Positions 1 to 64,000 are shown, numbered from the stretch's first letter. The stretch is 64,000 nt of DNA from Anaerolineae bacterium (GCA_034435055.1 DAOTXS010000097.1:66864-130863), one strand, 5' to 3'. The notes: generated by a model not told the origin, from the sequence alone. Made by a program: numbers and translations.

Positions 1-1598
1 AGTAAAATTGCGTGTGTGTCCGCCGCGACGACCGGTCGCGTGGTGAATTGCGCGTTGCGAAAATTCCGCAGATACCAAACGATGATCGGATTCGACGCGT
101 CGGCAGAAATCGTGAGCGTGTGTGAGTCGTTCACGCGCCAACGCGAGACATTTTCGATGTCGCGCACCAAATCGCGCACATTCGCCGCGCCGGCGCGCGC
201 GACCAAGTATTCGCGGGGATCCAAACTGCCGGCGAAATTCAACATCATCGATTGACGAAAGGTCCACGCGGCAAGAATGGTTAGCACAATCGCCATCGCC
301 ACATCTTTGGCGCGATGAATGCCGACGGTGGCAACAATCAAAAACGCGACGGCGGCGACAGCGATGGTCAAGAATAACACCACCAATAAACCACCGGCGT
401 TGGCAAGTTGCAAAGTCGATGCTAGGATTTCGGTTGCCAAAAGATTGCCGCGCGTCGAAAGTTCGGCGAGGGTGAGGTAGAAAAATGCGGCGATGGTCAA
501 CGGGAGCAAATAGACCGGCAGTTCTTGCGCGAAAAATCCGGATCGATCAGTTGCGTCGATTGCGCATTCTAGCCAATTGCCCAAAAACCAACCGGCGACC
601 AACGCGAGTGGCACCGTCAGCACGACAACGCGCGCCGGGTGTTTGTCTTCGCCAAGCGAGTACAGCACGAACGCGATGCCAATCCACAACGACAACGCGG
701 CGAGCGGAATATGTGATCGATCGTTCGCGCTTGCGGTGAACGAAAGTTGGATCACCGCGGCGACGCCAAAGAAAAACGCAATCGGTTCATAGACGATGAG
801 TAAACGGAGTGGATCGAACAAGGCGATGCTGGGACGCAAACCGGCAAGCCACGTGTTGATGAGTTCGAACGTTGCGCCTAAACCTTCACGGTGCGTCAAG
901 CCGGTCGTCGCCACACCTACAAGGACGATTGCGAACAACGCTCCCGCGAACCGCCAATGACGCATTTCCAAGTTCGATTGATTCCACACGCGCGTCGTGA
1001 GCGCAAAAAATAAAATTGCACCGACAATCGTCCACGTCTCGCGCGCGGCAACGAGCGCAAGCGCGGCGAAGACCGCGGCGAGATTGAGTGCGCGCGGCGA
1101 TTCATCGTCGAACGCGCGCCACGCAAACGCGACGGCGGCAAACGCGCATGTTACCGCGATGATCGCGCCGTCGGCGGTGCGCGAAAATAAAACAAGCGAC
1201 GGTGACAACGCCAATAACGCGGAGGCAATCAGCGCGCCAGACCGTCCCAGTTCGCGGCGCAAAAGTGCGGGAAGCAAAACTAACATACTGCCAAACAAAG
1301 CCGGGACTAATCGCGCAGTAAAATCGGTTGCGCCGAAGAGCGTGAACAGAATCGCGTTGCCGGTGAACAACAGCGGACTGCCGGTTGTAGCAATCGAATT
1401 GCCGTTGATGAACTGCCACGACGCGATGGCTTGTTGCGCTTCATCAGCGTTGAGCGGCGCGGTATCCAAAATGAATAAACGCAGAAACAGCGCGACGAAA
1501 CCAAGCGCGACGTACAGCGCAGTTTCGATGGTCAGCGTGGATAAATTGAATGTGGAGGGTGCAAGTGATTCTGGATTATCGTGCGTAAATTCGGACAT
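1..1598 (-). CDS. Polytopic membrane protein, TIGR03663/Agl23-like (GT-C-like); 3' end runs off the window
   Basis: Absent from the supplied ORF track because it has no stop in the window. My own minus-strand translation from ATG 1598..1596 gives MSEFTHDNPESLAPSTFNLSTLTIETALYVALGFVALFLRLFILDTAPLNADEAQQAIASWQFINGNS... It stays open to position 3 (532 codons) and is hydrophobic throughout. The plus-strand ORF 997..1833 is its Ala/Ser-rich shadow. The start overlaps the upstream gene end by 23 nt. Confidence 0.6.
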   Translation of the reverse strand, partial: MSEFTHDNPESLAPSTFNLSTLTIETALYVALGFVALFLRLFILDTAPLNADEAQQAIASWQFINGNSIATTGSPLLFTGNAILFTLFGATDFTARLVPALFGSMLVLLPALLRRELGRSGALIASALLALSPSLVLFSRTADGAIIAVTCAFAAVAFAWRAFDDESPRALNLAAVFAALALVAARETWTIVGAILFFALTTRVWNQSNLEMRHWRFAGALFAIVLVGVATTGLTHREGLGATFELINTWLAGLRPSIALFDPLRLLIVYEPIAFFFGVAAVIQLSFTASANDRSHIPLAALSLWIGIAFVLYSLGEDKHPARVVVLTVPLALVAGWFLGNWLECAIDATDRSGFFAQELPVYLLPLTIAAFFYLTLAELSTRGNLLATEILASTLQLANAGGLLVVLFLTIAVAAVAFLIVATVGIHRAKDVAMAIVLTILAAWTFRQSMMLNFAGSLDPREYLVARAGAANVRDLVRDIENVSRWRVNDSHTLTISADASNPIIVWYLRNFRNAQFTTRPVVAADTHAIL

Positions 1599-4047
1599 TG
1601 CCATTTTCAAAAACCAATTGCAACACTTTTGCAAACTTGTCGATCTGCGCTTTTGCCAATCCGTACTTGACTTTTTCGCTCTGACCGACAACGACGAATT
1701 TTATAGCATACTTGTCGAGCAAAGTCAAAAGGTCTTTGGTATCCAAGGTTTGATAGATGCGTTGAATATCGCCCGCGCGGTCGATGCCGTTGCTGGGATC
1801 GAAATACAATTTGCTGTTGCCGCGCCACTGTGATTCGTGCCCCGCCCAACCCAACACGGTTGGCAAGCCGGTCGCCATTGAAATCCGATTGCCGTACGAA
1901 TATTCATCGCCCGGCGCTTCCAAGATCGTCGCGCCGCGCGGCGCGTTCGCGTTCAACCATTCGATTGCCGCATGATCGTCGGGGTTCGTCGCGCGAATCC
2001 ACGCAATACCGTCAAGGGTTGGCGGATTGCGAAAACCATTCGCGCGGTCGGGAATCGCGAGCGCGGGATAGATCAAACTCGCGCCGAGTAGAATTGTCAA
2101 AGCGACAATCCACGCGCCGCGTGCCAAACCGCGAAGCGATTGCAAAAGATAAACCATCGCGTACGTTCCCGCAATCGCAAACAGAGTCCACGCTTGAAAA
2201 TAAAATTTGAACACCGTGTTCATCCGCGAGCCGAACTGATCGCGCAGATACACAAACTCGACGCCGAACGTGAGCAAGAAACCGGTGAGCGCGAGCAACA
2301 ACGCAAACGTCACACTTGCATCGTCGATGCGAAGCGAAATGAGAACCACAATCGACGCGAGGAAAAGCGCGAGCAGAATAAAGAGCCACGGATCATCGAT
2401 CCACGGACGAAAGTAAGCGCCGAGGACGAGTGTCAAGAGATTGCCCGATGCGTTTGGCATCGCCGCGCGGGCTTGATCCTGCAACGCCGGCGTGAGTGCG
2501 AGAATGGTCAGTGCAAGCCCGGCGACGACGAGTGGAAACAGAATCGCGGCGGCGAGAAATGGCGCGGCGCGGCGGAACCACGCGCGCAAATTCATTTCGG
2601 TTTGCTCGCGCGTGAGTTGAATGATCCACGCGCCGAGTAAGAAAACAAACAAGCCAAACATGATGAGGTATTGATGCAGGCGTGTTTTGACAAAGAGCGT
2701 GGGGAGAATTCCGCCGGCTTGTGATTGAAAACTGACGAAGAACGGCAAGTACATCAAGATGCTGGCGATGCCCAATGTCGCGGCGAAAAAAATTACGTCG
2801 CGCGTGACATTTGTGTTCCATTCACTTTCGGCGCGATACCGTGCGATGGCAAACGCGGCGACCAAAATAAAACCGTACGGCAAAATGTCCCAGGAGTTGA
2901 GGAAGAACAAGCCGCCCAAGACCAGCGGATAAATTCCAAATTCCAAATTCCAAATTCCCAATAATGTTTGTTGAGATTTGAGATTGGGTATTTGAGATTT
3001 GGCGTTGAGCAGATTGAGTGCGACTGCAAGCGCGAGCAGGACAAACGGCAATGCGAGGACGTGCGGATGTAAATCGCCTAAAAGAAAACTGAATTGCGGA
3101 AACTCGTCGATCACTTCAACCGAGTTGCCGCCGATGACATCGTGCACCACCCGTGACGCGCGCCACCACCACCAATTGTCGGTGGGAATCCATGTGCCGT
3201 TGACTGTCGCTTGCGCGAGTCCTTTGATGTCGAGCCATTGCCAGAAATCGTCCGGCAGAATGCCGCGATTGTGCAGAATCTCGAACACGGATTCCAAATT
3301 GCCAACGACGGTCAAAAATATCGGCGCAAAAAAAGATAACGCCATTGCGCTCAAAGTTGGTATTTTAAATTTCGAGTCCCGAATCAAATTGTACGCGACG
3401 CCGTACGCGCCGGTTGTACCTAGTGCAAAGAGCGTAGCGATGGCAAGATTGAACGCCATACTCGATGGAATCCCGCTCACCAGCGTTAGCATCGCAACGA
3501 TGACGTAGCCAAAGTAGTAATAACTGATTGCGTAACCGGACAGCCACGGATCGAGCGGGGGAAAGCGTTCGCTTTGCAAGACACCGTTGAGAAACGCAAA
3601 CTCCATCGGTTTTTCGGTGAAGGTGATTTCCGGCATATACGCCCGCACGAAAACCCACAGCAAAAATGCGAAGGTGAAAACGAGTTCAGTAGCGAGGATG
3701 GTGGATGTGTTGGAGCGCAACCAATCGGCGAAGGACGGAGGACGAAAGACGAAAGACGGAGGTTCATCCTCGGTAATCGGTCTTTGGTCATCGGTCATCG
3801 GTCGTCCTGCGAGCCACCAGCTCAACGCCGCGACGCCGATCACCACAAGCAAAATTGCGCCGCGCGTGTTGGTTAGAAAACCAAGCGATGTCAAAAGCCA
3901 GAACGGGTACGCGACCAACAAAAGACCAAGTGGTTTGGTGAACGCATAACCGCGATCCGGCAAGTTGCGGAAAAATCGAAAGGCAAGCGGCAAAACTGCC
4001 AGCCCGATTAATTCAAGTAACAGCCACCAAAGCAAGACTTCTAGCAT
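1576..4047 (-). CDS. Chlor_Arch_YYY (DUF2298-type) integral membrane protein, 823 aa
   Basis: Long ORF with ATG at 4047. It has many predicted TM helices and the YYYxG motif 'AISYYYFGYVIV'. Its N-terminus (LPDRGYAFTKPLGLLLVAYPFW) is paralogous to residues ~745 onward of the 1563-aa protein. It carries two in-frame heptamer-hairpin insertions. Confidence 0.8.
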   Translation of the reverse strand: MLEVLLWWLLLELIGLAVLPLAFRFFRNLPDRGYAFTKPLGLLLVAYPFWLLTSLGFLTNTRGAILLVVIGVAALSWWLAGRPMTDDQRPITEDEPPSFVFRPPSFADWLRSNTSTILATELVFTFAFLLWVFVRAYMPEITFTEKPMEFAFLNGVLQSERFPPLDPWLSGYAISYYYFGYVIVAMLTLVSGIPSSMAFNLAIATLFALGTTGAYGVAYNLIRDSKFKIPTLSAMALSFFAPIFLTVVGNLESVFEILHNRGILPDDFWQWLDIKGLAQATVNGTWIPTDNWWWWRASRVVHDVIGGNSVEVIDEFPQFSFLLGDLHPHVLALPFVLLALAVALNLLNAKSQIPNLKSQQTLLGIWNLEFGIYPLVLGGLFFLNSWDILPYGFILVAAFAIARYRAESEWNTNVTRDVIFFAATLGIASILMYLPFFVSFQSQAGGILPTLFVKTRLHQYLIMFGLFVFLLGAWIIQLTREQTEMNLRAWFRRAAPFLAAAILFPLVVAGLALTILALTPALQDQARAAMPNASGNLLTLVLGAYFRPWIDDPWLFILLALFLASIVVLISLRIDDASVTFALLLALTGFLLTFGVEFVYLRDQFGSRMNTVFKFYFQAWTLFAIAGTYAMVYLLQSLRGLARGAWIVALTILLGASLIYPALAIPDRANGFRNPPTLDGIAWIRATNPDDHAAIEWLNANAPRGATILEAPGDEYSYGNRISMATGLPTVLGWAGHESQWRGNSKLYFDPSNGIDRAGDIQRIYQTLDTKDLLTLLDKYAIKFVVVGQSEKVKYGLAKAQIDKFAKVLQLVFENGNVRIYAR
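2931..3002. repeat. Heptamer-periodic imperfect hairpin repeat (AAATTCC x4 / TGAGATT x3-4), in-frame in a CDS
   Basis: The sequence is aaattcc aaattcc aaattcc aaattcc caataatgtttgt tgagatt tgagatt gggtatt tgagatt tgg. On the minus strand it translates as SQIPNLKSQQTLLGIWNLEFGIYP within the 823-aa protein. Confidence 0.85.
3730..3807. repeat. Heptamer-periodic imperfect hairpin repeat (GAAGGAC/GAAAGAC arm vs CATCGGT/CTTTGGT arm), in-frame in a CDS
   Basis: The sequence is gaaggac ggaggac gaaagac gaaagac ggagg ttcat cctcggt aatcggt ctttggt catcggt catcggt cgtcc. It translates as MTDDQRPITEDEPPSFVFRPPSF in the 823-aa protein. Confidence 0.85.
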
Positions 4048-4053
4048 CGATGT

Positions 4054-5616
4054 TTACTCGGTATATTCCCACGTGAACCGACTTTTTGGTAATAGAATAT
4101 CGATGCCTTCGGGCGTCACGTTGATTTGTGGTGCGTTGATAATGCCCAAGTAATTATCCATGCGAATGATGTTTGTTGCCACGGTCGTGGAATCACGCGA
4201 CTGGTTGAACGAAGTGTCTTCACTGTTCGCGCACTCCCAGGTATTGTTTGCAAAATACACCACCGATCCGCCGATCCAGAATGGATACTTGCATGCCTTG
4301 TCGCTCTTGGGTTCGTACGTGGTGATGTTGTCGCGCAGAAAATTGCCGAACGAAAAGGTGATCTCGAAACAATTGTCGCTTGCGCCCGCGCAAAAATTCG
4401 ACAAAAAGTTATTGTTGTTACTAGCGAGGTTGCGTTCGCCGCTCATGTAAAAACAATTGCCGCTCAACTCGCAATAGTTGTTGGCGATGACATTCATCGT
4501 ACAGCCGAGACAGACCCAGCCCGCGGTCTCGCACCCGGTTAGAAATTTTCTGCCGTCGGGCGTTGTGCATCCGTGATTGTTGCGATCGAGCGTATTGCCG
4601 ACAAAATAACTTTCCCGGCTTGCCCAGTTGTACGACCCCCAACCGTTGAGGTCGCTCAAATTATTATCGATGATGTAATTGTTGCGTCCATTCATTGTCG
4701 CAATGCCGATGGTGCCACCGCGCACGGTAACTCGGTGAATCGTTGTGTTCGATCCTTTGAGCAAGATGCCGCCGCCGTATTGAATCCCGCCGCGAATCGT
4801 CGTCGTTTGTGGACGCGTCGCGAAAAGACATTCGTCATACAAACAAAGCCACGCGCCCAAATCGCGATTGTCCGCGCGCGCTTGAATCGTTACGCTATCG
4901 ACCCAGTTATTCGATCCTTCCAGTGTCACCGCAAATTGGCGACCGTTGCTGGTCACCGTAGCATTATCGCCGAAGAGTGCGATGTTGTCGCCCAGAATGT
5001 TGAGGGGCGGATATGTTTGTCCCGGGCAAAGCCGGAGACTGCGACGAATCGGATTGGTAATTTGTGATGGCGGCGTGCACGTGATTGGATCGGCGGGGAA
5101 GGGCAGCGTCAGTGTGTTGGTGATCGCGCCGGGCGGCAGATTGATCTGCAAAACTTTTCTTCCGTTTTGGACGGCAACTTTTGCGACGTCGCCCGTCGTG
5201 AATGGCGCGATGCGCGCAAAACTGCTGACCCCTTCGCCGGTTACGCTCAACCGGTACGTGATTGCGTTTGGCGCGCGATTTTCGACAATGACGTAAAACA
5301 CGCCTTTGAAACCAAAACGCCCCGACCACTGCAAAGTATCGTCGCGCAATCGCGTGGCGCGTCCGGTCGGCGTAACGTTTTCGCCGCGTCGCACAGCTTC
5401 CATTTGCTCGGCGGTGTAAATCGAAATCACGAGATTCACCACATCGGTTTGCGTGGCAATGATTGTGATGGTTGAATTTTCGATTTTGTAATCAAAACGG
5501 TACTCGATGCGTCGATTGCCTTGTACGGTTGAAATCGGCGCTTGTGCGATTGCCGCAAGCGCCGGCAGTGTTAAAAACAGAACGACGCCCCAAAGAATTG
5601 CAGAATATCGTTTCAT
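4054..5616 (-). CDS. Secreted Cys-rich right-handed beta-helix repeat protein (pectate-lyase/NosD-like fold) with an N-terminal beta-sandwich-like domain
   Basis: Signal peptide MKRYSAILWGVVLFLTLPALAAIAQA. There are many Asn/Gly-rich ~22-aa turns (NNYIIDNNLSDLNGWG, IANNYCELSGNCFY, NNNNFLSNFCAG). I prefer the ATG at 5616 because it forms an ATGA overlap with the upstream stop; 5631 is an alternative start. Confidence 0.6.
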   Translation of the reverse strand: MKRYSAILWGVVLFLTLPALAAIAQAPISTVQGNRRIEYRFDYKIENSTITIIATQTDVVNLVISIYTAEQMEAVRRGENVTPTGRATRLRDDTLQWSGRFGFKGVFYVIVENRAPNAITYRLSVTGEGVSSFARIAPFTTGDVAKVAVQNGRKVLQINLPPGAITNTLTLPFPADPITCTPPSQITNPIRRSLRLCPGQTYPPLNILGDNIALFGDNATVTSNGRQFAVTLEGSNNWVDSVTIQARADNRDLGAWLCLYDECLFATRPQTTTIRGGIQYGGGILLKGSNTTIHRVTVRGGTIGIATMNGRNNYIIDNNLSDLNGWGSYNWASRESYFVGNTLDRNNHGCTTPDGRKFLTGCETAGWVCLGCTMNVIANNYCELSGNCFYMSGERNLASNNNNFLSNFCAGASDNCFEITFSFGNFLRDNITTYEPKSDKACKYPFWIGGSVVYFANNTWECANSEDTSFNQSRDSTTVATNIIRMDNYLGIINAPQINVTPEGIDILLPKSRFTWEYTE

Positions 5617-6467
5617 CTTCCTTGCCACCAATCCTTGCGCGAACGCGGGTCCATAAACGCGCCCGAGTCACGAATCACCACACCCACTTCTTCGCCGATG
5701 GCAGTCCCAACACCTTGCCCGGCAAACAATGCTGGCAAGCGTGCGCGTCCTGCTGCGTTCAGCGTTTGGTACAGCACGAGTAAATTTGGATCGACGCAAA
5801 TATTTTCCAAATGCAAAGTGTAACCCAGAACCACATTATCTTCGCGCGAGTATTTTAGGGTGAGGCGCGTAGGTGCGGCGTACAAGACCATCACTTCATA
5901 ACCATTTGGCAATCTACCAATGTCATAACCGGAACTTGGCACGCGAATTGTTTCCGTTCGCGTTGTGACCAACCCGGCAAGTGTGACCGGCGGATTGACG
6001 ATCGGGGTCGTGCGGCAATTACAATTCCAATCCCAGTTGTACACTTGATGCGTCGATGTGAAAACGCCAGTGCGATTATCGCTGAACAAACCGGGCAGTT
6101 GTGGCGCGGCAGGATCGCTTTGTCCCGGCAAATCGATCAAGCCCAGATATTGATTGGTTTGTGTGTAGCCGCGCAACGCTAGATTCAGGTCGGCGTGTTG
6201 TTCCGCCGGGCGATCCGTTGGCGCGGAGATGATTGTAACACTGCCGTACGATTCGTTCAACACCGGGCAGCGATTCGGTAAAGTAATCCACGGCAAATAA
6301 ATCGAGTGCGTCATTGCATCTGACGTACGCAAAAGCGGGCGATGACCCGCGGACTCTGGAATTGTGTTCGCACGGACGTTCGGTGCGCCGTCGGAAAAAA
6401 TAGCGCTGCCGATTGCAAGCGTCATCGCGCTGACGACGCTCAACCATTTGAGTAATTCGCACTTCAT
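5613..6467 (-). CDS. Secreted hypothetical protein (284 aa), no family recognised
   Basis: N-terminal signal-like segment MKCELLKWLSVVSAMTLAIGSAIF. It has ATGA overlaps with both neighbours (6464-6467 and 5613-5616). It contains a Cys cluster, NWDWNCNCR. Confidence 0.6.
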   Translation of the reverse strand: MKCELLKWLSVVSAMTLAIGSAIFSDGAPNVRANTIPESAGHRPLLRTSDAMTHSIYLPWITLPNRCPVLNESYGSVTIISAPTDRPAEQHADLNLALRGYTQTNQYLGLIDLPGQSDPAAPQLPGLFSDNRTGVFTSTHQVYNWDWNCNCRTTPIVNPPVTLAGLVTTRTETIRVPSSGYDIGRLPNGYEVMVLYAAPTRLTLKYSREDNVVLGYTLHLENICVDPNLLVLYQTLNAAGRARLPALFAGQGVGTAIGEEVGVVIRDSGAFMDPRSRKDWWQGR

Positions 6468-9400
6468 TTGTTCACTTGATAAATCGTCACGCCGGGATTT
6501 TGATAAACCAGTGCGAGGGCGCCGGCGCGCGCCATTGCGTCAAACTTTGCCAGCCCGGCGTGATCGTAAAACGCCATTTCTAATTCGCCGATGTACACAT
6601 ATCGCACATCGAAACGCTCCATCTGCGCCAACGCGATTTGCGGATCGCGGGTATTGTAAATCGTTCGCACAGTTTCCATTCGCCGGTCGATGATGCCGCC
6701 ATCGATGATCGAACGTTGTTGTTTCTGATGCCAGTCCCAGCCGATGACCGTCGGCAAGCCAGTGTAAATCGATACGCGCGATGCCCAGTGATACAACGGC
6801 GCATTGCCTTCCAAAATCACCGGCGAGCCGATTACATTCGCGCGCAACCACTCGAACGCTTGACGGTCGTATTCCAACGTCATATCCCGATCGCGGTCTT
6901 GATACGTGGCTGTTTTTAAAAATTCCATTCCATTCAAACCCGCAGGCGAACCAAGCACAAAGCGATCCGTTACTTTGGCGCGCGTCGCCGTAATCGTGTA
7001 CGTCAAACCAATAACGATGAGGATTGAAAAGATAAACCACCACGCAAAGGGCAAGACCGATGACCGCGGACGGATGACTGCGATATTTTCCTCCGTCATC
7101 GGTTGTCGGTTGTCCATCTGATGCAAGAACGCGATTCCGGTTGCCGCCGCGAGCGCGAAGAAATTCCACGCCTGCAAATAAAATTTGAACACGGTATTCA
7201 TTCTGCCAATATCGCCTTTGTACGTGATGAGCTCGACCATCATTGTCAACGCAAGACCGGCGGCAAGCAACAAGGCGATAAAACGTTCGCGTGCGTCGAG
7301 TTCCGGGCGCAAGAAAAGTAGCCCGGCAAGCACGAGCAACGGGAACGCTAGTGTAAACGCGGCGAGATTCAGGACAAGGAAGAAGGCTTCGATGACGATG
7401 AACGCAACGATAATCAGCGGTTGCCAGGTTGCCCACACCTCGCGTCGCGCTGGCGTATCGAATGTGCGCGCGATGAGATAGGTTGCAATCGCAAAAAGGA
7501 AAATGCCGTGAACGATAAAATACTGACCAAGTGTTGTGCGTTCGCCCTTCCACAATTCGGTGGCGAGATACGCGGTGGCAAAATTACTGACGAACGGTTG
7601 ATACAACCAACTGCTCAAAACGAAAACTGCGCCAAATCGCCACGCGACGCCGACGACCAAATCCAATGTGATTTCGCGACGCCGCGCGTACTCACCAATC
7701 GCAATCGCCGCGCCGATGACGAGCAAGTACGTCGGATAATCGGCGTAGTTGATTGCGCGCAGTCCGCCGATGACCAACGCGGCGACAATAACTTCGACGA
7801 CAGCGATTGGTGAAATTTGGATGACCGGCCAAAAAGGCAGGCGCGCGTCGTCGTTGTGCTCGCGCGCACGGAGCGCGTAGTTGATCGCGACGCCAATCGC
7901 AAGCATCGTGAACGGGAGTGCCATCAAATGCGCGTGCAAATCGCCGTAGAGAAAAGTAAAAAATGGAAATTCATTGATCGTGTCCGGAATTGTCCGCGTG
8001 GCGTTCCAATACCACCAACCCAGCGGCACATCGAACGACGCGCCGTCTGCGATTACGCGCCACGCGCCGGTGAAAATACTCGCCAGGATTGCGCCGGGAG
8101 CATCCAAGTTGCCAGCGCCAATTTTCATCAGTGTTTGTCCAATGAGAATGATTTGTCCCAGGTTGCCGATGACGGCGACGAACAAAACGGCGAGCAAGCC
8201 GGCGAAGATTGCCGGTTTTGTCATTGCGAGGAGCATTTTTTGTGACGTGGCAATTTCCAAGTTACTTGGGGATTGCTTTGCCGCTTTGTGGTTCGCAATG
8301 ACAGTGCAAGTCAGATTGAACGCCGCACTGAACGCGCCCGCGCCGAGCAACGCAAAGAACGTTGGGAGCGCGAGATTGTACGCGACTTCCGGGACGATGC
8401 CGGAAAATTTGATCAGCGTTGCGGTGATGAGTTGTCCAAAGTAATAATAGTTGATGAACCCGCCGGCAAACCACGGGTCGTACGCCGGAAACCACGTCGA
8501 TTTGATCATCGCGTTAAGATATGCAAAATCCATCGGCTTTTCGCCGCCGTACCACTGATGCCACAAATCTGGATTGCCGTAACGAATTAACAAGAACAAT
8601 CCAAAACACGCAAAGAAAACTAATTCTTCGACAAGGATGAGCCGGCGTTGCGCGCGTAGAAAATTTGCAATTTCGCTTCCGTGTCGCCAAACGATAATTG
8701 CACTGACGAGTGCAAGCAATACGATTATTAAACCGATGCTCGTGCGATTGAACGGGAGCCAATGGTAACTCGCCAAAATCCACGCGCCCCACGCGACGAG
8801 CAAAATTCCCAGCGATTTGGCAAACACATAACCGCGATCAATCAATCCGCGGAAAACGACAAACGCAACTGGAAACGCGAGCCAGCCAATCGACTGAATC
8901 AGCGCGAGCCACCCGATCACCGGCATTTGATTGATGAAATCATTCGGATGAAAAATTTCTGACCACGTGCCGCCGCTCTGTTGCGCCGCACGATCCGTTG
9001 GAGTGAGCAAAAGGGCAGTCTTTGCCTGCGTCGCTTCGCGGGGCCAGAAACGATACACTTCTTCCAGATCGATGCTGTTGAACATTGCGGAAATTTTTTC
9101 CGCCGAAAAGCGCGGCGACTTTTTAAAGATTGTTACTTTCGGATGATCGTAAACGGTAAATGTTTCGTCTGCGTCGTCGTCGATAAATTCGATGCCGAGC
9201 AATTGCGGACGCGATGTAAACTCGGCGACTTGATCGAAACCCAACGTGCCATCGAACAGCCACGCGTAATATTTCGTCGTCAGTGGATAACGCATCGGCA
9301 AGCGCGGAATCGAACCGTACAAGCGATTACTCGACAGGATGATGTAATCAGCGTCGTTGAGCCACCGAATCGCTTGCGCGCGTTTTTCCGGTGTATCTTC

Positions 9401-11155
9401 ATCGTACCAGTTCATCAACCCGTCGTCGCCGGGAAATTGCGCCGGCAAGCCGCGATACATTCCGCCAAACGGGTCGCGGCCATCGATGCGCAAGGGGAGC
9501 GGATCGTCCCAGCGTTCGTTCGCCAGTACCGAATCGCGCGGCACATGATCAAAAATCCAACGCGATGCGGTAACGCGCGAAACTGGACGGGTGTAGATCG
9601 ATGTGAACGCCGTCGCATAAAATAACGTGTAGCCGATGACAAAAATCGTTAGCGTGGCGACGGCGATGCGCGCAACTGTTGCATAACGCATCGCGCGCGC
9701 GGCGCGATCCCAGAGTTCGATCAAGAGCCAGCCGGCGCAAAGCGCAAGGAACGGATAGATTTGCAAAAAGTATCGCAGAGGTTTGACCCATTGTTGCCCG
9801 GTGTATGCAAACGTGATGCCAACCCAGGTTACGATAAGTAAATGTTTCCATTCACGAAAACGGATTAAGCGATATAGCGCAAACGCAAACCCAGCCCACG
9901 CGGTCAAACCTACTGCTATTCCCAAACCCCACCGCACCATATTTTCGAATGGGAAGAGGTACGCCGGGCGATCGGTCCATTGATGTCCGGGCGGATAATC
10001 TGCGCGCCCCGCCACAAGTTCGCCGATGTATGCCATATTGTCGGAGAATTGTGTGTTGACACCGCCCGCCCAAAATAATGCTACATCGAACATTGCACTC
10101 ACTGCGCCGTGACTGAGATCGAATGTTGGAATTTTCGGCGCGACGAAACTGGGTCCGTTGGCGGCGTACGGTTGAAAGATGCGGAAGATAATCAATGTGG
10201 CGATGCCGGCAATCGCCAGTCCGCCGAACGCGCGCGTGAATGCGGACATCAACGAATCGCCGATGGTCGGTGCGCTATTTTGCCAACCGACGGAGACGGA
10301 AACCGGCCCCAGCGATTTTTCGGTGACGATCGTTGCCGGTTGCTCTAGCGATTCCGGCGCATCTGCCGGCGATTGGGTGTGCGATGCCTGCCAGTACGCT
10401 CGCCATGCCGATGCCGCGACGATGACCGTGACGAATGGTGCGATGTTGATCCGCCCAGCCAGCGCGAGTCCGAACATCACGCCGGCAAATATAAAAGCTT
10501 GCCAATGCTTGCGCTCCGAAATATCGAGCGCGAACCAGAATGCCAGCAAGATTGGAACATTGGTAAACGTATCGACAGTGAAAAAATGCGATTGCTGAAT
10601 ATCGAGTACCGATGCTGCGAGAAACAATGCGCCGAGTAATGCCGCGCGCGTGTCGTACATTCGGCGACCGATGAAAAAAATCAGCAAGACGGTCGAAAGA
10701 TCGAATAACGCAGACAAGACGCGCCCGACGAGATGAACGTTGCCGTAACTGGCTTGCCCCAATATCTCGCCAACGATGCGTGTGAGAAAAATCGGAAAAG
10801 TGCCGTAAACAAATAGCCCAAAGTTGTGATTGTACGGATTGAGTGGCGAACACGCTGTATCGAAATATCCTCCCCATTTGGCGCAACCTTCAGGCGGACG
10901 ACTTGCCACATCGAAGCCGGGCAGCTGCAACGCGGAGGTAACCATCGTGAGAAAACGTTCGTCGGGATGGAGGTGTTGCTCCGCATCCCAGTTTACGCCG
11001 GTCAATCGCAAGACTGCGCCGAGCAGAAGAATCAGCGTCAGCGCACCGGCGACAAACCAGCCGGGAAGTGTGTGGTTGTTGGGAGGTTGGATTGTTTGAT
11101 CGAGTCCGTTGATCGGTTCAGTCATATTTTTTGATTGGGAGATTTTGTAAATCAT
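6464..11155 (-). CDS. Giant 1563-aa membrane protein: N-terminal GT39/ArnT-PMT-like half fused to a complete Chlor_Arch_YYY domain
   Basis: Uninterrupted ORF. The N-terminal half has a PMT/ArnT-like beginning (HLHPDERFLTMV and many TM helices). From ~aa 745 (FRGLIDRGYVFAKSLGILLVAWGAW) it parallels the 823-aa protein and includes 'FINYYYFGQLITA'. The start could instead be the ATG at 11125. Confidence 0.75.
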   Translation of the reverse strand: MIYKISQSKNMTEPINGLDQTIQPPNNHTLPGWFVAGALTLILLLGAVLRLTGVNWDAEQHLHPDERFLTMVTSALQLPGFDVASRPPEGCAKWGGYFDTACSPLNPYNHNFGLFVYGTFPIFLTRIVGEILGQASYGNVHLVGRVLSALFDLSTVLLIFFIGRRMYDTRAALLGALFLAASVLDIQQSHFFTVDTFTNVPILLAFWFALDISERKHWQAFIFAGVMFGLALAGRINIAPFVTVIVAASAWRAYWQASHTQSPADAPESLEQPATIVTEKSLGPVSVSVGWQNSAPTIGDSLMSAFTRAFGGLAIAGIATLIIFRIFQPYAANGPSFVAPKIPTFDLSHGAVSAMFDVALFWAGGVNTQFSDNMAYIGELVAGRADYPPGHQWTDRPAYLFPFENMVRWGLGIAVGLTAWAGFAFALYRLIRFREWKHLLIVTWVGITFAYTGQQWVKPLRYFLQIYPFLALCAGWLLIELWDRAARAMRYATVARIAVATLTIFVIGYTLFYATAFTSIYTRPVSRVTASRWIFDHVPRDSVLANERWDDPLPLRIDGRDPFGGMYRGLPAQFPGDDGLMNWYDEDTPEKRAQAIRWLNDADYIILSSNRLYGSIPRLPMRYPLTTKYYAWLFDGTLGFDQVAEFTSRPQLLGIEFIDDDADETFTVYDHPKVTIFKKSPRFSAEKISAMFNSIDLEEVYRFWPREATQAKTALLLTPTDRAAQQSGGTWSEIFHPNDFINQMPVIGWLALIQSIGWLAFPVAFVVFRGLIDRGYVFAKSLGILLVAWGAWILASYHWLPFNRTSIGLIIVLLALVSAIIVWRHGSEIANFLRAQRRLILVEELVFFACFGLFLLIRYGNPDLWHQWYGGEKPMDFAYLNAMIKSTWFPAYDPWFAGGFINYYYFGQLITATLIKFSGIVPEVAYNLALPTFFALLGAGAFSAAFNLTCTVIANHKAAKQSPSNLEIATSQKMLLAMTKPAIFAGLLAVLFVAVIGNLGQIILIGQTLMKIGAGNLDAPGAILASIFTGAWRVIADGASFDVPLGWWYWNATRTIPDTINEFPFFTFLYGDLHAHLMALPFTMLAIGVAINYALRAREHNDDARLPFWPVIQISPIAVVEVIVAALVIGGLRAINYADYPTYLLVIGAAIAIGEYARRREITLDLVVGVAWRFGAVFVLSSWLYQPFVSNFATAYLATELWKGERTTLGQYFIVHGIFLFAIATYLIARTFDTPARREVWATWQPLIIVAFIVIEAFFLVLNLAAFTLAFPLLVLAGLLFLRPELDARERFIALLLAAGLALTMMVELITYKGDIGRMNTVFKFYLQAWNFFALAAATGIAFLHQMDNRQPMTEENIAVIRPRSSVLPFAWWFIFSILIVIGLTYTITATRAKVTDRFVLGSPAGLNGMEFLKTATYQDRDRDMTLEYDRQAFEWLRANVIGSPVILEGNAPLYHWASRVSIYTGLPTVIGWDWHQKQQRSIIDGGIIDRRMETVRTIYNTRDPQIALAQMERFDVRYVYIGELEMAFYDHAGLAKFDAMARAGALALVYQNPGVTIYQVNK
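7053..7115. repeat. Heptamer-periodic imperfect hairpin repeat, in-frame in a CDS
   Basis: The sequence is aagaccg atgaccg cggacgg atgactg cgatatttt cctccgt catcggt tgtcggt tgtcc. It translates as MDNRQPMTEENIAVIRPRSSVLP in the 1563-aa protein. Confidence 0.8.
8220..8302. mobile_element. MITE-like palindromic element with GTCATTGCGA...TCGCAATGAC termini, read through in-frame in a CDS
   Basis: Terminal inverted repeats are gtcattgcga (8220-8229) and tcgcaatgac (8293-8302). Its reverse complement aligns with the intergenic copy at 43339-43427. It encodes NHKAAKQSPSNLEIATSQKMLLAMTK in the 1563-aa protein. Confidence 0.7.
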
Positions 11156-11179
11156 AAATCAGAAATCGGAAATCTGCAA

Positions 11180-13174
11180 TTACTGGCTTGGTACATAGAA
11201 TAACCGGAAATCATGTCCCGGCGTGCGCGAACGAACAATTTGTGTTTTGCCGTTCGGAAAAATTTGTTGCAGCACGACCCAGTTCTTTTCATCGCCAAAG
11301 TTGAGCACGTACAATTTATTGGCTGGGTCATCGACGTGCGCGCGCGCATCGTCGGCTTGCGGCAACGTCTGCTCCCAGCCAATCGCGTGCAAATTGATCG
11401 CCACGTTGCGTGTGTCAATCCAGTGCGGGTAGAGCAGAATCCACGTGTGGTTCAAATCAACCACGCCGCTGAAGGCGCGAATTGCCGCGGCGACCTCGGA
11501 TGAGTTCCACGAGCGCGCGCGATAATGCTCGTCAAAGTCGATGAAATAGCGAGTAAAGTTTGCGTGGATACTGGCAAGAATAATCAGCGTGATCAGTGTC
11601 AACGCGCCGACTCGACCCAGCATTGTATCTTTCATCGCGCGCGCAAGCCACGCAAGTGGCAATGCGACGACGATAAACACAAATGGAATTGCGCCGCCGG
11701 CGCGCACGACGCTGGGATTTTCATTTGGAAACGCAATGCTCAACGCGGACGGTAAAAGCATTGTGCCGAGTCCGATCAACACAAACGCGTACGCCATTTC
11801 CCGGTACCGCGCCAATCGATATATCGCGTACACAATGCCGAGCAAAAACAACGCGCCGGCAACATAATCGAGCGCGGGGTCGCCGGGAATCGCATTGGGC
11901 CACGCTTCATCGCCGATCCAATTGAACATCAGCGAGGCGCGAATCAGATTGCTGGCGAGGATGCTGAGGGGATTCTCGTTCACCGGTTGTTCGACGCCGG
12001 TCAGCCGCGTCGCCATGCGATAAAAAACATTGCCGGGATTTTCGGCGAGGTAGCGGGCGAACGGCATCAGAACGATGAGCGCAATTACGAAAAGCAAAAG
12101 GATGTTCGCCAAATAGCGACGCCAATCGGCGTGTTCGTTTTTCTGACTGATGATGAACCACACGCCGGCAAAGAGCGCAACTAGAATCGGCGCGATGCGA
12201 AACGCGTTGTAACCATTTAATCCGATTCCGAGAATCAACCCGGCGATCAAGAAATCGTTGCGGCGGTGATACTTGAACGCGCGAAACAAAAAGTACATCA
12301 ACGGCGCGATAAAGACTGGCGTAAATGGAAAACGCAAACCCATTCGCGCAATCGTGAGGGGCCATTTGCTGAACGCGATAAAAAGCGCGGCAAGCATTGC
12401 CACATCATCGTCGAATAATTCGCGCGCGAAAAGAAATGTGAATGGAATGACCAGTACGCCCATCAACGCCGTGATCAACTTGAGCGCCATATGATCGATG
12501 GGATGCCCGGTCAGTTCGATAAATGCGGCGGTCAAATAAAATTGCAACGGTTCGCGCCCGGTGTTGCGCTCGAAGAAAATCGGACGGAGATCGTTGGTTA
12601 CGATGTCGTTCACGTCGAGCAATTTTTCGGCGTGGTCGCTGTCCATTTCCGCCGGCACCCCATCGAGATTGTGATAATAGAAAAATATCCCGATGAGCAT
12701 AATCGCGCCGAGCATCAACCCGCGCGGCGAAATGTATATACCATCGCTAAACATTTGGCGGATGGTTTGGATTTTTTTGCTCAACCGTATATACCATTCC
12801 ACGCCGCTTTTTTCCGGTTCCCAAAATGCATAGACAAAAACGCCGATACTCAACAGCCACGCGAAAACATTGTCGCCGTTGAATTCATTGCCGCCGGCAA
12901 AGAGAAAAGTCAAAGCGGTGAGGACGATTGCGCTAATCACCAACGCGCGCGACGCAGGTTTCGAATGTGGTTTGCCCGGTTGTGTTTCGTCGATGTGTGT
13001 CCGAATGTCAACACGCGCGAGTATGATTGCAACGAGCCAAATGCCGATTGCTGTCACAAAACCGGCGAGCGCGATCAGGGTCGAATGATGAAACGTGTGT
13101 TGGGATTGTGCGAATGCCGCACACGCAATTGCGGCAAGCGCAAGTACGGGCTGGGTCAGCGCGCGAGGATTCAC
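11180..13174 (-). CDS. Glycosyltransferase family 39-like (ArnT/PMT_2-type) polytopic membrane protein, 664 aa
   Basis: Many TM helices are followed by a soluble C-terminal domain. The general GT-C/ArnT-like layout is present (FERNTGREPLQFYLTAAFIEL...). It has a GTG start at 13174 in a GTGA overlap with the upstream stop. Confidence 0.6.
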   Translation of the reverse strand: MNPRALTQPVLALAAIACAAFAQSQHTFHHSTLIALAGFVTAIGIWLVAIILARVDIRTHIDETQPGKPHSKPASRALVISAIVLTALTFLFAGGNEFNGDNVFAWLLSIGVFVYAFWEPEKSGVEWYIRLSKKIQTIRQMFSDGIYISPRGLMLGAIMLIGIFFYYHNLDGVPAEMDSDHAEKLLDVNDIVTNDLRPIFFERNTGREPLQFYLTAAFIELTGHPIDHMALKLITALMGVLVIPFTFLFARELFDDDVAMLAALFIAFSKWPLTIARMGLRFPFTPVFIAPLMYFLFRAFKYHRRNDFLIAGLILGIGLNGYNAFRIAPILVALFAGVWFIISQKNEHADWRRYLANILLLFVIALIVLMPFARYLAENPGNVFYRMATRLTGVEQPVNENPLSILASNLIRASLMFNWIGDEAWPNAIPGDPALDYVAGALFLLGIVYAIYRLARYREMAYAFVLIGLGTMLLPSALSIAFPNENPSVVRAGGAIPFVFIVVALPLAWLARAMKDTMLGRVGALTLITLIILASIHANFTRYFIDFDEHYRARSWNSSEVAAAIRAFSGVVDLNHTWILLYPHWIDTRNVAINLHAIGWEQTLPQADDARAHVDDPANKLYVLNFGDEKNWVVLQQIFPNGKTQIVRSRTPGHDFRLFYVPSQ

Positions 13175-13959
13175 GGTCGTTCACACACAAAAAAAAGATA
13201 CGCGCCTTCGTTGGTTGGCGGTTCGTCGTAGTAATGCCGCCACAATGCTTCGATCAAAACAAAATTTGCGCGGCACGGTGCGACGATCCAGCGCCCGAAC
13301 AACTTTTTGTAGAGGAGCGTGGGCGCGGAATAATAATGCGCCAGATCGAACAGGTGCGAGGCGGCGCGCGAAAAGTACGAATGCGATTCGCGCACGGAGA
13401 ATCCCAATCGCTCTAGTCGTTCAATCCACACGTTGGGCGAATCGGTGCGATAGTGGTGTGAGATGCGGTTGAAGAAATTTTCATAGCGCTTGGATAATCC
13501 GCGCAAACCGATGCCGCGCAGAACATCGGCGCAGAAAAGATATTCCGCAAAGTGATGCGACGGTGTAGTGAAAACGAAGAGTCCGCGCGGTTTCAGAACT
13601 CGATGCGTTTCGCGCAAGGTCGCGTTAAGATCCGGGATATGTTCGACGACGGAATTACTCAGCACAGTGGCAAAGGTTGCATTCGCAAAAGTCATCGCGT
13701 TGCTATCCATCACGTAGAGTTCACGATGCATCTGCCGCGTCCTGGCTTCGGCAATCGCTTGGGGTGAGGGATCGATGCCGACCTCGAGTGGTGTCGTAAA
13801 AGTCGCTTGTGCAAAATGACCGTCGCCGCAACCGAGATCAAGAATCGGGCGCGGCAAATCGAGCGCGGCAATCTTGCGCGCTTCGACGGCGCGGAGCAAC
13901 GCGCGGAAGGATGGAATAGCAATCAGATGTTCAATGAGGTAATCGCGTTCGGGATTCAA
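13171..13959 (-). CDS. Class I SAM-dependent methyltransferase
   Basis: It has the motif I 'ILDLGCGDGHF' and a later 'LKPRGLFVFTTP'. The track ORF (to 14265) has an Arg-rich N-terminal extension that overlaps the GT4 gene. The likely start is the TTG at 13959, in a TTGA overlap with the GT4 stop. The exact start is uncertain. Confidence 0.75.
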   Translation of the reverse strand: MNPERDYLIEHLIAIPSFRALLRAVEARKIAALDLPRPILDLGCGDGHFAQATFTTPLEVGIDPSPQAIAEARTRQMHRELYVMDSNAMTFANATFATVLSNSVVEHIPDLNATLRETHRVLKPRGLFVFTTPSHHFAEYLFCADVLRGIGLRGLSKRYENFFNRISHHYRTDSPNVWIERLERLGFSVRESHSYFSRAASHLFDLAHYYSAPTLLYKKLFGRWIVAPCRANFVLIEALWRHYYDEPPTNEGAYLFFVCERP

Positions 13960-15152
13960 GATTTCTGCAACTCGGCAAAAAGTTTTTCGTACGCGTGCAC
14001 AGTTTGTTCGATGGAAAACATTGCCTCGATTTCCGCGCGTGGTCGAAGGTATTGAGAGCGATTTTGCAGAACACGCACGATGCCATCGGCGAGCGCGCGG
14101 GCGTCTTTGATCGGCACGATTTCGCCCATCCCGGTCACGCGCACCGGCTCGCGCACGCCCGGTAAATTTGAGGCGACGACCGGACAGCCGCTTAAGAACG
14201 CTTCGACTTGAACGAGCCCAAACGATTCCGTCGAATTGATGCTGGGAACCGTCAGCACGTCGCACGCGCCGAAAAAATTTCCCATCTCTTTGTTAGGAAC
14301 CGATCCCAGAAATTCGAGGTGCGGGCGATGTTGCTGGATCAATGGTTGCAAACGTTCCCACACATTTTCGCCGATGACGTTTCGGTACTCGCCGGCAAAA
14401 AGATATTTGACGTTAGGAATTTTTTCGCGCACGAACGGAATCGAATCGATGAGATACTTGACGCCTTTTTCTTCCGCAAAGCGCGCGGCAAAACCAACGA
14501 CGGCGTGCCCAGTTGCACGATATTTTGCTTTCAACGCGGCAACCGCGTCCGCGTCCGGCGCCGCCATCGTCACCGGCGGATAGATTACCGTGATCTTGTT
14601 TTTGAATTGCGCCAACAACGGTGAGTTATTGGCGTAATCCTGGGTGTAGGCAACGATTCGATGCGCAAATCTGCCGGCAACGTAATTCGATGCAAAGACC
14701 GCGCGGTCGATTACGCGGTTCAAAATTCCCGGCGGCAACTGCAAATCACAGTGATAGGTTAGCACCACCAGCTTGCGTGCCAGCGCGCGTCCGATGAACG
14801 CGAGCGGTCCCCCTTCGGCTTGTGGCAGATGAATGCTGACGACATCGTGTTCGCGGATCAATTTGCCGGCGTGCGATAGAAACCCGGGCATGATACTGCC
14901 TTTGCTAAAACGAAACGCAACTGGGTGGCGAATCACGTGCACGCCGTCGATGTTTTCGCGGAGCGCCAAATCTTTGCGATAGTGCGAAGTCAGTACAGTA
15001 ACGCGATGTCCGCGTTCGGCAAGGGCTTGCGCCAACCGTTCGACGTAAATAGTCAGCCCGCTGATGTGCGGACGATAATAGGTGAGAACGATGAGGATTT
15101 TCAATTTACGCTTTTCGATCTCGGATTTACAATTTGCAATCCAATGAGCCAA
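13956..15152 (-). CDS. Glycosyltransferase family 4 (GT-B fold)
   Basis: It has the typical N-terminus KILIVLTYYRPHISGLTIYVERLAQAL and the C-terminal EX7E-type region 'ESFGLVQVEAFLSGCPVVAS'. The start may be the TTG at 15104 (MKILIV) rather than 15152. Confidence 0.85.
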   Translation of the reverse strand: MAHWIANCKSEIEKRKLKILIVLTYYRPHISGLTIYVERLAQALAERGHRVTVLTSHYRKDLALRENIDGVHVIRHPVAFRFSKGSIMPGFLSHAGKLIREHDVVSIHLPQAEGGPLAFIGRALARKLVVLTYHCDLQLPPGILNRVIDRAVFASNYVAGRFAHRIVAYTQDYANNSPLLAQFKNKITVIYPPVTMAAPDADAVAALKAKYRATGHAVVGFAARFAEEKGVKYLIDSIPFVREKIPNVKYLFAGEYRNVIGENVWERLQPLIQQHRPHLEFLGSVPNKEMGNFFGACDVLTVPSINSTESFGLVQVEAFLSGCPVVASNLPGVREPVRVTGMGEIVPIKDARALADGIVRVLQNRSQYLRPRAEIEAMFSIEQTVHAYEKLFAELQKS

Positions 15153-15184
15153 TGATCAAACTAGCGAACTAACCAATCAGCGCG

Positions 15185-16207
15185 CTATTCAAATAACTTT
15201 TTGTTTTCGGCGACCCAGCGATACAACTTTTCTACGCCGGTTGGCACATCTGTTTGTGGTTCCCAGCCCAACTCGTGTTTTGCTTTGGCAATATCGTACA
15301 CGCAAACTTTTTGATCGCCGGGGCGCCAAGCGCCGCGGGCGAACGGGACCGGCTTGCCCATCAGTTTTTCCAGCATCGGCGCAAATTCCGTCCACACCGA
15401 AATCGTGTTGCGCGCGCCGCCGCCGATGTTGTACACTTGCCCGGCAATCTTGTCGATTCGTGTGGTTGCCGCGTCGTACGCGTCCATCAAATCGTCGATG
15501 AATAACATATCGCGGACTTGCTTGCCGTCGCCATAGATCGTGATTGGCTTGTTCAGCACCGCGGCGATGATAAACCACGCGAGCCAACCTTGATCTTCGA
15601 CGCCGAATTGACGATAGCCGTAGATTGCCGATTGCCGGAAAACGACGGAGCGCAAACCGTAAATGCGATGATAATCGCGCACGTATTGATCCGCCGCGCC
15701 TTTACTGCATCCGTACGGCGAATGGAAATCGAGTGGCTGTTGTTCCGAAACGCCGGTGGGTAGATCGCGGTACGCATAGCGCGTCGCTTGTTCGGCAATC
15801 GCCACATCTTCCATTCCGCCGTACACTTTGTTCGTCGAGGCGAAAACGAAAACCGGATTGCGCCCGGACAATCGGGCGGCTTCGAGTACGTTGAACGTGC
15901 CGAGCGCGTTGATTTCAAAATCGGTGCGTGGATCAGTCACCGATGTTGTGACGGCGACCTGCGCGGCGAAATGAAAAATCGCATCGACATCGCGCGCGGC
16001 ATCTGCAATCGCGCGCGCGTCGCGAATGTCGGCGCGAATCAATTTGAATTTATCACCGTGTTTTGTGCGCAGCCACTCGGCGTTTTTCTCCGCGCCGCGG
16101 CGGGACAAATTGTCGAAGGCGATGACGTGTTCACCGCGCGCAAGTAATCGATCTACGTAATTCGCGCCGATAAAACCGCATCCGCCGGTGACAAGTGTTT
16201 TGCTCAT
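15185..16207 (-). CDS. NAD-dependent nucleotide-sugar epimerase/dehydratase (extended SDR)
   Basis: It has the Rossmann motif 'VTGGCGFIGANYV' and the catalytic 'YGCSKGAADQY' (YxxxK). It forms an ATGA overlap with the upstream gene. Confidence 0.9.
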   Translation of the reverse strand: MSKTLVTGGCGFIGANYVDRLLARGEHVIAFDNLSRRGAEKNAEWLRTKHGDKFKLIRADIRDARAIADAARDVDAIFHFAAQVAVTTSVTDPRTDFEINALGTFNVLEAARLSGRNPVFVFASTNKVYGGMEDVAIAEQATRYAYRDLPTGVSEQQPLDFHSPYGCSKGAADQYVRDYHRIYGLRSVVFRQSAIYGYRQFGVEDQGWLAWFIIAAVLNKPITIYGDGKQVRDMLFIDDLMDAYDAATTRIDKIAGQVYNIGGGARNTISVWTEFAPMLEKLMGKPVPFARGAWRPGDQKVCVYDIAKAKHELGWEPQTDVPTGVEKLYRWVAENKKLFE

Positions 16208-17226
16208 GATGCCTCGCTTGCTGATTTTTGTTCGATGTTTTGCAACCGTTCGTACGTCAGTCCTTCATGCCACATCGAGTACACGCCGAGGACAATCAGC
16301 CAGATGTACGTAAAGGCATGAATGATAAACGCATAACTGAGTGCGGCGGATTTATCGACGCCGTAAATGGTGTTGAGTGTAACTTGGACGCTGAAATGGA
16401 AAATGCCAATGTACCCCGGCGACGAGGGCACGATGACTGCCAGCGCGGCAATCGTCGTGGCGAGGAACGCGGCGTGAATCGGCAGAAGCGTACCGTTCGT
16501 TTGCAGATTCATTCCGATCATAATCGTCCACCATAACACGCCGCCGGTGAGCCACGCAAAAAATGCCCAGCCCCCCACGCCCAGCAATGCGCGCGGCGAA
16601 CGCAATGCCGCAAAGCCGTCGATCAATGAATCGAGAATCCCCCACAGTTTGGGGTTTTGCAACAAAGGAATCGGCGAGGTGAGCCGGCGCAAAAAAGTAA
16701 TGCCGCGATCTTTTTGAAGCGAGAGGACGATGAGAAAAACAATCGCGGCGATGCCGGTCGCGGCAATGCCCAACGCGCCTTGCTTGGCAACATCGGGCAG
16801 GGTAGGCGCGAAGAATGCGCTCAGTGCAAGCAACAAAACGGCGGCAAGTCCGTCGCTCAAACGCTCGGCAACGATGGTCGATAACGCGCGCACTTTGCTC
16901 ACGCTCGCAAACTGACCGATGAGATACGCGCGCACCACATCGCCCAAACGCGCCGGCAAAAGGTTGCTGAGGAAATAGCCGATGTTGAGCGCGTGAAAGA
17001 CCTTGTCGGTCGGCGGCTTGTGCGGCGCGAAAAGCAATTGCCACCGAAAGACGCGCGCCACGTAACTGATGAGAAAAACAATCGACGCTGGAATGAGCCA
17101 GAGGTAATTGAAATCTCGAAGTGCTTCGACAAGTTTATCGAATTGAATACCTTGAAAAGCAAAATACAAACACACGACACTGATAATGATGCCGATCCAA
17201 AAGCGCAGTGATTTGAGCATAGTCAT
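16204..17226 (-). CDS. UPF0104 / lysylphosphatidylglycerol-synthase-TM-like 'flippase-like' membrane protein
   Basis: 340 aa with about 8 TM helices. The N-terminal region 'WIGIIISVVCLYFAFQGIQFDKLVEAL' and 'RVFRWQLLF' are typical of this family. It is the first gene of the operon. Confidence 0.65.
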   Translation of the reverse strand: MTMLKSLRFWIGIIISVVCLYFAFQGIQFDKLVEALRDFNYLWLIPASIVFLISYVARVFRWQLLFAPHKPPTDKVFHALNIGYFLSNLLPARLGDVVRAYLIGQFASVSKVRALSTIVAERLSDGLAAVLLLALSAFFAPTLPDVAKQGALGIAATGIAAIVFLIVLSLQKDRGITFLRRLTSPIPLLQNPKLWGILDSLIDGFAALRSPRALLGVGGWAFFAWLTGGVLWWTIMIGMNLQTNGTLLPIHAAFLATTIAALAVIVPSSPGYIGIFHFSVQVTLNTIYGVDKSAALSYAFIIHAFTYIWLIVLGVYSMWHEGLTYERLQNIEQKSASEAS

Positions 17227-17247
17227 CCTGATGAGAGAGAGTCTCCA

Positions 17248-17275
17248 ATTTTAACGCGCGCTATTTTAGCATCAA
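17248..17275 (-). promoter_or_regulatory. Candidate sigma70-type promoter of the glycosylation operon (TTGATG-16-TAAAAT on minus strand)
   Basis: Hexamers were read on the minus strand about 25-50 nt upstream of ATG 17226. This is a sequence match only. Confidence 0.3.
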
Positions 17276-17366
17276 GTCGATGGAATGGCAAACGAATGTG
17301 GAGAAATTATTGGAACGATGTATAATATCAATCAATCTATCTATCGACATTCTTCGAGGTGATTCA

Positions 17367-18065
17367 ATGAGCAATGATGTGCAACGCGTTCTTGTCGTCT
17401 TGGCGCATCCGGACGACCCGGAATTTTTTTGCGGCGGGACGCTCGCTAAATGGGCGCGTGAGGGAAAAGTGATTCAGTATCTTTTGCTGACGTGCGGGGA
17501 CAAAGGGAGTGACAATCCGGATATGACGCCGCAAACATTGTGCGCCGACCGGCAAATGGAACAGCGCGCGGCGGCGGCGGTGATTGGCGCAAGTCAAGTG
17601 GTGTTTCTCGATTATCACGACGGCGAATTGATGAACACGCTCGACGTGCGCCGTGAGATCGTGCGCGCGATTCGCCAGTTCAAACCGGACGTGGTTGTAA
17701 CGTGCGACCCGACGACGTACTTTCGCGCGAATGCATACATCAATCACGTCGATCATCGCACCGCCGGCGCAGCAACGTTGGACGCAATTTTTCCCGCCGC
17801 CGGCAATCGAATGTATTTCCCGGAATTACTGAACGAGGGACTCGAACCGCACGCGATCAAAGAGGTGTGGATGAGTTTGACGCACGAACCGAACTTGTGG
17901 GTGAATGTGAACGAGACGCTCGAAATCAAACTTGCGGCATTGCGTCAGCATCGGAGTCAAATCAAAGACCCCGACGGATTGGAAAAGCGGATTCGCGAAC
18001 GTTTGCGGCGCACCGATGTCGATGAGGAGTTGTACGCCGAGGGTTTTCGCGTAATTCGATTTTAA
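17367..18065 (+). CDS. PIG-L/LmbE family N-acetylglucosaminyl deacetylase
   Basis: It has the signature 'VLVVLAHPDDPEFFCGG' followed by 'HVDHRTAG'. It is divergent from the glycosylation operon. The ATG at 17367 follows 'gaggtgattca'. Confidence 0.85.
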   Translation: MSNDVQRVLVVLAHPDDPEFFCGGTLAKWAREGKVIQYLLLTCGDKGSDNPDMTPQTLCADRQMEQRAAAAVIGASQVVFLDYHDGELMNTLDVRREIVRAIRQFKPDVVVTCDPTTYFRANAYINHVDHRTAGAATLDAIFPAAGNRMYFPELLNEGLEPHAIKEVWMSLTHEPNLWVNVNETLEIKLAALRQHRSQIKDPDGLEKRIRERLRRTDVDEELYAEGFRVIRF

Positions 18066-18070
18066 TAGAA

Positions 18071-18098
18071 CGAGGACGGCGATTGCCGTCCTCGTTTT
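18071..18098 (+). terminator. Rho-independent terminator
   Basis: Perfect 10-bp stem CGAGGACGGC gatt GCCGTCCTCG followed by TTTT, 5 nt after the PIG-L stop. Confidence 0.8.
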
Positions 18099-18101
18099 AT
18101 T

Positions 18102-18223
18102 CACTCACCTTACGCAATACAGATTGATTTTACCGCAGAGCACGCGGAGAACGCCGAGATTTTCCAATGTTTTTCTCTGCGAACTTTGCGTTCTCAGCGG
18201 TGAAATTGCGTAACATCAGTTAT
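18102..18223 (+). mobile_element. ~122-bp palindromic MITE-like repeat, copy 1 (TTACGCAA...TTGCGTAA termini)
   Basis: cactcaccTTACGCAAtac...ttttctctgcgaactttgcgttctcagcggtgaaaTTGCGTAAcatcagtta. The reverse complement of 29172-29293 matches it, including an identical 45-nt core. The element is internally self-complementary. Confidence 0.8.
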
Positions 18224-19084
18224 TCATACAAACAATGGTTCCAATTGCGCCGCGTTTTCGATCATCACTTTTTGTTCGGCGGGCGTCATTGGCGTGAAAT
18301 GTTCGCACGCATCAAGAAATAGTGGTAGCACGTTGACATCGCCGACGGTACACAGCCCGGTGATGTCTTGCGATAACGCAAAGTTTACCGCGCGTTGAAT
18401 GTTCGTGGCGTCGGTGAATGGCTCGTACCACGTTGTGTGTGTTCTGTCGCGTTCGCCCCAAGGTCCTTTGGTAACTGCTTTGATCGCCATTACGCCCACA
18501 TCGCGCGCGCGGCATTCGCGCAGTAATGTTTCCGCGTCGCGGCGGTAATCCGGCTGACTAAAAAGTTTCGCATTGATCGGAAACAGTACCGTGTCGAAAT
18601 CGAACCGACGTAACGCTTCCAGAAAGACACTTGGCGCGAACAAGCCGTGCCCGGTGATGCCGATGAATTTCGTCAATCCTTCGGCGCGCGCATGAATTAC
18701 CGCTTCCAACGCGCCGCCCGGCGCGGTTGCTTTGTCCAACTCATCGATCGTGTTGACGGCGTGGAGTTGATACAGATCGAAATTATCGACCTGCATTTTT
18801 CCCAGCGAGCGACGGAATTCCGCCGCCGCGCCGTCTTTCGTTCGTTCGGTTGTTTTGCAACCGAGAAAAAACCGTTGGCGTTCGCGCGCGAGCCATGGTG
18901 CGAGGCGTAGCTCTGCCATGCCATTGCTGTACGACGGCGCAATGTCGATATGATTCACGCCTGCGGCAATCGCGCGCGCGATTGCGGTATCATCGATGGC
19001 TTGATCGAACTTGCCCAGCGCCGCGCCGCCCAAAATTGCCACCGTGCTGAAATGCCCAGTTCGTCCAAAGCGTCGTTTTTCCAT
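18224..19084 (-). CDS. Aldo/keto reductase family oxidoreductase
   Basis: 286 aa. It begins 'RRFGRTGHFSTVAILGGAALG' and contains 'DNFDLYQLHAV', a typical AKR layout. Confidence 0.85.
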   Translation of the reverse strand: MEKRRFGRTGHFSTVAILGGAALGKFDQAIDDTAIARAIAAGVNHIDIAPSYSNGMAELRLAPWLARERQRFFLGCKTTERTKDGAAAEFRRSLGKMQVDNFDLYQLHAVNTIDELDKATAPGGALEAVIHARAEGLTKFIGITGHGLFAPSVFLEALRRFDFDTVLFPINAKLFSQPDYRRDAETLLRECRARDVGVMAIKAVTKGPWGERDRTHTTWYEPFTDATNIQRAVNFALSQDITGLCTVGDVNVLPLFLDACEHFTPMTPAEQKVMIENAAQLEPLFV

Positions 19085-19112
19085 ATTGACCTCAAGATGA
19101 TACGTTTGTCTC

Positions 19113-19141
19113 TTGAAATGACCCGTTTATCACTTTATTCT
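19113..19141 (+). promoter_or_regulatory. Candidate promoter of the hydrogenase operon (TTGAAA-17-TATTCT)
   Basis: Hexamers at 19113-19118 and 19136-19141 in the AT-rich divergent intergenic region. Confidence 0.35.
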
Positions 19142-19231
19142 ATATTAATCTAATGTTAAAATTTATGCAAGCCCAATGACATTTTCCGAGTGCTGATGAT
19201 GGCGCAAGGAACAAGCAAGGGGTGATGAAAT

Positions 19232-19274
19232 GCCTCTGGCGTTTATTCGACGCGCCCGAGGCGTTTGTTTTTTA
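19232..19274 (+). promoter_or_regulatory. Terminator-like hairpin plus T-tract inside the hydrogenase 5' leader (possible attenuator)
   Basis: GCCTCTGGCG tttattcgacg CGCCCGAGGC (10-bp stem, 1 mismatch) is followed by gtttgtttttt. There is no upstream plus-strand gene to terminate. It lies ~90 nt before the small-subunit ATG. Confidence 0.45.
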
Positions 19275-19360
19275 TCGCACCAGCCAAGGAGGTGAATCTA
19301 GCAAAGTATAACGAATCAACTTTACGCGGCAATGGTTCCTCTGATGAAAGGAGTCGGTCT

Positions 19361-20488
19361 ATGAATGACTTGCCCCAGGAGTGGGAAAAAGTTCTCGATC
19401 GCAAAGGGGTTACGCGGCGAGATTTCCTCAAATTCTGTTCGCTGATGGCGGCGACGCTGGTTCTTCCTCCGCGTTACATTGAGCAGATCGCCAAGGCGTT
19501 GGTGACGGTGCCACGTCCGCCGCTGGTGTGGTTGGAATTCCAAGATTGTGCCGGCAACACCGAAGCACTCCTCCGCGTCAGCCGTCCCTCGATTGGTGAA
19601 CTCGTCCTCGACACGCTCTCGGTAGATTATCACGAAACGATTATGGCGCCCGCCGGCAAAGCCGCCGAAAAATCATTGCAAGACACGATTGCCAAGAACA
19701 AGGGCAAATACATCACCGTCGTAGAAGGTTCGATTCCCACGAAAGATGGCGGCATCTATTGCACAATTGGCGGACACACCGCGCTCGACATTGCGCGCCA
19801 AGTGTGCGGCAATGCCGCGGCGACAATCGCCGTCGGCGCGTGCGCGTTTGATGGCGGTTGGCCCTCTGCCTCGCCTAACCCGACCGGCGCGGTCGGCGTC
19901 AAAGATGCCGTCCCCGGCATCAAGTTGATCAACCTCCCTGGTTGCCCCGTCAACGCGGCAAACATTACCGCGACTATCGTCCACTATTTGACCTTTGGTG
20001 AATTGCCCGCCGCCGATCAACTGGGACGTCCTCTCTTTGCGTACGGTAAACGCATCCACGATAACTGCGAACGTCGTGCCCATTTCGATGCCGGTCAGTT
20101 CGTCGAAGAGTGGGGCGATGAACATCATCGGCAGGGGTGGTGTCTCTACAAGATGGGGTGCAAAGGTCCGGCCACCTATCACAACTGTCCCGTCGTTCGC
20201 TACAACGATGGCGTGAGTTGGCCCATCGGTTCGGGACACGGTTGCGTCGGCTGTAGCGAACCCAGTTTTTGGGACACGATGTCACCGTTCTATCGGCGCC
20301 TGCCCAACGTGGAGGGCTTGGGGGTCGAAGTGCAAGCCGATCAACTGGGCTTGGGGATCGTCGGTGGTGTGGCGGCGGCGTTTGCGGCGCACGGCGTCTT
20401 GAGCGCGATTCGCGCGCGGCAACAACCCATCGCGCGGCATGGTGAGGAAACCGTCAACGCTCAAGCCGATGAAGGAAAGCGAGGTTAA
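19361..20488 (+). CDS. hupS: [NiFe] uptake hydrogenase small subunit (group 1, Tat-exported, C-terminal TM anchor)
   Basis: It has the Tat motif 'TRRDFLKF' and conserved blocks LDTLSVDYHETIMAPAG, VGACAFDGG, LPGCPVN, HDNCERRAHFDAG, GWCLYKMGCKGP and GHGCVGCSEP. A C-terminal hydrophobic helix is present. The RBS aaaggag sits 7 nt upstream of ATG 19361. Confidence 0.95.
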   Translation: MNDLPQEWEKVLDRKGVTRRDFLKFCSLMAATLVLPPRYIEQIAKALVTVPRPPLVWLEFQDCAGNTEALLRVSRPSIGELVLDTLSVDYHETIMAPAGKAAEKSLQDTIAKNKGKYITVVEGSIPTKDGGIYCTIGGHTALDIARQVCGNAAATIAVGACAFDGGWPSASPNPTGAVGVKDAVPGIKLINLPGCPVNAANITATIVHYLTFGELPAADQLGRPLFAYGKRIHDNCERRAHFDAGQFVEEWGDEHHRQGWCLYKMGCKGPATYHNCPVVRYNDGVSWPIGSGHGCVGCSEPSFWDTMSPFYRRLPNVEGLGVEVQADQLGLGIVGGVAAAFAAHGVLSAIRARQQPIARHGEETVNAQADEGKRG

Positions 20489-20490
20489 CG

Positions 20491-22197
20491 ATGGCAAAGA
20501 TTGCAATTGACCCCATCACGCGCATCGAAGGCCATTTGCGCATCGAAGTTCAGGTGGACGGCGGCAAGGTTACCGATGCGTGGAGTTCCAGCACGATGTT
20601 TCGTGGGATGGAAATCATCCTCAAGGGACGCGATCCGCGCGATGCCTGGGTCTTTACGCAACGCATCTGCGGCGTCTGCACAACCGTTCACGCGGCAACC
20701 TCGGTGCGCGCGGTGGAAAACGCGCTCGGCATTACGATTCCGCTCAACGCGCAGATCATTCGTAATATCATCGAAGGCAGCCAGTTTGTCCAGGATCACG
20801 TCATCCACTTTTATCACCTCCACGCGCTCGATTGGGTGGACATTGTGAGCGCGCTCAAAGCCGATCCTGCCGCCACGGCAAAACTCGCGCAATCCATTTC
20901 GGATTGGCCCAACTCGTCCGAGGCGTACTTCAAGGGTGTGCAAAACAAAGTCAAAGCGTTTGTCGAATCGGGGCAACTGGGTCCCTTTGCGAACGCGTAC
21001 TGGGGACACCCCGCCTACAAGTTGCCGCCCGAAGCAAACCTGATGGCGGTCGCGCACTATCTTGAAGCGCTCGATTGGCAACGCGAGATTATTCGTATCC
21101 ACGCCCTGCTCGGCGCCAAGAATCCGCATCTGCAGACGTATCTGGTCGGCGGGATGTCCATTCCGATTGATCCCAACAGTCAGAATGCCATCAACGCGGA
21201 CAAGATCGCGCTGATGAAAAAGTGGCTGGCGCAAGCGCGTCAGTTCGTCGAAAAAGTGTACATACCCGATCTGCTCGCCGTCGCGCCGTTCTACAAGGAC
21301 TGGGCGGGTTATGGCGCCGGGCTGGGCAACTTTCTGGCGTACGGTGAGTTTCCGCAAGCCGCTGACAACTCGCAACTCTTTTTGCCGCGCGGCGTCATCC
21401 TCAACAAAGACCTGAGCAAGGTCCTGCCGATGGATCACCAAAAAGTTGCCGAGTATGTCACGCATTCGTGGTACGAGTACGGCGCCGGCGATGCCAAGTC
21501 ACTGCATCCTTGGGAGGGAGAAACCAATCCCAAGTACACGGGACCCCAACCGCCGTTCGAGGCGATGGTCGGCGACGGTGCCAAGTATTCCTGGCTCAAA
21601 GCGCCGCGCTACGACGGCAACGCGATGGAAGTGGGACCGCTGGCGCGGATGCTCGTGGCGTATGCGTCGGGGGTCAAGCCGGTGGTGGACACGGTCAATC
21701 TCGTTTTGAAAACGCTCGGCGTCGGACCCGAAGCGCTCTTCTCGACCCTTGGTCGCACCGCCGCACGCGGCATCGAAACGCTTGTCCTCGCGCAGCAACT
21801 GGAGGGCTGGGTGGATCAACTCGCGGCAAACATCAAGCGCGGCGATCTCAAAGTGCACAACGGCGAGAAATGGGATCCATCGAAATGGCCCGCGGAAGCC
21901 AAGGGCTGGGGATTCTTGGAAGCGCCGCGCGGCGCGCTGGGGCACTGGGTACGCATCAAAAACGGCGCCATCGAAAACTATCAATGCGTCGTTCCGTCCA
22001 CGTGGAACGGCTCCCCGCGCGATGCGAGTGGCAAGCGCGGTGCGTGGGAACAAGCGCTCATCGGTACGCCGGTCGCTAATCCCGAACAACCCATCGAAAT
22101 CTTGCGCACCGTCCACTCGTTCGATCCGTGTATGGCGTGTGCCGTCCATGTGGTTGATCCGAACGGGCGTGAGATGATGAGCGTCAAGGTCAAGTGA
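20491..22197 (+). CDS. hupL: [NiFe] uptake hydrogenase large subunit (group 1)
   Basis: The N-terminal motif is 'RIEGHLRIEV...QRICGVCTTVH'. The C-terminal motif is 'DPCMACAVH' followed by a 15-aa extension that the maturation protease removes. Confidence 0.97.
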   Translation: MAKIAIDPITRIEGHLRIEVQVDGGKVTDAWSSSTMFRGMEIILKGRDPRDAWVFTQRICGVCTTVHAATSVRAVENALGITIPLNAQIIRNIIEGSQFVQDHVIHFYHLHALDWVDIVSALKADPAATAKLAQSISDWPNSSEAYFKGVQNKVKAFVESGQLGPFANAYWGHPAYKLPPEANLMAVAHYLEALDWQREIIRIHALLGAKNPHLQTYLVGGMSIPIDPNSQNAINADKIALMKKWLAQARQFVEKVYIPDLLAVAPFYKDWAGYGAGLGNFLAYGEFPQAADNSQLFLPRGVILNKDLSKVLPMDHQKVAEYVTHSWYEYGAGDAKSLHPWEGETNPKYTGPQPPFEAMVGDGAKYSWLKAPRYDGNAMEVGPLARMLVAYASGVKPVVDTVNLVLKTLGVGPEALFSTLGRTAARGIETLVLAQQLEGWVDQLAANIKRGDLKVHNGEKWDPSKWPAEAKGWGFLEAPRGALGHWVRIKNGAIENYQCVVPSTWNGSPRDASGKRGAWEQALIGTPVANPEQPIEILRTVHSFDPCMACAVHVVDPNGREMMSVKVK

Positions 22198-22210
22198 AGC
22201 GGAGGCGACT

Positions 22211-22897
22211 ATGCTCAGGAGATTATATGTTTGGGAAATTCCAGTCCGCCTGACGCACTGGGTCAACGTTTTGTCTATCGTCGTCTTGTCCGTTACCGGC
22301 TATTACATCGGCAACCCGTGGATTCTGGTGAGTAATCGTGAATGGTACGGGCCCTTTTTTATGGGGAATGTGCGTTTTATCCATTTTACCTTTGCGTTCA
22401 TTTTCGTTGCCAGTCTGGCACTCCGCACCTACTGGGCGTTCGTCGGCAACGAGTGGGCAAGTTGGCGCAACCTGTTTCCATTTCTCACCGCGGATGGACG
22501 CAAAGCGTTACTCGACGCGCTCAAGTACTATGCTTTCCTCCGGCGTGAGCCGCCCGAAGTAATTGGACACAATGCGCTCGCGGGACTGACGTACGCGGCG
22601 ATTGTAACTCTGTACTTTGTCCAAGTGTTCACTGGGTTTGCGCTCTTGGGCGAGACCAATCCGCAAGGGATTTGGTACCAACTGACCGGTTGGGTCTTTG
22701 GAATTTTCCCCAACCAAACTTTGCGGCTGGTGCATCACCTAATCATGTGGTTACTCATCGCGTTTGCATTGCATCATGTGTACAGCGCGTTCCTCGTGGA
22801 CTCGGAAGAAGGAAATGGACTGTTATCGTCCATCTTCAGCGGGTTCAAGTTCATTCACGCGGAACTGCTCAAAAAAGTGAATGGGAACCAAACTTAA
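22211..22897 (+). CDS. hupC: Ni/Fe-hydrogenase b-type cytochrome subunit
   Basis: 228 aa with 4 TM helices. The N-terminus 'YVWEIPVRLTHWVNVLSIVVLSVTGYYIG' is typical of HyaC/HupC. Confidence 0.9.
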   Translation: MLRRLYVWEIPVRLTHWVNVLSIVVLSVTGYYIGNPWILVSNREWYGPFFMGNVRFIHFTFAFIFVASLALRTYWAFVGNEWASWRNLFPFLTADGRKALLDALKYYAFLRREPPEVIGHNALAGLTYAAIVTLYFVQVFTGFALLGETNPQGIWYQLTGWVFGIFPNQTLRLVHHLIMWLLIAFALHHVYSAFLVDSEEGNGLLSSIFSGFKFIHAELLKKVNGNQT

Positions 22898-22899
22898 CC

Positions 22900-22930
22900 G
22901 GCGGAGGGTAGCACGATTTTACCCTCCGCC
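22900..22930 (+). promoter_or_regulatory. Intercistronic perfect 10-bp hairpin (no U-tract) between hupC and the maturation genes
   Basis: GGCGGAGGGT agcacgatttt ACCCTCCGCC, immediately after the hupC stop. Confidence 0.6.
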
Positions 22931-22941
22931 TCATCTTGGCA

Positions 22942-23418
22942 ATGGAAATACTTGTGCTGGGTTTGGGGAACATTCTTTTGCACGATGAAGGCATCGGCGT
23001 GCGCGTGATCGAACAGTTGCGCACGCGCTATACTTTTCCGGACGATGTGATTGTGATGGACGGCGGTACGTTGGGTCTCGATCTCTTGGCGTACATCGAA
23101 GAAGCGTCGCACCTTGTCATTGTGGACGCGGTCAATGCCGGCAAGGAACCCGGGACGCTGGTGCGTCTGGTGAACGACGAAATCCCGGCATTCCTAGGTC
23201 CCAAAGTCTCGCCGCATCAAGTTGGCTTGCAAGATTTGCTCGCGCTTGCCAGACTGCGCGGACATTTTCCGGCGGAGGTGGTTCTGTGGGGCGTGCAAAT
23301 CGAACAGCTTGAACCGGGTCTCACACTCTCGTCGAAGGTCGCTGCCCAAATTGATCCCCTCTGCCTTCGCGTGGTCGAAGAATTGGCGCGCTGGAATATC
23401 GTTGTGAAGCAAAAATGA
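22942..23418 (+). CDS. hupD: Hydrogenase maturation endopeptidase (HyaD/HybD/HupD family)
   Basis: It begins 'EILVLGLGNILLHDEGIGVRV' and contains 'VIVDAV' and 'SPHQVGL', which are signatures of this family. Confidence 0.92.
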   Translation: MEILVLGLGNILLHDEGIGVRVIEQLRTRYTFPDDVIVMDGGTLGLDLLAYIEEASHLVIVDAVNAGKEPGTLVRLVNDEIPAFLGPKVSPHQVGLQDLLALARLRGHFPAEVVLWGVQIEQLEPGLTLSSKVAAQIDPLCLRVVEELARWNIVVKQK

Positions 23419-23843
23419 AACGCTTGGGTTTTTGGCTCATCACCGCTCTCATCATCCTTGGCGCATATCTGACCTTGCCGCGTGATTCTGAATCACTTCC
23501 TCAAGAATACGCTACCATCAACGTGCCGAACGATATCCTCGATTCGCCCGACGCCATCACGCGCGGACGCGAGATTTTTCTTTCCAACTGCGTGCCGTGT
23601 CACGGTCTTGCCGGGAATGGTCAAGGCACCATCAAGCCAACCTTCGGTCCGTCGCCAGCCGATTTTACGGATCGCGCGCGCCGGCAAAGGCGGTCGCCGC
23701 AATATCTCTTTTGGCGCGTGAGCGAAGGAGGTCAAGTCGAACCATTTCGTTCGCAAGGTTCGATTATGCCCGCGTGGAAATTTCGCTTGAGTGAACCGCA
23801 ACGCTGGCAAGTCGTCGCCTATCTTCGCACACTTGCACCGTAA
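23415..23843 (+). CDS. Membrane-anchored class I c-type cytochrome (monohaem)
   Basis: It has an N-terminal TM helix, the single haem motif 'CVPCHG', and a distal Met context 'GSIMPAW'. It forms an ATGA overlap with the hupD stop. Confidence 0.8.
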   Translation: MKRLGFWLITALIILGAYLTLPRDSESLPQEYATINVPNDILDSPDAITRGREIFLSNCVPCHGLAGNGQGTIKPTFGPSPADFTDRARRQRRSPQYLFWRVSEGGQVEPFRSQGSIMPAWKFRLSEPQRWQVVAYLRTLAP

Positions 23844-23888
23844 CACCACCCACGCTATAATGGGATGAATCCTCTTTGCGGAAAAAAT

Positions 23889-24230
23889 ATGCATGAATTA
23901 GGCATCGCTCAGGATATTTTCAAAATTGCAAGCGAGTATGCAGCCAAGCATAACGCGCAGCGTATTACTGCCTTTAACATCGAAATCAGTGCGGCAATGG
24001 ACGAAAGCGAAGAGGCGTTGCGTTTTCATATCGAGAATCTGGCACACGGCACGCTTGCCGAAGGCGCGACCATTGAAATTGCGCGTGTGCCCGCGCACCT
24101 CGTCTGTCTCGATTGCGGCAACGAGTTTGAACTGCGTGATGAGAATGTTGTCTGTCCGCATTGTGCGAGTGTACGCGTGCGTGCGCATTCGCACGACGAT
24201 TTCAAACTGACCAGCATCGAGATCGAGTAA
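23889..24230 (+). CDS. hypA: Hydrogenase nickel insertion protein HypA
   Basis: It has the N-terminal 'MHE' Ni-binding motif and the Zn site 'CLDCGNEF...CPHCAS'. Confidence 0.93.
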   Translation: MHELGIAQDIFKIASEYAAKHNAQRITAFNIEISAAMDESEEALRFHIENLAHGTLAEGATIEIARVPAHLVCLDCGNEFELRDENVVCPHCASVRVRAHSHDDFKLTSIEIE

Positions 24231-26599
24231 TGATCAAACGATTGCGTGCGGAAATTCGCGGCGCGGTGCAGGGCGTCGGTTTTCGTCCGTTTGTTTATCG
24301 GCTGGCGACCGAACTTGCGCTCAAGGGCTGGATCATCAACGATACACGCGGTGTCTTTATCGAAGTTGAAGGAGACGAGACAGCGCTGGCGCGTTTCATC
24401 GAACGCTTGCCAGAGGAAAAACCGCCCCGTTCGATCATTCATTCATTCGATTTGACCTGGCTTGCACCGGTTGGCTTTGCGCAATTTGAAATCCGTCATA
24501 GCGATGAATCGGGCGCGAAAACGGTGCTCGTCTTGCCCGACATTGCCACTTGCCCCGACTGTCTCGCTGAAGTTTTCGATCCAAGGAATCGGCGTTATCG
24601 TTATCCCTTTACCAATTGCACCAACTGCGGTCCGCGTTTTACAATCATCGAAGCCTTACCCTACGACCGTCCCAACACGACGATGCGCCGGTTCACAATG
24701 TGTGCAGATTGCCAACACGAGTACGAAAATCCGCTCGACCGGCGTTTTCACGCGCAACCGAATGCCTGTCCGGTGTGTGGTCCCACGTTAAAAGTTACAA
24801 GTTCCAAGTTCAAAATTGAGAACCTTGAACCTGAAACCTTGAACCTTGAACCCATCGCACACACCGCGCGTCTCCTCGCGCAAGGTTACATCGTCGCCGT
24901 CAAAGGTCTGGGCGGATTTTTGTTGATGGCGGACGCGCGCAACGCTGAGGCGCTGGCACGTTTGCGTGAGCGCAAGCCTCGCCGTGATAAACCGTTCGCG
25001 TTGATGGCGCGCGATCTGGTGCAAGCGCGCACGCTCGTTGAGCTAGACCCCCAAGCCGAAGCCTTGCTCACCTCGCCTGAATCGCCGATTGTGTTGTTGC
25101 GTCGTAAGCACAATGCGCCGGTTGCGGAGAATATTGCACCTGGCAATCCGTACCTGGGTGTGATGTTACCGTACACCCCCTTGCATCATTTGCTCTTACG
25201 CGCGATTGATTTTCCGGTCGTTGCCACCAGCGGCAACTTGAGCGACGAACCGATTTGCATTGACGAAACCGAAGCGGTGCAACGCCTAGGACACATCGCC
25301 GATTTCTTTCTTGTGCACAATCGTCCGATTGCGCGGCACGTGGACGACAGCGTGATGACCATCATGCTAGGCGAGCCGCGATTCTTGCGGCGCGCACGTG
25401 GATACGCGCCGATGCCGGTGTTGCTCAAACACGAGATTCCAACGATTCTGGGCGTTGGGGCGCATCTCAAGAATACAATCGCGCTATCGGTTCGCAACCA
25501 AGTCTTTATCAGTCAGCACATTGGCGATTTGGAAACGCCCGAAGCGATGAAGGCGTTCGAGCGCGTGATCGCCGATTTTCTGAAATTATACGAAGCGACG
25601 CCCATCGCCGTCGCGCACGATTTGCATCCGGATTATCTTTCGACTAAGTGGGCGCACGCGTGGATGACGAAAGACGAAAGACGAACGACGAATGATTCGT
25701 CCTTGGTCGTTCGTCCTTCGTCCTTGGTCGTTGTCCAGCACCACCACGCTCACCTTGCTGCGTGCCTCGCCGAGAATCAAGCCGACCGTGCATTGGGGGT
25801 GATGTGGGACGGTACGGGGTACGGAACGGACGGCACAATTTGGGGCGGCGAATTTTTGCTCGGCGATGCAAAAGATTTTGTGCGCGTCGCGCATCTGCGT
25901 CCGTTTCGCTTACCCGGTGGCGATGCCGCCATCAAAGAGCCGCGCCGTTCAGCGTTTGCATTGTTGTACGCAATGTTTGGTGAAGCGATCATCGAGCGCG
26001 ATGATCTGGCACCGATACGCACGTTGACATCGGCGGAACGCAAGACACTGGTGCAAATGTTGAGCAAAGGAATCAACTCACCGATCACCACGAGTGTCGG
26101 ACGATTATTCGATGGCGTTGCTGCGCTGATCGGTTTACATCCACACGTTTCGTTTGAAGGTCAAGCGGCGATGGCGCTCGAGTATGCGGTAGATGCGACG
26201 GTGAGGGACGCATACCCAATCGAGACGAAAGACGAAGGACGAAAGACGAGGGATTTGTCCTCCGTCGTTCGTCCTTCGTCCTCCGTCCTCGACTGGCACC
26301 CCCTCATCGAATCCGTGTTGAGCGACTTGTCACGCGGCATCGAACGGAGTATTATTGCGGCACGGTTTCATAACGCGCTTGTGCAAGCGATTGTTGCGGT
26401 GGCAAAACAAATCGGCGAGGAAAAGGTTGCGCTGAGCGGCGGCTGTTTTCAGAATCGTTTCTTGACCGAACGTGCGGCAACCGAACTCGCGCAAGCCGGC
26501 TTTCGCGTCTTGTTGCACCAACACGTTCCGCCGAATGATGGGTGTATCAGTTTGGGACAGGTGGTCGTCGCGGCGGCGCGTCTGACTACTAACCACTAA
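24230..26599 (+). CDS. hypF: Carbamoyltransferase HypF
   Basis: It has the acylphosphatase-like 'IRGAVQGVGFRPFVYRLA', two Zn-finger pairs (CPDCLAEV...CTNCGPRF; CADCQHEY...CPVCGP), and YrdC-like and Kae1-like regions. It forms a TAATG overlap with hypA. It contains three in-frame heptamer-hairpin insertions. Confidence 0.95.
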   Translation: MIKRLRAEIRGAVQGVGFRPFVYRLATELALKGWIINDTRGVFIEVEGDETALARFIERLPEEKPPRSIIHSFDLTWLAPVGFAQFEIRHSDESGAKTVLVLPDIATCPDCLAEVFDPRNRRYRYPFTNCTNCGPRFTIIEALPYDRPNTTMRRFTMCADCQHEYENPLDRRFHAQPNACPVCGPTLKVTSSKFKIENLEPETLNLEPIAHTARLLAQGYIVAVKGLGGFLLMADARNAEALARLRERKPRRDKPFALMARDLVQARTLVELDPQAEALLTSPESPIVLLRRKHNAPVAENIAPGNPYLGVMLPYTPLHHLLLRAIDFPVVATSGNLSDEPICIDETEAVQRLGHIADFFLVHNRPIARHVDDSVMTIMLGEPRFLRRARGYAPMPVLLKHEIPTILGVGAHLKNTIALSVRNQVFISQHIGDLETPEAMKAFERVIADFLKLYEATPIAVAHDLHPDYLSTKWAHAWMTKDERRTTNDSSLVVRPSSLVVVQHHHAHLAACLAENQADRALGVMWDGTGYGTDGTIWGGEFLLGDAKDFVRVAHLRPFRLPGGDAAIKEPRRSAFALLYAMFGEAIIERDDLAPIRTLTSAERKTLVQMLSKGINSPITTSVGRLFDGVAALIGLHPHVSFEGQAAMALEYAVDATVRDAYPIETKDEGRKTRDLSSVVRPSSSVLDWHPLIESVLSDLSRGIERSIIAARFHNALVQAIVAVAKQIGEEKVALSGGCFQNRFLTERAATELAQAGFRVLLHQHVPPNDGCISLGQVVVAAARLTTNH
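24792..24853. repeat. Heptamer-periodic imperfect hairpin repeat (AAGTTCC arm / AACCTTG arm), in-frame in hypF
   Basis: The sequence is aagttac aagttcc aagttca aaattgag aaccttg aacctga aaccttg aaccttg aaccc. It encodes KVTSSKFKIENLEPETLNLEP. Confidence 0.85.
25663..25736. repeat. Heptamer-periodic imperfect hairpin repeat (GAAAGAC arm / TCGTCCT-TGGTCGT arm), in-frame in hypF
   Basis: The sequence is gaaagac gaaagac gaacgac gaatgat tcgtcct tggtcgt tcgtcct tcgtcct tggtcgt tgtcc. It encodes MTKDERRTTNDSSLVVRPSSLVVV. Confidence 0.9.
26222..26290. repeat. Heptamer-periodic imperfect hairpin repeat (GAAAGAC/GAAGGAC arm / GTCCTCC-GTCCTTC arm), in-frame in hypF
   Basis: The sequence is gaaagac gaaggac gaaagac gagggat tt gtcctcc gtcgttc gtccttc gtcctcc gtcctc. 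It encodes ETKDEGRKTRDLSSVVRPSSSVL. Confidence 0.9.
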
Positions 26600-26618
26600 C
26601 CACTGATCACTGTTCACT
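26584..26618 (+). repeat. Tandem heptamer array (NNNCACT x5), single arm, spanning the hypF stop
   Basis: The sequence is gactact aaccact aaccact gatcact gttcact, followed by the hypC RBS ggagg. Confidence 0.7.
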
Positions 26619-26628
26619 GGAGGTTTTT

Positions 26629-26886
26629 ATGTGTCTCGGTGTTCCCGGCAAAGTGATAGCGATTCAACCCAACTCAGTTGGGATGACGATGGGCAAAGTG
26701 GATTTTGGCGGCATCGTCAAAGAAATTTGCCTTGCCTATGTGCCTGAGGTCAAAGTCGGCGAATACGTTATCGCGCATGCCGGCTTTGCGATTAGCACGC
26801 TGGACGAAAAAGAAGCGCGCGAGGTATTTGAAACGCTCAAGCAGATTGACGATTTGTCGTCGTTGGATATTCCGCAACCAGACTAA
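26629..26886 (+). CDS. hypC: Hydrogenase assembly chaperone HypC/HupF
   Basis: It has the N-terminal 'MCLGVPGKV' with the essential Cys2. The protein is 85 aa. Confidence 0.95.
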   Translation: MCLGVPGKVIAIQPNSVGMTMGKVDFGGIVKEICLAYVPEVKVGEYVIAHAGFAISTLDEKEAREVFETLKQIDDLSSLDIPQPD

Positions 26887-26946
26887 CGACGAATGACGAA
26901 TGACGAATGCATTCCTTCGTCCTTCGTCTTTGGTCCTTGGTCGAGG
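26884..26946. repeat. Heptamer-periodic imperfect hairpin repeat (GAATGAC arm / GTCCTTC arm), hypC-hypD intergenic
   Basis: The sequence is taacgac gaatgac gaatgac gaatgca ttccttc gtccttc gtctttg gtccttg gtcgagg. It lies just upstream of the hypD ATG at 26953. Confidence 0.85.
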
Positions 26947-26952
26947 TGTGAG

Positions 26953-28037
<1,085 letters not shown>

Positions 28038-28041
<4 letters not shown>

Positions 28042-29096
28042 GCGCAGTCGAATTTACCGGCGTGCAATGTCCGATTCCCATCAACGAATATCCGCACATC
28101 ACGCTGGCGCACGGCGGCGGCGGACGCTTGATGCAAATGCTCATCGAAAAAATGTTTGTACCGTCGTTTGCCAACCCCGCGCTGGAATCCTTGCACGATG
28201 GCGCGATCATCGAAACGCATGGGGCGCGCCTGGCATTCACCACCGACTCGTATGTGATTCATCCGATTTTTTTCCCGGGCGGTGACATTGGTTCGCTGGC
28301 GGTGCACGGCACGGTGAATGATTTGGCGATGTGTGGCGCGCAACCGCTCGCGCTTTCCTCGGCGCTGATTTTGGAAGAGGGCTTGCCGATGCACGATTTG
28401 TGGCGCATTGTGCAATCGATGCAGAACGCGGCGCAAAAGGTTGGCGTCCCGATTGTGACCGGCGATACCAAAGTGGTGGATCGCGGCAAGGGCGATGGCG
28501 TGTTCATCAATACCGCCGGCATCGGCATGATTCCGGCGCACATTCGCGTTGCGCCACAGCGGGCGCAACCCGGCGACCTCGTTTTGCTTAGCGGTGCGAT
28601 TGCAGTACACGGCATCGCGATTATGTCGGTGCGTGAGGGATTGGACTTTGAAACGCAACTGCAATCCGATTCCGCGCCATTGCACGACATCGTCGCGCGG
28701 GTGCTCGAGGTGGCGGGCGAACACGTTCACGTTTTGCGTGATCCCACCCGCGGCGGAGTGGCAAGCACGTTGAACGAGATCGCCGCATCGGCGAAGGTTG
28801 GGATCCGCTTGCAAGAAACGCAGATTCCAATTGACGATGCGGTGCGCGGCGCGTGCGAAATCCTGGGATTCGATCCGCTCTACGTCGCGAACGAAGGCAA
28901 ATTTCTCGCCATCGTCGCGCGCGAGGTGGCGGAGCAAGTTCTGGCGACGATGCAGGCGCATCCGTTAGGCAAACAATCCGCGATAATCGGTGAGGTGGTT
29001 GCGGATCATCCTGGCAAAGTGTATTTGAAAAGTCGGATTGGTGGAATGCGTGTGGTGGATATGCTCAGTGGCGAGCAACTACCGAGGATTTGCTGA
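28038..29096 (+). CDS. hypE: Hydrogenase maturation carbamoyl dehydratase HypE
   Basis: It has '[14 protein letters not shown]' and an AIR-synthase-like fold pattern, and the C-terminus ends in 'PRIC'. It forms an ATGA overlap with hypD. Confidence 0.95.
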
Positions 29097-29114
29097 TCGC
29101 TAAATTTGCGATAT

Positions 29115-29149
29115 GTCATTTCGAGCGAAGCGAGCAATCTCGTAATGAC
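29115..29149. mobile_element. Short copy of the GTCATT(T/G)CGAG...CGTAATGAC palindromic element
   Basis: gtcatttcgagcgaagcgagcaatctcgtaatgac shares its termini and the 'gcgaagcga(a)gcaatctc' core with 43339-43427. Confidence 0.7.
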
Positions 29150-29171
29150 ATCACCTGCATAGCATCAATTA

Positions 29172-29293
29172 CTAACTGACGTTACGCAATTTCACCGCTG
29201 AGAACGCAAAGTTCGCAGAGAAAAATCCTGAAAAATCTCAGCGGTCTCCGTGGGCTTTGCAGTAAAACAATTCGGTTTGCGTAAGGTGAGTTA
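29172..29293 (-). mobile_element. ~122-bp palindromic MITE-like repeat, copy 2 (inverted relative to copy 1)
   Basis: The reverse complement reads ctcaccTTACGCAAaccgaattgttttactgcaaagcccacggagaccgctgagatttttcaggatttttctctgcgaactttgcgttctcagcggtgaaaTTGCGTAAcgtcagtta. This matches 18102-18223. Confidence 0.8.
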
Positions 29294-29310
29294 CTAACAC
29301 AAACAAAGAA

Positions 29311-29340
29311 CGGGCGAGAAATTTTCTCGCCCGTTTGGTT
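29311..29340. terminator. Bidirectional rho-independent terminator
   Basis: Perfect 10-bp stem CGGGCGAGAA att TTCTCGCCCG, flanked by T-rich tracts on both strands. Confidence 0.7.
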
Positions 29341-29420
29341 GTTGTGGGGGAAACATTGTTGGACGCCACCGAATAAATTCGGCGTCTAATATAGGCGCTA
29401 CGTCTCTGTGAACACCAATG

Positions 29421-29996
29421 TCACAAACGGACGTGCTTGACTTTCTTTCCGTCTATGTTTAGGAAATGAATCTGGCTCAGGTCTTCGCCCCGCAACGCAA
29501 CGCGATATTCATCATACCAGAATCGAAATGGATTCTGGCAGATATCTTTCTCTCTACCGCGAAACTTGGCGTTGTACTGTTCTTTTGTCGTCCAGCGCAG
29601 TTTCCAGCAGTCCGCCTTGCGATTTGGCAAAGTAGTTACGATGATATATGGAATGTGTCTACCGTAAACCTGACTCCACGCTCGGTACGCGTTCACGTCC
29701 TTACTTGGAATTCTCATGTCACTGCTATTCGGGCTTTCGTAGTCAAGGAATAGCACAGGGCGAAGCGGCTCAACCTGAGAGAGGGCAACCAAATCTGGTT
29801 GAAACTTGATTCTCCCGCTGTTCAGGCGGAAATCAACTCCTACGTATTTTACTCCTGCGACGGACGACAGTATTCTCGACAAAATGCCGAGGCTGATAGG
29901 ATGAGTGTAATTCTTGCCAGTCACAGTGAAAGCAAAACACAAACGGGATACGCTTTTCCGTTTCACGCTTGGCGGGTTACGTTTTTCGTATCCCAT
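29421..29996 (-). CDS. Hypothetical protein, possibly Uma2/DUF820-like PD-(D/E)xK nuclease fold; visibly AT-richer than its surroundings
   Basis: The ORF has an ATG at 29996 (MGYEKRNPP), 8 nt after the ABC ATPase stop. The motif pattern 'QPDLVAL ... VLFLDYESPNSS ... KDVNAYRAW ... IPYIIVTT' resembles the Uma2 'PD...E-x-SPS...K...Y' arrangement. This assignment is from memory only. Confidence 0.4.
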   Translation of the reverse strand: MGYEKRNPPSVKRKSVSRLCFAFTVTGKNYTHPISLGILSRILSSVAGVKYVGVDFRLNSGRIKFQPDLVALSQVEPLRPVLFLDYESPNSSDMRIPSKDVNAYRAWSQVYGRHIPYIIVTTLPNRKADCWKLRWTTKEQYNAKFRGREKDICQNPFRFWYDEYRVALRGEDLSQIHFLNIDGKKVKHVRL

Positions 29997-30004
29997 TTCC
30001 TTGG

Positions 30005-31081
30005 TCAATCTTCCGCAATCAGATGACACCGCTCCGGCGGCAGATGAAGCCGCACGTGATCGCCGGTTTTGTAGCGATGGAAGGTGTCGGACTGCACGCG
30101 CAAATCCACATTCCCCGGCAACAACACGCGGTAATCGATGATGTTGCCAAGATACGTCGCTTGTTTGACCGTGCCGGTCAACACATTCTTGTCCACCGAC
30201 GCGTCCGCAAACGCAATATCGTACGGACGAATGTGAAGTAGAATCGATTGCCCCTTGATCAACGGGTCGGTGATGGGGACGGTGAAGACCGCGCCGGCGG
30301 CGGTTACAGTCGCCAACTTGTCGCCAAACGATTCGACGCGCGCGGGGAGAAAATCGCTCAAGCCGATAAAGTCGGCGACGAAACGCGAACGCGGACGCTC
30401 GTAGATTTCTTCCGGCGTACCGAGTTGCGCTAACTTGCCCTGATTGATGATTGCGATGAGGTCGGACATCACAAGTGCTTCTTCCTGCGCGTGCGTTACG
30501 TAAATCGCGGTGATGCCTAAACGCTTTTGCAGATCGCGAATTTCAAAACGCATTTCCTCACGCAATTTTGCATCAAGGTTCGATAGCGGTTCATCGAACA
30601 ACAACACCTTCGGTTCGACGACGAGCGCGCGCGCGAGCGCGACGCGCTGTTGCTGTCCGCCGGAAAGTTGATTCGGCGCGCGATTTTCCAACCCGGTGAG
30701 TTGTGTCAGTTTCATCACGTCATCGATGCGCTTTTTGATTTCGGTCGTCGAAAGTTTTTTGATTTTCAAACCATACGCGATATTCTCGAACACGTTGAGG
30801 TGTGGAAAGATCGCGTAACTTTGAAACACCATTGCCATATCGCGGCGGTTCGGCGGCACATCGTCCAGCCGCGCGCCATCGAGCGAGATGCGACCGCTCG
30901 TTGGAAATTCAAAACCGGCGATCAGCCGAAGCGTCGTCGTCTTGCCGCACCCAGACGGACCCAGCAACGTGACAAACTGTCCCTTTTCGATATTCAGTGA
31001 AACATCGTCCACCGCGGCAACTTCACCTTGTCCACCGCGCGCCGGAAATTTTTTGGTGATGTGATCGAGTGTGAGATACAT
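30005..31081 (-). CDS. ABC transporter ATP-binding protein (PotA/FbpC-type importer ATPase)
   Basis: It has Walker A 'GPSGCGKTT', the signature 'LSGGQQQRVALARAL', Walker B 'LLFDEPLS', and a C-terminal TOBE-like domain. Confidence 0.93.
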   Translation of the reverse strand: MYLTLDHITKKFPARGGQGEVAAVDDVSLNIEKGQFVTLLGPSGCGKTTTLRLIAGFEFPTSGRISLDGARLDDVPPNRRDMAMVFQSYAIFPHLNVFENIAYGLKIKKLSTTEIKKRIDDVMKLTQLTGLENRAPNQLSGGQQQRVALARALVVEPKVLLFDEPLSNLDAKLREEMRFEIRDLQKRLGITAIYVTHAQEEALVMSDLIAIINQGKLAQLGTPEEIYERPRSRFVADFIGLSDFLPARVESFGDKLATVTAAGAVFTVPITDPLIKGQSILLHIRPYDIAFADASVDKNVLTGTVKQATYLGNIIDYRVLLPGNVDLRVQSDTFHRYKTGDHVRLHLPPERCHLIAED

Positions 31082-33433
31082 TTATCCTGCTCCCAAACTT
31101 GTTTCGATGCCGGACGCGCGGAACGCGCGCCCCGCCCACGCGTACATCAAACCGATTGCCGCCAGCACGATGAAAATCAGAATCATCGAGTACGCGGCGG
31201 AAAGACTCATTCCGCCTTGTTCCACCTCGCTCATAATCAACGCGGTCAAGATGGGCCATTTCGCGGACGAAAGGAAAATGATCGCGGAGAGCGAAGTCAT
31301 ATGCCGCGCAAAACTAAAAATCAAACCAGCGACGAATGCCGGGAGAATCAGCGGCAACGTAACCTGACGAAAAGTGAGACTCGCGTCCGCCCCCAGGTTC
31401 GTCGATGCTTCTTCGATGGCTGGGTCGATTTGTTGCAATGAGGCGATGCCGGCGCGCACCGATGCCGGCAAACTGCGCACCGCATACGCGGCGATGATGA
31501 TGTACGGCGAGCCAACGAGCGCGAGCGTTTCGCCGTAAAAAGTTAGCGCGGCGCACACGGCGAGCAAAGCCAGCATTCCAATCACACGCGCGCGGTTAGC
31601 CCACGCGCTGATGATAAAGCCGGCAATCACGGTGTATGTGAATCCCAGGATTGCGAGCGGCGGTTGAAAGAGTAAATTGATCCACGCCGCAACACTCGCG
31701 CCGGTCTTGGGCAAGATGTTGCCGCCTTGTTGCCGTCCCCAAACGCCAATCGGCGCGGTCAAATCGCCGATGAACAAACGCGAGAGCAAATATGCCGCCA
31801 TCACGATCAAGATGATGAACGATGCTTGGCGCGTTTTGGGATTAGCGAAGAACAGACTCGCAAAACCGACGATGACCAAAATTGCCGCGAGTGCAACTGT
31901 CCACGTTTGTTGATCGATGACCGGCAAACTACCGAGCGGCGCGATCAGCGGATTGCTCATCAACGGCGCGCGCCCTTTTTCATCGAGGTTGAGGAAATTA
32001 ATGCCCACGCCGATAAGTGTTCCGACGAGCATCAAGATCACGCGTCCCCAAAATGAATTTGTGCTGGAGCCAACCAAATAATAAGCGAGAGCGACGAACG
32101 TAATCGCGACGATGATGAGCGGCGCTTGAATGAACGCGATGATGTAGCCGATGCCAAGAATCGTGCCGGGCACCGCGCCGCCCAGGTTCGACGCAAAATC
32201 GACTGCCTCTTTTCCGCTAAACGTTTTACGCACAACGAGATACGCGATGATCATTCCAACCAACCCGGCAATCGGCGTGGCGAATGCGGAGAGAAACGTC
32301 GTGTCGAGAATTGGCTTCAAGCCACGATCAATCGCGTTGCCGTAATGACTCAGGTCGAGCGTGTAATCGATACCCCACAGCCGCGTGATCGAGCCGAGGA
32401 AGATCGCGCCGTACAACGCTACGATCAACAGGAGTACAAGAAAAGTAAAAGTGATGAAGGTCCAGCGGATCAGCGGTTCTTTGACAAAGCCCGCGCCGCC
32501 GCCCGTCGGTTTGCCGGTGACCGAGATGTACGATTTGCGCGAGACCCAGTAACGTTGCAAAAGAAACACGGTCAGCGTCGGCAAAAGCAGAATCAAGGAT
32601 AATGCCGCGCCCTTTTGCTGATTGAATTCGCCGTTGACCGCAATCCAGATCTGCGTCGAAAGCACCGTTACGTTGCCGCCGATGAAAATCGGATTGCCCA
32701 AATCGGCGAGCGCTTCGACGAACATCAAGAGAAACGAACCGGCGATGCCGGGCGTCAAGAGCGGCAACGTGATCGTCCGGAAAATATGCCACTTGCTTGC
32801 GCCGAGCGCGAGCGCGGCTTCTTCCATCGAGGGATCGATGCGTTCGAGCAAGCCGCGAATAATCAGATACGCAACGGGAAAGAACGTGATGATCTGGACA
32901 AAGATCAAGCCGTCGAGTCCATAAATATCGTTGACGCCGGGTTTGAATTGAATGTTCAAAATACCTTTGGAGACTAGTCCGGAGCGGCCGAACAAAAGAA
33001 TCGTCGCCAGCGCGATGGCAAACGGCGGCGAAATTGTTGGCACAAGCGTGATGGCGTGAACGAGGCCCTTGAACGGAATATTACAGCGCACCATCGTGTA
33101 TGCAAAAAGAAATCCGACAATCGTGCTCCCAACCGCCGCGCCGATGCCCATCTGAATGGTCCACCAAAAGATTTGTGTGTATTGCGCGGTGAAGGTGGGA
33201 TTCACATAGTTTAAAAAATAATCGATGTTAAACGCGCCCGCATTCGGTTTGCCAGCACCGACGAAGAATCCCTGCCAGATGACGCGGACGAGGGGCCAGA
33301 CGATAAAAGTGAGGATGAATGCGCCGGTGATCAACAAACCGACGAGAAGCACCGGGTCGCGCGCGATGAGTTTGAATTCGCGATAACGGCGCACAAGCGA
33401 GTCGAACAGTGAGGAACGGGCAAGAGTTGTCAT
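31082..33433 (-). CDS. ABC transporter permease, fused double-domain (iron(III)/thiamine-type FbpB-like), 783 aa
   Basis: It is highly hydrophobic. Two EAA-type permease modules are present ('MEEAALALGASKWHIFRTITLPLL' and 'IEEASTNLGADASLTFRQVTLPLI'). Confidence 0.85.
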   Translation of the reverse strand: MTTLARSSLFDSLVRRYREFKLIARDPVLLVGLLITGAFILTFIVWPLVRVIWQGFFVGAGKPNAGAFNIDYFLNYVNPTFTAQYTQIFWWTIQMGIGAAVGSTIVGFLFAYTMVRCNIPFKGLVHAITLVPTISPPFAIALATILLFGRSGLVSKGILNIQFKPGVNDIYGLDGLIFVQIITFFPVAYLIIRGLLERIDPSMEEAALALGASKWHIFRTITLPLLTPGIAGSFLLMFVEALADLGNPIFIGGNVTVLSTQIWIAVNGEFNQQKGAALSLILLLPTLTVFLLQRYWVSRKSYISVTGKPTGGGAGFVKEPLIRWTFITFTFLVLLLIVALYGAIFLGSITRLWGIDYTLDLSHYGNAIDRGLKPILDTTFLSAFATPIAGLVGMIIAYLVVRKTFSGKEAVDFASNLGGAVPGTILGIGYIIAFIQAPLIIVAITFVALAYYLVGSSTNSFWGRVILMLVGTLIGVGINFLNLDEKGRAPLMSNPLIAPLGSLPVIDQQTWTVALAAILVIVGFASLFFANPKTRQASFIILIVMAAYLLSRLFIGDLTAPIGVWGRQQGGNILPKTGASVAAWINLLFQPPLAILGFTYTVIAGFIISAWANRARVIGMLALLAVCAALTFYGETLALVGSPYIIIAAYAVRSLPASVRAGIASLQQIDPAIEEASTNLGADASLTFRQVTLPLILPAFVAGLIFSFARHMTSLSAIIFLSSAKWPILTALIMSEVEQGGMSLSAAYSMILIFIVLAAIGLMYAWAGRAFRASGIETSLGAG

Positions 33434-33445
33434 ATGCGATTAAAA

Positions 33446-33466
33446 GGGGCGGGGTTACCCCGCCCC
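33446..33466. promoter_or_regulatory. Perfect GC-rich palindrome/hairpin between the SBP and permease genes
   Basis: GGGGCGGGGT t ACCCCGCCCC, with no adjacent U-tract. It lies in the 44-nt gap between the SBP stop (33478) and the permease start (33433). Confidence 0.7.
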
Positions 33467-33477
33467 TACAAGGTGAT

Positions 33478-34638
33478 TTATTTCGCCAGCGTTGCCGCGG
33501 CGATTTCATTGGAGAATTTATCGACGAAGGCGGTCTTGTTCTTGCCGCAATAATCAAAGTTGTAATTGATGAGTTTCACTTGCAGCAATTCGGGTTTGGG
33601 CGGGACCGCGCCCTTGATTGTCAAGCCCTGATAGGCGGTGTACTTTTTGCCCAGTTCCTGGGTCTTGGCTTCGAGTGCCCAATCGTACCACGCTTTGGCG
33701 AGATCGGGGTGCTTGGCGCCCTTGATGATGCCCATACCGCCAATCTCATAACCCGTGCCTTCCGCGGGGAAACTTAGCGCCAATGGCAATTTGTTCACAT
33801 CGATGCCGGCGACAATGTCGTGCGAGAAGACGACCCCCACGGCGGCTTCACCCAAGCCGACGTTTTGCACCGGCGCGGCGCCACTTTTGGTCCAGATCAA
33901 AACGTTCGACGCGAATTTCTTCATGTAATCCCAGCCGGCTTGTTCGCCCTTGATCTGGAGCACCGTGCACATGAAGGTGTACGAGGTACCCGACGACGCC
34001 GGATGCGCGATGACGATTTGTCCCTTGAGTTCCGGCTTGATCAGGTCGTCGAACGAGGTCGGCGGTTTGATGGCAGTTTGCTTGGTGTTTGTCGCAAAGC
34101 CGAGGGAGCCAACGTAGATGCCGACCCACTGCGGATTGGGATCGTTGTCCATCATCAATTTGGGATCGATGATGTTGGCATGCCCAGGGGATTTGTACGG
34201 TTCAAGCAGCCCTTCCGCTTTGGCGGCGATGAAAGAATCGATGGGTCCTCCCCACCAAATGTCGAATTGGGGGTTGGCTTTTTCGTTGCGGATACGCGTC
34301 AACGATTCGCCGCTGGAAAGACGAATGTAGTTCACGGTTACGCCGGGATTCAGCGCCTCAAACTCTTTCTTCATACCCTGGCACCAGACTTCTTGCGGGG
34401 TGCAGAGCAAGTTGAGTTCACCCTTGAGCGGTGCTTTAGTTGGCACTGCGGTCGGCGCGGCGGTGGGCGGGACTGCCGTTGGTGCAACGGATGACGCCAC
34501 GCTGGAACTGCTGGCAGGTGGCTTTGGTGCGGCGGTGGGCGGCGCGGCTGTTGGCGCAGGCGTTGGCGCCGGCGCACACGCGGCGAGCGCGACAAGCACC
34601 ATCACGAACAAAACGAACAAAGTCTTACGGGGTTGCAT
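33478..34638 (-). CDS. ABC transporter substrate-binding lipoprotein (family 1 SBP, iron/thiamine/polyamine-like)
   Basis: It has the lipobox 'LVALAAC', a long Pro/Ala/Thr linker, and then an SBP_bac_1-like body ('NPQFDIWWGGP'). Confidence 0.85.
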   Translation of the reverse strand: MQPRKTLFVLFVMVLVALAACAPAPTPAPTAAPPTAAPKPPASSSSVASSVAPTAVPPTAAPTAVPTKAPLKGELNLLCTPQEVWCQGMKKEFEALNPGVTVNYIRLSSGESLTRIRNEKANPQFDIWWGGPIDSFIAAKAEGLLEPYKSPGHANIIDPKLMMDNDPNPQWVGIYVGSLGFATNTKQTAIKPPTSFDDLIKPELKGQIVIAHPASSGTSYTFMCTVLQIKGEQAGWDYMKKFASNVLIWTKSGAAPVQNVGLGEAAVGVVFSHDIVAGIDVNKLPLALSFPAEGTGYEIGGMGIIKGAKHPDLAKAWYDWALEAKTQELGKKYTAYQGLTIKGAVPPKPELLQVKLINYNFDYCGKNKTAFVDKFSNEIAAATLAK

Positions 34639-34703
34639 CTTTGCCTCCTTTTCGATTTTTATTTTTCTCCGAGGGGATGGTCGTGCGGGGAAATTACAAT
34701 TAA

Positions 34704-34732
34704 ATCATATCACAATTCTATGCGGATTGCAA
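34704..34732 (-). promoter_or_regulatory. Candidate promoter of the ABC operon (TTGCAA-17-TATGAT on minus strand)
   Basis: Hexamers at 34732-34727 and 34709-34704, about 65 nt upstream of the SBP ATG. Confidence 0.4.
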
Positions 34733-34752
34733 ACGTTTGAAATCGGAGAATT

Positions 34753-35925
34753 TTAATCACGAAACTGGATAACGCCGAACTTGCCATTCACATTCCACGC
34801 CGGGTCTTGCGCGCGCAATTTTTCTGCGACGCCGGCGCGCAAGCCAACCAGCGGTTCCGATTTCAATGTCCGAAGCGCGACGATGGATACCGGGAAATGC
34901 GCGGACGCCGATTCAAACGATGTGGTTGGATTCCAATGGCAATCGCCGATCAAACGTCGATAGTTTGCGTCGCCCTTGTTGATGACGATTGATGATCGCG
35001 CAAAAGTCGCGCGCAAATCGTTCGGCAGTGCGTGGAAGAAAAAGCCGGTCACCCAAAATGGATGATCGCTCAGAATCAAACGACCATTATCGATGGCTTG
35101 CGCCAACCGCGATGCTAATTGCCGCAAAGCCGGTGTCGGTGTTTGTCCCAGCGCATCGATAGATTGCATCACATCATCGACCATTGCGTCAGATACGAAA
35201 GTGGGATGCGATTTCAAATGCAAAAGGATTTCTTTGGCGATTTCCGTCCGCAACAGAAAATCAACTAACGCAAGATCAAAGACCAGCTCCGTGCCGGCGT
35301 TATCGCAAATGAAATCAATCTGTCCGCCGCGATGGGTGTGTAAATATTCCCACACTCGCGCCGAATCATCGACCAACAAATTTTCGCGTTCGTGATCTAG
35401 CGTAGCCGCTAACGATGGGGCGATGTTGTACATCGATAGGTCAACGCGATTGCCCCACAAATCGGCGTGCAAAAGCAAGTGGAACGCGGCGCGCTCGTCG
35501 TTTGGCAATGAGTCGATCACTTGACTCACGGCGCGCAGTGCGCGGTTGGGCGCGAGTTCTTCGCGTTTGATTTTTGCGTACGGGTCGTGTCGATAAAACT
35601 TGCCGGGCTGAAAATAGCGCACGGCTTCCAGCAGTCGCCGATAGAAAAATGTTTCTGCCCAAAACCACGGCACCTCGAGCCAGGATTTGCCAAGATGCTC
35701 GCGCGCATGCTCGTCCCAAAACGCGCGGTCGTCCGCGACTTCGTTCAACGCGCGAATTTTGCCATCGACAATTTCCCGGCGCAATGCTTTGAGCGCGGTA
35801 ACCAGCGTGCGTGGATAATCATTCGCCGCGATCACGTCATCGATGATACGCGGGATGCGCGTTTCAAATGTCAGCCGCGCCCACGAGCCGGGTTCGGAGG
35901 TGTGAATAATCGGCGGCAGTTGCAT
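34753..35925 (-). CDS. DUF89 / ARMT1-like damage-control phosphatase family protein
   Basis: From ATG 35925 the protein reads 'MQLPPIIHTSEPGSWARLTFETRIPRIIDDVI', with later 'DNAGTELVFDLAL' and 'KGDANYRRL', typical of DUF89. The track ORF's Arg-rich extension overlaps the upstream gene and is rejected. Confidence 0.75.
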   Translation of the reverse strand: MQLPPIIHTSEPGSWARLTFETRIPRIIDDVIAANDYPRTLVTALKALRREIVDGKIRALNEVADDRAFWDEHAREHLGKSWLEVPWFWAETFFYRRLLEAVRYFQPGKFYRHDPYAKIKREELAPNRALRAVSQVIDSLPNDERAAFHLLLHADLWGNRVDLSMYNIAPSLAATLDHERENLLVDDSARVWEYLHTHRGGQIDFICDNAGTELVFDLALVDFLLRTEIAKEILLHLKSHPTFVSDAMVDDVMQSIDALGQTPTPALRQLASRLAQAIDNGRLILSDHPFWVTGFFFHALPNDLRATFARSSIVINKGDANYRRLIGDCHWNPTTSFESASAHFPVSIVALRTLKSEPLVGLRAGVAEKLRAQDPAWNVNGKFGVIQFRD

Positions 35926-36254
35926 CACGCCGGTTCGACGACGACGGCGGTGCCGTACGCCAATACTTCGGTGATGCCTTCCATCACTTCGTTCGCATCG
36001 TAGCGCATACCGATGATTGCGTTCGCGCCGATTTGTTGCGCGTGTTGCATCAGCAAATCGAATGCTTCGGCGCGCGCGTGTTCGCACAGTTCGGTGTAGA
36101 TCGTGATGTTGCCGCCGAAAAGTGCTTGAATTCCGCCAGCCAGATTGCCTAGCGCGCTGCGCGAGCGAACGGTGATGCCGCGCACGACGCCAAGATTTTT
36201 GGCAACGCGATGTCCGGGAATTTCAAATGCAGTGGTAACCATCGATACGTTCAT
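35925..36254 (-). CDS. YbjQ/UPF0145 family protein
   Basis: 109 aa. It contains 'GGNITIYTELCEHARAEAFDLLMQHAQQIGANAIIGMRYD', characteristic of YbjQ. A GGAGG RBS is present. Confidence 0.85.
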   Translation of the reverse strand: MNVSMVTTAFEIPGHRVAKNLGVVRGITVRSRSALGNLAGGIQALFGGNITIYTELCEHARAEAFDLLMQHAQQIGANAIIGMRYDANEVMEGITEVLAYGTAVVVEPA

Positions 36255-36335
36255 CGTTTCCTCCAGAGAATTGGACGCAGATGAACGCCTCTAAAATCAA
36301 AAAGTATCTGCGCTGGTCTGTGTCCAATTGATTTT

Positions 36336-37796
36336 TCATTTTTGGCTATCTGCCACAATTCCGTTCTTCACATCGTCGCGGCAGTTGCACGCTTCACGTG
36401 TTTCCGCGCCGCGCGACATTTTTCCATCGTACTCTTGATCGAGCGGGATGATCGTCCAGCCGGACAAAACCATCGGCAGTATTTGTGTGTCGATCCATTG
36501 GCCGTTGTACAGCCGCGCGAAATGGACGTGCGTTGAATCTGCCACGCCGCCTTCGCACGACGGATGCCCGATGCGGTCGCCGGCGTTGAGTTGCGCGCCA
36601 ACATTTGCGCGCCCGGCGCTGGCGATGTGCAAATACATCAACGTCCAACCTTTACCGGGAAAATCGTCGTTGCTCAACGAAAGCACGACACGGCCATGTT
36701 CTGCGCGAATGATTTTTCCGGGCGCGGCAGCAACCGTCCACAGCCGCGAAGCGAAACAACTGCCGAGGACATCTTTCGGTGTAAAATCGACTGCCGCCCA
36801 CGCATAATCGCCCCAGCCGCCGTGCGGTCCGCCGGTGTAATACCACATTTCGCCATCGTTCCACGGCAATCGCAAAGTCGGCTGTTTCAAATCGGCGGGA
36901 ATCAACGGCTCGATGGCGTACTGAGTTGGATCGCCGAACAATTTTCGGTACGTCGCGATAAAACCGGCGTCGCTGATTTGCGTTTGCCACGTGTTCCAAT
37001 CGCACACTTGCGCTAGCACATTTTGGATCGCAACTGTTCCCGGATTAACCAACGAGCCGACGCGCGCGCGCGAACGATCTTTAAAACGCAATGCCTCGAG
37101 TCGCTTGGTGATTTTGCCATAGTATCCTTCGTTCAATCGATTCGCCGCCCAACTCGCTTGCAGAAATAATCCTTGCCGATACCCGTCGGGATTGCCCAGC
37201 GGGTACGCCATTTGATTCGCGTTCAAAATCGATTGCGTCAGCCAGCCGGATTGAAATTCCATCAGCGCGAGCAAAACGCGCGGACCCACGCTGTAGCGTT
37301 CGGCGACGAGTTGAATGATTTGCGCGCCGGTCATCCATTCGCCTTCGACTTTTTCCCGATACGCGGCGAGATAACCGTTGTACCGATTGGCGATTGCCGC
37401 AACGTCGAATGTGGCGTACGCCGGACTGTATACCACCTCGCTATCGGGCAATAATTGGGTGTCGGGCGCGACGCGCGAGACGACTGCCGGAATCTTCAAT
37501 TGCTGATTGATCTGCAAGGCATTCGCGTTTGTCAAGTTGTTGACGCGCATCAACTCTTCAATCGAAATATCAAAACGCAGGGAAATGCTACTAAGCGTAT
37601 CGCCGGCGCGCACGGTGTAGCGATCATAAATCGTAACCGATACCGGCGTGGGAGTTGGTGGCGTGGGATTCGGCGTGGCGATCACCGGGATGCGCGTAAT
37701 CCCGGGCGGTGCGGCAAGGTTGTTTGGGTTGGGGGACGAGGTGCAAGCCGCAAGAGCAACGATTACTGAAAGCACCATCATCGAGCAAAAACGCAT
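36336..37796 (-). CDS. LysM domain-containing M23 family metallopeptidase (cell-wall hydrolase)
   Basis: It has a signal/lipobox-like N-terminus, a LysM domain 'YTVRAGDTLSSISLRFDISIEELMRVNNL', and a C-terminal M23 'STHVHFARLYNGQWID'. Confidence 0.8.
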   Translation of the reverse strand: MRFCSMMVLSVIVALAACTSSPNPNNLAAPPGITRIPVIATPNPTPPTPTPVSVTIYDRYTVRAGDTLSSISLRFDISIEELMRVNNLTNANALQINQQLKIPAVVSRVAPDTQLLPDSEVVYSPAYATFDVAAIANRYNGYLAAYREKVEGEWMTGAQIIQLVAERYSVGPRVLLALMEFQSGWLTQSILNANQMAYPLGNPDGYRQGLFLQASWAANRLNEGYYGKITKRLEALRFKDRSRARVGSLVNPGTVAIQNVLAQVCDWNTWQTQISDAGFIATYRKLFGDPTQYAIEPLIPADLKQPTLRLPWNDGEMWYYTGGPHGGWGDYAWAAVDFTPKDVLGSCFASRLWTVAAAPGKIIRAEHGRVVLSLSNDDFPGKGWTLMYLHIASAGRANVGAQLNAGDRIGHPSCEGGVADSTHVHFARLYNGQWIDTQILPMVLSGWTIIPLDQEYDGKMSRGAETREACNCRDDVKNGIVADSQK

Positions 37797-37880
37797 CAAG
37801 ACTCCGAAAATTGAGATGCCGCTATTTTATCAGTTTGTGGTGCGATGGCAAATGTCGGGCGCACACGCAAATCGATTCTG

Positions 37881-37961
37881 TGGTATAATAGCGTTACTTG
37901 CGTATTAGGATTTGTGCGCGCGTTTTGTCGCCAGACCCTCGTATGGGCTGGCGCGTTTTTG
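37881..37961 (+). promoter_or_regulatory. Extended -10 promoter (TGGTATAAT) followed by a terminator-like leader hairpin upstream of carD
   Basis: tgGTATAAT lies at 37881-37889. The hairpin GCCAGACCC tcgtat GGGCTGGC (37930-37952) is followed by gcgtttttgtt. The RBS gaaaggag precedes ATG 37984. Confidence 0.4.
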
Positions 37962-37983
37962 TTCTGAGCGGAAAGGAGCAACG

Positions 37984-38475
37984 ATGACATTTCAAGTGGG
38001 CGATGCGGTGATTCATCCCGTGCACGGAGTTGGGCATATTGTTGGCATTACCGAAAAGCGATTGATCGAAGATCGCTCGCGGTTGTATTACGAGATCGCC
38101 ACAGAAAAAAGTACCATCTGGATGCCTATCGAATCATCCGCCACGATTGGGTTGCGGCGCGTGGTTGCCAAACGTGAGTTGGCGCGTTATCGCACTACGT
38201 TAAAAAGCCGCGCCGCACCGTTGAACGATAATCACAGCAAACGCCAAGCGGAGATTGCTCTCCGGCGAAAAGCCGGCTCGCTCAAGATTCTGTGTGAAGT
38301 GGTGCGTGATCTAACTGCGCGGAGCGCACGCAAACGGCTGACGCAATTGGACAACGATACGTTGCGAAAAGCGCGCGCGGAGTTGGAGCGCGAGTGGGCG
38401 GCGGCGGCAGGGATTTCGGTTGCCGATGCCAGCGCGGAAATCGAAGCGCTGTTGAAGGATAAACGACGAACGTAG
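37984..38475 (+). CDS. CarD/CdnL family RNA-polymerase-binding transcription regulator
   Basis: It begins 'FQVGDAVIHPVHGVGHIVGI' (the Tudor-like RID) and has a helical C-terminal domain. Confidence 0.85.
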   Translation: MTFQVGDAVIHPVHGVGHIVGITEKRLIEDRSRLYYEIATEKSTIWMPIESSATIGLRRVVAKRELARYRTTLKSRAAPLNDNHSKRQAEIALRRKAGSLKILCEVVRDLTARSARKRLTQLDNDTLRKARAELEREWAAAAGISVADASAEIEALLKDKRRT

Positions 38476-38485
38476 AAGAAATCAA

Positions 38486-38515
38486 GGCGACGCATTGAGG
38501 TGCGTCGCCTTTTTT
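38486..38515 (+). terminator. Rho-independent terminator
   Basis: GGCGACGC attgaggt GCGTCGCC followed by TTTTTT. Confidence 0.8.
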
Positions 38516-38563
38516 GTAACGTGCGCTGAAACATAGTTTTGGGGTCGTGGACGTCCGCCGGTT

Positions 38564-39865
38564 TTACGGGGTCAATCGTTGCTGGTCGCGCGGAAACATC
38601 GTTGCCTCGCGCAAGTTAGACAAGCCGCACAACTGCATCACGAATCGCTCAAGTCCAATCGCAAATCCACCGTGCGGCGGCATTCCAAATTTCATCGGCT
38701 CGAGATAATACGCGAATGGTTCGATGGAGAAATTGGCGCGGGCAAGTGCGGCGAGATAATCTTCGTAACGATGTAACCGCTGACCGCCGGTAACGAGTTC
38801 TGTTCCGCGAAAAAGCAAATCGAACGAGTACGAGTACGTTGGTTCGGCGGGATCAGGGTGCGTGTAAAACGGCCGCTTGGCCATCGGATAACCGACGACA
38901 AAGAGAAAATCCGAGTTATATTTTTCGCGCGCCCATTCGCTAAGCCAGCGTTCGTGTTGCGGCGCGAGGTCAAGTTCGCCGCGACAATCCTCGCCGTATT
39001 TTTCAAAGATGAGTTGTTGCGCGTCTTTGAAATGGATGTGTGGAAAGGTTTCCGGCGCGTCCGGCATTTTCACTTCCAACAATGCCAACTCCGCCGACTT
39101 GGTTTCCGCCAATCGCGTCAGAATGTGCCGCACGACGCGCGTGAGCATCGCCATCACCGTGAAATGATTTTCGATAAAACCGAATTCGACGTCCATACTG
39201 ACATATTCGTTCACGTGCCGCGTCGTGCTGTGCGGTTCGGCGCGAAAGACCGGCGCGATTTCGTACACCCGCTCGAAAATCCCTACGCCGATTTGTTTGT
39301 AGAACTGCGGCGATTGCGCAAGAAACGCGCGTTTGCCAAAATAATCGACGGCGAAAACGTTCGCGCCGCTTTCGGTTGCCGACGCGACGAGTTTGGGAGA
39401 TTGAATCTCGGTGAATCCTTCACCGTTGAGAAATTCGCGGAACGCCGCCATAATCGCCGCCGATAATCGCAACAACGCACGCTTGCGCGGATGCCGCAAG
39501 CCGACGGTTGCGTGATCGAGAAAAACGTCGAGCGATGTGTTGATGACCGGTTTGTTGAGTGGAATCGTGAACGTGTCGGTAACCGGCGCAATCACGTGAA
39601 TCGCAATATCGTGCAATTCAAATCCGCTTGGCGCTTGGGATTCGGCGACAACCACGCCATCGATTTGAATCACGCTTTCGTTTTGCAAACCTTGAAGCGG
39701 CGCGAGCGCGTCGGCATCCTGGGTCATTGCTTGCGCAATGCCGGCGCGGTCGCGCACCAGCACGAAATTGATTTTGCCGAGCGCGCGCAAATTGTGCAAC
39801 CAGCCGGCAATCGTCACGCGCTCACCGACATGTTCGTGCAATTGGGTGGAAAGAATTCGTTGCAT
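38564..39865 (-). CDS. aspS: Aspartate--tRNA ligase, archaeal/eukaryal type (type 2, short form, likely non-discriminating)
   Basis: 433 aa from ATG 39865, with a GGAGG RBS 5 nt upstream. It lacks the bacterial insertion domain. It has an OB-fold N-terminus 'VTIAGWLHNLRALGKINFVLVRDRAG' and class II motifs ('FRAEPHSTTRH', 'GGFAIGLERF'). Confidence 0.92.
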   Translation of the reverse strand: MQRILSTQLHEHVGERVTIAGWLHNLRALGKINFVLVRDRAGIAQAMTQDADALAPLQGLQNESVIQIDGVVVAESQAPSGFELHDIAIHVIAPVTDTFTIPLNKPVINTSLDVFLDHATVGLRHPRKRALLRLSAAIMAAFREFLNGEGFTEIQSPKLVASATESGANVFAVDYFGKRAFLAQSPQFYKQIGVGIFERVYEIAPVFRAEPHSTTRHVNEYVSMDVEFGFIENHFTVMAMLTRVVRHILTRLAETKSAELALLEVKMPDAPETFPHIHFKDAQQLIFEKYGEDCRGELDLAPQHERWLSEWAREKYNSDFLFVVGYPMAKRPFYTHPDPAEPTYSYSFDLLFRGTELVTGGQRLHRYEDYLAALARANFSIEPFAYYLEPMKFGMPPHGGFAIGLERFVMQLCGLSNLREATMFPRDQQRLTP

Positions 39866-39900
39866 TGCACCCTCCGTTTTTTTATCCGCCAATCTTCACG

Positions 39901-40142
39901 AATAAAATAATCCCCCATCATCCTGTACGAAAGGACGAGGGGGGACTCGTGGTGCCACCTTTCTTTGTCACGCGCTCCTTCGACTGCTCCGCTCAAGATA
40001 CGTGTGACCTTGAAACTCGCTAACGGGAGTGAGCCGTCGCATCATGCGAATACGGGGGAGTGTTCTTCGCGTTTGACGAGAGACCGGCTTTTCACCTATC
40101 ACGGTTCTCTAAACTCTCGCGTCTCAAACGTTACTCGTCTCC
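39901..40142 (-). promoter_or_regulatory. T-box riboswitch leader (tRNA-sensing transcription attenuator) controlling aspS
   Basis: Read on the minus strand. Stem I has AGTA in the specifier loop, the AG bulge 'TTAGAGAA', and the distal loop 'GATAGGTGAAAAG'. The T-box sequence 'AAAGGTGGCACCACGAG' is present. The terminator TCCCCCCTCGTCCT ttcgtac AGGATGATGGGGGA is followed by TTATTTTATT. Confidence 0.85.
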
Positions 40143-40148
40143 GCTCTT

Positions 40149-40177
40149 TTTATAACACATCTCGATGGATTGGTCAA
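40149..40177 (-). promoter_or_regulatory. Candidate promoter of the T-box/aspS transcript (TTGACC-17-TATAAA on minus strand)
   Basis: Hexamers at 40177-40172 and 40154-40149, immediately upstream of Stem I. Confidence 0.5.
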
Positions 40178-40310
40178 TTGACAAGGCGTGAATTTGGAAA
40201 ATGAATCGCGGCTCGATTTTCTTGCTTTTGCGTGTTGAACGTGATAAACTATTTCTAGCCAGTGCGTCGGATAAATTGTCCGACCCAGATTATCTGGCAA
40301 TGAGACGATT

Positions 40311-41687
40311 ATGGCACAGTACACACTCGAACCTTTCAAAATCAAATCGGTCGAAGCGATTCCGGTGACGACGCGCGCCGAGCGCGAAAAATTTATTGCC
40401 GATGCTGGCTACAATATTTTTCGCTTGCCGAGCCGTGCGGTTACCATCGATTTCCTCACCGATTCCGGCACCAGCGCGATGAGCGACCATCAATGGGCAG
40501 GAATGCTCGCCGGCGACGAATCGTACGCCGGGTCGAAAAATTATTTTCACCTCGCGCAAGTCGTCCGCGATATTTTTGGCTTTGAGCAATTTGTGCCGAC
40601 GCATCAGGGACGCGGCGCAGAACAAGTGCTGTTCAACATCCTTGTGCAACCCGGCAAAGTGGTGCCCAGCAACACACATTTCGACACGACGCGCGCAAAC
40701 ATCGAAGCGATTGGCGGTGTCGCGCTCGACCTCGTGATTCCCGAAGGACTCGATCCGACGAATCGGCATCCGTTCAAAGGGAATATGAATCTGGCGAATT
40801 TGCAAAAGACAATTGAGCGTGTCGGCGTCGAAAACATTCCGCTGGCGATGATGACGATCACGAATAACGCGGTTGGCGGTCAGCCGGTTTCACTAGCGAA
40901 TATTCGCGCGACGAAAGAATTGCTCGCGCGGTACAAGATTCCGTTTTTCATCGATGCGTGTCGTTACGCTGAGAATTGTTATTTTATCCAGCAACGAGAA
41001 GATGATTATCGCCACAAATCGATCATTGAAATCGCGCGCGAAATTTTTGCGTATGCCGATGGCTTTACGATGAGCGCGAAGAAAGATGGACTGGTGAACA
41101 TCGGTGGACTGTTGGCGGCGCGCGATGCAAAATTATTCGAGCAGATTCAGAATCGCTTGATTCTCACCGAGGGCTTTGTGTCGTACGGCGGACTCGCGCG
41201 GCGCGATTTGGAGGCGATGGCACGCGGCTTGGTCGAAGCGACCGACGAAAAATATTTGGCGTATCGTACCGGGCAGATTCGTTATCTTGCCGAGCGCTTG
41301 CAAGAAAATCGTATTCCAATCGTCGAACCGCCGGGCGGCCACGCGCTCTTTCTCGACGGCAAACGATTCCTGCCGCACATTCCGCAGTCGCAGTTTCCGG
41401 CGCAGGCGTTGACCATTGCGTTGTATGTGGAAGGCGGCATTCGCGGGTGCGAGATTGGGAGTGTGATGTTCGCGCATAAAGACGCGGCGACCGGCGAGAT
41501 GAAATATCCTGCACTCGATTTGGTGCGGTTGGCAATTCCGCGCCGCGTGTACACGCAATCGCATTTGGATTACGTCGCGGACGTGATTATCGAGTTGTAT
41601 CGCAAGCGCGAGACGATTCGTGGCGTCAAGCTAGTTTGGGAAGCGCCGTTGCTGCGACATTTCACGGCGAAGTTTGAGAGGGTGTGA
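40311..41687 (+). CDS. PLP-dependent beta-eliminating lyase (tryptophanase / tyrosine phenol-lyase family)
   Basis: It is collinear with TPL/TnaA as I remember them: 'EPFKIKSVE', 'DFLTDSGTSAMSDHQWAGM', 'PTHQGRGAEQ', the PLP-lysine context 'SAKKDGLVNIGG', and 'LAIPRRVYTQSHLDYVAD'. Confidence 0.88.
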   Translation: MAQYTLEPFKIKSVEAIPVTTRAEREKFIADAGYNIFRLPSRAVTIDFLTDSGTSAMSDHQWAGMLAGDESYAGSKNYFHLAQVVRDIFGFEQFVPTHQGRGAEQVLFNILVQPGKVVPSNTHFDTTRANIEAIGGVALDLVIPEGLDPTNRHPFKGNMNLANLQKTIERVGVENIPLAMMTITNNAVGGQPVSLANIRATKELLARYKIPFFIDACRYAENCYFIQQREDDYRHKSIIEIAREIFAYADGFTMSAKKDGLVNIGGLLAARDAKLFEQIQNRLILTEGFVSYGGLARRDLEAMARGLVEATDEKYLAYRTGQIRYLAERLQENRIPIVEPPGGHALFLDGKRFLPHIPQSQFPAQALTIALYVEGGIRGCEIGSVMFAHKDAATGEMKYPALDLVRLAIPRRVYTQSHLDYVADVIIELYRKRETIRGVKLVWEAPLLRHFTAKFERV

Positions 41688-41690
41688 ATT

Positions 41691-42266
41691 ATGCCCGAAA
41701 TCACCAAACGTTCAATCTTCAAAAATCGTGCCGCGTGGCGCGCGTGGTTGGAAAAGCATCACGCGCGCGAAACAGAATTGTGGCTCGTGTTCTACAAAAA
41801 GAATTCCAACAGACCGACCGTCACGTACAACGAAGCCGTCGAGGAGGCGTTGTGCTTTGGCTGGATCGATGGCTTGACCAAAGGCATCGACGAAGAAAAA
41901 TATGCGGTGCGTTTTACGCCGCGCAAAAGCGCAAGTGTTTGGTCCGAGTCGAATAAAAAGCGCGTGGCGAAAATGATTGCAGAAGGCAAAATGATGTCTG
42001 TCGGATTAGCAAAAGTCGAGGAAGCGAAACGCAACGGCGAATGGGAGAAAGCGACAATGCGCGAAGATGTGTCGAATGTCCCGGCAGATTTAAAGTGCGC
42101 GCTGCAAGCGGACAAAATCGCGCAACAAAATTTTGAAAAACTCGCGCCGTCGCACAAGCGGCAGTACATTTATTGGATTACGGAAGCCAAGCGCGACGAG
42201 ACGCGGCAAAAGCGGATTCGCGAAACGGTGCGGATGGTGAAGGCGCACAAGCGGCTGGGACAATAA
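41691..42266 (+). CDS. YdeI/OmpD-associated family protein
   Basis: It contains 'AWRAWLEKHHARETELWLVFYKKNS...EAVEEALCFGWIDG...RKSASVWSESNKKRV', typical of this family. Confidence 0.75.
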   Translation: MPEITKRSIFKNRAAWRAWLEKHHARETELWLVFYKKNSNRPTVTYNEAVEEALCFGWIDGLTKGIDEEKYAVRFTPRKSASVWSESNKKRVAKMIAEGKMMSVGLAKVEEAKRNGEWEKATMREDVSNVPADLKCALQADKIAQQNFEKLAPSHKRQYIYWITEAKRDETRQKRIRETVRMVKAHKRLGQ

Positions 42267-42270
42267 ATCG

Positions 42271-42307
42271 ATCCGCAGATTGCACAGAAAAAATATTATC
42301 TGCGGAT
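42271..42307. terminator. Hairpin between convergent genes (probable bidirectional terminator)
   Basis: ATCCGCAGAT (17-nt A/T-rich loop) ATCTGCGGAT, a perfect 10-bp stem. Confidence 0.5.
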
Positions 42308-42312
42308 TCATT

Positions 42313-43323
42313 TCACCGCACGCGCCGGGTCATTGCGTCCGCAATTTCGCGCAAGCGATCCATCGCCGGGTTATCGATGCCGGTTGCATCGAGCGCGGCG
42401 AGCGCGGCGGCGCGATGTTCGTCCGCACGTTTCTGCGTTTGCTCGCGTGCGCCGATGGCATCGAGGAGCAAGAGCACGCGCGCTACATCGTCCGGCGTCA
42501 GTTGCGGTTTGCTGTAAATCGCTCGTAGCGTCGCGCCGTGTTGCGGATGACTCAAGCCGATGATTGCCGGGAGCGATTTCTTTTTCGTCAGAATATCGGT
42601 TGCCGCCGATTTGCCGGTAACCGATGAATTGCCCCAGATGCCCAGAATGTCGTCGGTCATTTGAAACGCCAAGCCGATATTTTCGCCAAAACGTTCAAAG
42701 GTTTCCAGCAAGCGGTGATCTTGCGTACCGAGCATCGCGCCCAGCCGCGCCGACGACGCAATCAACGCGGCAGTCTTGCCGCGAATCATTTTCAAATATT
42801 CGTCGATGGTGACATCGAGCCGCGCTTCAAAACTGAGATCGAGAAATTGGCCGTGACACAACGCGAGCGTCGTCGCATCGAATTCGTAATTGATGTGCGC
42901 GCACTGATCGATGGCAATGCCTTGTTGCGGCATTTTGTCGAGCGCGAGCCGCGCCAGCATAAACATCCCATCGCCCGCGTTCAATCCTTGCGCCAAGCCC
43001 CACACCTTCCACACCGCCGGACGACCGCGCCGTTCGTCGCTTTGATCTTCGATGTCGTCGTGAATCAGCGAAAAGTTATGCACCAATTCGATAGCGGCGG
43101 CAACCGGCAATGCGCGTTTCCAATCGCCGCAAACCGCTTCGCACGTGAGTAAACAAAGCAACGGACGGACACGTTTACCGGCATCGTTTTTCGTTGGCGC
43201 AAAATTGGCATTCGTCCAACCGAGATGATATTTGAACATGCCATAGTACGGGGCAAATGCCGGCTCCGGCGCATTGACGAGCGAACGCAATTCATTTTCT
43301 AGAGCGGTGAGGTAAGCGTCCAT
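42313..43323 (-). CDS. Polyprenyl diphosphate synthase (GGPP/FPP synthase family)
   Basis: From ATG 43323 it reads 'MDAYLTALENELR'. It has the FARM 'LIHDDIEDQSDERRG' and the SARM 'FQMTDDILG'. The 'MLRFARNDK' extension in the track ORF lies in the MITE-like repeat and is rejected. Confidence 0.9.
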   Translation of the reverse strand: MDAYLTALENELRSLVNAPEPAFAPYYGMFKYHLGWTNANFAPTKNDAGKRVRPLLCLLTCEAVCGDWKRALPVAAAIELVHNFSLIHDDIEDQSDERRGRPAVWKVWGLAQGLNAGDGMFMLARLALDKMPQQGIAIDQCAHINYEFDATTLALCHGQFLDLSFEARLDVTIDEYLKMIRGKTAALIASSARLGAMLGTQDHRLLETFERFGENIGLAFQMTDDILGIWGNSSVTGKSAATDILTKKKSLPAIIGLSHPQHGATLRAIYSKPQLTPDDVARVLLLLDAIGAREQTQKRADEHRAAALAALDATGIDNPAMDRLREIADAMTRRVR

Positions 43324-43338
43324 TAACCAATCCCGTTT

Positions 43339-43427
43339 GTCATTACGAGCGAAGCGAAGCAATCTCTCAAGAGACTTTTGAGACGCGTACGCGGCTTCGT
43401 CGGCGCAAACTGCCTCCTCGCAATGAC
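43339..43427. mobile_element. MITE-like palindromic element GTCATTACGAG...CTCGCAATGAC, intergenic
   Basis: gtcattacgagcgaagcgaagcaatctctcaagagacttttgagacgcgtacgcggcttcgtcggcgcaaactgcctcctcgcaatgac. It lies between the fni stop and the polyprenyl synthase start. Confidence 0.75.
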
Positions 43428-43435
43428 AATTAAAG

Positions 43436-44473
43436 TCATACTTTCTTCAGGTGTTTTGTTTCTCTCAACGCATCTAAATTCTCTGCACCGATGCCGAACA
43501 TTGCCACGCGGATTTGTTCCTCGATCATTTTGATGCCTTCGATCACATCTTCCGCGCCGCGATCCGCAAGCCGCAACATCGGTGAAGCGAAGCCAACCAG
43601 CCGCGCGCCGAGCGCGATACACTTGGCGGCATCGACGCCGTCTTTGATTCCACCGCTTGCAATCAACGGCAAGCCCGGCGCGCCGCGTTGCGCGTGTTCC
43701 AAACTTTCGGTGGTGGGCAAACCCCAATCCCAAAACGCCAGCGCTAGTTCGCGCAAAAACGCCGACGGTGCGCGGTACGCTTCAACTGCCGCCCACGACG
43801 TACCGCCCGCGCCGGCAACATCGATTGCCGCGACGCCGGCGTTGGCTAATTGCCGCGCCGTCTCTTCCGAAATGCCAAAGCCCACTTCTTTGGCGATGAC
43901 CGGCGTCGTCAGCGCGCGGCACACTTTTTCGATCTGGTTCAGCAAACCGCGCCAATTCACATTGCCGCCGGCTTGTACCGCTTCTTGAATCGAGTTGAGG
44001 TGGAGGATCAACGCATCGGCGCGAATCATTTCCACCGCGCGGCGGCAATGGTCGACGGTATAATTGTAGTTGAGTTGAATCGCGCCGAGATTGGCGAACA
44101 ACAAAATATCGGGCGCGACGCGGCGCACCTGGTACGTGTACGCGAGCGATTCATCTTCGATTGCCGCGCGTTGCGAGCCAAGTCCCATCGCAATGCCGGT
44201 CGCTTGCGCCGCGCTTGCCAGTGTCAAGTTGATGCGTTCGGCTTCGTGCGCGCCGCCGGTCATCGATGAAATCAAAATGGGCGCGCGCAATTTTTTGCCG
44301 AATAACGTCGTCGCCAGCGAAATGTCGCTCAGGTTGATTTCGGGAAGTGCTTGATGCACAAAGCGATAACGTTCCAACCCGGTCTTGGTCTGCTTGAATT
44401 GAACATCCTCGGTCAGGTTGATGCGAAGATGCTCCAGTTTGCGATTTTCGTGAGTGGTTTCGTCAGGGGACAT
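43436..44473 (-). CDS. fni: Type 2 (FMN-dependent) isopentenyl-diphosphate delta-isomerase
   Basis: It contains 'RKLEHLRI', '[11 protein letters not shown]', 'QLNY', and the C-terminal '[19 protein letters not shown]'. Confidence 0.92.
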
Positions 44474-44558
44474 GAAATCCTTTGCGTCGAGCGTAACCGA
44501 TTGCCCAGCGTGGTGTTAAAGTGTGCAAACGCAGACGAATTATAGCACAAGTGAGAGG

Positions 44559-44587
44559 TTGACGCACGAGCCAATTCCGCATATACT
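44559..44587 (+). promoter_or_regulatory. Candidate acpP promoter (TTGACG-17-TATACT)
   Basis: Hexamers at 44559-44564 and 44582-44587, about 58 nt upstream of the acpP ATG. Confidence 0.5.
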
Positions 44588-44644
44588 TGGCGCGGTTGAC
44601 GAGCTCATCTTTCGTCTGCAGATTATTTCACAGGAGGGGATCCG

Positions 44645-44884
44645 ATGGATCAGCAGGTTTTTGAACAGGTTAAAGCAATTATTGTAGACAAACTCGGCGT
44701 CGATGCCAGCAAAGTCAAACCCGAGGCACGGTTTCGTGAAGATTTGGAGGCGGACTCGCTCGATCTCGTCGAATTGATTATGGAATTTGAAGAAAAATTC
44801 GGCGGCGAGATTTCTGACGAAGAAGCGCAGAAAATCACAACGGTCGGCGAAGCTGTGGCATATCTAGAATCTGCCAAAAAATAA
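44645..44884 (+). CDS. acpP: Acyl carrier protein
   Basis: 79 aa, with the phosphopantetheine site '[20 protein letters not shown]'. Confidence 0.95.
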
Positions 44885-44921
44885 TTAGACTGCCGCTTCG
44901 CGCACGAGCAAAGCAATCGAT

Positions 44922-44948
44922 GGGAACGCTGTCGCGCGTTCCCTTTTT
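44922..44948 (+). terminator. Rho-independent terminator
   Basis: GGGAACGC tgtcgc GCGTTCCC followed by TTTTT. Confidence 0.8.
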
Positions 44949-44957
44949 GTTGCAACG

Positions 44958-45629
44958 ATGAAAATTCTCGACAACGGTTTACCCCTTTTCCCTTTGAATA
45001 CAGTTTTGTTTCCGCACGCGCGATTGCCGCTGCATATTTTCGAACCGCGCTACCGGGAAATGATCGCGCGTTGTATCGATGACGATCTGGCGTTCGGTGT
45101 TCTACTGATCAAAGAAGGCGTCGAAGTAGGCGGGCTAGCGATTCCGCACCCGGTGGGTACCCTCGCGCAGATCACCAATCTCACGCACTTGCCCGATGGT
45201 CGAATGAATTTGACCGCGCTCGGCGTAACGCGTTTTCGATTACTGGAACAATTCGATGCTCACGCGTACGCGACGGGACGCATCGTGTTGTTGCCGGACG
45301 AACACGTCGATGAAACGCAGACGCAACCGGTTGCGGCGGACGTGCGGCGCTGGTTCACCGAGTACGTGCGCGCGATTCGCCAAGTGAGCGAACCCGACCG
45401 CGTTGCAACCGCGTTCAATCTACCCGACGACTCAACGGCGCTTTCGTACATCGTCGCCGCCGTGTTGCCAATCACCGCGTTGGAAAAACAAATGTTGCTG
45501 GAAATTCAAACGACGCACGAACGCTTGCAACGCGAGTTGAATTTGTTGCGGCGCGAGATCGAGTTGCTGAAAACGATGCTGGAAAAATTGCCGCGCCTGC
45601 CCGACCAGGGATTATTTTCGCTGAATTGA
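44958..45629 (+). CDS. LON substrate-binding (LonN) domain protein
   Basis: It begins 'LPLFPLNTVLFPHARLPLHIFEPRYREMI', the classic Lon N-terminal domain start. There is no ATPase or protease part. Confidence 0.85.
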   Translation: MKILDNGLPLFPLNTVLFPHARLPLHIFEPRYREMIARCIDDDLAFGVLLIKEGVEVGGLAIPHPVGTLAQITNLTHLPDGRMNLTALGVTRFRLLEQFDAHAYATGRIVLLPDEHVDETQTQPVAADVRRWFTEYVRAIRQVSEPDRVATAFNLPDDSTALSYIVAAVLPITALEKQMLLEIQTTHERLQRELNLLRREIELLKTMLEKLPRLPDQGLFSLN

Positions 45630-45630
45630 G

Positions 45631-46329
45631 ATGATCGAATTCTTACCTCGCGTGAGTGCAGTGATTCTCGCCGGCGGAAAAAGCCGGCGGATGGGGCGCG
45701 ATAAATCGTTTCTCGAATTTGACGGCAAACCGCTGATCAGTCGTGTGATCGAGCAAGCCGGCAAAGTTTGCGCCGAGACCATCATCGTAGCGAACGATGT
45801 TGAATTGTACCGACAGTTTGGCTTGCGTGTGGTGAGCGATGTTTTCCCCCACAAAGGTTCGCTGGGGGGATTATATTCCGGCTTGCTTGCCGCGCAAGAC
45901 GAGAATGTTTTGGCACTGGCGTGTGATATGCCTTTTCTCAATCCAGACCTGATCCGGTATATGATTTCGATCAAGTCAGAGTACGATGTGGTTATTCCAC
46001 GCGCGCGTGGACTCTCTGGGCACACGCCGCGTTCATCGAGCGAACGCAAACCGCGCGTGGATACTATCCCGCCACGCCCGGATCAAATGCTGGCGAAAGA
46101 AGCCGACCTCCATCCGTTACACGCGATTTATTCCAAACGCTGTTTGCCCATCATCGCCGAACGTCTCCGGGTTGACGATCTCCGCTTGATCAGTATTTTG
46201 CCAGATGTAAAAACCCGCATTGTAGAGGTCGCTGAAATTGATCGATTCGATCCCAAACACATTTCATTTTTCAACGCAAATACACCGGCAGATTTTGAAA
46301 TCGCCCAACGGTTGATGACCGATGTTTGA
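45631..46329 (+). CDS. mobA: Molybdenum cofactor guanylyltransferase MobA (with a ~30-aa internal insertion)
   Basis: It contains 'AVILAGGKSRRMGRDKSFLEFDGKPLI' and 'LACDMPFL'. At 232 aa it is longer than typical MobA proteins, because of the segment ARGLSGHTPRSSSERKPRVDTIPPRPDQ. Confidence 0.85.
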   Translation: MIEFLPRVSAVILAGGKSRRMGRDKSFLEFDGKPLISRVIEQAGKVCAETIIVANDVELYRQFGLRVVSDVFPHKGSLGGLYSGLLAAQDENVLALACDMPFLNPDLIRYMISIKSEYDVVIPRARGLSGHTPRSSSERKPRVDTIPPRPDQMLAKEADLHPLHAIYSKRCLPIIAERLRVDDLRLISILPDVKTRIVEVAEIDRFDPKHISFFNANTPADFEIAQRLMTDV

Positions 46330-47173
46330 AGCCAAAGCATCCGTACGGATTTATCGTGTAACCGAAAAAAGCCGCCAAGCCGTCGACGGGGTCATCATTG
46401 GCGAGAGTCAATGTGGATTGTTTGTCAACGGCATCGAAGTGGTTACGTTCATGGCGACGGTGCGCAATTTGCATCACCTCGCGCTCGGTTTTCTCGCATC
46501 GGAAAAATTGATTAGTGGCTTGAATGACGTTGCATCGATTCGCGTTCACGAGGCGGCAGATCAAGTGTATTGGTACATTCCATCGTTGGGTGTCAACGAA
46601 GTTCGACACATCGCGCCGTGCGAAGGCGGCGTGGGCGCAATCGAAGTGCGTCTCACGCACAATGCTTTTCGCCTGCCGCCGCATCGTACGTTGACGAGTG
46701 GCTGCGGCGGCGGTGTAACATTCGACGATTTGTCGCAAGCGCAAACGCCGCTCGATTCCAACCGCACAATCCGCGCCGCGCAGATTTTTGCGATGATGCG
46801 CGAGTTGAATCATCGCGCCACGTTGTACCGCGAATGTCGCGGCGTGCATACTTCTGCGCTTACCGACGGCGCGCAGTTGCTTGCGCTCGCCGAAGATGTG
46901 GGGCGCCACAACACACTCGACAAGATTCGCGGCGATTGCATGATGCGTGGCGTGAACACGCACGATACGATGCTCATTACCACCGGACGCATTTCATCGG
47001 AGATGATCACCAAAGCCGCCAAGATGCGCGTGCCGATTGTCGTTTCGCGCACCTCGCCGACGCATTTGGCGATGCAATTGGCGCGCGCGTGGAATATCGC
47101 GCTGGTTGGTTATGCGCGTGGCGGCGAGATGCAAGTGTATACCGGGATTGAAAGAATTATTGTAGACGGATGA
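46322..47173 (+). CDS. fdhD: FdhD-family sulfurtransferase (formate dehydrogenase/molybdoenzyme accessory protein)
   Basis: It contains 'LFVNGIEVVTFMATVRNLHHLALGFLASEKLI', 'TSGCGGG', 'GVHTSAL' and 'EDVGRHNTLDKIRG'. Confidence 0.9.
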   Translation: MFEAKASVRIYRVTEKSRQAVDGVIIGESQCGLFVNGIEVVTFMATVRNLHHLALGFLASEKLISGLNDVASIRVHEAADQVYWYIPSLGVNEVRHIAPCEGGVGAIEVRLTHNAFRLPPHRTLTSGCGGGVTFDDLSQAQTPLDSNRTIRAAQIFAMMRELNHRATLYRECRGVHTSALTDGAQLLALAEDVGRHNTLDKIRGDCMMRGVNTHDTMLITTGRISSEMITKAAKMRVPIVVSRTSPTHLAMQLARAWNIALVGYARGGEMQVYTGIERIIVDG

Positions 47174-47225
47174 CCGGAGACGGAAGACCGGGCATAACGG
47201 TCATCCGTCGCCGGTCTTCGGTCGA
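47165..47225. repeat. Heptamer-periodic hairpin repeat (GACGGAA/GACCGGN arm vs CGGTCNT arm) at the fdhD stop
   Basis: The sequence is gacggat gaccgga gacggaa gaccggg cataa cggtcat ccgtcgc cggtctt cggtcga. This forms a ~26-bp stem with 4 mismatches. The fdhD stop codon (47171-47173) lies inside the left arm. Confidence 0.85.
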
Positions 47226-47238
47226 AAGAGGTTTTTGA

Positions 47239-48501
47239 ATGATTTCAGTTGAAGAAGCCTTGGCGTACATTCTCAAACATTTTCAACCGCTCGAACCTGA
47301 ACGTGTGTCATTACTTGAATCGTTGGATCGCGTCTTGACTGAAGATATTGTGTCGGACATTAATGTGCCGCCGTTTGCCAATTCCGCGATGGACGGCTAC
47401 GCAGTCCGCGCAGAAGATGTTGCGAACGCAACCACAGAAAATCCGATTCGCTTGCGTGTCATCGGCGAGGTGGCGGCGGGGTACACTTCGCAACTCAAAG
47501 TTGAGCCCGGCACGGCAATGCGGATTATGACTGGCGCGCCGATGCCGGCGGGGTCGGACGCGGTGGTGCGATTCGAAGAAACTTCGGAAGGCACGGCGGC
47601 AAAGGGTGAAGGAAAAAAACGTGAGCAAGTCTCGATTTTGAAATCGGTCAAGCGCGGCGATAATATGCGTAACGCCGGCGAAGATGTTCGCATCGGCGAA
47701 GTTGTTTTTCCAAAAGGCACAGTTGTGCGCGCGGCGGAGATTGGCGTGATGGCGTCGTTGGGCAAAAAATTCGTGAATGTGCATCGACGTCCGCGCGTGG
47801 CGATTCTAGCGACCGGTGATGAACTTGTCGCTATCGATGAGCCGATTACGCCGGGCAAGATTCGCAACTCGAACGAGTACTCGAACGCGGCGGCGGTTCT
47901 CAAAGCCGGCGGCATTCCGATTCAACTCGGCATCGCCCGCGACAACATCGACGACTTGACATCAAAAATCCGTGCGGGACTGGACGCCAATGTCGATTTG
48001 TTTCTCACGAGCGCGGGTGTCTCCGTCGGCGATTACGATATCGTCAAAGAGGTGTTGAACGCGGAAGGCGAAATGCACTTTTGGCAAGTGCGAATGAAGC
48101 CGGGCAAACCATTGGCGTTTGGCATCTTGCGCGCGCGCAGCGAAAAGAATGTGCCATTGCTTGGCTTGCCCGGCAATCCGGTCAGCGCGATGATTTCGTT
48201 TGAAGTGTTTGCGCGCCGCGCGATTTTGACGATGCTTGGCAAAACAAAATTCGATCGTCCGACGGTGCGCGCCGAGTTGCTCGAAGATATCAAGAACGAT
48301 GCGCAACGGCGCAACTTTATTCGCGTTGTCGTCGAGAAACGCGGCAGTGGTTACGTTGCTCGTTCCACCGGCGAACAAGGTTCCGGCATTCTCACTTCGG
48401 TCGCGCGCGCGAACGGCTTGGTGGTCGTGTCGGAAGATGTGCCGTACGTTCGCAAAGGTGAGACGGTCGAGGTGCAGATGCTCGATATGCCAGAATGGTG
48501 A
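47239..48501 (+). CDS. moeA: Molybdopterin molybdenumtransferase MoeA
   Basis: It contains 'PPFANSAMDGYAVRAEDV', 'RIMTGAPMPAGSDAVV' and 'GLPGNPVSAMISFEVF'. Confidence 0.93.
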   Translation: MISVEEALAYILKHFQPLEPERVSLLESLDRVLTEDIVSDINVPPFANSAMDGYAVRAEDVANATTENPIRLRVIGEVAAGYTSQLKVEPGTAMRIMTGAPMPAGSDAVVRFEETSEGTAAKGEGKKREQVSILKSVKRGDNMRNAGEDVRIGEVVFPKGTVVRAAEIGVMASLGKKFVNVHRRPRVAILATGDELVAIDEPITPGKIRNSNEYSNAAAVLKAGGIPIQLGIARDNIDDLTSKIRAGLDANVDLFLTSAGVSVGDYDIVKEVLNAEGEMHFWQVRMKPGKPLAFGILRARSEKNVPLLGLPGNPVSAMISFEVFARRAILTMLGKTKFDRPTVRAELLEDIKNDAQRRNFIRVVVEKRGSGYVARSTGEQGSGILTSVARANGLVVVSEDVPYVRKGETVEVQMLDMPEW

Positions 48502-48510
48502 ACCAAAGTT

Positions 48511-48539
48511 TTGACTTTTCGGATGCATCGCAATATAAT
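48511..48539 (+). promoter_or_regulatory. Consensus sigma70-type promoter (TTGACT-17-TATAAT)
   Basis: Hexamers at 48511-48516 and 48534-48539 with exactly 17 nt between them. Confidence 0.6.
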
Positions 48540-48598
48540 AAATACGGATTATCAATATGAGCGACGATGCTTATAACCTAGTCCGGGGGTCGTGATCG

Positions 48599-48626
48599 CC
48601 TCTCTCGAAAGTTGGGAGAGGTTTTT
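48599..48626 (+). terminator. Rho-independent terminator / attenuator ~60 nt downstream of the consensus promoter
   Basis: CCTCTC tcgaaagttgg GAGAGG followed by TTTTT. It lies upstream of the kinase ATG at 48676. Confidence 0.55.
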
Positions 48627-48675
48627 GCTTTCTATTCTTTGGCATGGTATTTGTTCGATTACTCGGCAAATCGAT

Positions 48676-50208
48676 ATGCTTTACTTGATCACTCGTTACG
48701 TTGACAAATTTCGCCATTGGCAAGCGTCTTTCAATTGGGGTTTGCGTTTCAAGCTCGTCCTCTTAATTGCCATTGTATCCTTCTTCAGTGTTCTGGCTTC
48801 GTCCGCGTTAATTCTCACACTCCAAAAACAACAACTTGAAGATAGTGCCATGCAATCGACTACACGATTGAGCGATGCGATCAATGCGAGTTTGGAGCAG
48901 GCAATGCTTCGCGACGATCGTCCGATGATTAGGCAGATTGTTCAGACATTGGTGGACAAACAGAACGTTGAGCACATTCGAATTTTGGACAGACAGGGAA
49001 TTGTGCATATTAGTTCTCAGCCAACCGAAGTTGGCGTGCGGTTCGATTATTCTCAGGCGTTATGCCAATTTTGCCATACCGACGGCACGCGCCCTAGCAA
49101 TCAAACAACGATGACTGAAATGAGCGATGGACGTACCGCTTTGCTCAATGTTACGATGATCTACAATCAACCGCAATGCCAGAGTTGCCATGACGCTCAA
49201 CGTCGCATTCTTGGGTTGACAATGATCGAGATGTCATTGGGCGATTTGAATAATCAGGTGGCGTCGGGTTTTTGGCGGATTGTACTGTCATCGTTGGTAT
49301 CGCTGGCTTTGTTGATCGTCCTAATGATTATTGCCTTGCGAAAATTGATTATCAAACCGATCGACGAATTGACGCGCGGGATGACGGAGATTCGTGCGGG
49401 TAATCTTGATTGCGCGCTTCAAGTTTCAACGCGCGATGAATTTGGCAAGTTAGCTGACACCTTCGACGATATGCGCCGGCAATTAAAGTCGTCGCGCAGT
49501 GAAAACGTTGAACTGTACAAGCGGGTGCGCTCGCTGGCAATCTTGGAAGAGCGCGACCGTTTGGCGCGCGAGATGCACGACAATCTGGCGCAGATGCTTG
49601 GCTACATCAATTTCAAACTAGCGGTTACTGACGAGCTACTGGCCAAACCAGAACTCGCGCAAGCGCGTGCCAACCTGATCGAAATTAAGCGAGTTGCCAA
49701 AGAAGCATTCACCGATGTGCGCGAGGCGATTTTCAATCTTCGTCAAACAGCGCCGATTGGAGACGGGTTGATTTCGATGTTGCGAGGGTATCTGGACGAA
49801 TACCAAGCGCATTATGGCATTGAGACGGATTTTTGGATCGAGGATCTACGATTGGTGGAGTTTCCCGAGGAAGTTCAGTTGCAAATAAATCGGATCGTTC
49901 AAGAGGCACTGACGAATGTGCGCAAGCACGCACGCGCCAGCCGGGTGTCGGTTCGGATCGAGCACGTGGATCATCATGTTCAAATCGGAATTGGTGATAA
50001 CGGCACTGGATTTGACGCGATCAAATTGAGCCAAGACGGTGTGCAACATTACGGCTTGCAAATTATGCGCGAACGTGCGGCGAGTGTGGGTGGTGATTTG
50101 GAAATAAATTCTCAGCCCGGCGCCGGCACGCGCATCATTCTGCGAGTTCCACTTTATCCGGTATTTGAGGACCCTCATGAAAATATTACGCGTACTATTA
50201 GCGGATGA
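48676..50208 (+). CDS. NarX/LiaS-class sensor histidine kinase (HAMP + HisKA_3 + HATPase_c) with an extracytoplasmic domain carrying two CxxCH motifs
   Basis: The extracytoplasmic domain lies between TM1 (LVLLIAIVSFFSVLASSALIL) and TM2 (FWRIVLSSLVSLALLIVLMIIAL). It contains 'CQFCH' (49063-49077) and 'CQSCH' (49177-49191). The HAMP region is 'IKPIDELTRGMTEIRAGNL', the H-box is 'ERDRLAREMHDNLAQ', and the G-boxes are 'DNGTGF' and 'GLQIMRERA'. Confidence 0.85.
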   Translation: MLYLITRYVDKFRHWQASFNWGLRFKLVLLIAIVSFFSVLASSALILTLQKQQLEDSAMQSTTRLSDAINASLEQAMLRDDRPMIRQIVQTLVDKQNVEHIRILDRQGIVHISSQPTEVGVRFDYSQALCQFCHTDGTRPSNQTTMTEMSDGRTALLNVTMIYNQPQCQSCHDAQRRILGLTMIEMSLGDLNNQVASGFWRIVLSSLVSLALLIVLMIIALRKLIIKPIDELTRGMTEIRAGNLDCALQVSTRDEFGKLADTFDDMRRQLKSSRSENVELYKRVRSLAILEERDRLAREMHDNLAQMLGYINFKLAVTDELLAKPELAQARANLIEIKRVAKEAFTDVREAIFNLRQTAPIGDGLISMLRGYLDEYQAHYGIETDFWIEDLRLVEFPEEVQLQINRIVQEALTNVRKHARASRVSVRIEHVDHHVQIGIGDNGTGFDAIKLSQDGVQHYGLQIMRERAASVGGDLEINSQPGAGTRIILRVPLYPVFEDPHENITRTISG

Positions 50209-50839
50209 TCACGTCTTGTTCCGCAAAGGCGTCGCCGCGGTGTTGGCTTCTCGCCCCGATTTGAAAGTGGTTGGTGAGGCGGGCAATGGTGCGGAGGCGT
50301 GCGAACGGGCGCTTGAACACGTGCCGGACGTCATCTTGATGGATGTCAATATGCCAGAAATGACCGGGCTGGAGGCGGTCAAGCGTATCAAGGCAGAAAT
50401 GCCGCATGTGCGGATCATTATGCTCACCGTTTCGGATAATGATCGTGATTTATTTACGGCGATTAAGAATGGTGCAGATGGCTATCTCCTGAAAAACCTC
50501 GAACCGGGAGAACTTTTCGAAATGTTGGATTGTTTGCGTCGTGGCGAAGCACCGGTTTCGGGAAATTTGGCGGTGAAAATTCTGAATGAGTTCCGTCAAC
50601 CCAGTAAAAGTATCGAGCCCACCGGCACGCGGAATGGATTATCGGCACGAGAGGTTGAGGTGCTGGAGTTGATCGTGCAAGGCAAGACAAACAAAGAGAT
50701 CGCGGCGGCGTTGTCGATTGCCGAAGACACAGTCAAGATTCACTTGCGCAATATTCTCGAAAAACTGCATTTGCACAATCGGATTCAAGCCGCCGTCTAC
50801 GCCGTGCGGCAAGGATTGGTGTCCGAGACAGGCAAGTAA
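50177..50839 (+). CDS. NarL/FixJ-family response regulator (REC + LuxR-type HTH)
   Basis: It contains 'KILRVLLADDHVLFRKG', 'PDVILMDVNMPEMTG', 'IIMLTVSD', and the HTH 'LSAREVEVLELIVQGKTNKEIAAALSIAEDTVKIHLRNIL'. Confidence 0.93.
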   Translation: MKILRVLLADDHVLFRKGVAAVLASRPDLKVVGEAGNGAEACERALEHVPDVILMDVNMPEMTGLEAVKRIKAEMPHVRIIMLTVSDNDRDLFTAIKNGADGYLLKNLEPGELFEMLDCLRRGEAPVSGNLAVKILNEFRQPSKSIEPTGTRNGLSAREVEVLELIVQGKTNKEIAAALSIAEDTVKIHLRNILEKLHLHNRIQAAVYAVRQGLVSETGK

Positions 50840-50876
50840 TCCAATTGGGTGATCGAGAAAGTGAGCAGGATAACTC

Positions 50877-50915
50877 AACCGGGCTATTGGAAAAATAGCC
50901 CGGTTTTTTATTTTT
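50877..50915 (+). terminator. Rho-independent terminator
   Basis: Perfect 12-bp stem AACCGGGCTATT ggaaa AATAGCCCGGTT followed by TTTTATTTTT. Confidence 0.85.
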
Positions 50916-51005
50916 AATCGCTGGGTAGAGTATAGGCAAATAAGTTAGGTTGATGGATAATTAAGACAGAGTTGATTCGCAGGTGAATATCCGCCTCGGG
51001 TATTT

Positions 51006-51034
51006 GCCCGGGGACGAGGGTCAAGTTCCCCGGC
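51006..51034. repeat. Inverted repeat GCCCGGGGA-N12-TCCCCGGC upstream of the AOR operon (candidate operator or leader hairpin)
   Basis: Read directly from the sequence, about 70 nt upstream of the first ORF of the operon. Confidence 0.3.
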
Positions 51035-51101
51035 ATTGCTTAATTGCGATGTCGGGGGACTGCTTCGTTTTCGTTTTTTGCGTATGGGCGATGGTAATCG
51101 T

Positions 51102-51584
51102 ATGAAGCGAATCTTTATGTTCTCGACTCACCCGCTCTTTAGCCAAGGTGTTGAGACCTTGTTGTGCCAGAATAGCCAAGTGGAATTTGTGGGGCGCGAG
51201 TCGGATATAGAAAAGGCAATCGAACGAATCCAACTGCTCCATCCGGACATTGTGATTGTGGATCACGAATCGGCTTTATGTGTGCAAGCGCCGGCTTTGC
51301 TCCGAATCTTGGGTGACGGCACCGGTCCCAAGATCATTGGACTGAATCTATTGACCAACACGATGTGTATTTATCGCGGCGAGCAGAAATCAGCGTATCG
51401 AGTGGAAGACCTTTTGCAAGCAATCGAAAATGAATCGAGCAGACCTGAAACAGTTGGCGGCACGGAGAAATCGATGTGCGCCGGTGTTGGAAAGGAGGAT
51501 CCAAAAATCGGACGGGTTCAACGGTTGGTCGAACGAGAAAATGAGTCAACAGAATCGGCACAGGAGGACGAAAATGAACGGTGA
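51102..51584 (+). CDS. Receiver-like (pseudo-receiver) domain protein with an acidic C-terminal tail
   Basis: 'MKRIFMFSTHPLFSQGVETLLCQNSQVEFVGRESDIEKAIERIQLLHPDIVIVDHES' follows the REC pattern and keeps the 'PDIVIVD' Asp. The N-terminal acidic pair (DD) is replaced by 'ST'. There is no output domain. The start could instead be 51084. Confidence 0.5.
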   Translation: MKRIFMFSTHPLFSQGVETLLCQNSQVEFVGRESDIEKAIERIQLLHPDIVIVDHESALCVQAPALLRILGDGTGPKIIGLNLLTNTMCIYRGEQKSAYRVEDLLQAIENESSRPETVGGTEKSMCAGVGKEDPKIGRVQRLVERENESTESAQEDENER

Positions 51585-52323
51585 GAATGATGACCGCAAG
51601 TTAATTGCTTCGTTGTCCGACGCGGCACACAAACCAATCTCCCGCCGTGATTTTATCAAACTTGCCGGGATTGGGACGGTCGGACTGGTTATTCCACAAA
51701 TTGTCTGTTTGCAGATGGCAGACGCCGCGCCAGCCGGTCAGGGTGCTGACCTTGCCCTGCCCAAAGGTATGGTAATCGGCGATCCAACGCGATGCACCGC
51801 TTGCCGGCGTTGCGAAATCGCCTGCACGTCGTTCAACGATGGCAAGAATCAGCCGACGTTGGCGCGCGTCAAAGTTTCGCGCAATATGAATTTTGGCCCG
51901 GCTGGGGCGCAACAAGGTTTCTATCGCGGCGACGGACATTTCGGAAACTTTTTGCTCATTCAAGAAACTTGTCGTCAATGCCCGCATCCAGTTCCGTGTA
52001 TGATGGCTTGTCCCAGCGGCGCAATCGAGGTTTCCGGGCCGGTCAATGCGCGTGTGATTAACGCGAGCAAATGCACGGGATGCCGTCAGTGTCAAGCCGC
52101 GTGTCCGTGGGATATGACAGTGTTTGACGAGCAACTGAAGAAAGCCAGCAAGTGCCACTTGTGTAACGGCGAACCGGAATGTGTCAAGGCGTGCCCGAAT
52201 AGTGCGTTGCGTTATGTGGCGTGGGTCGATCGAAGTAAGGACATTCCCAAGAAATGGGTTGTGCCGGCTTCCATTTCAACCCCGCCGAACGTTGCGAATA
52301 CCTGTGGCACGTGTCACAAGTAG
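51574..52323 (+). CDS. Tat-signal 4x[4Fe-4S] ferredoxin-type electron-transfer subunit (DmsB/YdhX-like)
   Basis: The Tat motif is 'SRRDFIKLAGIGTVGLV'. Four Cys clusters are present: CTACRRCEIAC, CRQCPHPVPCMMACP, CTGCRQCQAACP and CHLCNGEPECVKACP. The RBS caggagga sits upstream of ATG 51574. Confidence 0.88.
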   Translation: MNGENDDRKLIASLSDAAHKPISRRDFIKLAGIGTVGLVIPQIVCLQMADAAPAGQGADLALPKGMVIGDPTRCTACRRCEIACTSFNDGKNQPTLARVKVSRNMNFGPAGAQQGFYRGDGHFGNFLLIQETCRQCPHPVPCMMACPSGAIEVSGPVNARVINASKCTGCRQCQAACPWDMTVFDEQLKKASKCHLCNGEPECVKACPNSALRYVAWVDRSKDIPKKWVVPASISTPPNVANTCGTCHK

Positions 52324-52367
52324 CCGCTTTGGGCTAGAAAAAACTAGAGTTACAACGGAGGTTACAA

Positions 52368-54443
52368 ATGCCAGGAGGATATACCGGCAAGATTCTTCGA
52401 ATTGACTTGTCGACCGGCAAGGTTACTTCGGAGGATACTTCCAAATACAAAGACTTTCTTGGGGGCACTGGGCTGGGCTATAAAATTCTATGGGACGAAG
52501 TCAAGCCCGGCACCAAAGCGTGGGACCCTGAGAATCGCATTATCTTCGGCGTCGGACCGCTGACCGGATCCGGTTCGCCGCTTTCCGGTCGCGTTTCCAT
52601 CACCTCGCTGTGGCCCGTCCACATCAATGAATTACCCGGCACCGGACATATGGGTGGTCATTGGGGTGCGGAACTGAAATTCGCCGGCTGGGATTCGCTA
52701 ATCGTTCAAGGGAAAGCCGCCAAACCGGTGTGGATTTACATCAAAGACGATAAGGTGGAAATCCGCGATGCCAAGAATCTGTGGGGCAATGGGATTTTCC
52801 GCGCAACCGAAGAAATCTGCAACGAAGTTGGGTCAGATACGCAGGTTGCCGCGATTGGTCAAGCCGGCGAGAATCTCGTCCGACTTTCGTGCGTGTTGTG
52901 CAATCGTTCGCACTCGGCGGGCGGCGTCGGCAGTATTCTCGGTTCCAAGAACTTGAAAGCGATTGCTGTCAAAGGTTCCGGCTCGGTGGCGATTGCCGCT
53001 GACAAAAAGGCGTGGAAAGATTTGACCTACGAATATCTTTCCTTGCTTGGTGCGAATAATCAAGGCGTCGTGCCGCGCACGCCGCAACCGTGGGCAGAGT
53101 ATTACGGAAATACTCGCTGGACGGCGCGCAAAGGTTTGTACTGGGGCGCGGCGAACCCGCCCATCGAAACCGGCGAATGTTCAGCCGATGATTTGAATCG
53201 CATCGGTTACCGGACGCAAAAGGGTGTCTTGGATCACGGCGAAGGTGTCGGTGAAAAATATCTCGTCCGAATGGGTGGTTGCTATTCCTGCCCGATTCGT
53301 TGCCATGCGTACACCTCGATGCCGCAACTGGAAACCAAGTACGGCGTCTCGCGGTATCAAGGCAACACCTGTACCGGCAATTCGTTCGGTAGCAGTTTCT
53401 TTAATCTGCCGAGTGGATCTGAGCTGAGAATGGAAGCATCGCAACTGGGCAGTGCCTTGGCAGATGACTATGGACTGTGGAGCGACTACGGACAATGGCC
53501 CCGCGACTTTGTCTATTTGTACAGAAACAGTTTTCTTAAGGCAAAGCTTCCGGCGGCAGAATACAACAGTATTCCCTGGCAAAAGCTGGAGAATGGTGAT
53601 CCCTCATTCCTGCAAGACCTTTTCCGACGCATTGCCTTTAAAGAGGGTGAACTGGGCAAAACATTTGCGGAAGGTCCTGCGCGCGTGGCGAAAAAATGGC
53701 CCGAGTTAGCGGCGTGGCATCAGACGTACGAATCGAGTTGTTGGAAAGATGATCATGCCAAGCACCACGAAGGCGGGCAGGTTGGCGCGTTGCTCAATAT
53801 GTTGTACAATCGCGATGTGCAATGTCACACCCATTCCAACTTCCAAGGAAGTGGTTTACCGCTATCGCTGATGAAAGAAATCTCGGCGGAGCTGTTTGGT
53901 TCACCGGACGCGTTCGATGCCTCCGGAAATAACACGCCGATGAACAAAGGCAAAGCGGTCTTCACCAAAATGTCGATTGTGTATCTCGAGTTGCACAACT
54001 CGCTGACCGCGTGCAACTGGACGCTTCCCACATGGACTTCGCCGCGCAAGGATCGCAAGTATCGCGGCGATGTTGAGATGGAAGCAAAAGTGTTGTCCGC
54101 GGTGACCGGCGAAAAGATCAGCCGAGCGGATCTCGAAAAGACTGGTCTGCGCATCTTGACGTTGTTCCGCGCGCTCACCGCGTTGTATGCAAACGAAAAG
54201 AATATGCGCGTCAATCACGATAAAATGAACGACTGGGTCTTTGACTATCCGGCTAGCGCCAAGCCCTTCACGCCGGGGGTTGCCAAGATGGACAAGGCAG
54301 ACATCGAACTGGGCAAGGATTTGCTCTACGCTGAACTTGGTTGGGACAAAGCAACCGGAATGCCGACCAAGGCGACGCTCGATAGTCTTGGCTTGGGGTA
54401 CGTTGCCGACACACTTGCGAAAGCCGGTTTGTTGCCGGCTTGA
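52368..54443 (+). CDS. Aldehyde:ferredoxin oxidoreductase (AOR) family tungsto/molybdopterin enzyme
   Basis: The N-terminal 'GYTGKILRIDLSTGKVTSE...FLGGTGLGYKILWDEV' is the typical AOR start. The 4Fe-4S motif is 'GGCYSCPIRCH'. The protein is 691 aa and has no signal peptide. Confidence 0.9.
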   Translation: MPGGYTGKILRIDLSTGKVTSEDTSKYKDFLGGTGLGYKILWDEVKPGTKAWDPENRIIFGVGPLTGSGSPLSGRVSITSLWPVHINELPGTGHMGGHWGAELKFAGWDSLIVQGKAAKPVWIYIKDDKVEIRDAKNLWGNGIFRATEEICNEVGSDTQVAAIGQAGENLVRLSCVLCNRSHSAGGVGSILGSKNLKAIAVKGSGSVAIAADKKAWKDLTYEYLSLLGANNQGVVPRTPQPWAEYYGNTRWTARKGLYWGAANPPIETGECSADDLNRIGYRTQKGVLDHGEGVGEKYLVRMGGCYSCPIRCHAYTSMPQLETKYGVSRYQGNTCTGNSFGSSFFNLPSGSELRMEASQLGSALADDYGLWSDYGQWPRDFVYLYRNSFLKAKLPAAEYNSIPWQKLENGDPSFLQDLFRRIAFKEGELGKTFAEGPARVAKKWPELAAWHQTYESSCWKDDHAKHHEGGQVGALLNMLYNRDVQCHTHSNFQGSGLPLSLMKEISAELFGSPDAFDASGNNTPMNKGKAVFTKMSIVYLELHNSLTACNWTLPTWTSPRKDRKYRGDVEMEAKVLSAVTGEKISRADLEKTGLRILTLFRALTALYANEKNMRVNHDKMNDWVFDYPASAKPFTPGVAKMDKADIELGKDLLYAELGWDKATGMPTKATLDSLGLGYVADTLAKAGLLPA

Positions 54444-54461
54444 TGATCGACAGTTCGAAGT

Positions 54462-54488
54462 GCTGGGCTGAGAATTTTTCAGCCCAGC
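54462..54488 (+). promoter_or_regulatory. Intercistronic perfect 10-bp hairpin (no U-tract) after the AOR gene
   Basis: GCTGGGCTGA gaatttt TCAGCCCAGC. Confidence 0.6.
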
Positions 54489-54519
54489 AAGTAATTCCAA
54501 GATGAACGTGAGGGTTGAA

Positions 54520-55359
54520 ATGGAAAACACAACTGCGGCATCGCCCAGCGTCCAGAAAATCGCGGTCGATGTGATTTACATTGCCATAGCCGACAAAGTT
54601 CGCACGGACACCGAAAGCGTCGGCAAGCCCATTCACGTCGAAGCGCTCGGCGCGCTTTTTCCTGATATGAAGCCGGAGGAAATCATCGATCATTTGACCG
54701 CGATGGTCAAGGTCGAACGCTATCAAGATGTCAAGGTTTATGTCTCGGCAAGTGGCGCGGCGTACCTGTATTCTGAAAAATTTCTACCCGCGTCAGAAGC
54801 AATCGAAAAGATTGTTGCGGAAGAGACGCAAGGCAAAATCGTAGACAAGGTGCGCGAAGATTCGGCAAAGACATTTCAGCTCACGGCGATTGATGCTCTG
54901 CCCACGCTCTTTCCCGATCTTGAAGCCGACCGCGTGCAACAGTACGCCCAAGCCGTCGCCGGAGCCGAAAACTGTCCGGACATTAAGCAAATCATCGGAC
55001 CTACCGGTATTGCTTATCTCTATTCCGAAAATTTCATGACGCCCCACTACGCGAGTTTGTTGGCGCGTGCCGGTGCGAAGAATCCGTATATGACGATTGC
55101 GGAAACTGTACGCGAAGAGTCGCGAGTGTATCCGCGCCCCACCAACGTGGCGCTGTTCTACGATCCGATTTTTCAAATCGCGGGCGATCAGATGGAGACA
55201 GTCGTCGAAAATCTTTTGCGACAACCAGAGTATCAGGACATCAAAAAGATTGTGGCGACGACCGGCGCAATTTATCTTTACTCAGACAAATACCTTGACC
55301 CCGGCGCCGCGCAATGGCAAGTTCAATGGGAAGAAGTCGAGCGGCACAACAATCCGTAA
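54520..55359 (+). CDS. Protein of unknown function built from three ~85-aa tandem repeats
   Basis: The repeat cores are 'YQDVKVYVSASGAAYLYSEKFL', 'CPDIKQIIGPTGIAYLYSENFM' and 'YQDIKKIVATTGAIYLYSDKYL', spaced 84 and 86 aa apart. I prefer the ATG at 54520 (RBS gaggg); 54502 is an alternative. Confidence 0.7.
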   Translation: MENTTAASPSVQKIAVDVIYIAIADKVRTDTESVGKPIHVEALGALFPDMKPEEIIDHLTAMVKVERYQDVKVYVSASGAAYLYSEKFLPASEAIEKIVAEETQGKIVDKVREDSAKTFQLTAIDALPTLFPDLEADRVQQYAQAVAGAENCPDIKQIIGPTGIAYLYSENFMTPHYASLLARAGAKNPYMTIAETVREESRVYPRPTNVALFYDPIFQIAGDQMETVVENLLRQPEYQDIKKIVATTGAIYLYSDKYLDPGAAQWQVQWEEVERHNNP

Positions 55360-55380
55360 ATTCGGGTCGATGAAAAAATA

Positions 55381-55407
55381 CTGGCGAAGGTCAAATGCCT
55401 TCGCCAG
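55381..55407. terminator. Bidirectional rho-independent terminator between convergent genes
   Basis: CTGGCGAAGG tcaaatg CCTTCGCCAG, flanked by an A-tract upstream and a T-tract downstream. Confidence 0.75.
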
Positions 55408-55440
55408 ATTTATTTTTATCGCGCGAACAGACTTGCAAGC

Positions 55441-56469
55441 TCAATTGCGTTTTGGTGTTGGGGTGGAAGTTACGATGCCAAAGAAAGAACCAGTGAGAGG
55501 AGCCGCATTTGCCGGCGGCGTGATTTTGATATTCGCATTGAAATCGTACAGATGAACGCGGAGAAGCATCGTGATTTTGTCGGTTGGTTTCTTGGCGTCG
55601 TGTGCTTCCATATTCATAACCAACTGATGCATATAACCGTCGTCGCAGACCCAGAACTTGATGTCGGCAGAATCCAACTGGCTCAGCGCATTGAAATCGG
55701 TTGTACTTTGCAAGTCGAGCGCTTGGAACATTGTCAACGCTGCGTTCTTGTCGCCGGTGTACACGTCACAACGCCGATTGTCGAATGTCTCCGTGCTCGT
55801 CTTTTTGAAAATATTCCAATCGACGTTTTGCGAAGATGATTTGCCGATGAAATCGTCCGCGCTTGGCAAACTGCTAGTCACTTGCCCCGTGCCGCCGACG
55901 TACCACTTGTTTTCGGTCGCACCCATCATCGCGAGCGGTCCGCGGACGTACGTCTTGCCGCCGACGGTCATCATCTCGAATCCTTTTGCCGGATCCCCGC
56001 CGAGGAAAGATGCGATGAATCCCTTGAAGACGATGTGCGAATCTTTGCCCGCTATCGCGCCGGTCATCGTGAACAACGAAAGTTCTTGAGTGGCGCCGGT
56101 AACGCCGGGAACATTTCCCAATGCGCCTTTCATCGTCATATCGAAATCCATTCGATACGCGGTGGCGGTTTCAGCTTTTGCCCACGCATTGGAAAGTGGA
56201 TTAGGCGGCGCGGGGGTTCGCGTGGGTGGTGGCGGCGGAGGCGCAAAGACGCGCGTCGCAGTAGGAATGGCGGTCGGGGTTGCGGAAGGTGTTGGCGTTT
56301 CCATCGGCGTTGCGGTGGGTCGGGGTGTATGGGTGGCTGACACAAACAGATTGGCGATTTGAACATCCGCCCCCAGCATTTGTTGCGCGACGATAAAAAT
56401 GCCGGCGCACCAAATACACAAAACGCTGATGCCTAAAACAGCAACGATGATCCATTGTTGGCGAGTCAT
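55441..56469 (-). CDS. Membrane-anchored exported protein with Pro/Thr-rich linker, function unknown (LolA-like/DUF-type globular domain possible)
   Basis: ATG 56469 has a GGAGGTG RBS. The N-terminal TM helix is 'WIIVAVLGISVLCIWCAGIFIV'. A PT-rich linker follows, then a ~230-aa domain. Confidence 0.6.
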   Translation of the reverse strand: MTRQQWIIVAVLGISVLCIWCAGIFIVAQQMLGADVQIANLFVSATHTPRPTATPMETPTPSATPTAIPTATRVFAPPPPPPTRTPAPPNPLSNAWAKAETATAYRMDFDMTMKGALGNVPGVTGATQELSLFTMTGAIAGKDSHIVFKGFIASFLGGDPAKGFEMMTVGGKTYVRGPLAMMGATENKWYVGGTGQVTSSLPSADDFIGKSSSQNVDWNIFKKTSTETFDNRRCDVYTGDKNAALTMFQALDLQSTTDFNALSQLDSADIKFWVCDDGYMHQLVMNMEAHDAKKPTDKITMLLRVHLYDFNANIKITPPANAAPLTGSFFGIVTSTPTPKRN

Positions 56470-56621
56470 CGAACACCTCCGCATAAAAATGATTGACTCG
56501 ATAATACGGGAGATTGCGAAAAAGGTCAATGAGAATCCGGGTGGATAAAAAAGCGGTGCAATGTTTGACATCCGCCAAGTGTTCGACTAAAATGAATTTG
56601 AAATTTTAGCAAGGACTTGTT

Positions 56622-59381
56622 ATGTCTCTCACTTCTCAACAAATCCGCAAAACCTTTCTCGATTATTTCAAGCGCCGCAAGCACACGATTGTTGCGAGTT
56701 CATCGCTGATTCCCGCTGGCGATCCGACCCTCTTGTTCACGAACGCCGGCATGGTGCAGTTCAAAGACACCTTCCTGGGCTTGGAAAAACGCGATTACGT
56801 TCGCGCGACGACGGCGCAAAAATGTATGCGCGTTTCGGGCAAACACAACGATTTGGAGAACGTGGGTCCTTCGCCGCGCCATCACACCTTTTTTGAGATG
56901 CTCGGCAACTTTTCGTTCGGCGATTATTTCAAAAAGGAGGCAATCGAGTACGCCTGGGATTTGCTGGTCAATCATCTTGAACTTGACCCAGCGCGGTTGT
57001 GGTTCACCATTTTCGAAGGCGATGATCAAGTGCCGGCAGACGAAGAAGCCGCCGAGTTGTGGGTCAAAGTCGGCGCGCCGCCGGAACGCATTCGACGATT
57101 TGGACGCAAGGATAATTTCTGGCAGATGGGGGAAACCGGTCCGTGCGGTCCGTGTTCCGAAATTCATTACTACTTGGGACCCCATCCTAAAAATCCCAAA
57201 TACAATCGCGTCGAGTACGTCAACGGCGACGGCGACGAGCAAGTCGAAATTTGGAATCTTGTCTTTATGCAATTCAATCGATTCCAAGATGGCGATACCT
57301 TCAAGCTAACGCCTTTGCCCAAGCCTTCGGTGGACACCGGTTCTGGGATGGAGCGCTTGACAATGGCGTTGCAAGCGAAACCCTCGACGTACGACACCGA
57401 TCTCTTCAAACCGGTTCTCGAACGCACACGCAAATTGCTGGGGCAAGACAAAGCGACGATGGAAAAACGCATCGCGTCGTACCGTGTCATCGCCGATCAT
57501 TCGCGTGCGGTTGCGTTTCTCACCGCCGATGGCGTGATTCCCGGCAATGAGGGGCGCAATTATATCTTACGTTTGATTCTGCGCCGCGCCGCGCGCCATG
57601 GCCAATTGCTCGGTTTCAACGAACCATTCCTCACGCAAGTTTTGCCCACCGTCATCGAGGTGATGGGCGATCAATATCCCGAACTCGTCAAGCGCCGGGA
57701 TGCGATTATGAAGATCACGTTGCAAGAGGAAGAGCGTTTCCAAAAAACACTCAAGAGTGGTTCGGCGATGCTGGAAGATTTGGTCGCCGATTTGAAGGCG
57801 AAAGGCAAAACGCAAATTCCCGGCGCGGAGGCATTCAAACTGCACGACACGTACGGCTTTGCGTTGGAACTCACGCGCGATTACGCTCGCGAATTTGGAA
57901 TGACCGTTGATGAAGCCGGCTTTCGCAAAGCGATGGATGAACAAGCCGAGCGTTCGCGTGCCACCTCGAAAATCGGCGCGGTCGATGATAAAGGGGAGCA
58001 GTTGTATCGCGATACGCTCGATGAACTGGTGGCATCGGAACGCATCGCGCCTGCCGGTGTTGTGCACGACCCGTACAGCGGCACGGATTTGGCGACGACG
58101 GTCGCCGGCTTTTTGCGCGACGGCAATCTCACCGACCAAGTGAAAGCCGGCGATCAAGTGGAAGTGATTCTCCCCAAGACGTGCTTCTACGTAGAGTCGG
58201 GCGGGCAGGTGAGCGATGTGGGGCGCATCGTGAGATATGCCGGCGTTGCGGACGGCGCAGAAACCGAAGAGGCGAACGTCGAGTGGGCAATTGAAATCAC
58301 GGACGCGCGCAAACCGATTCCCGGGTTGATTGTGCACGTCGGCAAAGTATTGAAAGGCAATCCGCGCGTCGGTGATTCTGTTGTGGCTGAAGTCGATCGT
58401 TTGCGACGCTGGGACATTATGCGCAATCACACGGCGACGCATCTTTTGCATCGCGAGTTGCGCTACGTTTTGGGTGAACACGTGCAACAAGCCGGCTCGC
58501 TGGTTGCGCCGGAGCGTTTCCGTTTTGATTTCGCGCACAATGCAATGGTTACGCAAGACGAACTCGACCGCATCGAAGAAATGGTGAACGATGCAATTCT
58601 GGCGGATTTGCCGGTCGCGCCGTTCGAGATGAGTTATCAAGAGGCAACCGCCGGCGGCGCAATGGCGTTGTTCACGGAAAAGTACGGCGATCGCGTGCGC
58701 GTGATGAAAATCGGCGATCCGAAAAAGCCATTCAGCCAAGAGTTGTGCGGCGGCACGCACGTGTCGCGCACGAGCCAGATTGGTTCGTTCCACATTTTGT
58801 CGGAATCATCGGTAGGTGCTGGGTTGCGTCGCATCGAAGCGACGACCGGGCGCGGCGTGAGCAAATTGCTTGCGGATGGGCTGGGACGCTTGGAACGCAC
58901 GGCGGCGTACTTGCGCGTCTCGCCGGAACAGGTCGATCACAAAGTGCTTGAGCTGATGAGCGAGCGCGAGGCGCAACAAAAAGAAATCGAACGATTACGC
59001 CGCGAGCTGGCAATGCGCGAAGTTGGCAAATTGCTCGACCGGGTTCAACAAGTCGATGGTGTGTCAGTCCTTTCGGCGCAAGTTGAAGCGGCGAACGCCG
59101 ATATGTTGCGCGAAATCGGCGATTGGCTCAAAGACAAACTGGGTTCCGGTGTCATTGTGCTTGGTGCGGCAATCGAAGACAAGCCAAGTTTAATCGTGAT
59201 GGTCACGCCTGATCTGGTGGCAAGAGGTTTCGACGCGGTGCAAATCATTCGCCCGATTGCGAAAATTGTCGGCGGCGGCGGCGGTGGCCGTGCGACGCTT
59301 GCGCAAGCCGGTGGCAAAGATGCGTCGCTGTTGCCGGAAGCAATCGCACAAGCGGCGAATATGATTGCGAAAAAATTGTAA
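56622..59381 (+). CDS. alaS: Alanine--tRNA ligase
   Basis: It contains 'IRKTFLDYFKRRKHTIV', 'FTNAGMVQFK' and 'GNFSFGDYFK', the editing-domain 'HTATHLLH', and the C-terminal DHHA1 'GGGGGRATLAQAGG'. Confidence 0.97.
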   Translation: MSLTSQQIRKTFLDYFKRRKHTIVASSSLIPAGDPTLLFTNAGMVQFKDTFLGLEKRDYVRATTAQKCMRVSGKHNDLENVGPSPRHHTFFEMLGNFSFGDYFKKEAIEYAWDLLVNHLELDPARLWFTIFEGDDQVPADEEAAELWVKVGAPPERIRRFGRKDNFWQMGETGPCGPCSEIHYYLGPHPKNPKYNRVEYVNGDGDEQVEIWNLVFMQFNRFQDGDTFKLTPLPKPSVDTGSGMERLTMALQAKPSTYDTDLFKPVLERTRKLLGQDKATMEKRIASYRVIADHSRAVAFLTADGVIPGNEGRNYILRLILRRAARHGQLLGFNEPFLTQVLPTVIEVMGDQYPELVKRRDAIMKITLQEEERFQKTLKSGSAMLEDLVADLKAKGKTQIPGAEAFKLHDTYGFALELTRDYAREFGMTVDEAGFRKAMDEQAERSRATSKIGAVDDKGEQLYRDTLDELVASERIAPAGVVHDPYSGTDLATTVAGFLRDGNLTDQVKAGDQVEVILPKTCFYVESGGQVSDVGRIVRYAGVADGAETEEANVEWAIEITDARKPIPGLIVHVGKVLKGNPRVGDSVVAEVDRLRRWDIMRNHTATHLLHRELRYVLGEHVQQAGSLVAPERFRFDFAHNAMVTQDELDRIEEMVNDAILADLPVAPFEMSYQEATAGGAMALFTEKYGDRVRVMKIGDPKKPFSQELCGGTHVSRTSQIGSFHILSESSVGAGLRRIEATTGRGVSKLLADGLGRLERTAAYLRVSPEQVDHKVLELMSEREAQQKEIERLRRELAMREVGKLLDRVQQVDGVSVLSAQVEAANADMLREIGDWLKDKLGSGVIVLGAAIEDKPSLIVMVTPDLVARGFDAVQIIRPIAKIVGGGGGGRATLAQAGGKDASLLPEAIAQAANMIAKKL

Positions 59382-59399
59382 AGCGTTTTTGGTTTATTG

Positions 59400-61769
59400 A
59401 TGTCTGAGACAATCCTGCGAGCAACTCCATTTGTGATGGGGTTGCTCGCATACGGTTTAAGCAAACGCTGGATAAACGGACGTGGTTTCGTTCTCTCGCG
59501 TCGGGTTGCCGACCGCAGTGTTGTGATTTTGGCGATCATCTACTTTATAATTTTTGGAACACTCACGCTCTTGTTGCATTTTTCGTTGAATGGCGCGGAC
59601 GACGATGTGGGACTTTTTCATCAAGTCGTGTGGAACTCATTACACGGGCGATTGCTCGAAACCTCGTTATTGTCAGATGTTACATCGCTCATCCAACAAC
59701 GGTTTTCGCCGATTCTGCTTGCCTTCGTCCCTTGGTATGCAGTTTGGACAAGTCCGGCGGTTCTGTTGCTAATTCAAACGTTGGGGATTGCGGTTGGAGT
59801 ATTTCCACTTTATTGGATTGCGCGCGCGAAAATTGGAAATGGATTTGGCGTTCTGCTTGCAGCGGTGTATTTTCTTTTTCCGGCTTTAGAGCACGTTAAC
59901 TTGTACGGCTTTCACGAAATCGCGCTGGCGATTCCAGTTTTGGCGTACGCTTGCTTCTTTCTTTTACGCAAGCGTCTGGATGCATTTTTCATTTGCGTTC
60001 TTTTGTCTCTTTTGATCAAAGAAGATTTAGCGCTCACGGCGGCGGGATTGGGTGTCTATCTGTTTCTGGTGTTGCGCAAACGATGGCTGGGTTTAATCCT
60101 GTGTTTTGGATCGATAGCGTGGTTTGTTTTCCTCTTACAATGGCTCATTCCATTTTTTCGCGGCGCGCCGGAAGGGTACGGCTATTACTATTTCGGCAGC
60201 GGTTTTGCGGCTGGGTTTGGACGTTATGATTATTTGGGTAACAGTCTCTCGCAGATCATTTTGACCATTCTCACGCGCCCAGACCTTGTGGTCTCTCATT
60301 TGTTCGTCGAGCGCAAAATCGATTACCTTATCAATTTGTTGGTGCCACTTGGCTTGTTGCCGTTCGTCGGACTTGAAATCGCCGCGCTGGCAATTCCATC
60401 ACTCGCAATTTCTGTGCTGAGCGATTATCCGCTCCAGACCTCGCTTGCTTCACATTATGCCGCGCCAACCCTTGTGCCTTTGTTTTTTGCGGTGCCGCTT
60501 GCCATCGAACGTTTGATAAAGCTGGGTCAAGCGCGGAACGAAAAATTTGCGCGCGCACTGGGTGTTGGTGTTTTGCTGATTCTAGCATCGCTGGCGAATT
60601 ATTATCTGCTTTCGCCCGGTCCACTTGCCCGGAATTTCAAGCCGGAAAAATACGCGGTTACCGCGCGCACTTTTGCCGGTTACGAACTCTTGAGTAAAAT
60701 TCCTGCTGATGCGGTTGTGGTGGCGCAACGGGGGTTGGTTCTCCACATTTCAGGTCGCGCGGGCGCGCATGAATTTCCCGGGTCGCCCGATTTTTGCCGG
60801 GAAGAGTACGTGATTGTCGATGAGACGCAGTACGCTTTTCAGGCATTCCAGGACGACTGGCAAAAATATATGCGGTCGGGTTATTTTGAAATTGCGCAGG
60901 CAAAAGAGGGATTCATTCTTGCGTCGCGCCGTGTGGCAAATCGCCCCAGCGGAATTTCGTTTGGAAATCAATTGACGCTTGCCAATTATTTACTGATTAC
61001 GGATTCTGCGCGCGGCGGTTCGGTGATTTGTCCGATTGTCGAGTGGCGGGCGGCGCGCGCAATTCCTGGCGCATACATTATCCACGCGCGACTGGTTGAT
61101 TCGCGCGGGCACGTCATCGCGCGCGATGACCGCGAGCCACGGCGCGGACTCTTGCCGACGAATCGATGGACGTCGGGGCAATCGATCCCCGATCAATTTA
61201 CTTTTGACATTCCATCGACCGCGCCGAGTGGAATGTATGCAATCACCGTCGGCGTTTACGATCCTGTAACTGATCGTTATTTGGAGCCACGCGACGCAAA
61301 CGGAACCGCTCTCGACTATGAAGCGCCGCTTGCAACACTCAAGATCCAAAAAGATGTGTCGAGCAAAACGGCAAGCGAATTGTACATTGAAAATCCTTTG
61401 ATGATCGATATGGGCGAAATTCGCTTGCTGGGTTTGGCGTCTCTGCCAAAAACGATTGAACCGGGACAACGCCTCGCCGTTGGATTGTATTGGCGTGCGC
61501 GCGCCCAACCGCGCGGCGATTATCACGTGCAGGTTACTTTGAAAAATGCGGCAGACATTACGGTGCTGGAAAAATCTAGTGCGCCGGCGGCGGGAACTTA
61601 TCCGACGTCACAATGGCACATGGGCGAAGTCTTGCTCGATTGGCATGACCTTGACCTGCCAAGCGATCTGGAATCGGGCGAATATCGAGTGATGGTTTAC
61701 TTGCGCGATTCAGCAAAACAGATTATCTTGGGGCAAGCTCAAGTGGCTCTAATCAAAATCGAAAATTAG
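59400..61769 (+). CDS. DUF2079-like polytopic membrane protein with a large C-terminal extracytoplasmic domain (putative GT-C-type glycosyltransferase)
   Basis: It has about 12 TM helices in the first ~400 aa ('FHQVVWNSLHGRLLETS...RFSPILLAFVPWYAVW'), followed by a soluble beta-rich region. The family assignment is from memory. Confidence 0.55.
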   Translation: MSETILRATPFVMGLLAYGLSKRWINGRGFVLSRRVADRSVVILAIIYFIIFGTLTLLLHFSLNGADDDVGLFHQVVWNSLHGRLLETSLLSDVTSLIQQRFSPILLAFVPWYAVWTSPAVLLLIQTLGIAVGVFPLYWIARAKIGNGFGVLLAAVYFLFPALEHVNLYGFHEIALAIPVLAYACFFLLRKRLDAFFICVLLSLLIKEDLALTAAGLGVYLFLVLRKRWLGLILCFGSIAWFVFLLQWLIPFFRGAPEGYGYYYFGSGFAAGFGRYDYLGNSLSQIILTILTRPDLVVSHLFVERKIDYLINLLVPLGLLPFVGLEIAALAIPSLAISVLSDYPLQTSLASHYAAPTLVPLFFAVPLAIERLIKLGQARNEKFARALGVGVLLILASLANYYLLSPGPLARNFKPEKYAVTARTFAGYELLSKIPADAVVVAQRGLVLHISGRAGAHEFPGSPDFCREEYVIVDETQYAFQAFQDDWQKYMRSGYFEIAQAKEGFILASRRVANRPSGISFGNQLTLANYLLITDSARGGSVICPIVEWRAARAIPGAYIIHARLVDSRGHVIARDDREPRRGLLPTNRWTSGQSIPDQFTFDIPSTAPSGMYAITVGVYDPVTDRYLEPRDANGTALDYEAPLATLKIQKDVSSKTASELYIENPLMIDMGEIRLLGLASLPKTIEPGQRLAVGLYWRARAQPRGDYHVQVTLKNAADITVLEKSSAPAAGTYPTSQWHMGEVLLDWHDLDLPSDLESGEYRVMVYLRDSAKQIILGQAQVALIKIEN

Positions 61770-61775
61770 TTTTAT

Positions 61776-63272
61776 ATGTACCAAATCGTTCAGCTCCAAC
61801 CAACCGATGACCTTGCCGCGATCCGCGCGCGCATCGAAACAGCAGAATTTGCACATCTGGTGCTTGTCGTTCCACACGATTGCCCCGCACTTGGAAATCG
61901 CAGTGGTCTGCAATTGTTGCGACGCGCGGCGGATGACCTGGGGGCGGAAATTGCGCTGGTCGCGCATAATCCCTTCGCGCGGGCGCACGGCGCAGAATTT
62001 GGCTTTCCGGTTTTTACATCGATTCCGCAGGTGCAACGCGCGCGCTGGCAAATGTCGGAACCGGCGCGCGCCAGCAGTCGCGCGAGCAAACCGCCGACAG
62101 AATCGCCAGAATCGGCAGCGTCGATGCAACGCACGATGCAAGAGTGGCGCGGCACACTCATCGTTATGGCGATTGTGGTGTTGCTCTTGTCGTGCGCTGC
62201 TGTGTTCATTGTGCCGACGGCTCAAATTCAATTGGTGCCGTCCGCCGTCGCGCTGAATGTTGCAACGGACATTATTATCGATTCATCGATTGGCGCGGTG
62301 AGTGCGGAAACGCGCGCAATTCCGGCGCGGCGCATCAACAAAGAAATCAGTGGCACGTTGCAATTGCGAACGACCGTTACTAAAACCGTACCCGACGCGC
62401 GCTCGACCGGCACGGTTACGTTTACCAATCTGCGCGCCGAAGAAATTACAATTCCACCCGGCACCATCGTGCGCACGAGCGCCGGCGTGCCCATTCGATT
62501 TTCGACGCAGACGACGGTTACGCTTCCCGGCGGTGTCAACAATCGCGTCGATGCGCCGATTCAGGCAGTCGATCCCGGCCCCACCGGCAATGTCCGCGAA
62601 CTGGCGATCAACACCGTCGAAGGTTCGTTCACATTATCGCTGCGAGTGATCAACACCAAACCGACGGTAAGCGGCACGTTGCGTTCCGTGCGCGTCGTAA
62701 CCGCCGACGATAAAAAGAAATTGGAAGAGCAACTTCTTCAGCAATTGAAGCAACAAGCGCCGGGCGTGTTGAACGTCGGCTTGAAACCGGGGGAGTTTAT
62801 CCCGCCGGATTCCATCTTGGTCGATATTCAGGATCGGCAATTTGATCGCGCCGTCGATGAGCCAGCCGACGCGGTGACACTCAAAGCGACCGCGAACGCG
62901 TTTGGTTTGGCGATTGATCGCGCCGATCTGGAAGCCGTAATGGAAACGTTGTTGGAAAAACAATTACAAACCGGGTATCGACTTTTGGAAAATGGCGTCG
63001 CGGTCGAGATTTTGCCGGGCGGTAAATTTCAAGGCATCCAATTGCGCCAGCCGATTCGCGCGATTGGTTACGCAATTCCACAAATCGATCCCGCCAAAGT
63101 GGCGGCGGGTGTGCAAGGCAAATCGATTGAAGAGGCTCAAGCATTTTTGGCGAGCCGCTTGACGCTTGCGCAACCGGCAAACATTCGCATCGTGCCGCCG
63201 CTCTGGCCCCGATTGCCGTGGCTCGCGTTTCGCATTGCCGTGTTCATCGAGGAACCGAGGGTGAATCGATGA
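61776..63272 (+). CDS. Single-pass membrane protein; extracellular part resembles the baseplate J/gp47-like family
   Basis: The TM helix is 'LIVMAIVVLLLSCAAVFIV'. The segment 'VTFTNLRAEEITIPPGTIVRTSAGVPIRFSTQTTVTLPGG...IQAVDPGPTGNV' resembles baseplate J-like repeats. It forms an ATGA overlap with ruvX. Confidence 0.4.
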   Translation: MYQIVQLQPTDDLAAIRARIETAEFAHLVLVVPHDCPALGNRSGLQLLRRAADDLGAEIALVAHNPFARAHGAEFGFPVFTSIPQVQRARWQMSEPARASSRASKPPTESPESAASMQRTMQEWRGTLIVMAIVVLLLSCAAVFIVPTAQIQLVPSAVALNVATDIIIDSSIGAVSAETRAIPARRINKEISGTLQLRTTVTKTVPDARSTGTVTFTNLRAEEITIPPGTIVRTSAGVPIRFSTQTTVTLPGGVNNRVDAPIQAVDPGPTGNVRELAINTVEGSFTLSLRVINTKPTVSGTLRSVRVVTADDKKKLEEQLLQQLKQQAPGVLNVGLKPGEFIPPDSILVDIQDRQFDRAVDEPADAVTLKATANAFGLAIDRADLEAVMETLLEKQLQTGYRLLENGVAVEILPGGKFQGIQLRQPIRAIGYAIPQIDPAKVAAGVQGKSIEEAQAFLASRLTLAQPANIRIVPPLWPRLPWLAFRIAVFIEEPRVNR

Positions 63273-63691
63273 AATATCTTGGACTCGATGTGGGTAACAA
63301 ACGCATCGGCGTCGCATTTGGCGATTCCGATTTGCGGCTTGCCACGCCGGTCGATGTGATCATGCGCGGGTCACTGGAGCAAGATGCGCAGGTGCTTGCA
63401 AATTTGGTACGCGAGTACGATGCGGCGCAATTGATTGTCGGCTTGCCGCGCAATATGGACAATTCGCAAGGCGAGCAGGCGGAAGCAGTTATCGAGTACG
63501 CGCAAACGATTGCGGAAAGAATTCTTGTGCCAATCGTTTTTTGGGACGAACGCTTGACAACGGTGGAAGCAACCAAGCGCGCGCACGAAACCGGCGCGCG
63601 TGGAAAAAAATCCCGGCGCGGGATCGACGCGCTTGCCGCCGCCGTTTTGTTACAAGATTATTTGGACAGCCAAGCCGATGAAACTCATTAG
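63269..63691 (+). CDS. ruvX: Holliday-junction resolvase-like / pre-16S rRNA nuclease RuvX (YqgF)
   Basis: It begins 'MKYLGLDVGNKRIGVAFGD' and contains 'GLPRNMDNSQGEQAE' and 'DERLTTVEA'. Confidence 0.93.
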   Translation: MKYLGLDVGNKRIGVAFGDSDLRLATPVDVIMRGSLEQDAQVLANLVREYDAAQLIVGLPRNMDNSQGEQAEAVIEYAQTIAERILVPIVFWDERLTTVEATKRAHETGARGKKSRRGIDALAAAVLLQDYLDSQADETH

Positions 63692-64000
63692 CATTTTACT
63701 TTTCGCATTGATCCTAGTCGGATGCAGTTCTGCCGAGCCGGGCAGTTTGCTCGTTTCGGAAAATCAATTGCCCACACCATCCCGCATCGAAGATATGCCG
63801 GCGTACTTGTACTTGCAACAGCACAAGGACGAATTGAACAAGCCCGCCGGCAACGACGCGACGCCGGTGCAATTCACCGTTGCGCCCGGCGAATTGCCAA
63901 CGGACATTGCCGTGCGTTTGCAGAAACAGGGCTTGATCAAGAACGTTGATTTGTTCATCAATCTAGTCAAGTACACCAAAGTTGCCACCAAAATTCAGGC
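63678..64000 (+). CDS. mltG: Endolytic murein transglycosylase MltG/YceG (5' part; runs off the window)
   Basis: Absent from the ORF track because it is open-ended. My translation is MKLISILLFALILVGCSSAEPGS...PVQFTVAPGELPTDIAVRLQKQGLIKNVDLFINLV. It has a lipobox and the YceG-type 'F.V..G....I...L...G.I' pattern. It sits in the conserved ruvX-mltG position. Confidence 0.7.
   Translation, partial: MKLISILLFALILVGCSSAEPGSLLVSENQLPTPSRIEDMPAYLYLQQHKDELNKPAGNDATPVQFTVAPGELPTDIAVRLQKQGLIKNVDLFINLVKYTKVATKIQ

Follow-up and report, generated by a model that had tools for sequence, protein, structure and literature searches.

A T-box leader with AAC in its specifier slot precedes an archaeal-type non-discriminating aspartyl-tRNA synthetase gene in a member of the Chloroflexota

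When a T-box leader stands before the gene of an aminoacyl-tRNA synthetase that serves two tRNAs, the specifier codon tells which tRNA pool sets the level of the enzyme. This question is raised by a locus in a 64,000-nt stretch of DNA from an Anaerolineae bacterium (the whole stretch is referred to here as the window), for which an earlier note had proposed a T-box leader with an Asn specifier, and not an Asp specifier, upstream of an archaeal-type aspartyl-tRNA synthetase (AspRS). The analysis reported here favours the same answer: a transcription-attenuating T-box riboswitch with the specifier AAC (Asn) probably controls a monocistronic gene for an archaeal-type non-discriminating AspRS. An Asn T-box before a non-discriminating AspRS is a kind already known; the new traits of the present case are the monocistronic gene, the Chloroflexota host and the absence of a K-turn. 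The most interesting by-product is the apparently recurrent, family-wide switching between Asp and Asn specifiers.

The leader RNA and its specifier slot

In a 1-kb search at an E-value threshold, the full length of the Rfam model RF00230 (positions 1-219) aligned to the leader on the minus strand, at E = 5e-16 and 74.3 bits. The curated gathering score for RF00230 stands at 93, and a default Rfam scan of the whole window at the gathering threshold reported no T-box. Although under the gathering score, the match is far beyond chance and the leader is a genuine T-box; the low score is mostly due to the deletion of both K-turn halves at the foot of Stem I. The sequence recurs in an independent public assembly, in which Logan contig SRR10095340_119120 has 100% identity over 37869..40332 (2464 bases), AAC included. 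Among the 15 leaders before archaeal-type aspS genes that were scanned with Rfam, the window's among them, 14 fall under the gathering score (41-82 bits vs 93), so that routine annotation misses them; the sole leader at threshold is that of locus L158 (95.8 bits). Each missed leader is an easy clue lost to the synthesis of Asn-tRNA in these uncultured bacteria. The features of the leader and its gene are the following.

40172..40177, minus strand: putative -35 box TTGACC, read from the sequence, 17 nt upstream of TATAAA
40149..40154, minus strand: putative -10 box TATAAA with TGT before it, from alignment with relatives
39928..40150, minus strand: T-box leader (RF00230 match)
40057..40142, minus strand: Stem I, with the closing helix GGAG (40142..40139) / CUCC (40060..40057) of the Rfam alignment
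40132..40135, minus strand: AGUA, 5' half of the specifier-loop S-turn, aligned to the RF00230 AGUA consensus
40106..40110, minus strand: AG bulge AGAGA, the AGAGA consensus of RF00230
40088..40100, minus strand: distal loop GAUAGGUGAAAAG, aligned to the GgUUGGUGaaA consensus, with GGUGAAA inside it matching
40066..40068, minus strand: GAA, 3' half of the specifier-loop S-turn, aligned to the RF00230 GAA consensus
40062..40064, minus strand: specifier triplet AAC (Asn), RF00230 model positions 94-96
40037..40049, minus strand: short Stem II hairpin, from the Rfam alignment only
40021..40037, minus strand: Stem IIA/B element ACGGCUCACUCCCGUUA, from the Rfam alignment only
39967..40008, minus strand: Stem III, GUCACACG paired with CGCGUGAC around a long loop in the Rfam alignment
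39946..39962, minus strand: T-box sequence AAAGGUGGCACCACGAG, with UGGC at 39957..39954
39929..39963, minus strand: antiterminator, helices GAAAGG/CCUUUC and ACGAG/CUCGU around the 7-nt bulge UGGCACC (39957..39951)
39901..39944, minus strand: intrinsic terminator, a G+C-rich hairpin (39944..39912) with the U-rich tail AUUAUUUUAUU (39911..39901)
38564..39865, minus strand: aspS, archaeal-type non-discriminating AspRS of 433 aa, with the Shine-Dalgarno sequence GGAGG at 39875..39871

Every hallmark that the earlier note had named was located on the reverse complement: AGTA in the specifier loop (AGUA at 40135..40132, in the 5' half of the loop), the AG bulge, the distal loop, the T-box sequence, and the terminator with its U-tract. 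Rfam aligns the 3' side of the specifier loop as C-GAA-G-AAC-A, with the CUCC that pairs with GGAG directly after it and AAC flanked by G at 40065 and A at 40061. The RF00230 consensus for the eight unpaired positions on this side is GAA-n-codon-purine, and the window has GAA-G-AAC-A (40068..40061). AAC at 40064..40062 is also the '+0' frame by the TBDB convention, which takes positions 2-4 from the bulge end (PMC7778990). The register chosen in the earlier note, with AAC and a following purine in the codon slot, is thus identical to that of the covariance model, which it had named as the check on its reading and which places AAC rather than GAC or GAU in the slot. Neither GAC nor GAU is present anywhere in the specifier loop, as it had stated, and the GAA that it gave as an alternative lies in the -1 frame, with C and not a purine as the next base.

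At its base, Stem I of the window has no K-turn (GA motif), model columns 9-14 and 99-101 being deleted in the Rfam alignment, and the loss appears as an 11-nt gap against the related leaders L081, L001 and L002. The window is the only member among about 100 that lacks both K-turn halves; all other family members keep the K-turn. The region of the loss comprises 40139-40150 and 40050-40057 (minus strand), and the predicted transcription start also falls at the foot of Stem I. A MAFFT alignment of eight Stem I sequences misaligned the 5' end of the window, where the K-turn is missing, and was set aside; the structure was therefore written by hand, a Stem I covariance model (R1) was built from it, and the matches were realigned by R1. 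The window matches R1 with 54.7 bits (E = 3e-12), but R1 places its 5' strand wrongly (GAGU for GGAG), and the reading of the window rests on the Rfam alignment. The minimum free energy (MFE) fold of Stem I by itself is uninformative (z = -0.1). Its pairing of GAGU/ACUC in place of GGAG/CUCC was rejected because it uses up the conserved AGUA and conflicts with the homologues; AAC is unpaired in both folds. The AG bulge is invariant across the family alignment, and together with the distal loop it has the sequence expected of a tRNA-elbow platform.

In the 3' half of the leader, the T-box region of the Rfam alignment has high posterior probability, the antiterminator is the MFE fold of 39975..39928 (-10.6 kcal/mol), and the antiterminator sequence is invariant in the window, L081, L001 and L002. 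The terminator fold has -27.8 kcal/mol and z = -4.77, with 0 shuffles equally stable; a simple terminator scan missed this hairpin, which has an internal C.U mismatch. The 5' strand of the terminator overlaps the 3' strand of the antiterminator: the strand CUCGUCCUUU is common to both structures, and CUCGUCCU is shared between the hairpin 39944..39912 and the antiterminator. The two folds are therefore predicted to be mutually exclusive. As for the promoter, the closest relative L081 has the same arrangement (TTGACC-17 nt-TATAAC), and the -10 box of the window aligns with TATAAC in L081, TATAAA in L001 and TATAAT in L002, just upstream of each T-box. This would put the transcription start at about 40144..40140, directly at the foot of Stem I. 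A consensus promoter scan did not call the proposed promoter, whose -10 box ends in A and not T.

The UGGC bulge had been taken to predict a G discriminator that suits tRNA-Asn as well as tRNA-Asp. G73 is indeed the discriminator of both and of tRNA-Glu (PMC9976931), so UGGC suits any of the three, and it must be the codon that confers specificity. Genes for tRNA-Asn or tRNA-Asp, from which the discriminator base could be read, were found neither in the 64-kb window (no tRNA genes) nor in 57 related loci.

The synthetase gene and its neighbourhood

The product of the downstream gene scored above the cut-offs of both NCBIfam equivalog models for aspartate--tRNA(Asn) ligase, with 536.4 bits for NF003483 (cut-off 353) and 386.8 bits for TIGR00458 (cut-off 368.4), while the models for asparaginyl-tRNA synthetase (AsnRS) gave 256 and 227 bits, below their cut-offs of 414 and 343. 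A criterion for archaeal-type AspRS is the absence of the GAD insertion domain, which makes for a short protein of about 430 aa (PMC4206432), and the 433-aa protein lacks this domain. Its best match in the PDB is 1n9w (T. thermophilus AspRS2), and archaeal AspRS are also among its best solved relatives; the four best solved relatives are all AspRS, and AsnRS chains reach about half their score. The alignment to the 422-aa 1n9w runs from end to end, whereas bacterial-type models match in two pieces only. On these grounds the gene is assigned to the archaeal-type non-discriminating AspRS and not to AsnRS, in agreement with the archaeal-type AspRS that had been proposed.

In an alignment to 1b8a, His24 and Pro79 stand at the anticodon-binding positions that W26 and K85 take in T. 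kodakarensis AspRS, a discriminating enzyme. Residues that open the archaeal-type AspRS to tRNA-Asn were reportedly described by Feng et al. and by Charron et al. in 2003, and we take His24 and Pro79 to lie where archaeal-type enzymes of the non-discriminating and the discriminating kind differ. The His/Pro pair is present in 11 of 11 proteins behind AAC leaders and in 81 of 90 behind GAC leaders. The AspRS2 enzymes of T. thermophilus and D. radiodurans (1n9w, 3kfu) resemble the window protein in their end-to-end alignment (380 bits), and in the same His/Pro pair of the anticodon-binding domain; unlike the aspS of the window, which is T-box controlled, Thermus and Deinococcus have no Asp or Asn T-box listed in PMC3766115 (Additional file 2).

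The next gene downstream of aspS is a convergent, CarD-like gene on the opposite strand, and aspS is therefore monocistronic, with no gatCAB in its operon. For the convergent gene (37912-38475, plus strand), the public gene call of the identical Logan contig lists the domains CarD_TRCF_RID and CarD_C; its longer, TTG-started ORF had no match in NCBIfam. Among the ORFs of 400-700 aa in the 64-kb window, none was identified as asnS, gatA, gatB, asnB or a bacterial-type aspS. Other genes of the window (19265-22197, 27888-29096, 52368-54443, 40311-41687) encode the small and large subunits of a [NiFe]-hydrogenase, HypE, an aldehyde:ferredoxin oxidoreductase and a tryptophanase, the last of which is transcribed divergently from the aspS leader.

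Specifier codons in related leaders

Protein scans of genome and metagenome collections with the aspS product as query gave 160 loci. A simple motif count found GGTGGYACC upstream of the gene in about 72 of the first 80, and R1, run on all loci, yielded 62 + 41 matches, so that about 100 archaeal-type aspS genes have a Stem I upstream; they come from Chloroflexota, Actinomycetota and Firmicutes-like contigs. In an alignment of 62 leaders that was itself fitted to the model, pairing in the Stem I structure amounts to 91% and the covariation score is 0.57, and sliding the partners brings the score to no more than 0.13; in this model-fitted alignment the closing helix that fixes the slot reaches 95% pairing, and three of its four base pairs show compensatory changes. 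The leader is not universal in the family, since neither the T-box motif nor Stem I was found upstream of aspS in L003, L004, L005, L007 and L009, which are close homologues (63-66% identical) from Caldiserica/Cryosericum and some Anaerolineae.

The slot holds GAC in 90 leaders and AAC in 11 (the window, L001, L093, L102, L147, L150, L151, L152, L153, L154 and L158), with L146, a weak match, in neither class. No other codon was placed in the slot in these about 100 leaders, those with an ambiguous register excepted. Comparison of related aspS leaders had been proposed as a check, and the predicted variation of the specifier is thereby seen. GAC is the cognate Asp codon, and its majority in the slot validates the register. 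Applied to the nine closest loci, RF00230 likewise gave GAC in L002, L006, L008, L010, L011 and L012 and AAC in L001; a second Rfam run confirmed AAC for L093, L102, L147, L150, L151 and L158. In the 14 leaders checked separately, its slot placements were the same as those of R1. All AAC-type genes that were tested encode non-discriminating AspRS, and none encodes AsnRS.

The register is less simple in the nearest relatives of the window. L081, the closest (protein 85% identical), has GAAAGACAA before CUCC, which gives ACA in the strict '+0' frame and GAC if one A is taken as extra; Rfam aligned ACA to the slot with the G as an insertion. L001 (protein 74% identical) has GAUGAACAC before CUCC, i.e. 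AAC with an extra C. The specifier state is thus unstable even inside the small clade of the window, L081 and L001. One extra base between GAC or AAC and the closing helix is seen in L081 (~805-817), L001 (~1318-1330), L133, L137 and L138, and the strict '+0' frame of such leaders reads ACA (Thr). A 2026 preprint describes the reassignment of ACA to Asp in some Acidimicrobiales; it is silent on T-boxes, and a link between the two was dropped.

On a rough neighbour-joining tree without support values, AAC occurs in at least four separate places: the group of the window and L001, the Ktedonobacteria-like L093, the Actinomycetota-like L102, and a low-GC Firmicutes-like clade. With ambiguous registers set aside, the sole variant of GAC is AAC, the codon of the enzyme's other tRNA substrate. 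That AAC recurs in at least four places and is the only variant argues for selection over drift. Within the Firmicutes-like clade, aspS-gatC-gatA follows every AAC leader (L147, L150-L154 and L158), and the gene behind the single GAC leader (L160) is an aspS with pilin and sortase genes next to it; selection therefore reads the slot in the manner expected. The distribution suggests several changes between Asp and Asn specifiers in the history of the family.

Two further observations concern the architecture of related loci. In L021 (~350-520) and L024 (~2810-2980), three copies of GGTGGYACC lie within 200 nt upstream of aspS, at -188/-186, -92 and -24, and may represent a tandem T-box or a repeated T-box 3' domain. 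In L150, from a human-gut contig, a Clostridiales-1 RNA (RF01699, 123 bits, above the gathering score) at 2719-2878 sits between the Asn T-box (2384-2678) and aspS2-gatCA; it is also present in L152, L153 and L154, likewise human-gut contigs.

The proposed effector tRNA and competing readings

From this anatomy we infer tRNA-Asn to be the effector of the window leader. Transcription would start a few bases upstream of Stem I; the GUU anticodon of tRNA-Asn would pair with AAC, and the tRNA elbow would stack on the platform of AG bulge and distal loop. The 3' GCCA of an uncharged tRNA would pair with UGGC and stabilise the weak antiterminator, giving read-through into aspS, and a tRNA with any aminoacyl group, be it Asp or Asn, would let the much stronger terminator form. 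Since a T-box senses only acylation of the 3' end, the leader would report the aspartylation of tRNA-Asn, not its amidation and not free asparagine. Synthesis of AspRS would be tied to, and the Asn specifier would mean that it is tuned to, this first step of the transamidation route of tRNA-dependent asparagine synthesis, and the aspartate tRNA would go unreported. The organism may use that route, as is usual for Chloroflexi (PMC2494555); the Chloroflexi analysed there by Wels et al., i.e. Dehalococcoides only, lack AsnRS. If AsnRS is indeed absent from the present organism, either tRNA would report whether AspRS is sufficient, which may be why the specifier flips. The leader itself, with no K-turn and a score below gathering, may have lost some of its function.

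The precedent that the earlier note had named, the Asn T-box of C. acetobutylicum, is described in PMC4052509 and PMC4206432. According to these and PMC4574755, this 'NT-box' (Saad et al. 2012, JBC; 2013, PNAS) was found experimentally to govern a non-discriminating aspS with gatCAB. Asn T-boxes are also listed before aspS2-gatCAB in S. mutans, S. gordonii, S. sanguinis, C. scindens and C. bolteae (PMC3766115, Additional file 2), and none for Asn or Asp is listed for the five Chloroflexi analysed in the same paper. The window shares with the C. acetobutylicum NT-box and the aspS2-gatCAB regulon the AAC slot before an archaeal-type non-discriminating AspRS and the letters of an overlapping GAA, and its loop text GAAGAACA is identical to that of the aspS-gatCA contig L158. 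It differs from these systems in that aspS stands alone with no gatCAB behind it (L147, L150, L151 and L158 have gatC-gatA downstream), in its host (Chloroflexota instead of Firmicutes), in the absence of a K-turn, and in nearest relatives that carry GAC. The logic of the Asn T-box would thereby reach beyond Firmicutes operons to a stand-alone gene in Chloroflexota. Promoter position, Stem I, UGGC bulge, terminator and the orthologous gene are homologous to those of the Asp T-boxes of Chloroflexota and Actinomycetota (L002, L006, L008 Dictyobacter, Micromonospora, Nonomuraea, Kribbella and others), which, in contrast to the window with AAC and no K-turn, have GAC and keep the K-turn. Compared with the canonical glyQS and tyrS T-boxes (RF00230), the S-turn loop, AG bulge, distal loop, UGGN bulge, competing terminator and antiterminator and, beside the closing helix, a codon with a purine after it are all present, but the Stem I K-turn is missing, Stem II is very short and the score lies below the gathering threshold.

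The leader might still be in effect an Asp T-box of a GAC family, in which AAC arose recently through the substitution of one base, or through the insertion of one (GAAGACA to GAAGAACA); it would then either keep a weak response to tRNA-Asp despite the mismatch at the first position of the codon, or be in decay with little regulation left. We consider this unlikely. It would sit well with the GAC of 90 of about 101 homologous leaders and of the closest relative L081 at the homologous position, with the loss of both K-turn halves in the window alone and its 74 bits against a gathering score of 93, and with the partial cross-induction of the B. cereus lysK T-box by a near-cognate tRNA documented in PMC2916919. 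Drift, however, should also have given GAU, GGC and CAC, and only AAC is seen in at least four lineages when ambiguous registers are set aside; the pairing of AAC with gatCA operons in the Firmicutes-like clade shows that the slot is functionally read; and the window has kept its antiterminator, T-box bulge, terminator and platform motifs intact, without change against its relatives. It is just as improbable that the loop is a two-codon sensor of the C. acetobutylicum type, on which tRNA-Glu (UUC on GAA) and tRNA-Asn (GUU on AAC) compete for overlapping triplets. GAAC does occupy 40065..40062 of the 8-nt 3' loop, a G precedes AAC in 6 of 8 distinct AAC leaders (the window, L001, L147, the L150 group, L151 and L158), tRNA-Glu has G73 too (PMC9976931), and both tRNAs bind such a loop according to Saad et al. 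2013, as cited in PMC4052509 and PMC4574755. Yet the logic of that precedent is an operon that holds GatCAB, and the window has aspS by itself; no G is present before AAC in L093 (UAAC) and L102 (CAAC), and the G itself is explicable as a relic of GAA-GAC-A plus one inserted A; and the base after GAA is C instead of the usual purine.

An ordinary Asn T-box before asnS, with the downstream gene encoding AsnRS, is hardly credible: AsnRS is a class IIb enzyme akin to archaeal-type AspRS and about as long, and the AsnRS models do match the protein, but they stay far under cut-offs that both non-discriminating AspRS models exceed, the solved relatives point the same way, and most of the family carries Asp specifiers. 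The reading in favour of tRNA-Asn has points against it as well, since UGGC fits tRNA-Asp and tRNA-Glu equally well, L081 has GAC or ACA, and L001 has an extra C before the helix. The slot alignment, the homologues and the identity of the gene nonetheless support what had been proposed at the outset, an Asn-specifier T-box before a non-discriminating AspRS.

A wider reading of the family is tentative, and we hold it to be rather doubtful: GAC and AAC might form a functional dial, and not noise, by which lineages repeatedly rewire the governing tRNA, the AAC-type AspRS, with the monocistronic one of the window among them, being dedicated to Asn where another AspRS exists, or GAAC might sense both tRNA-Asn and tRNA-Glu outside a gatCAB operon. 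If either holds, the specifier would predict the sub-functionalisation of aminoacyl-tRNA synthetases from sequence alone.
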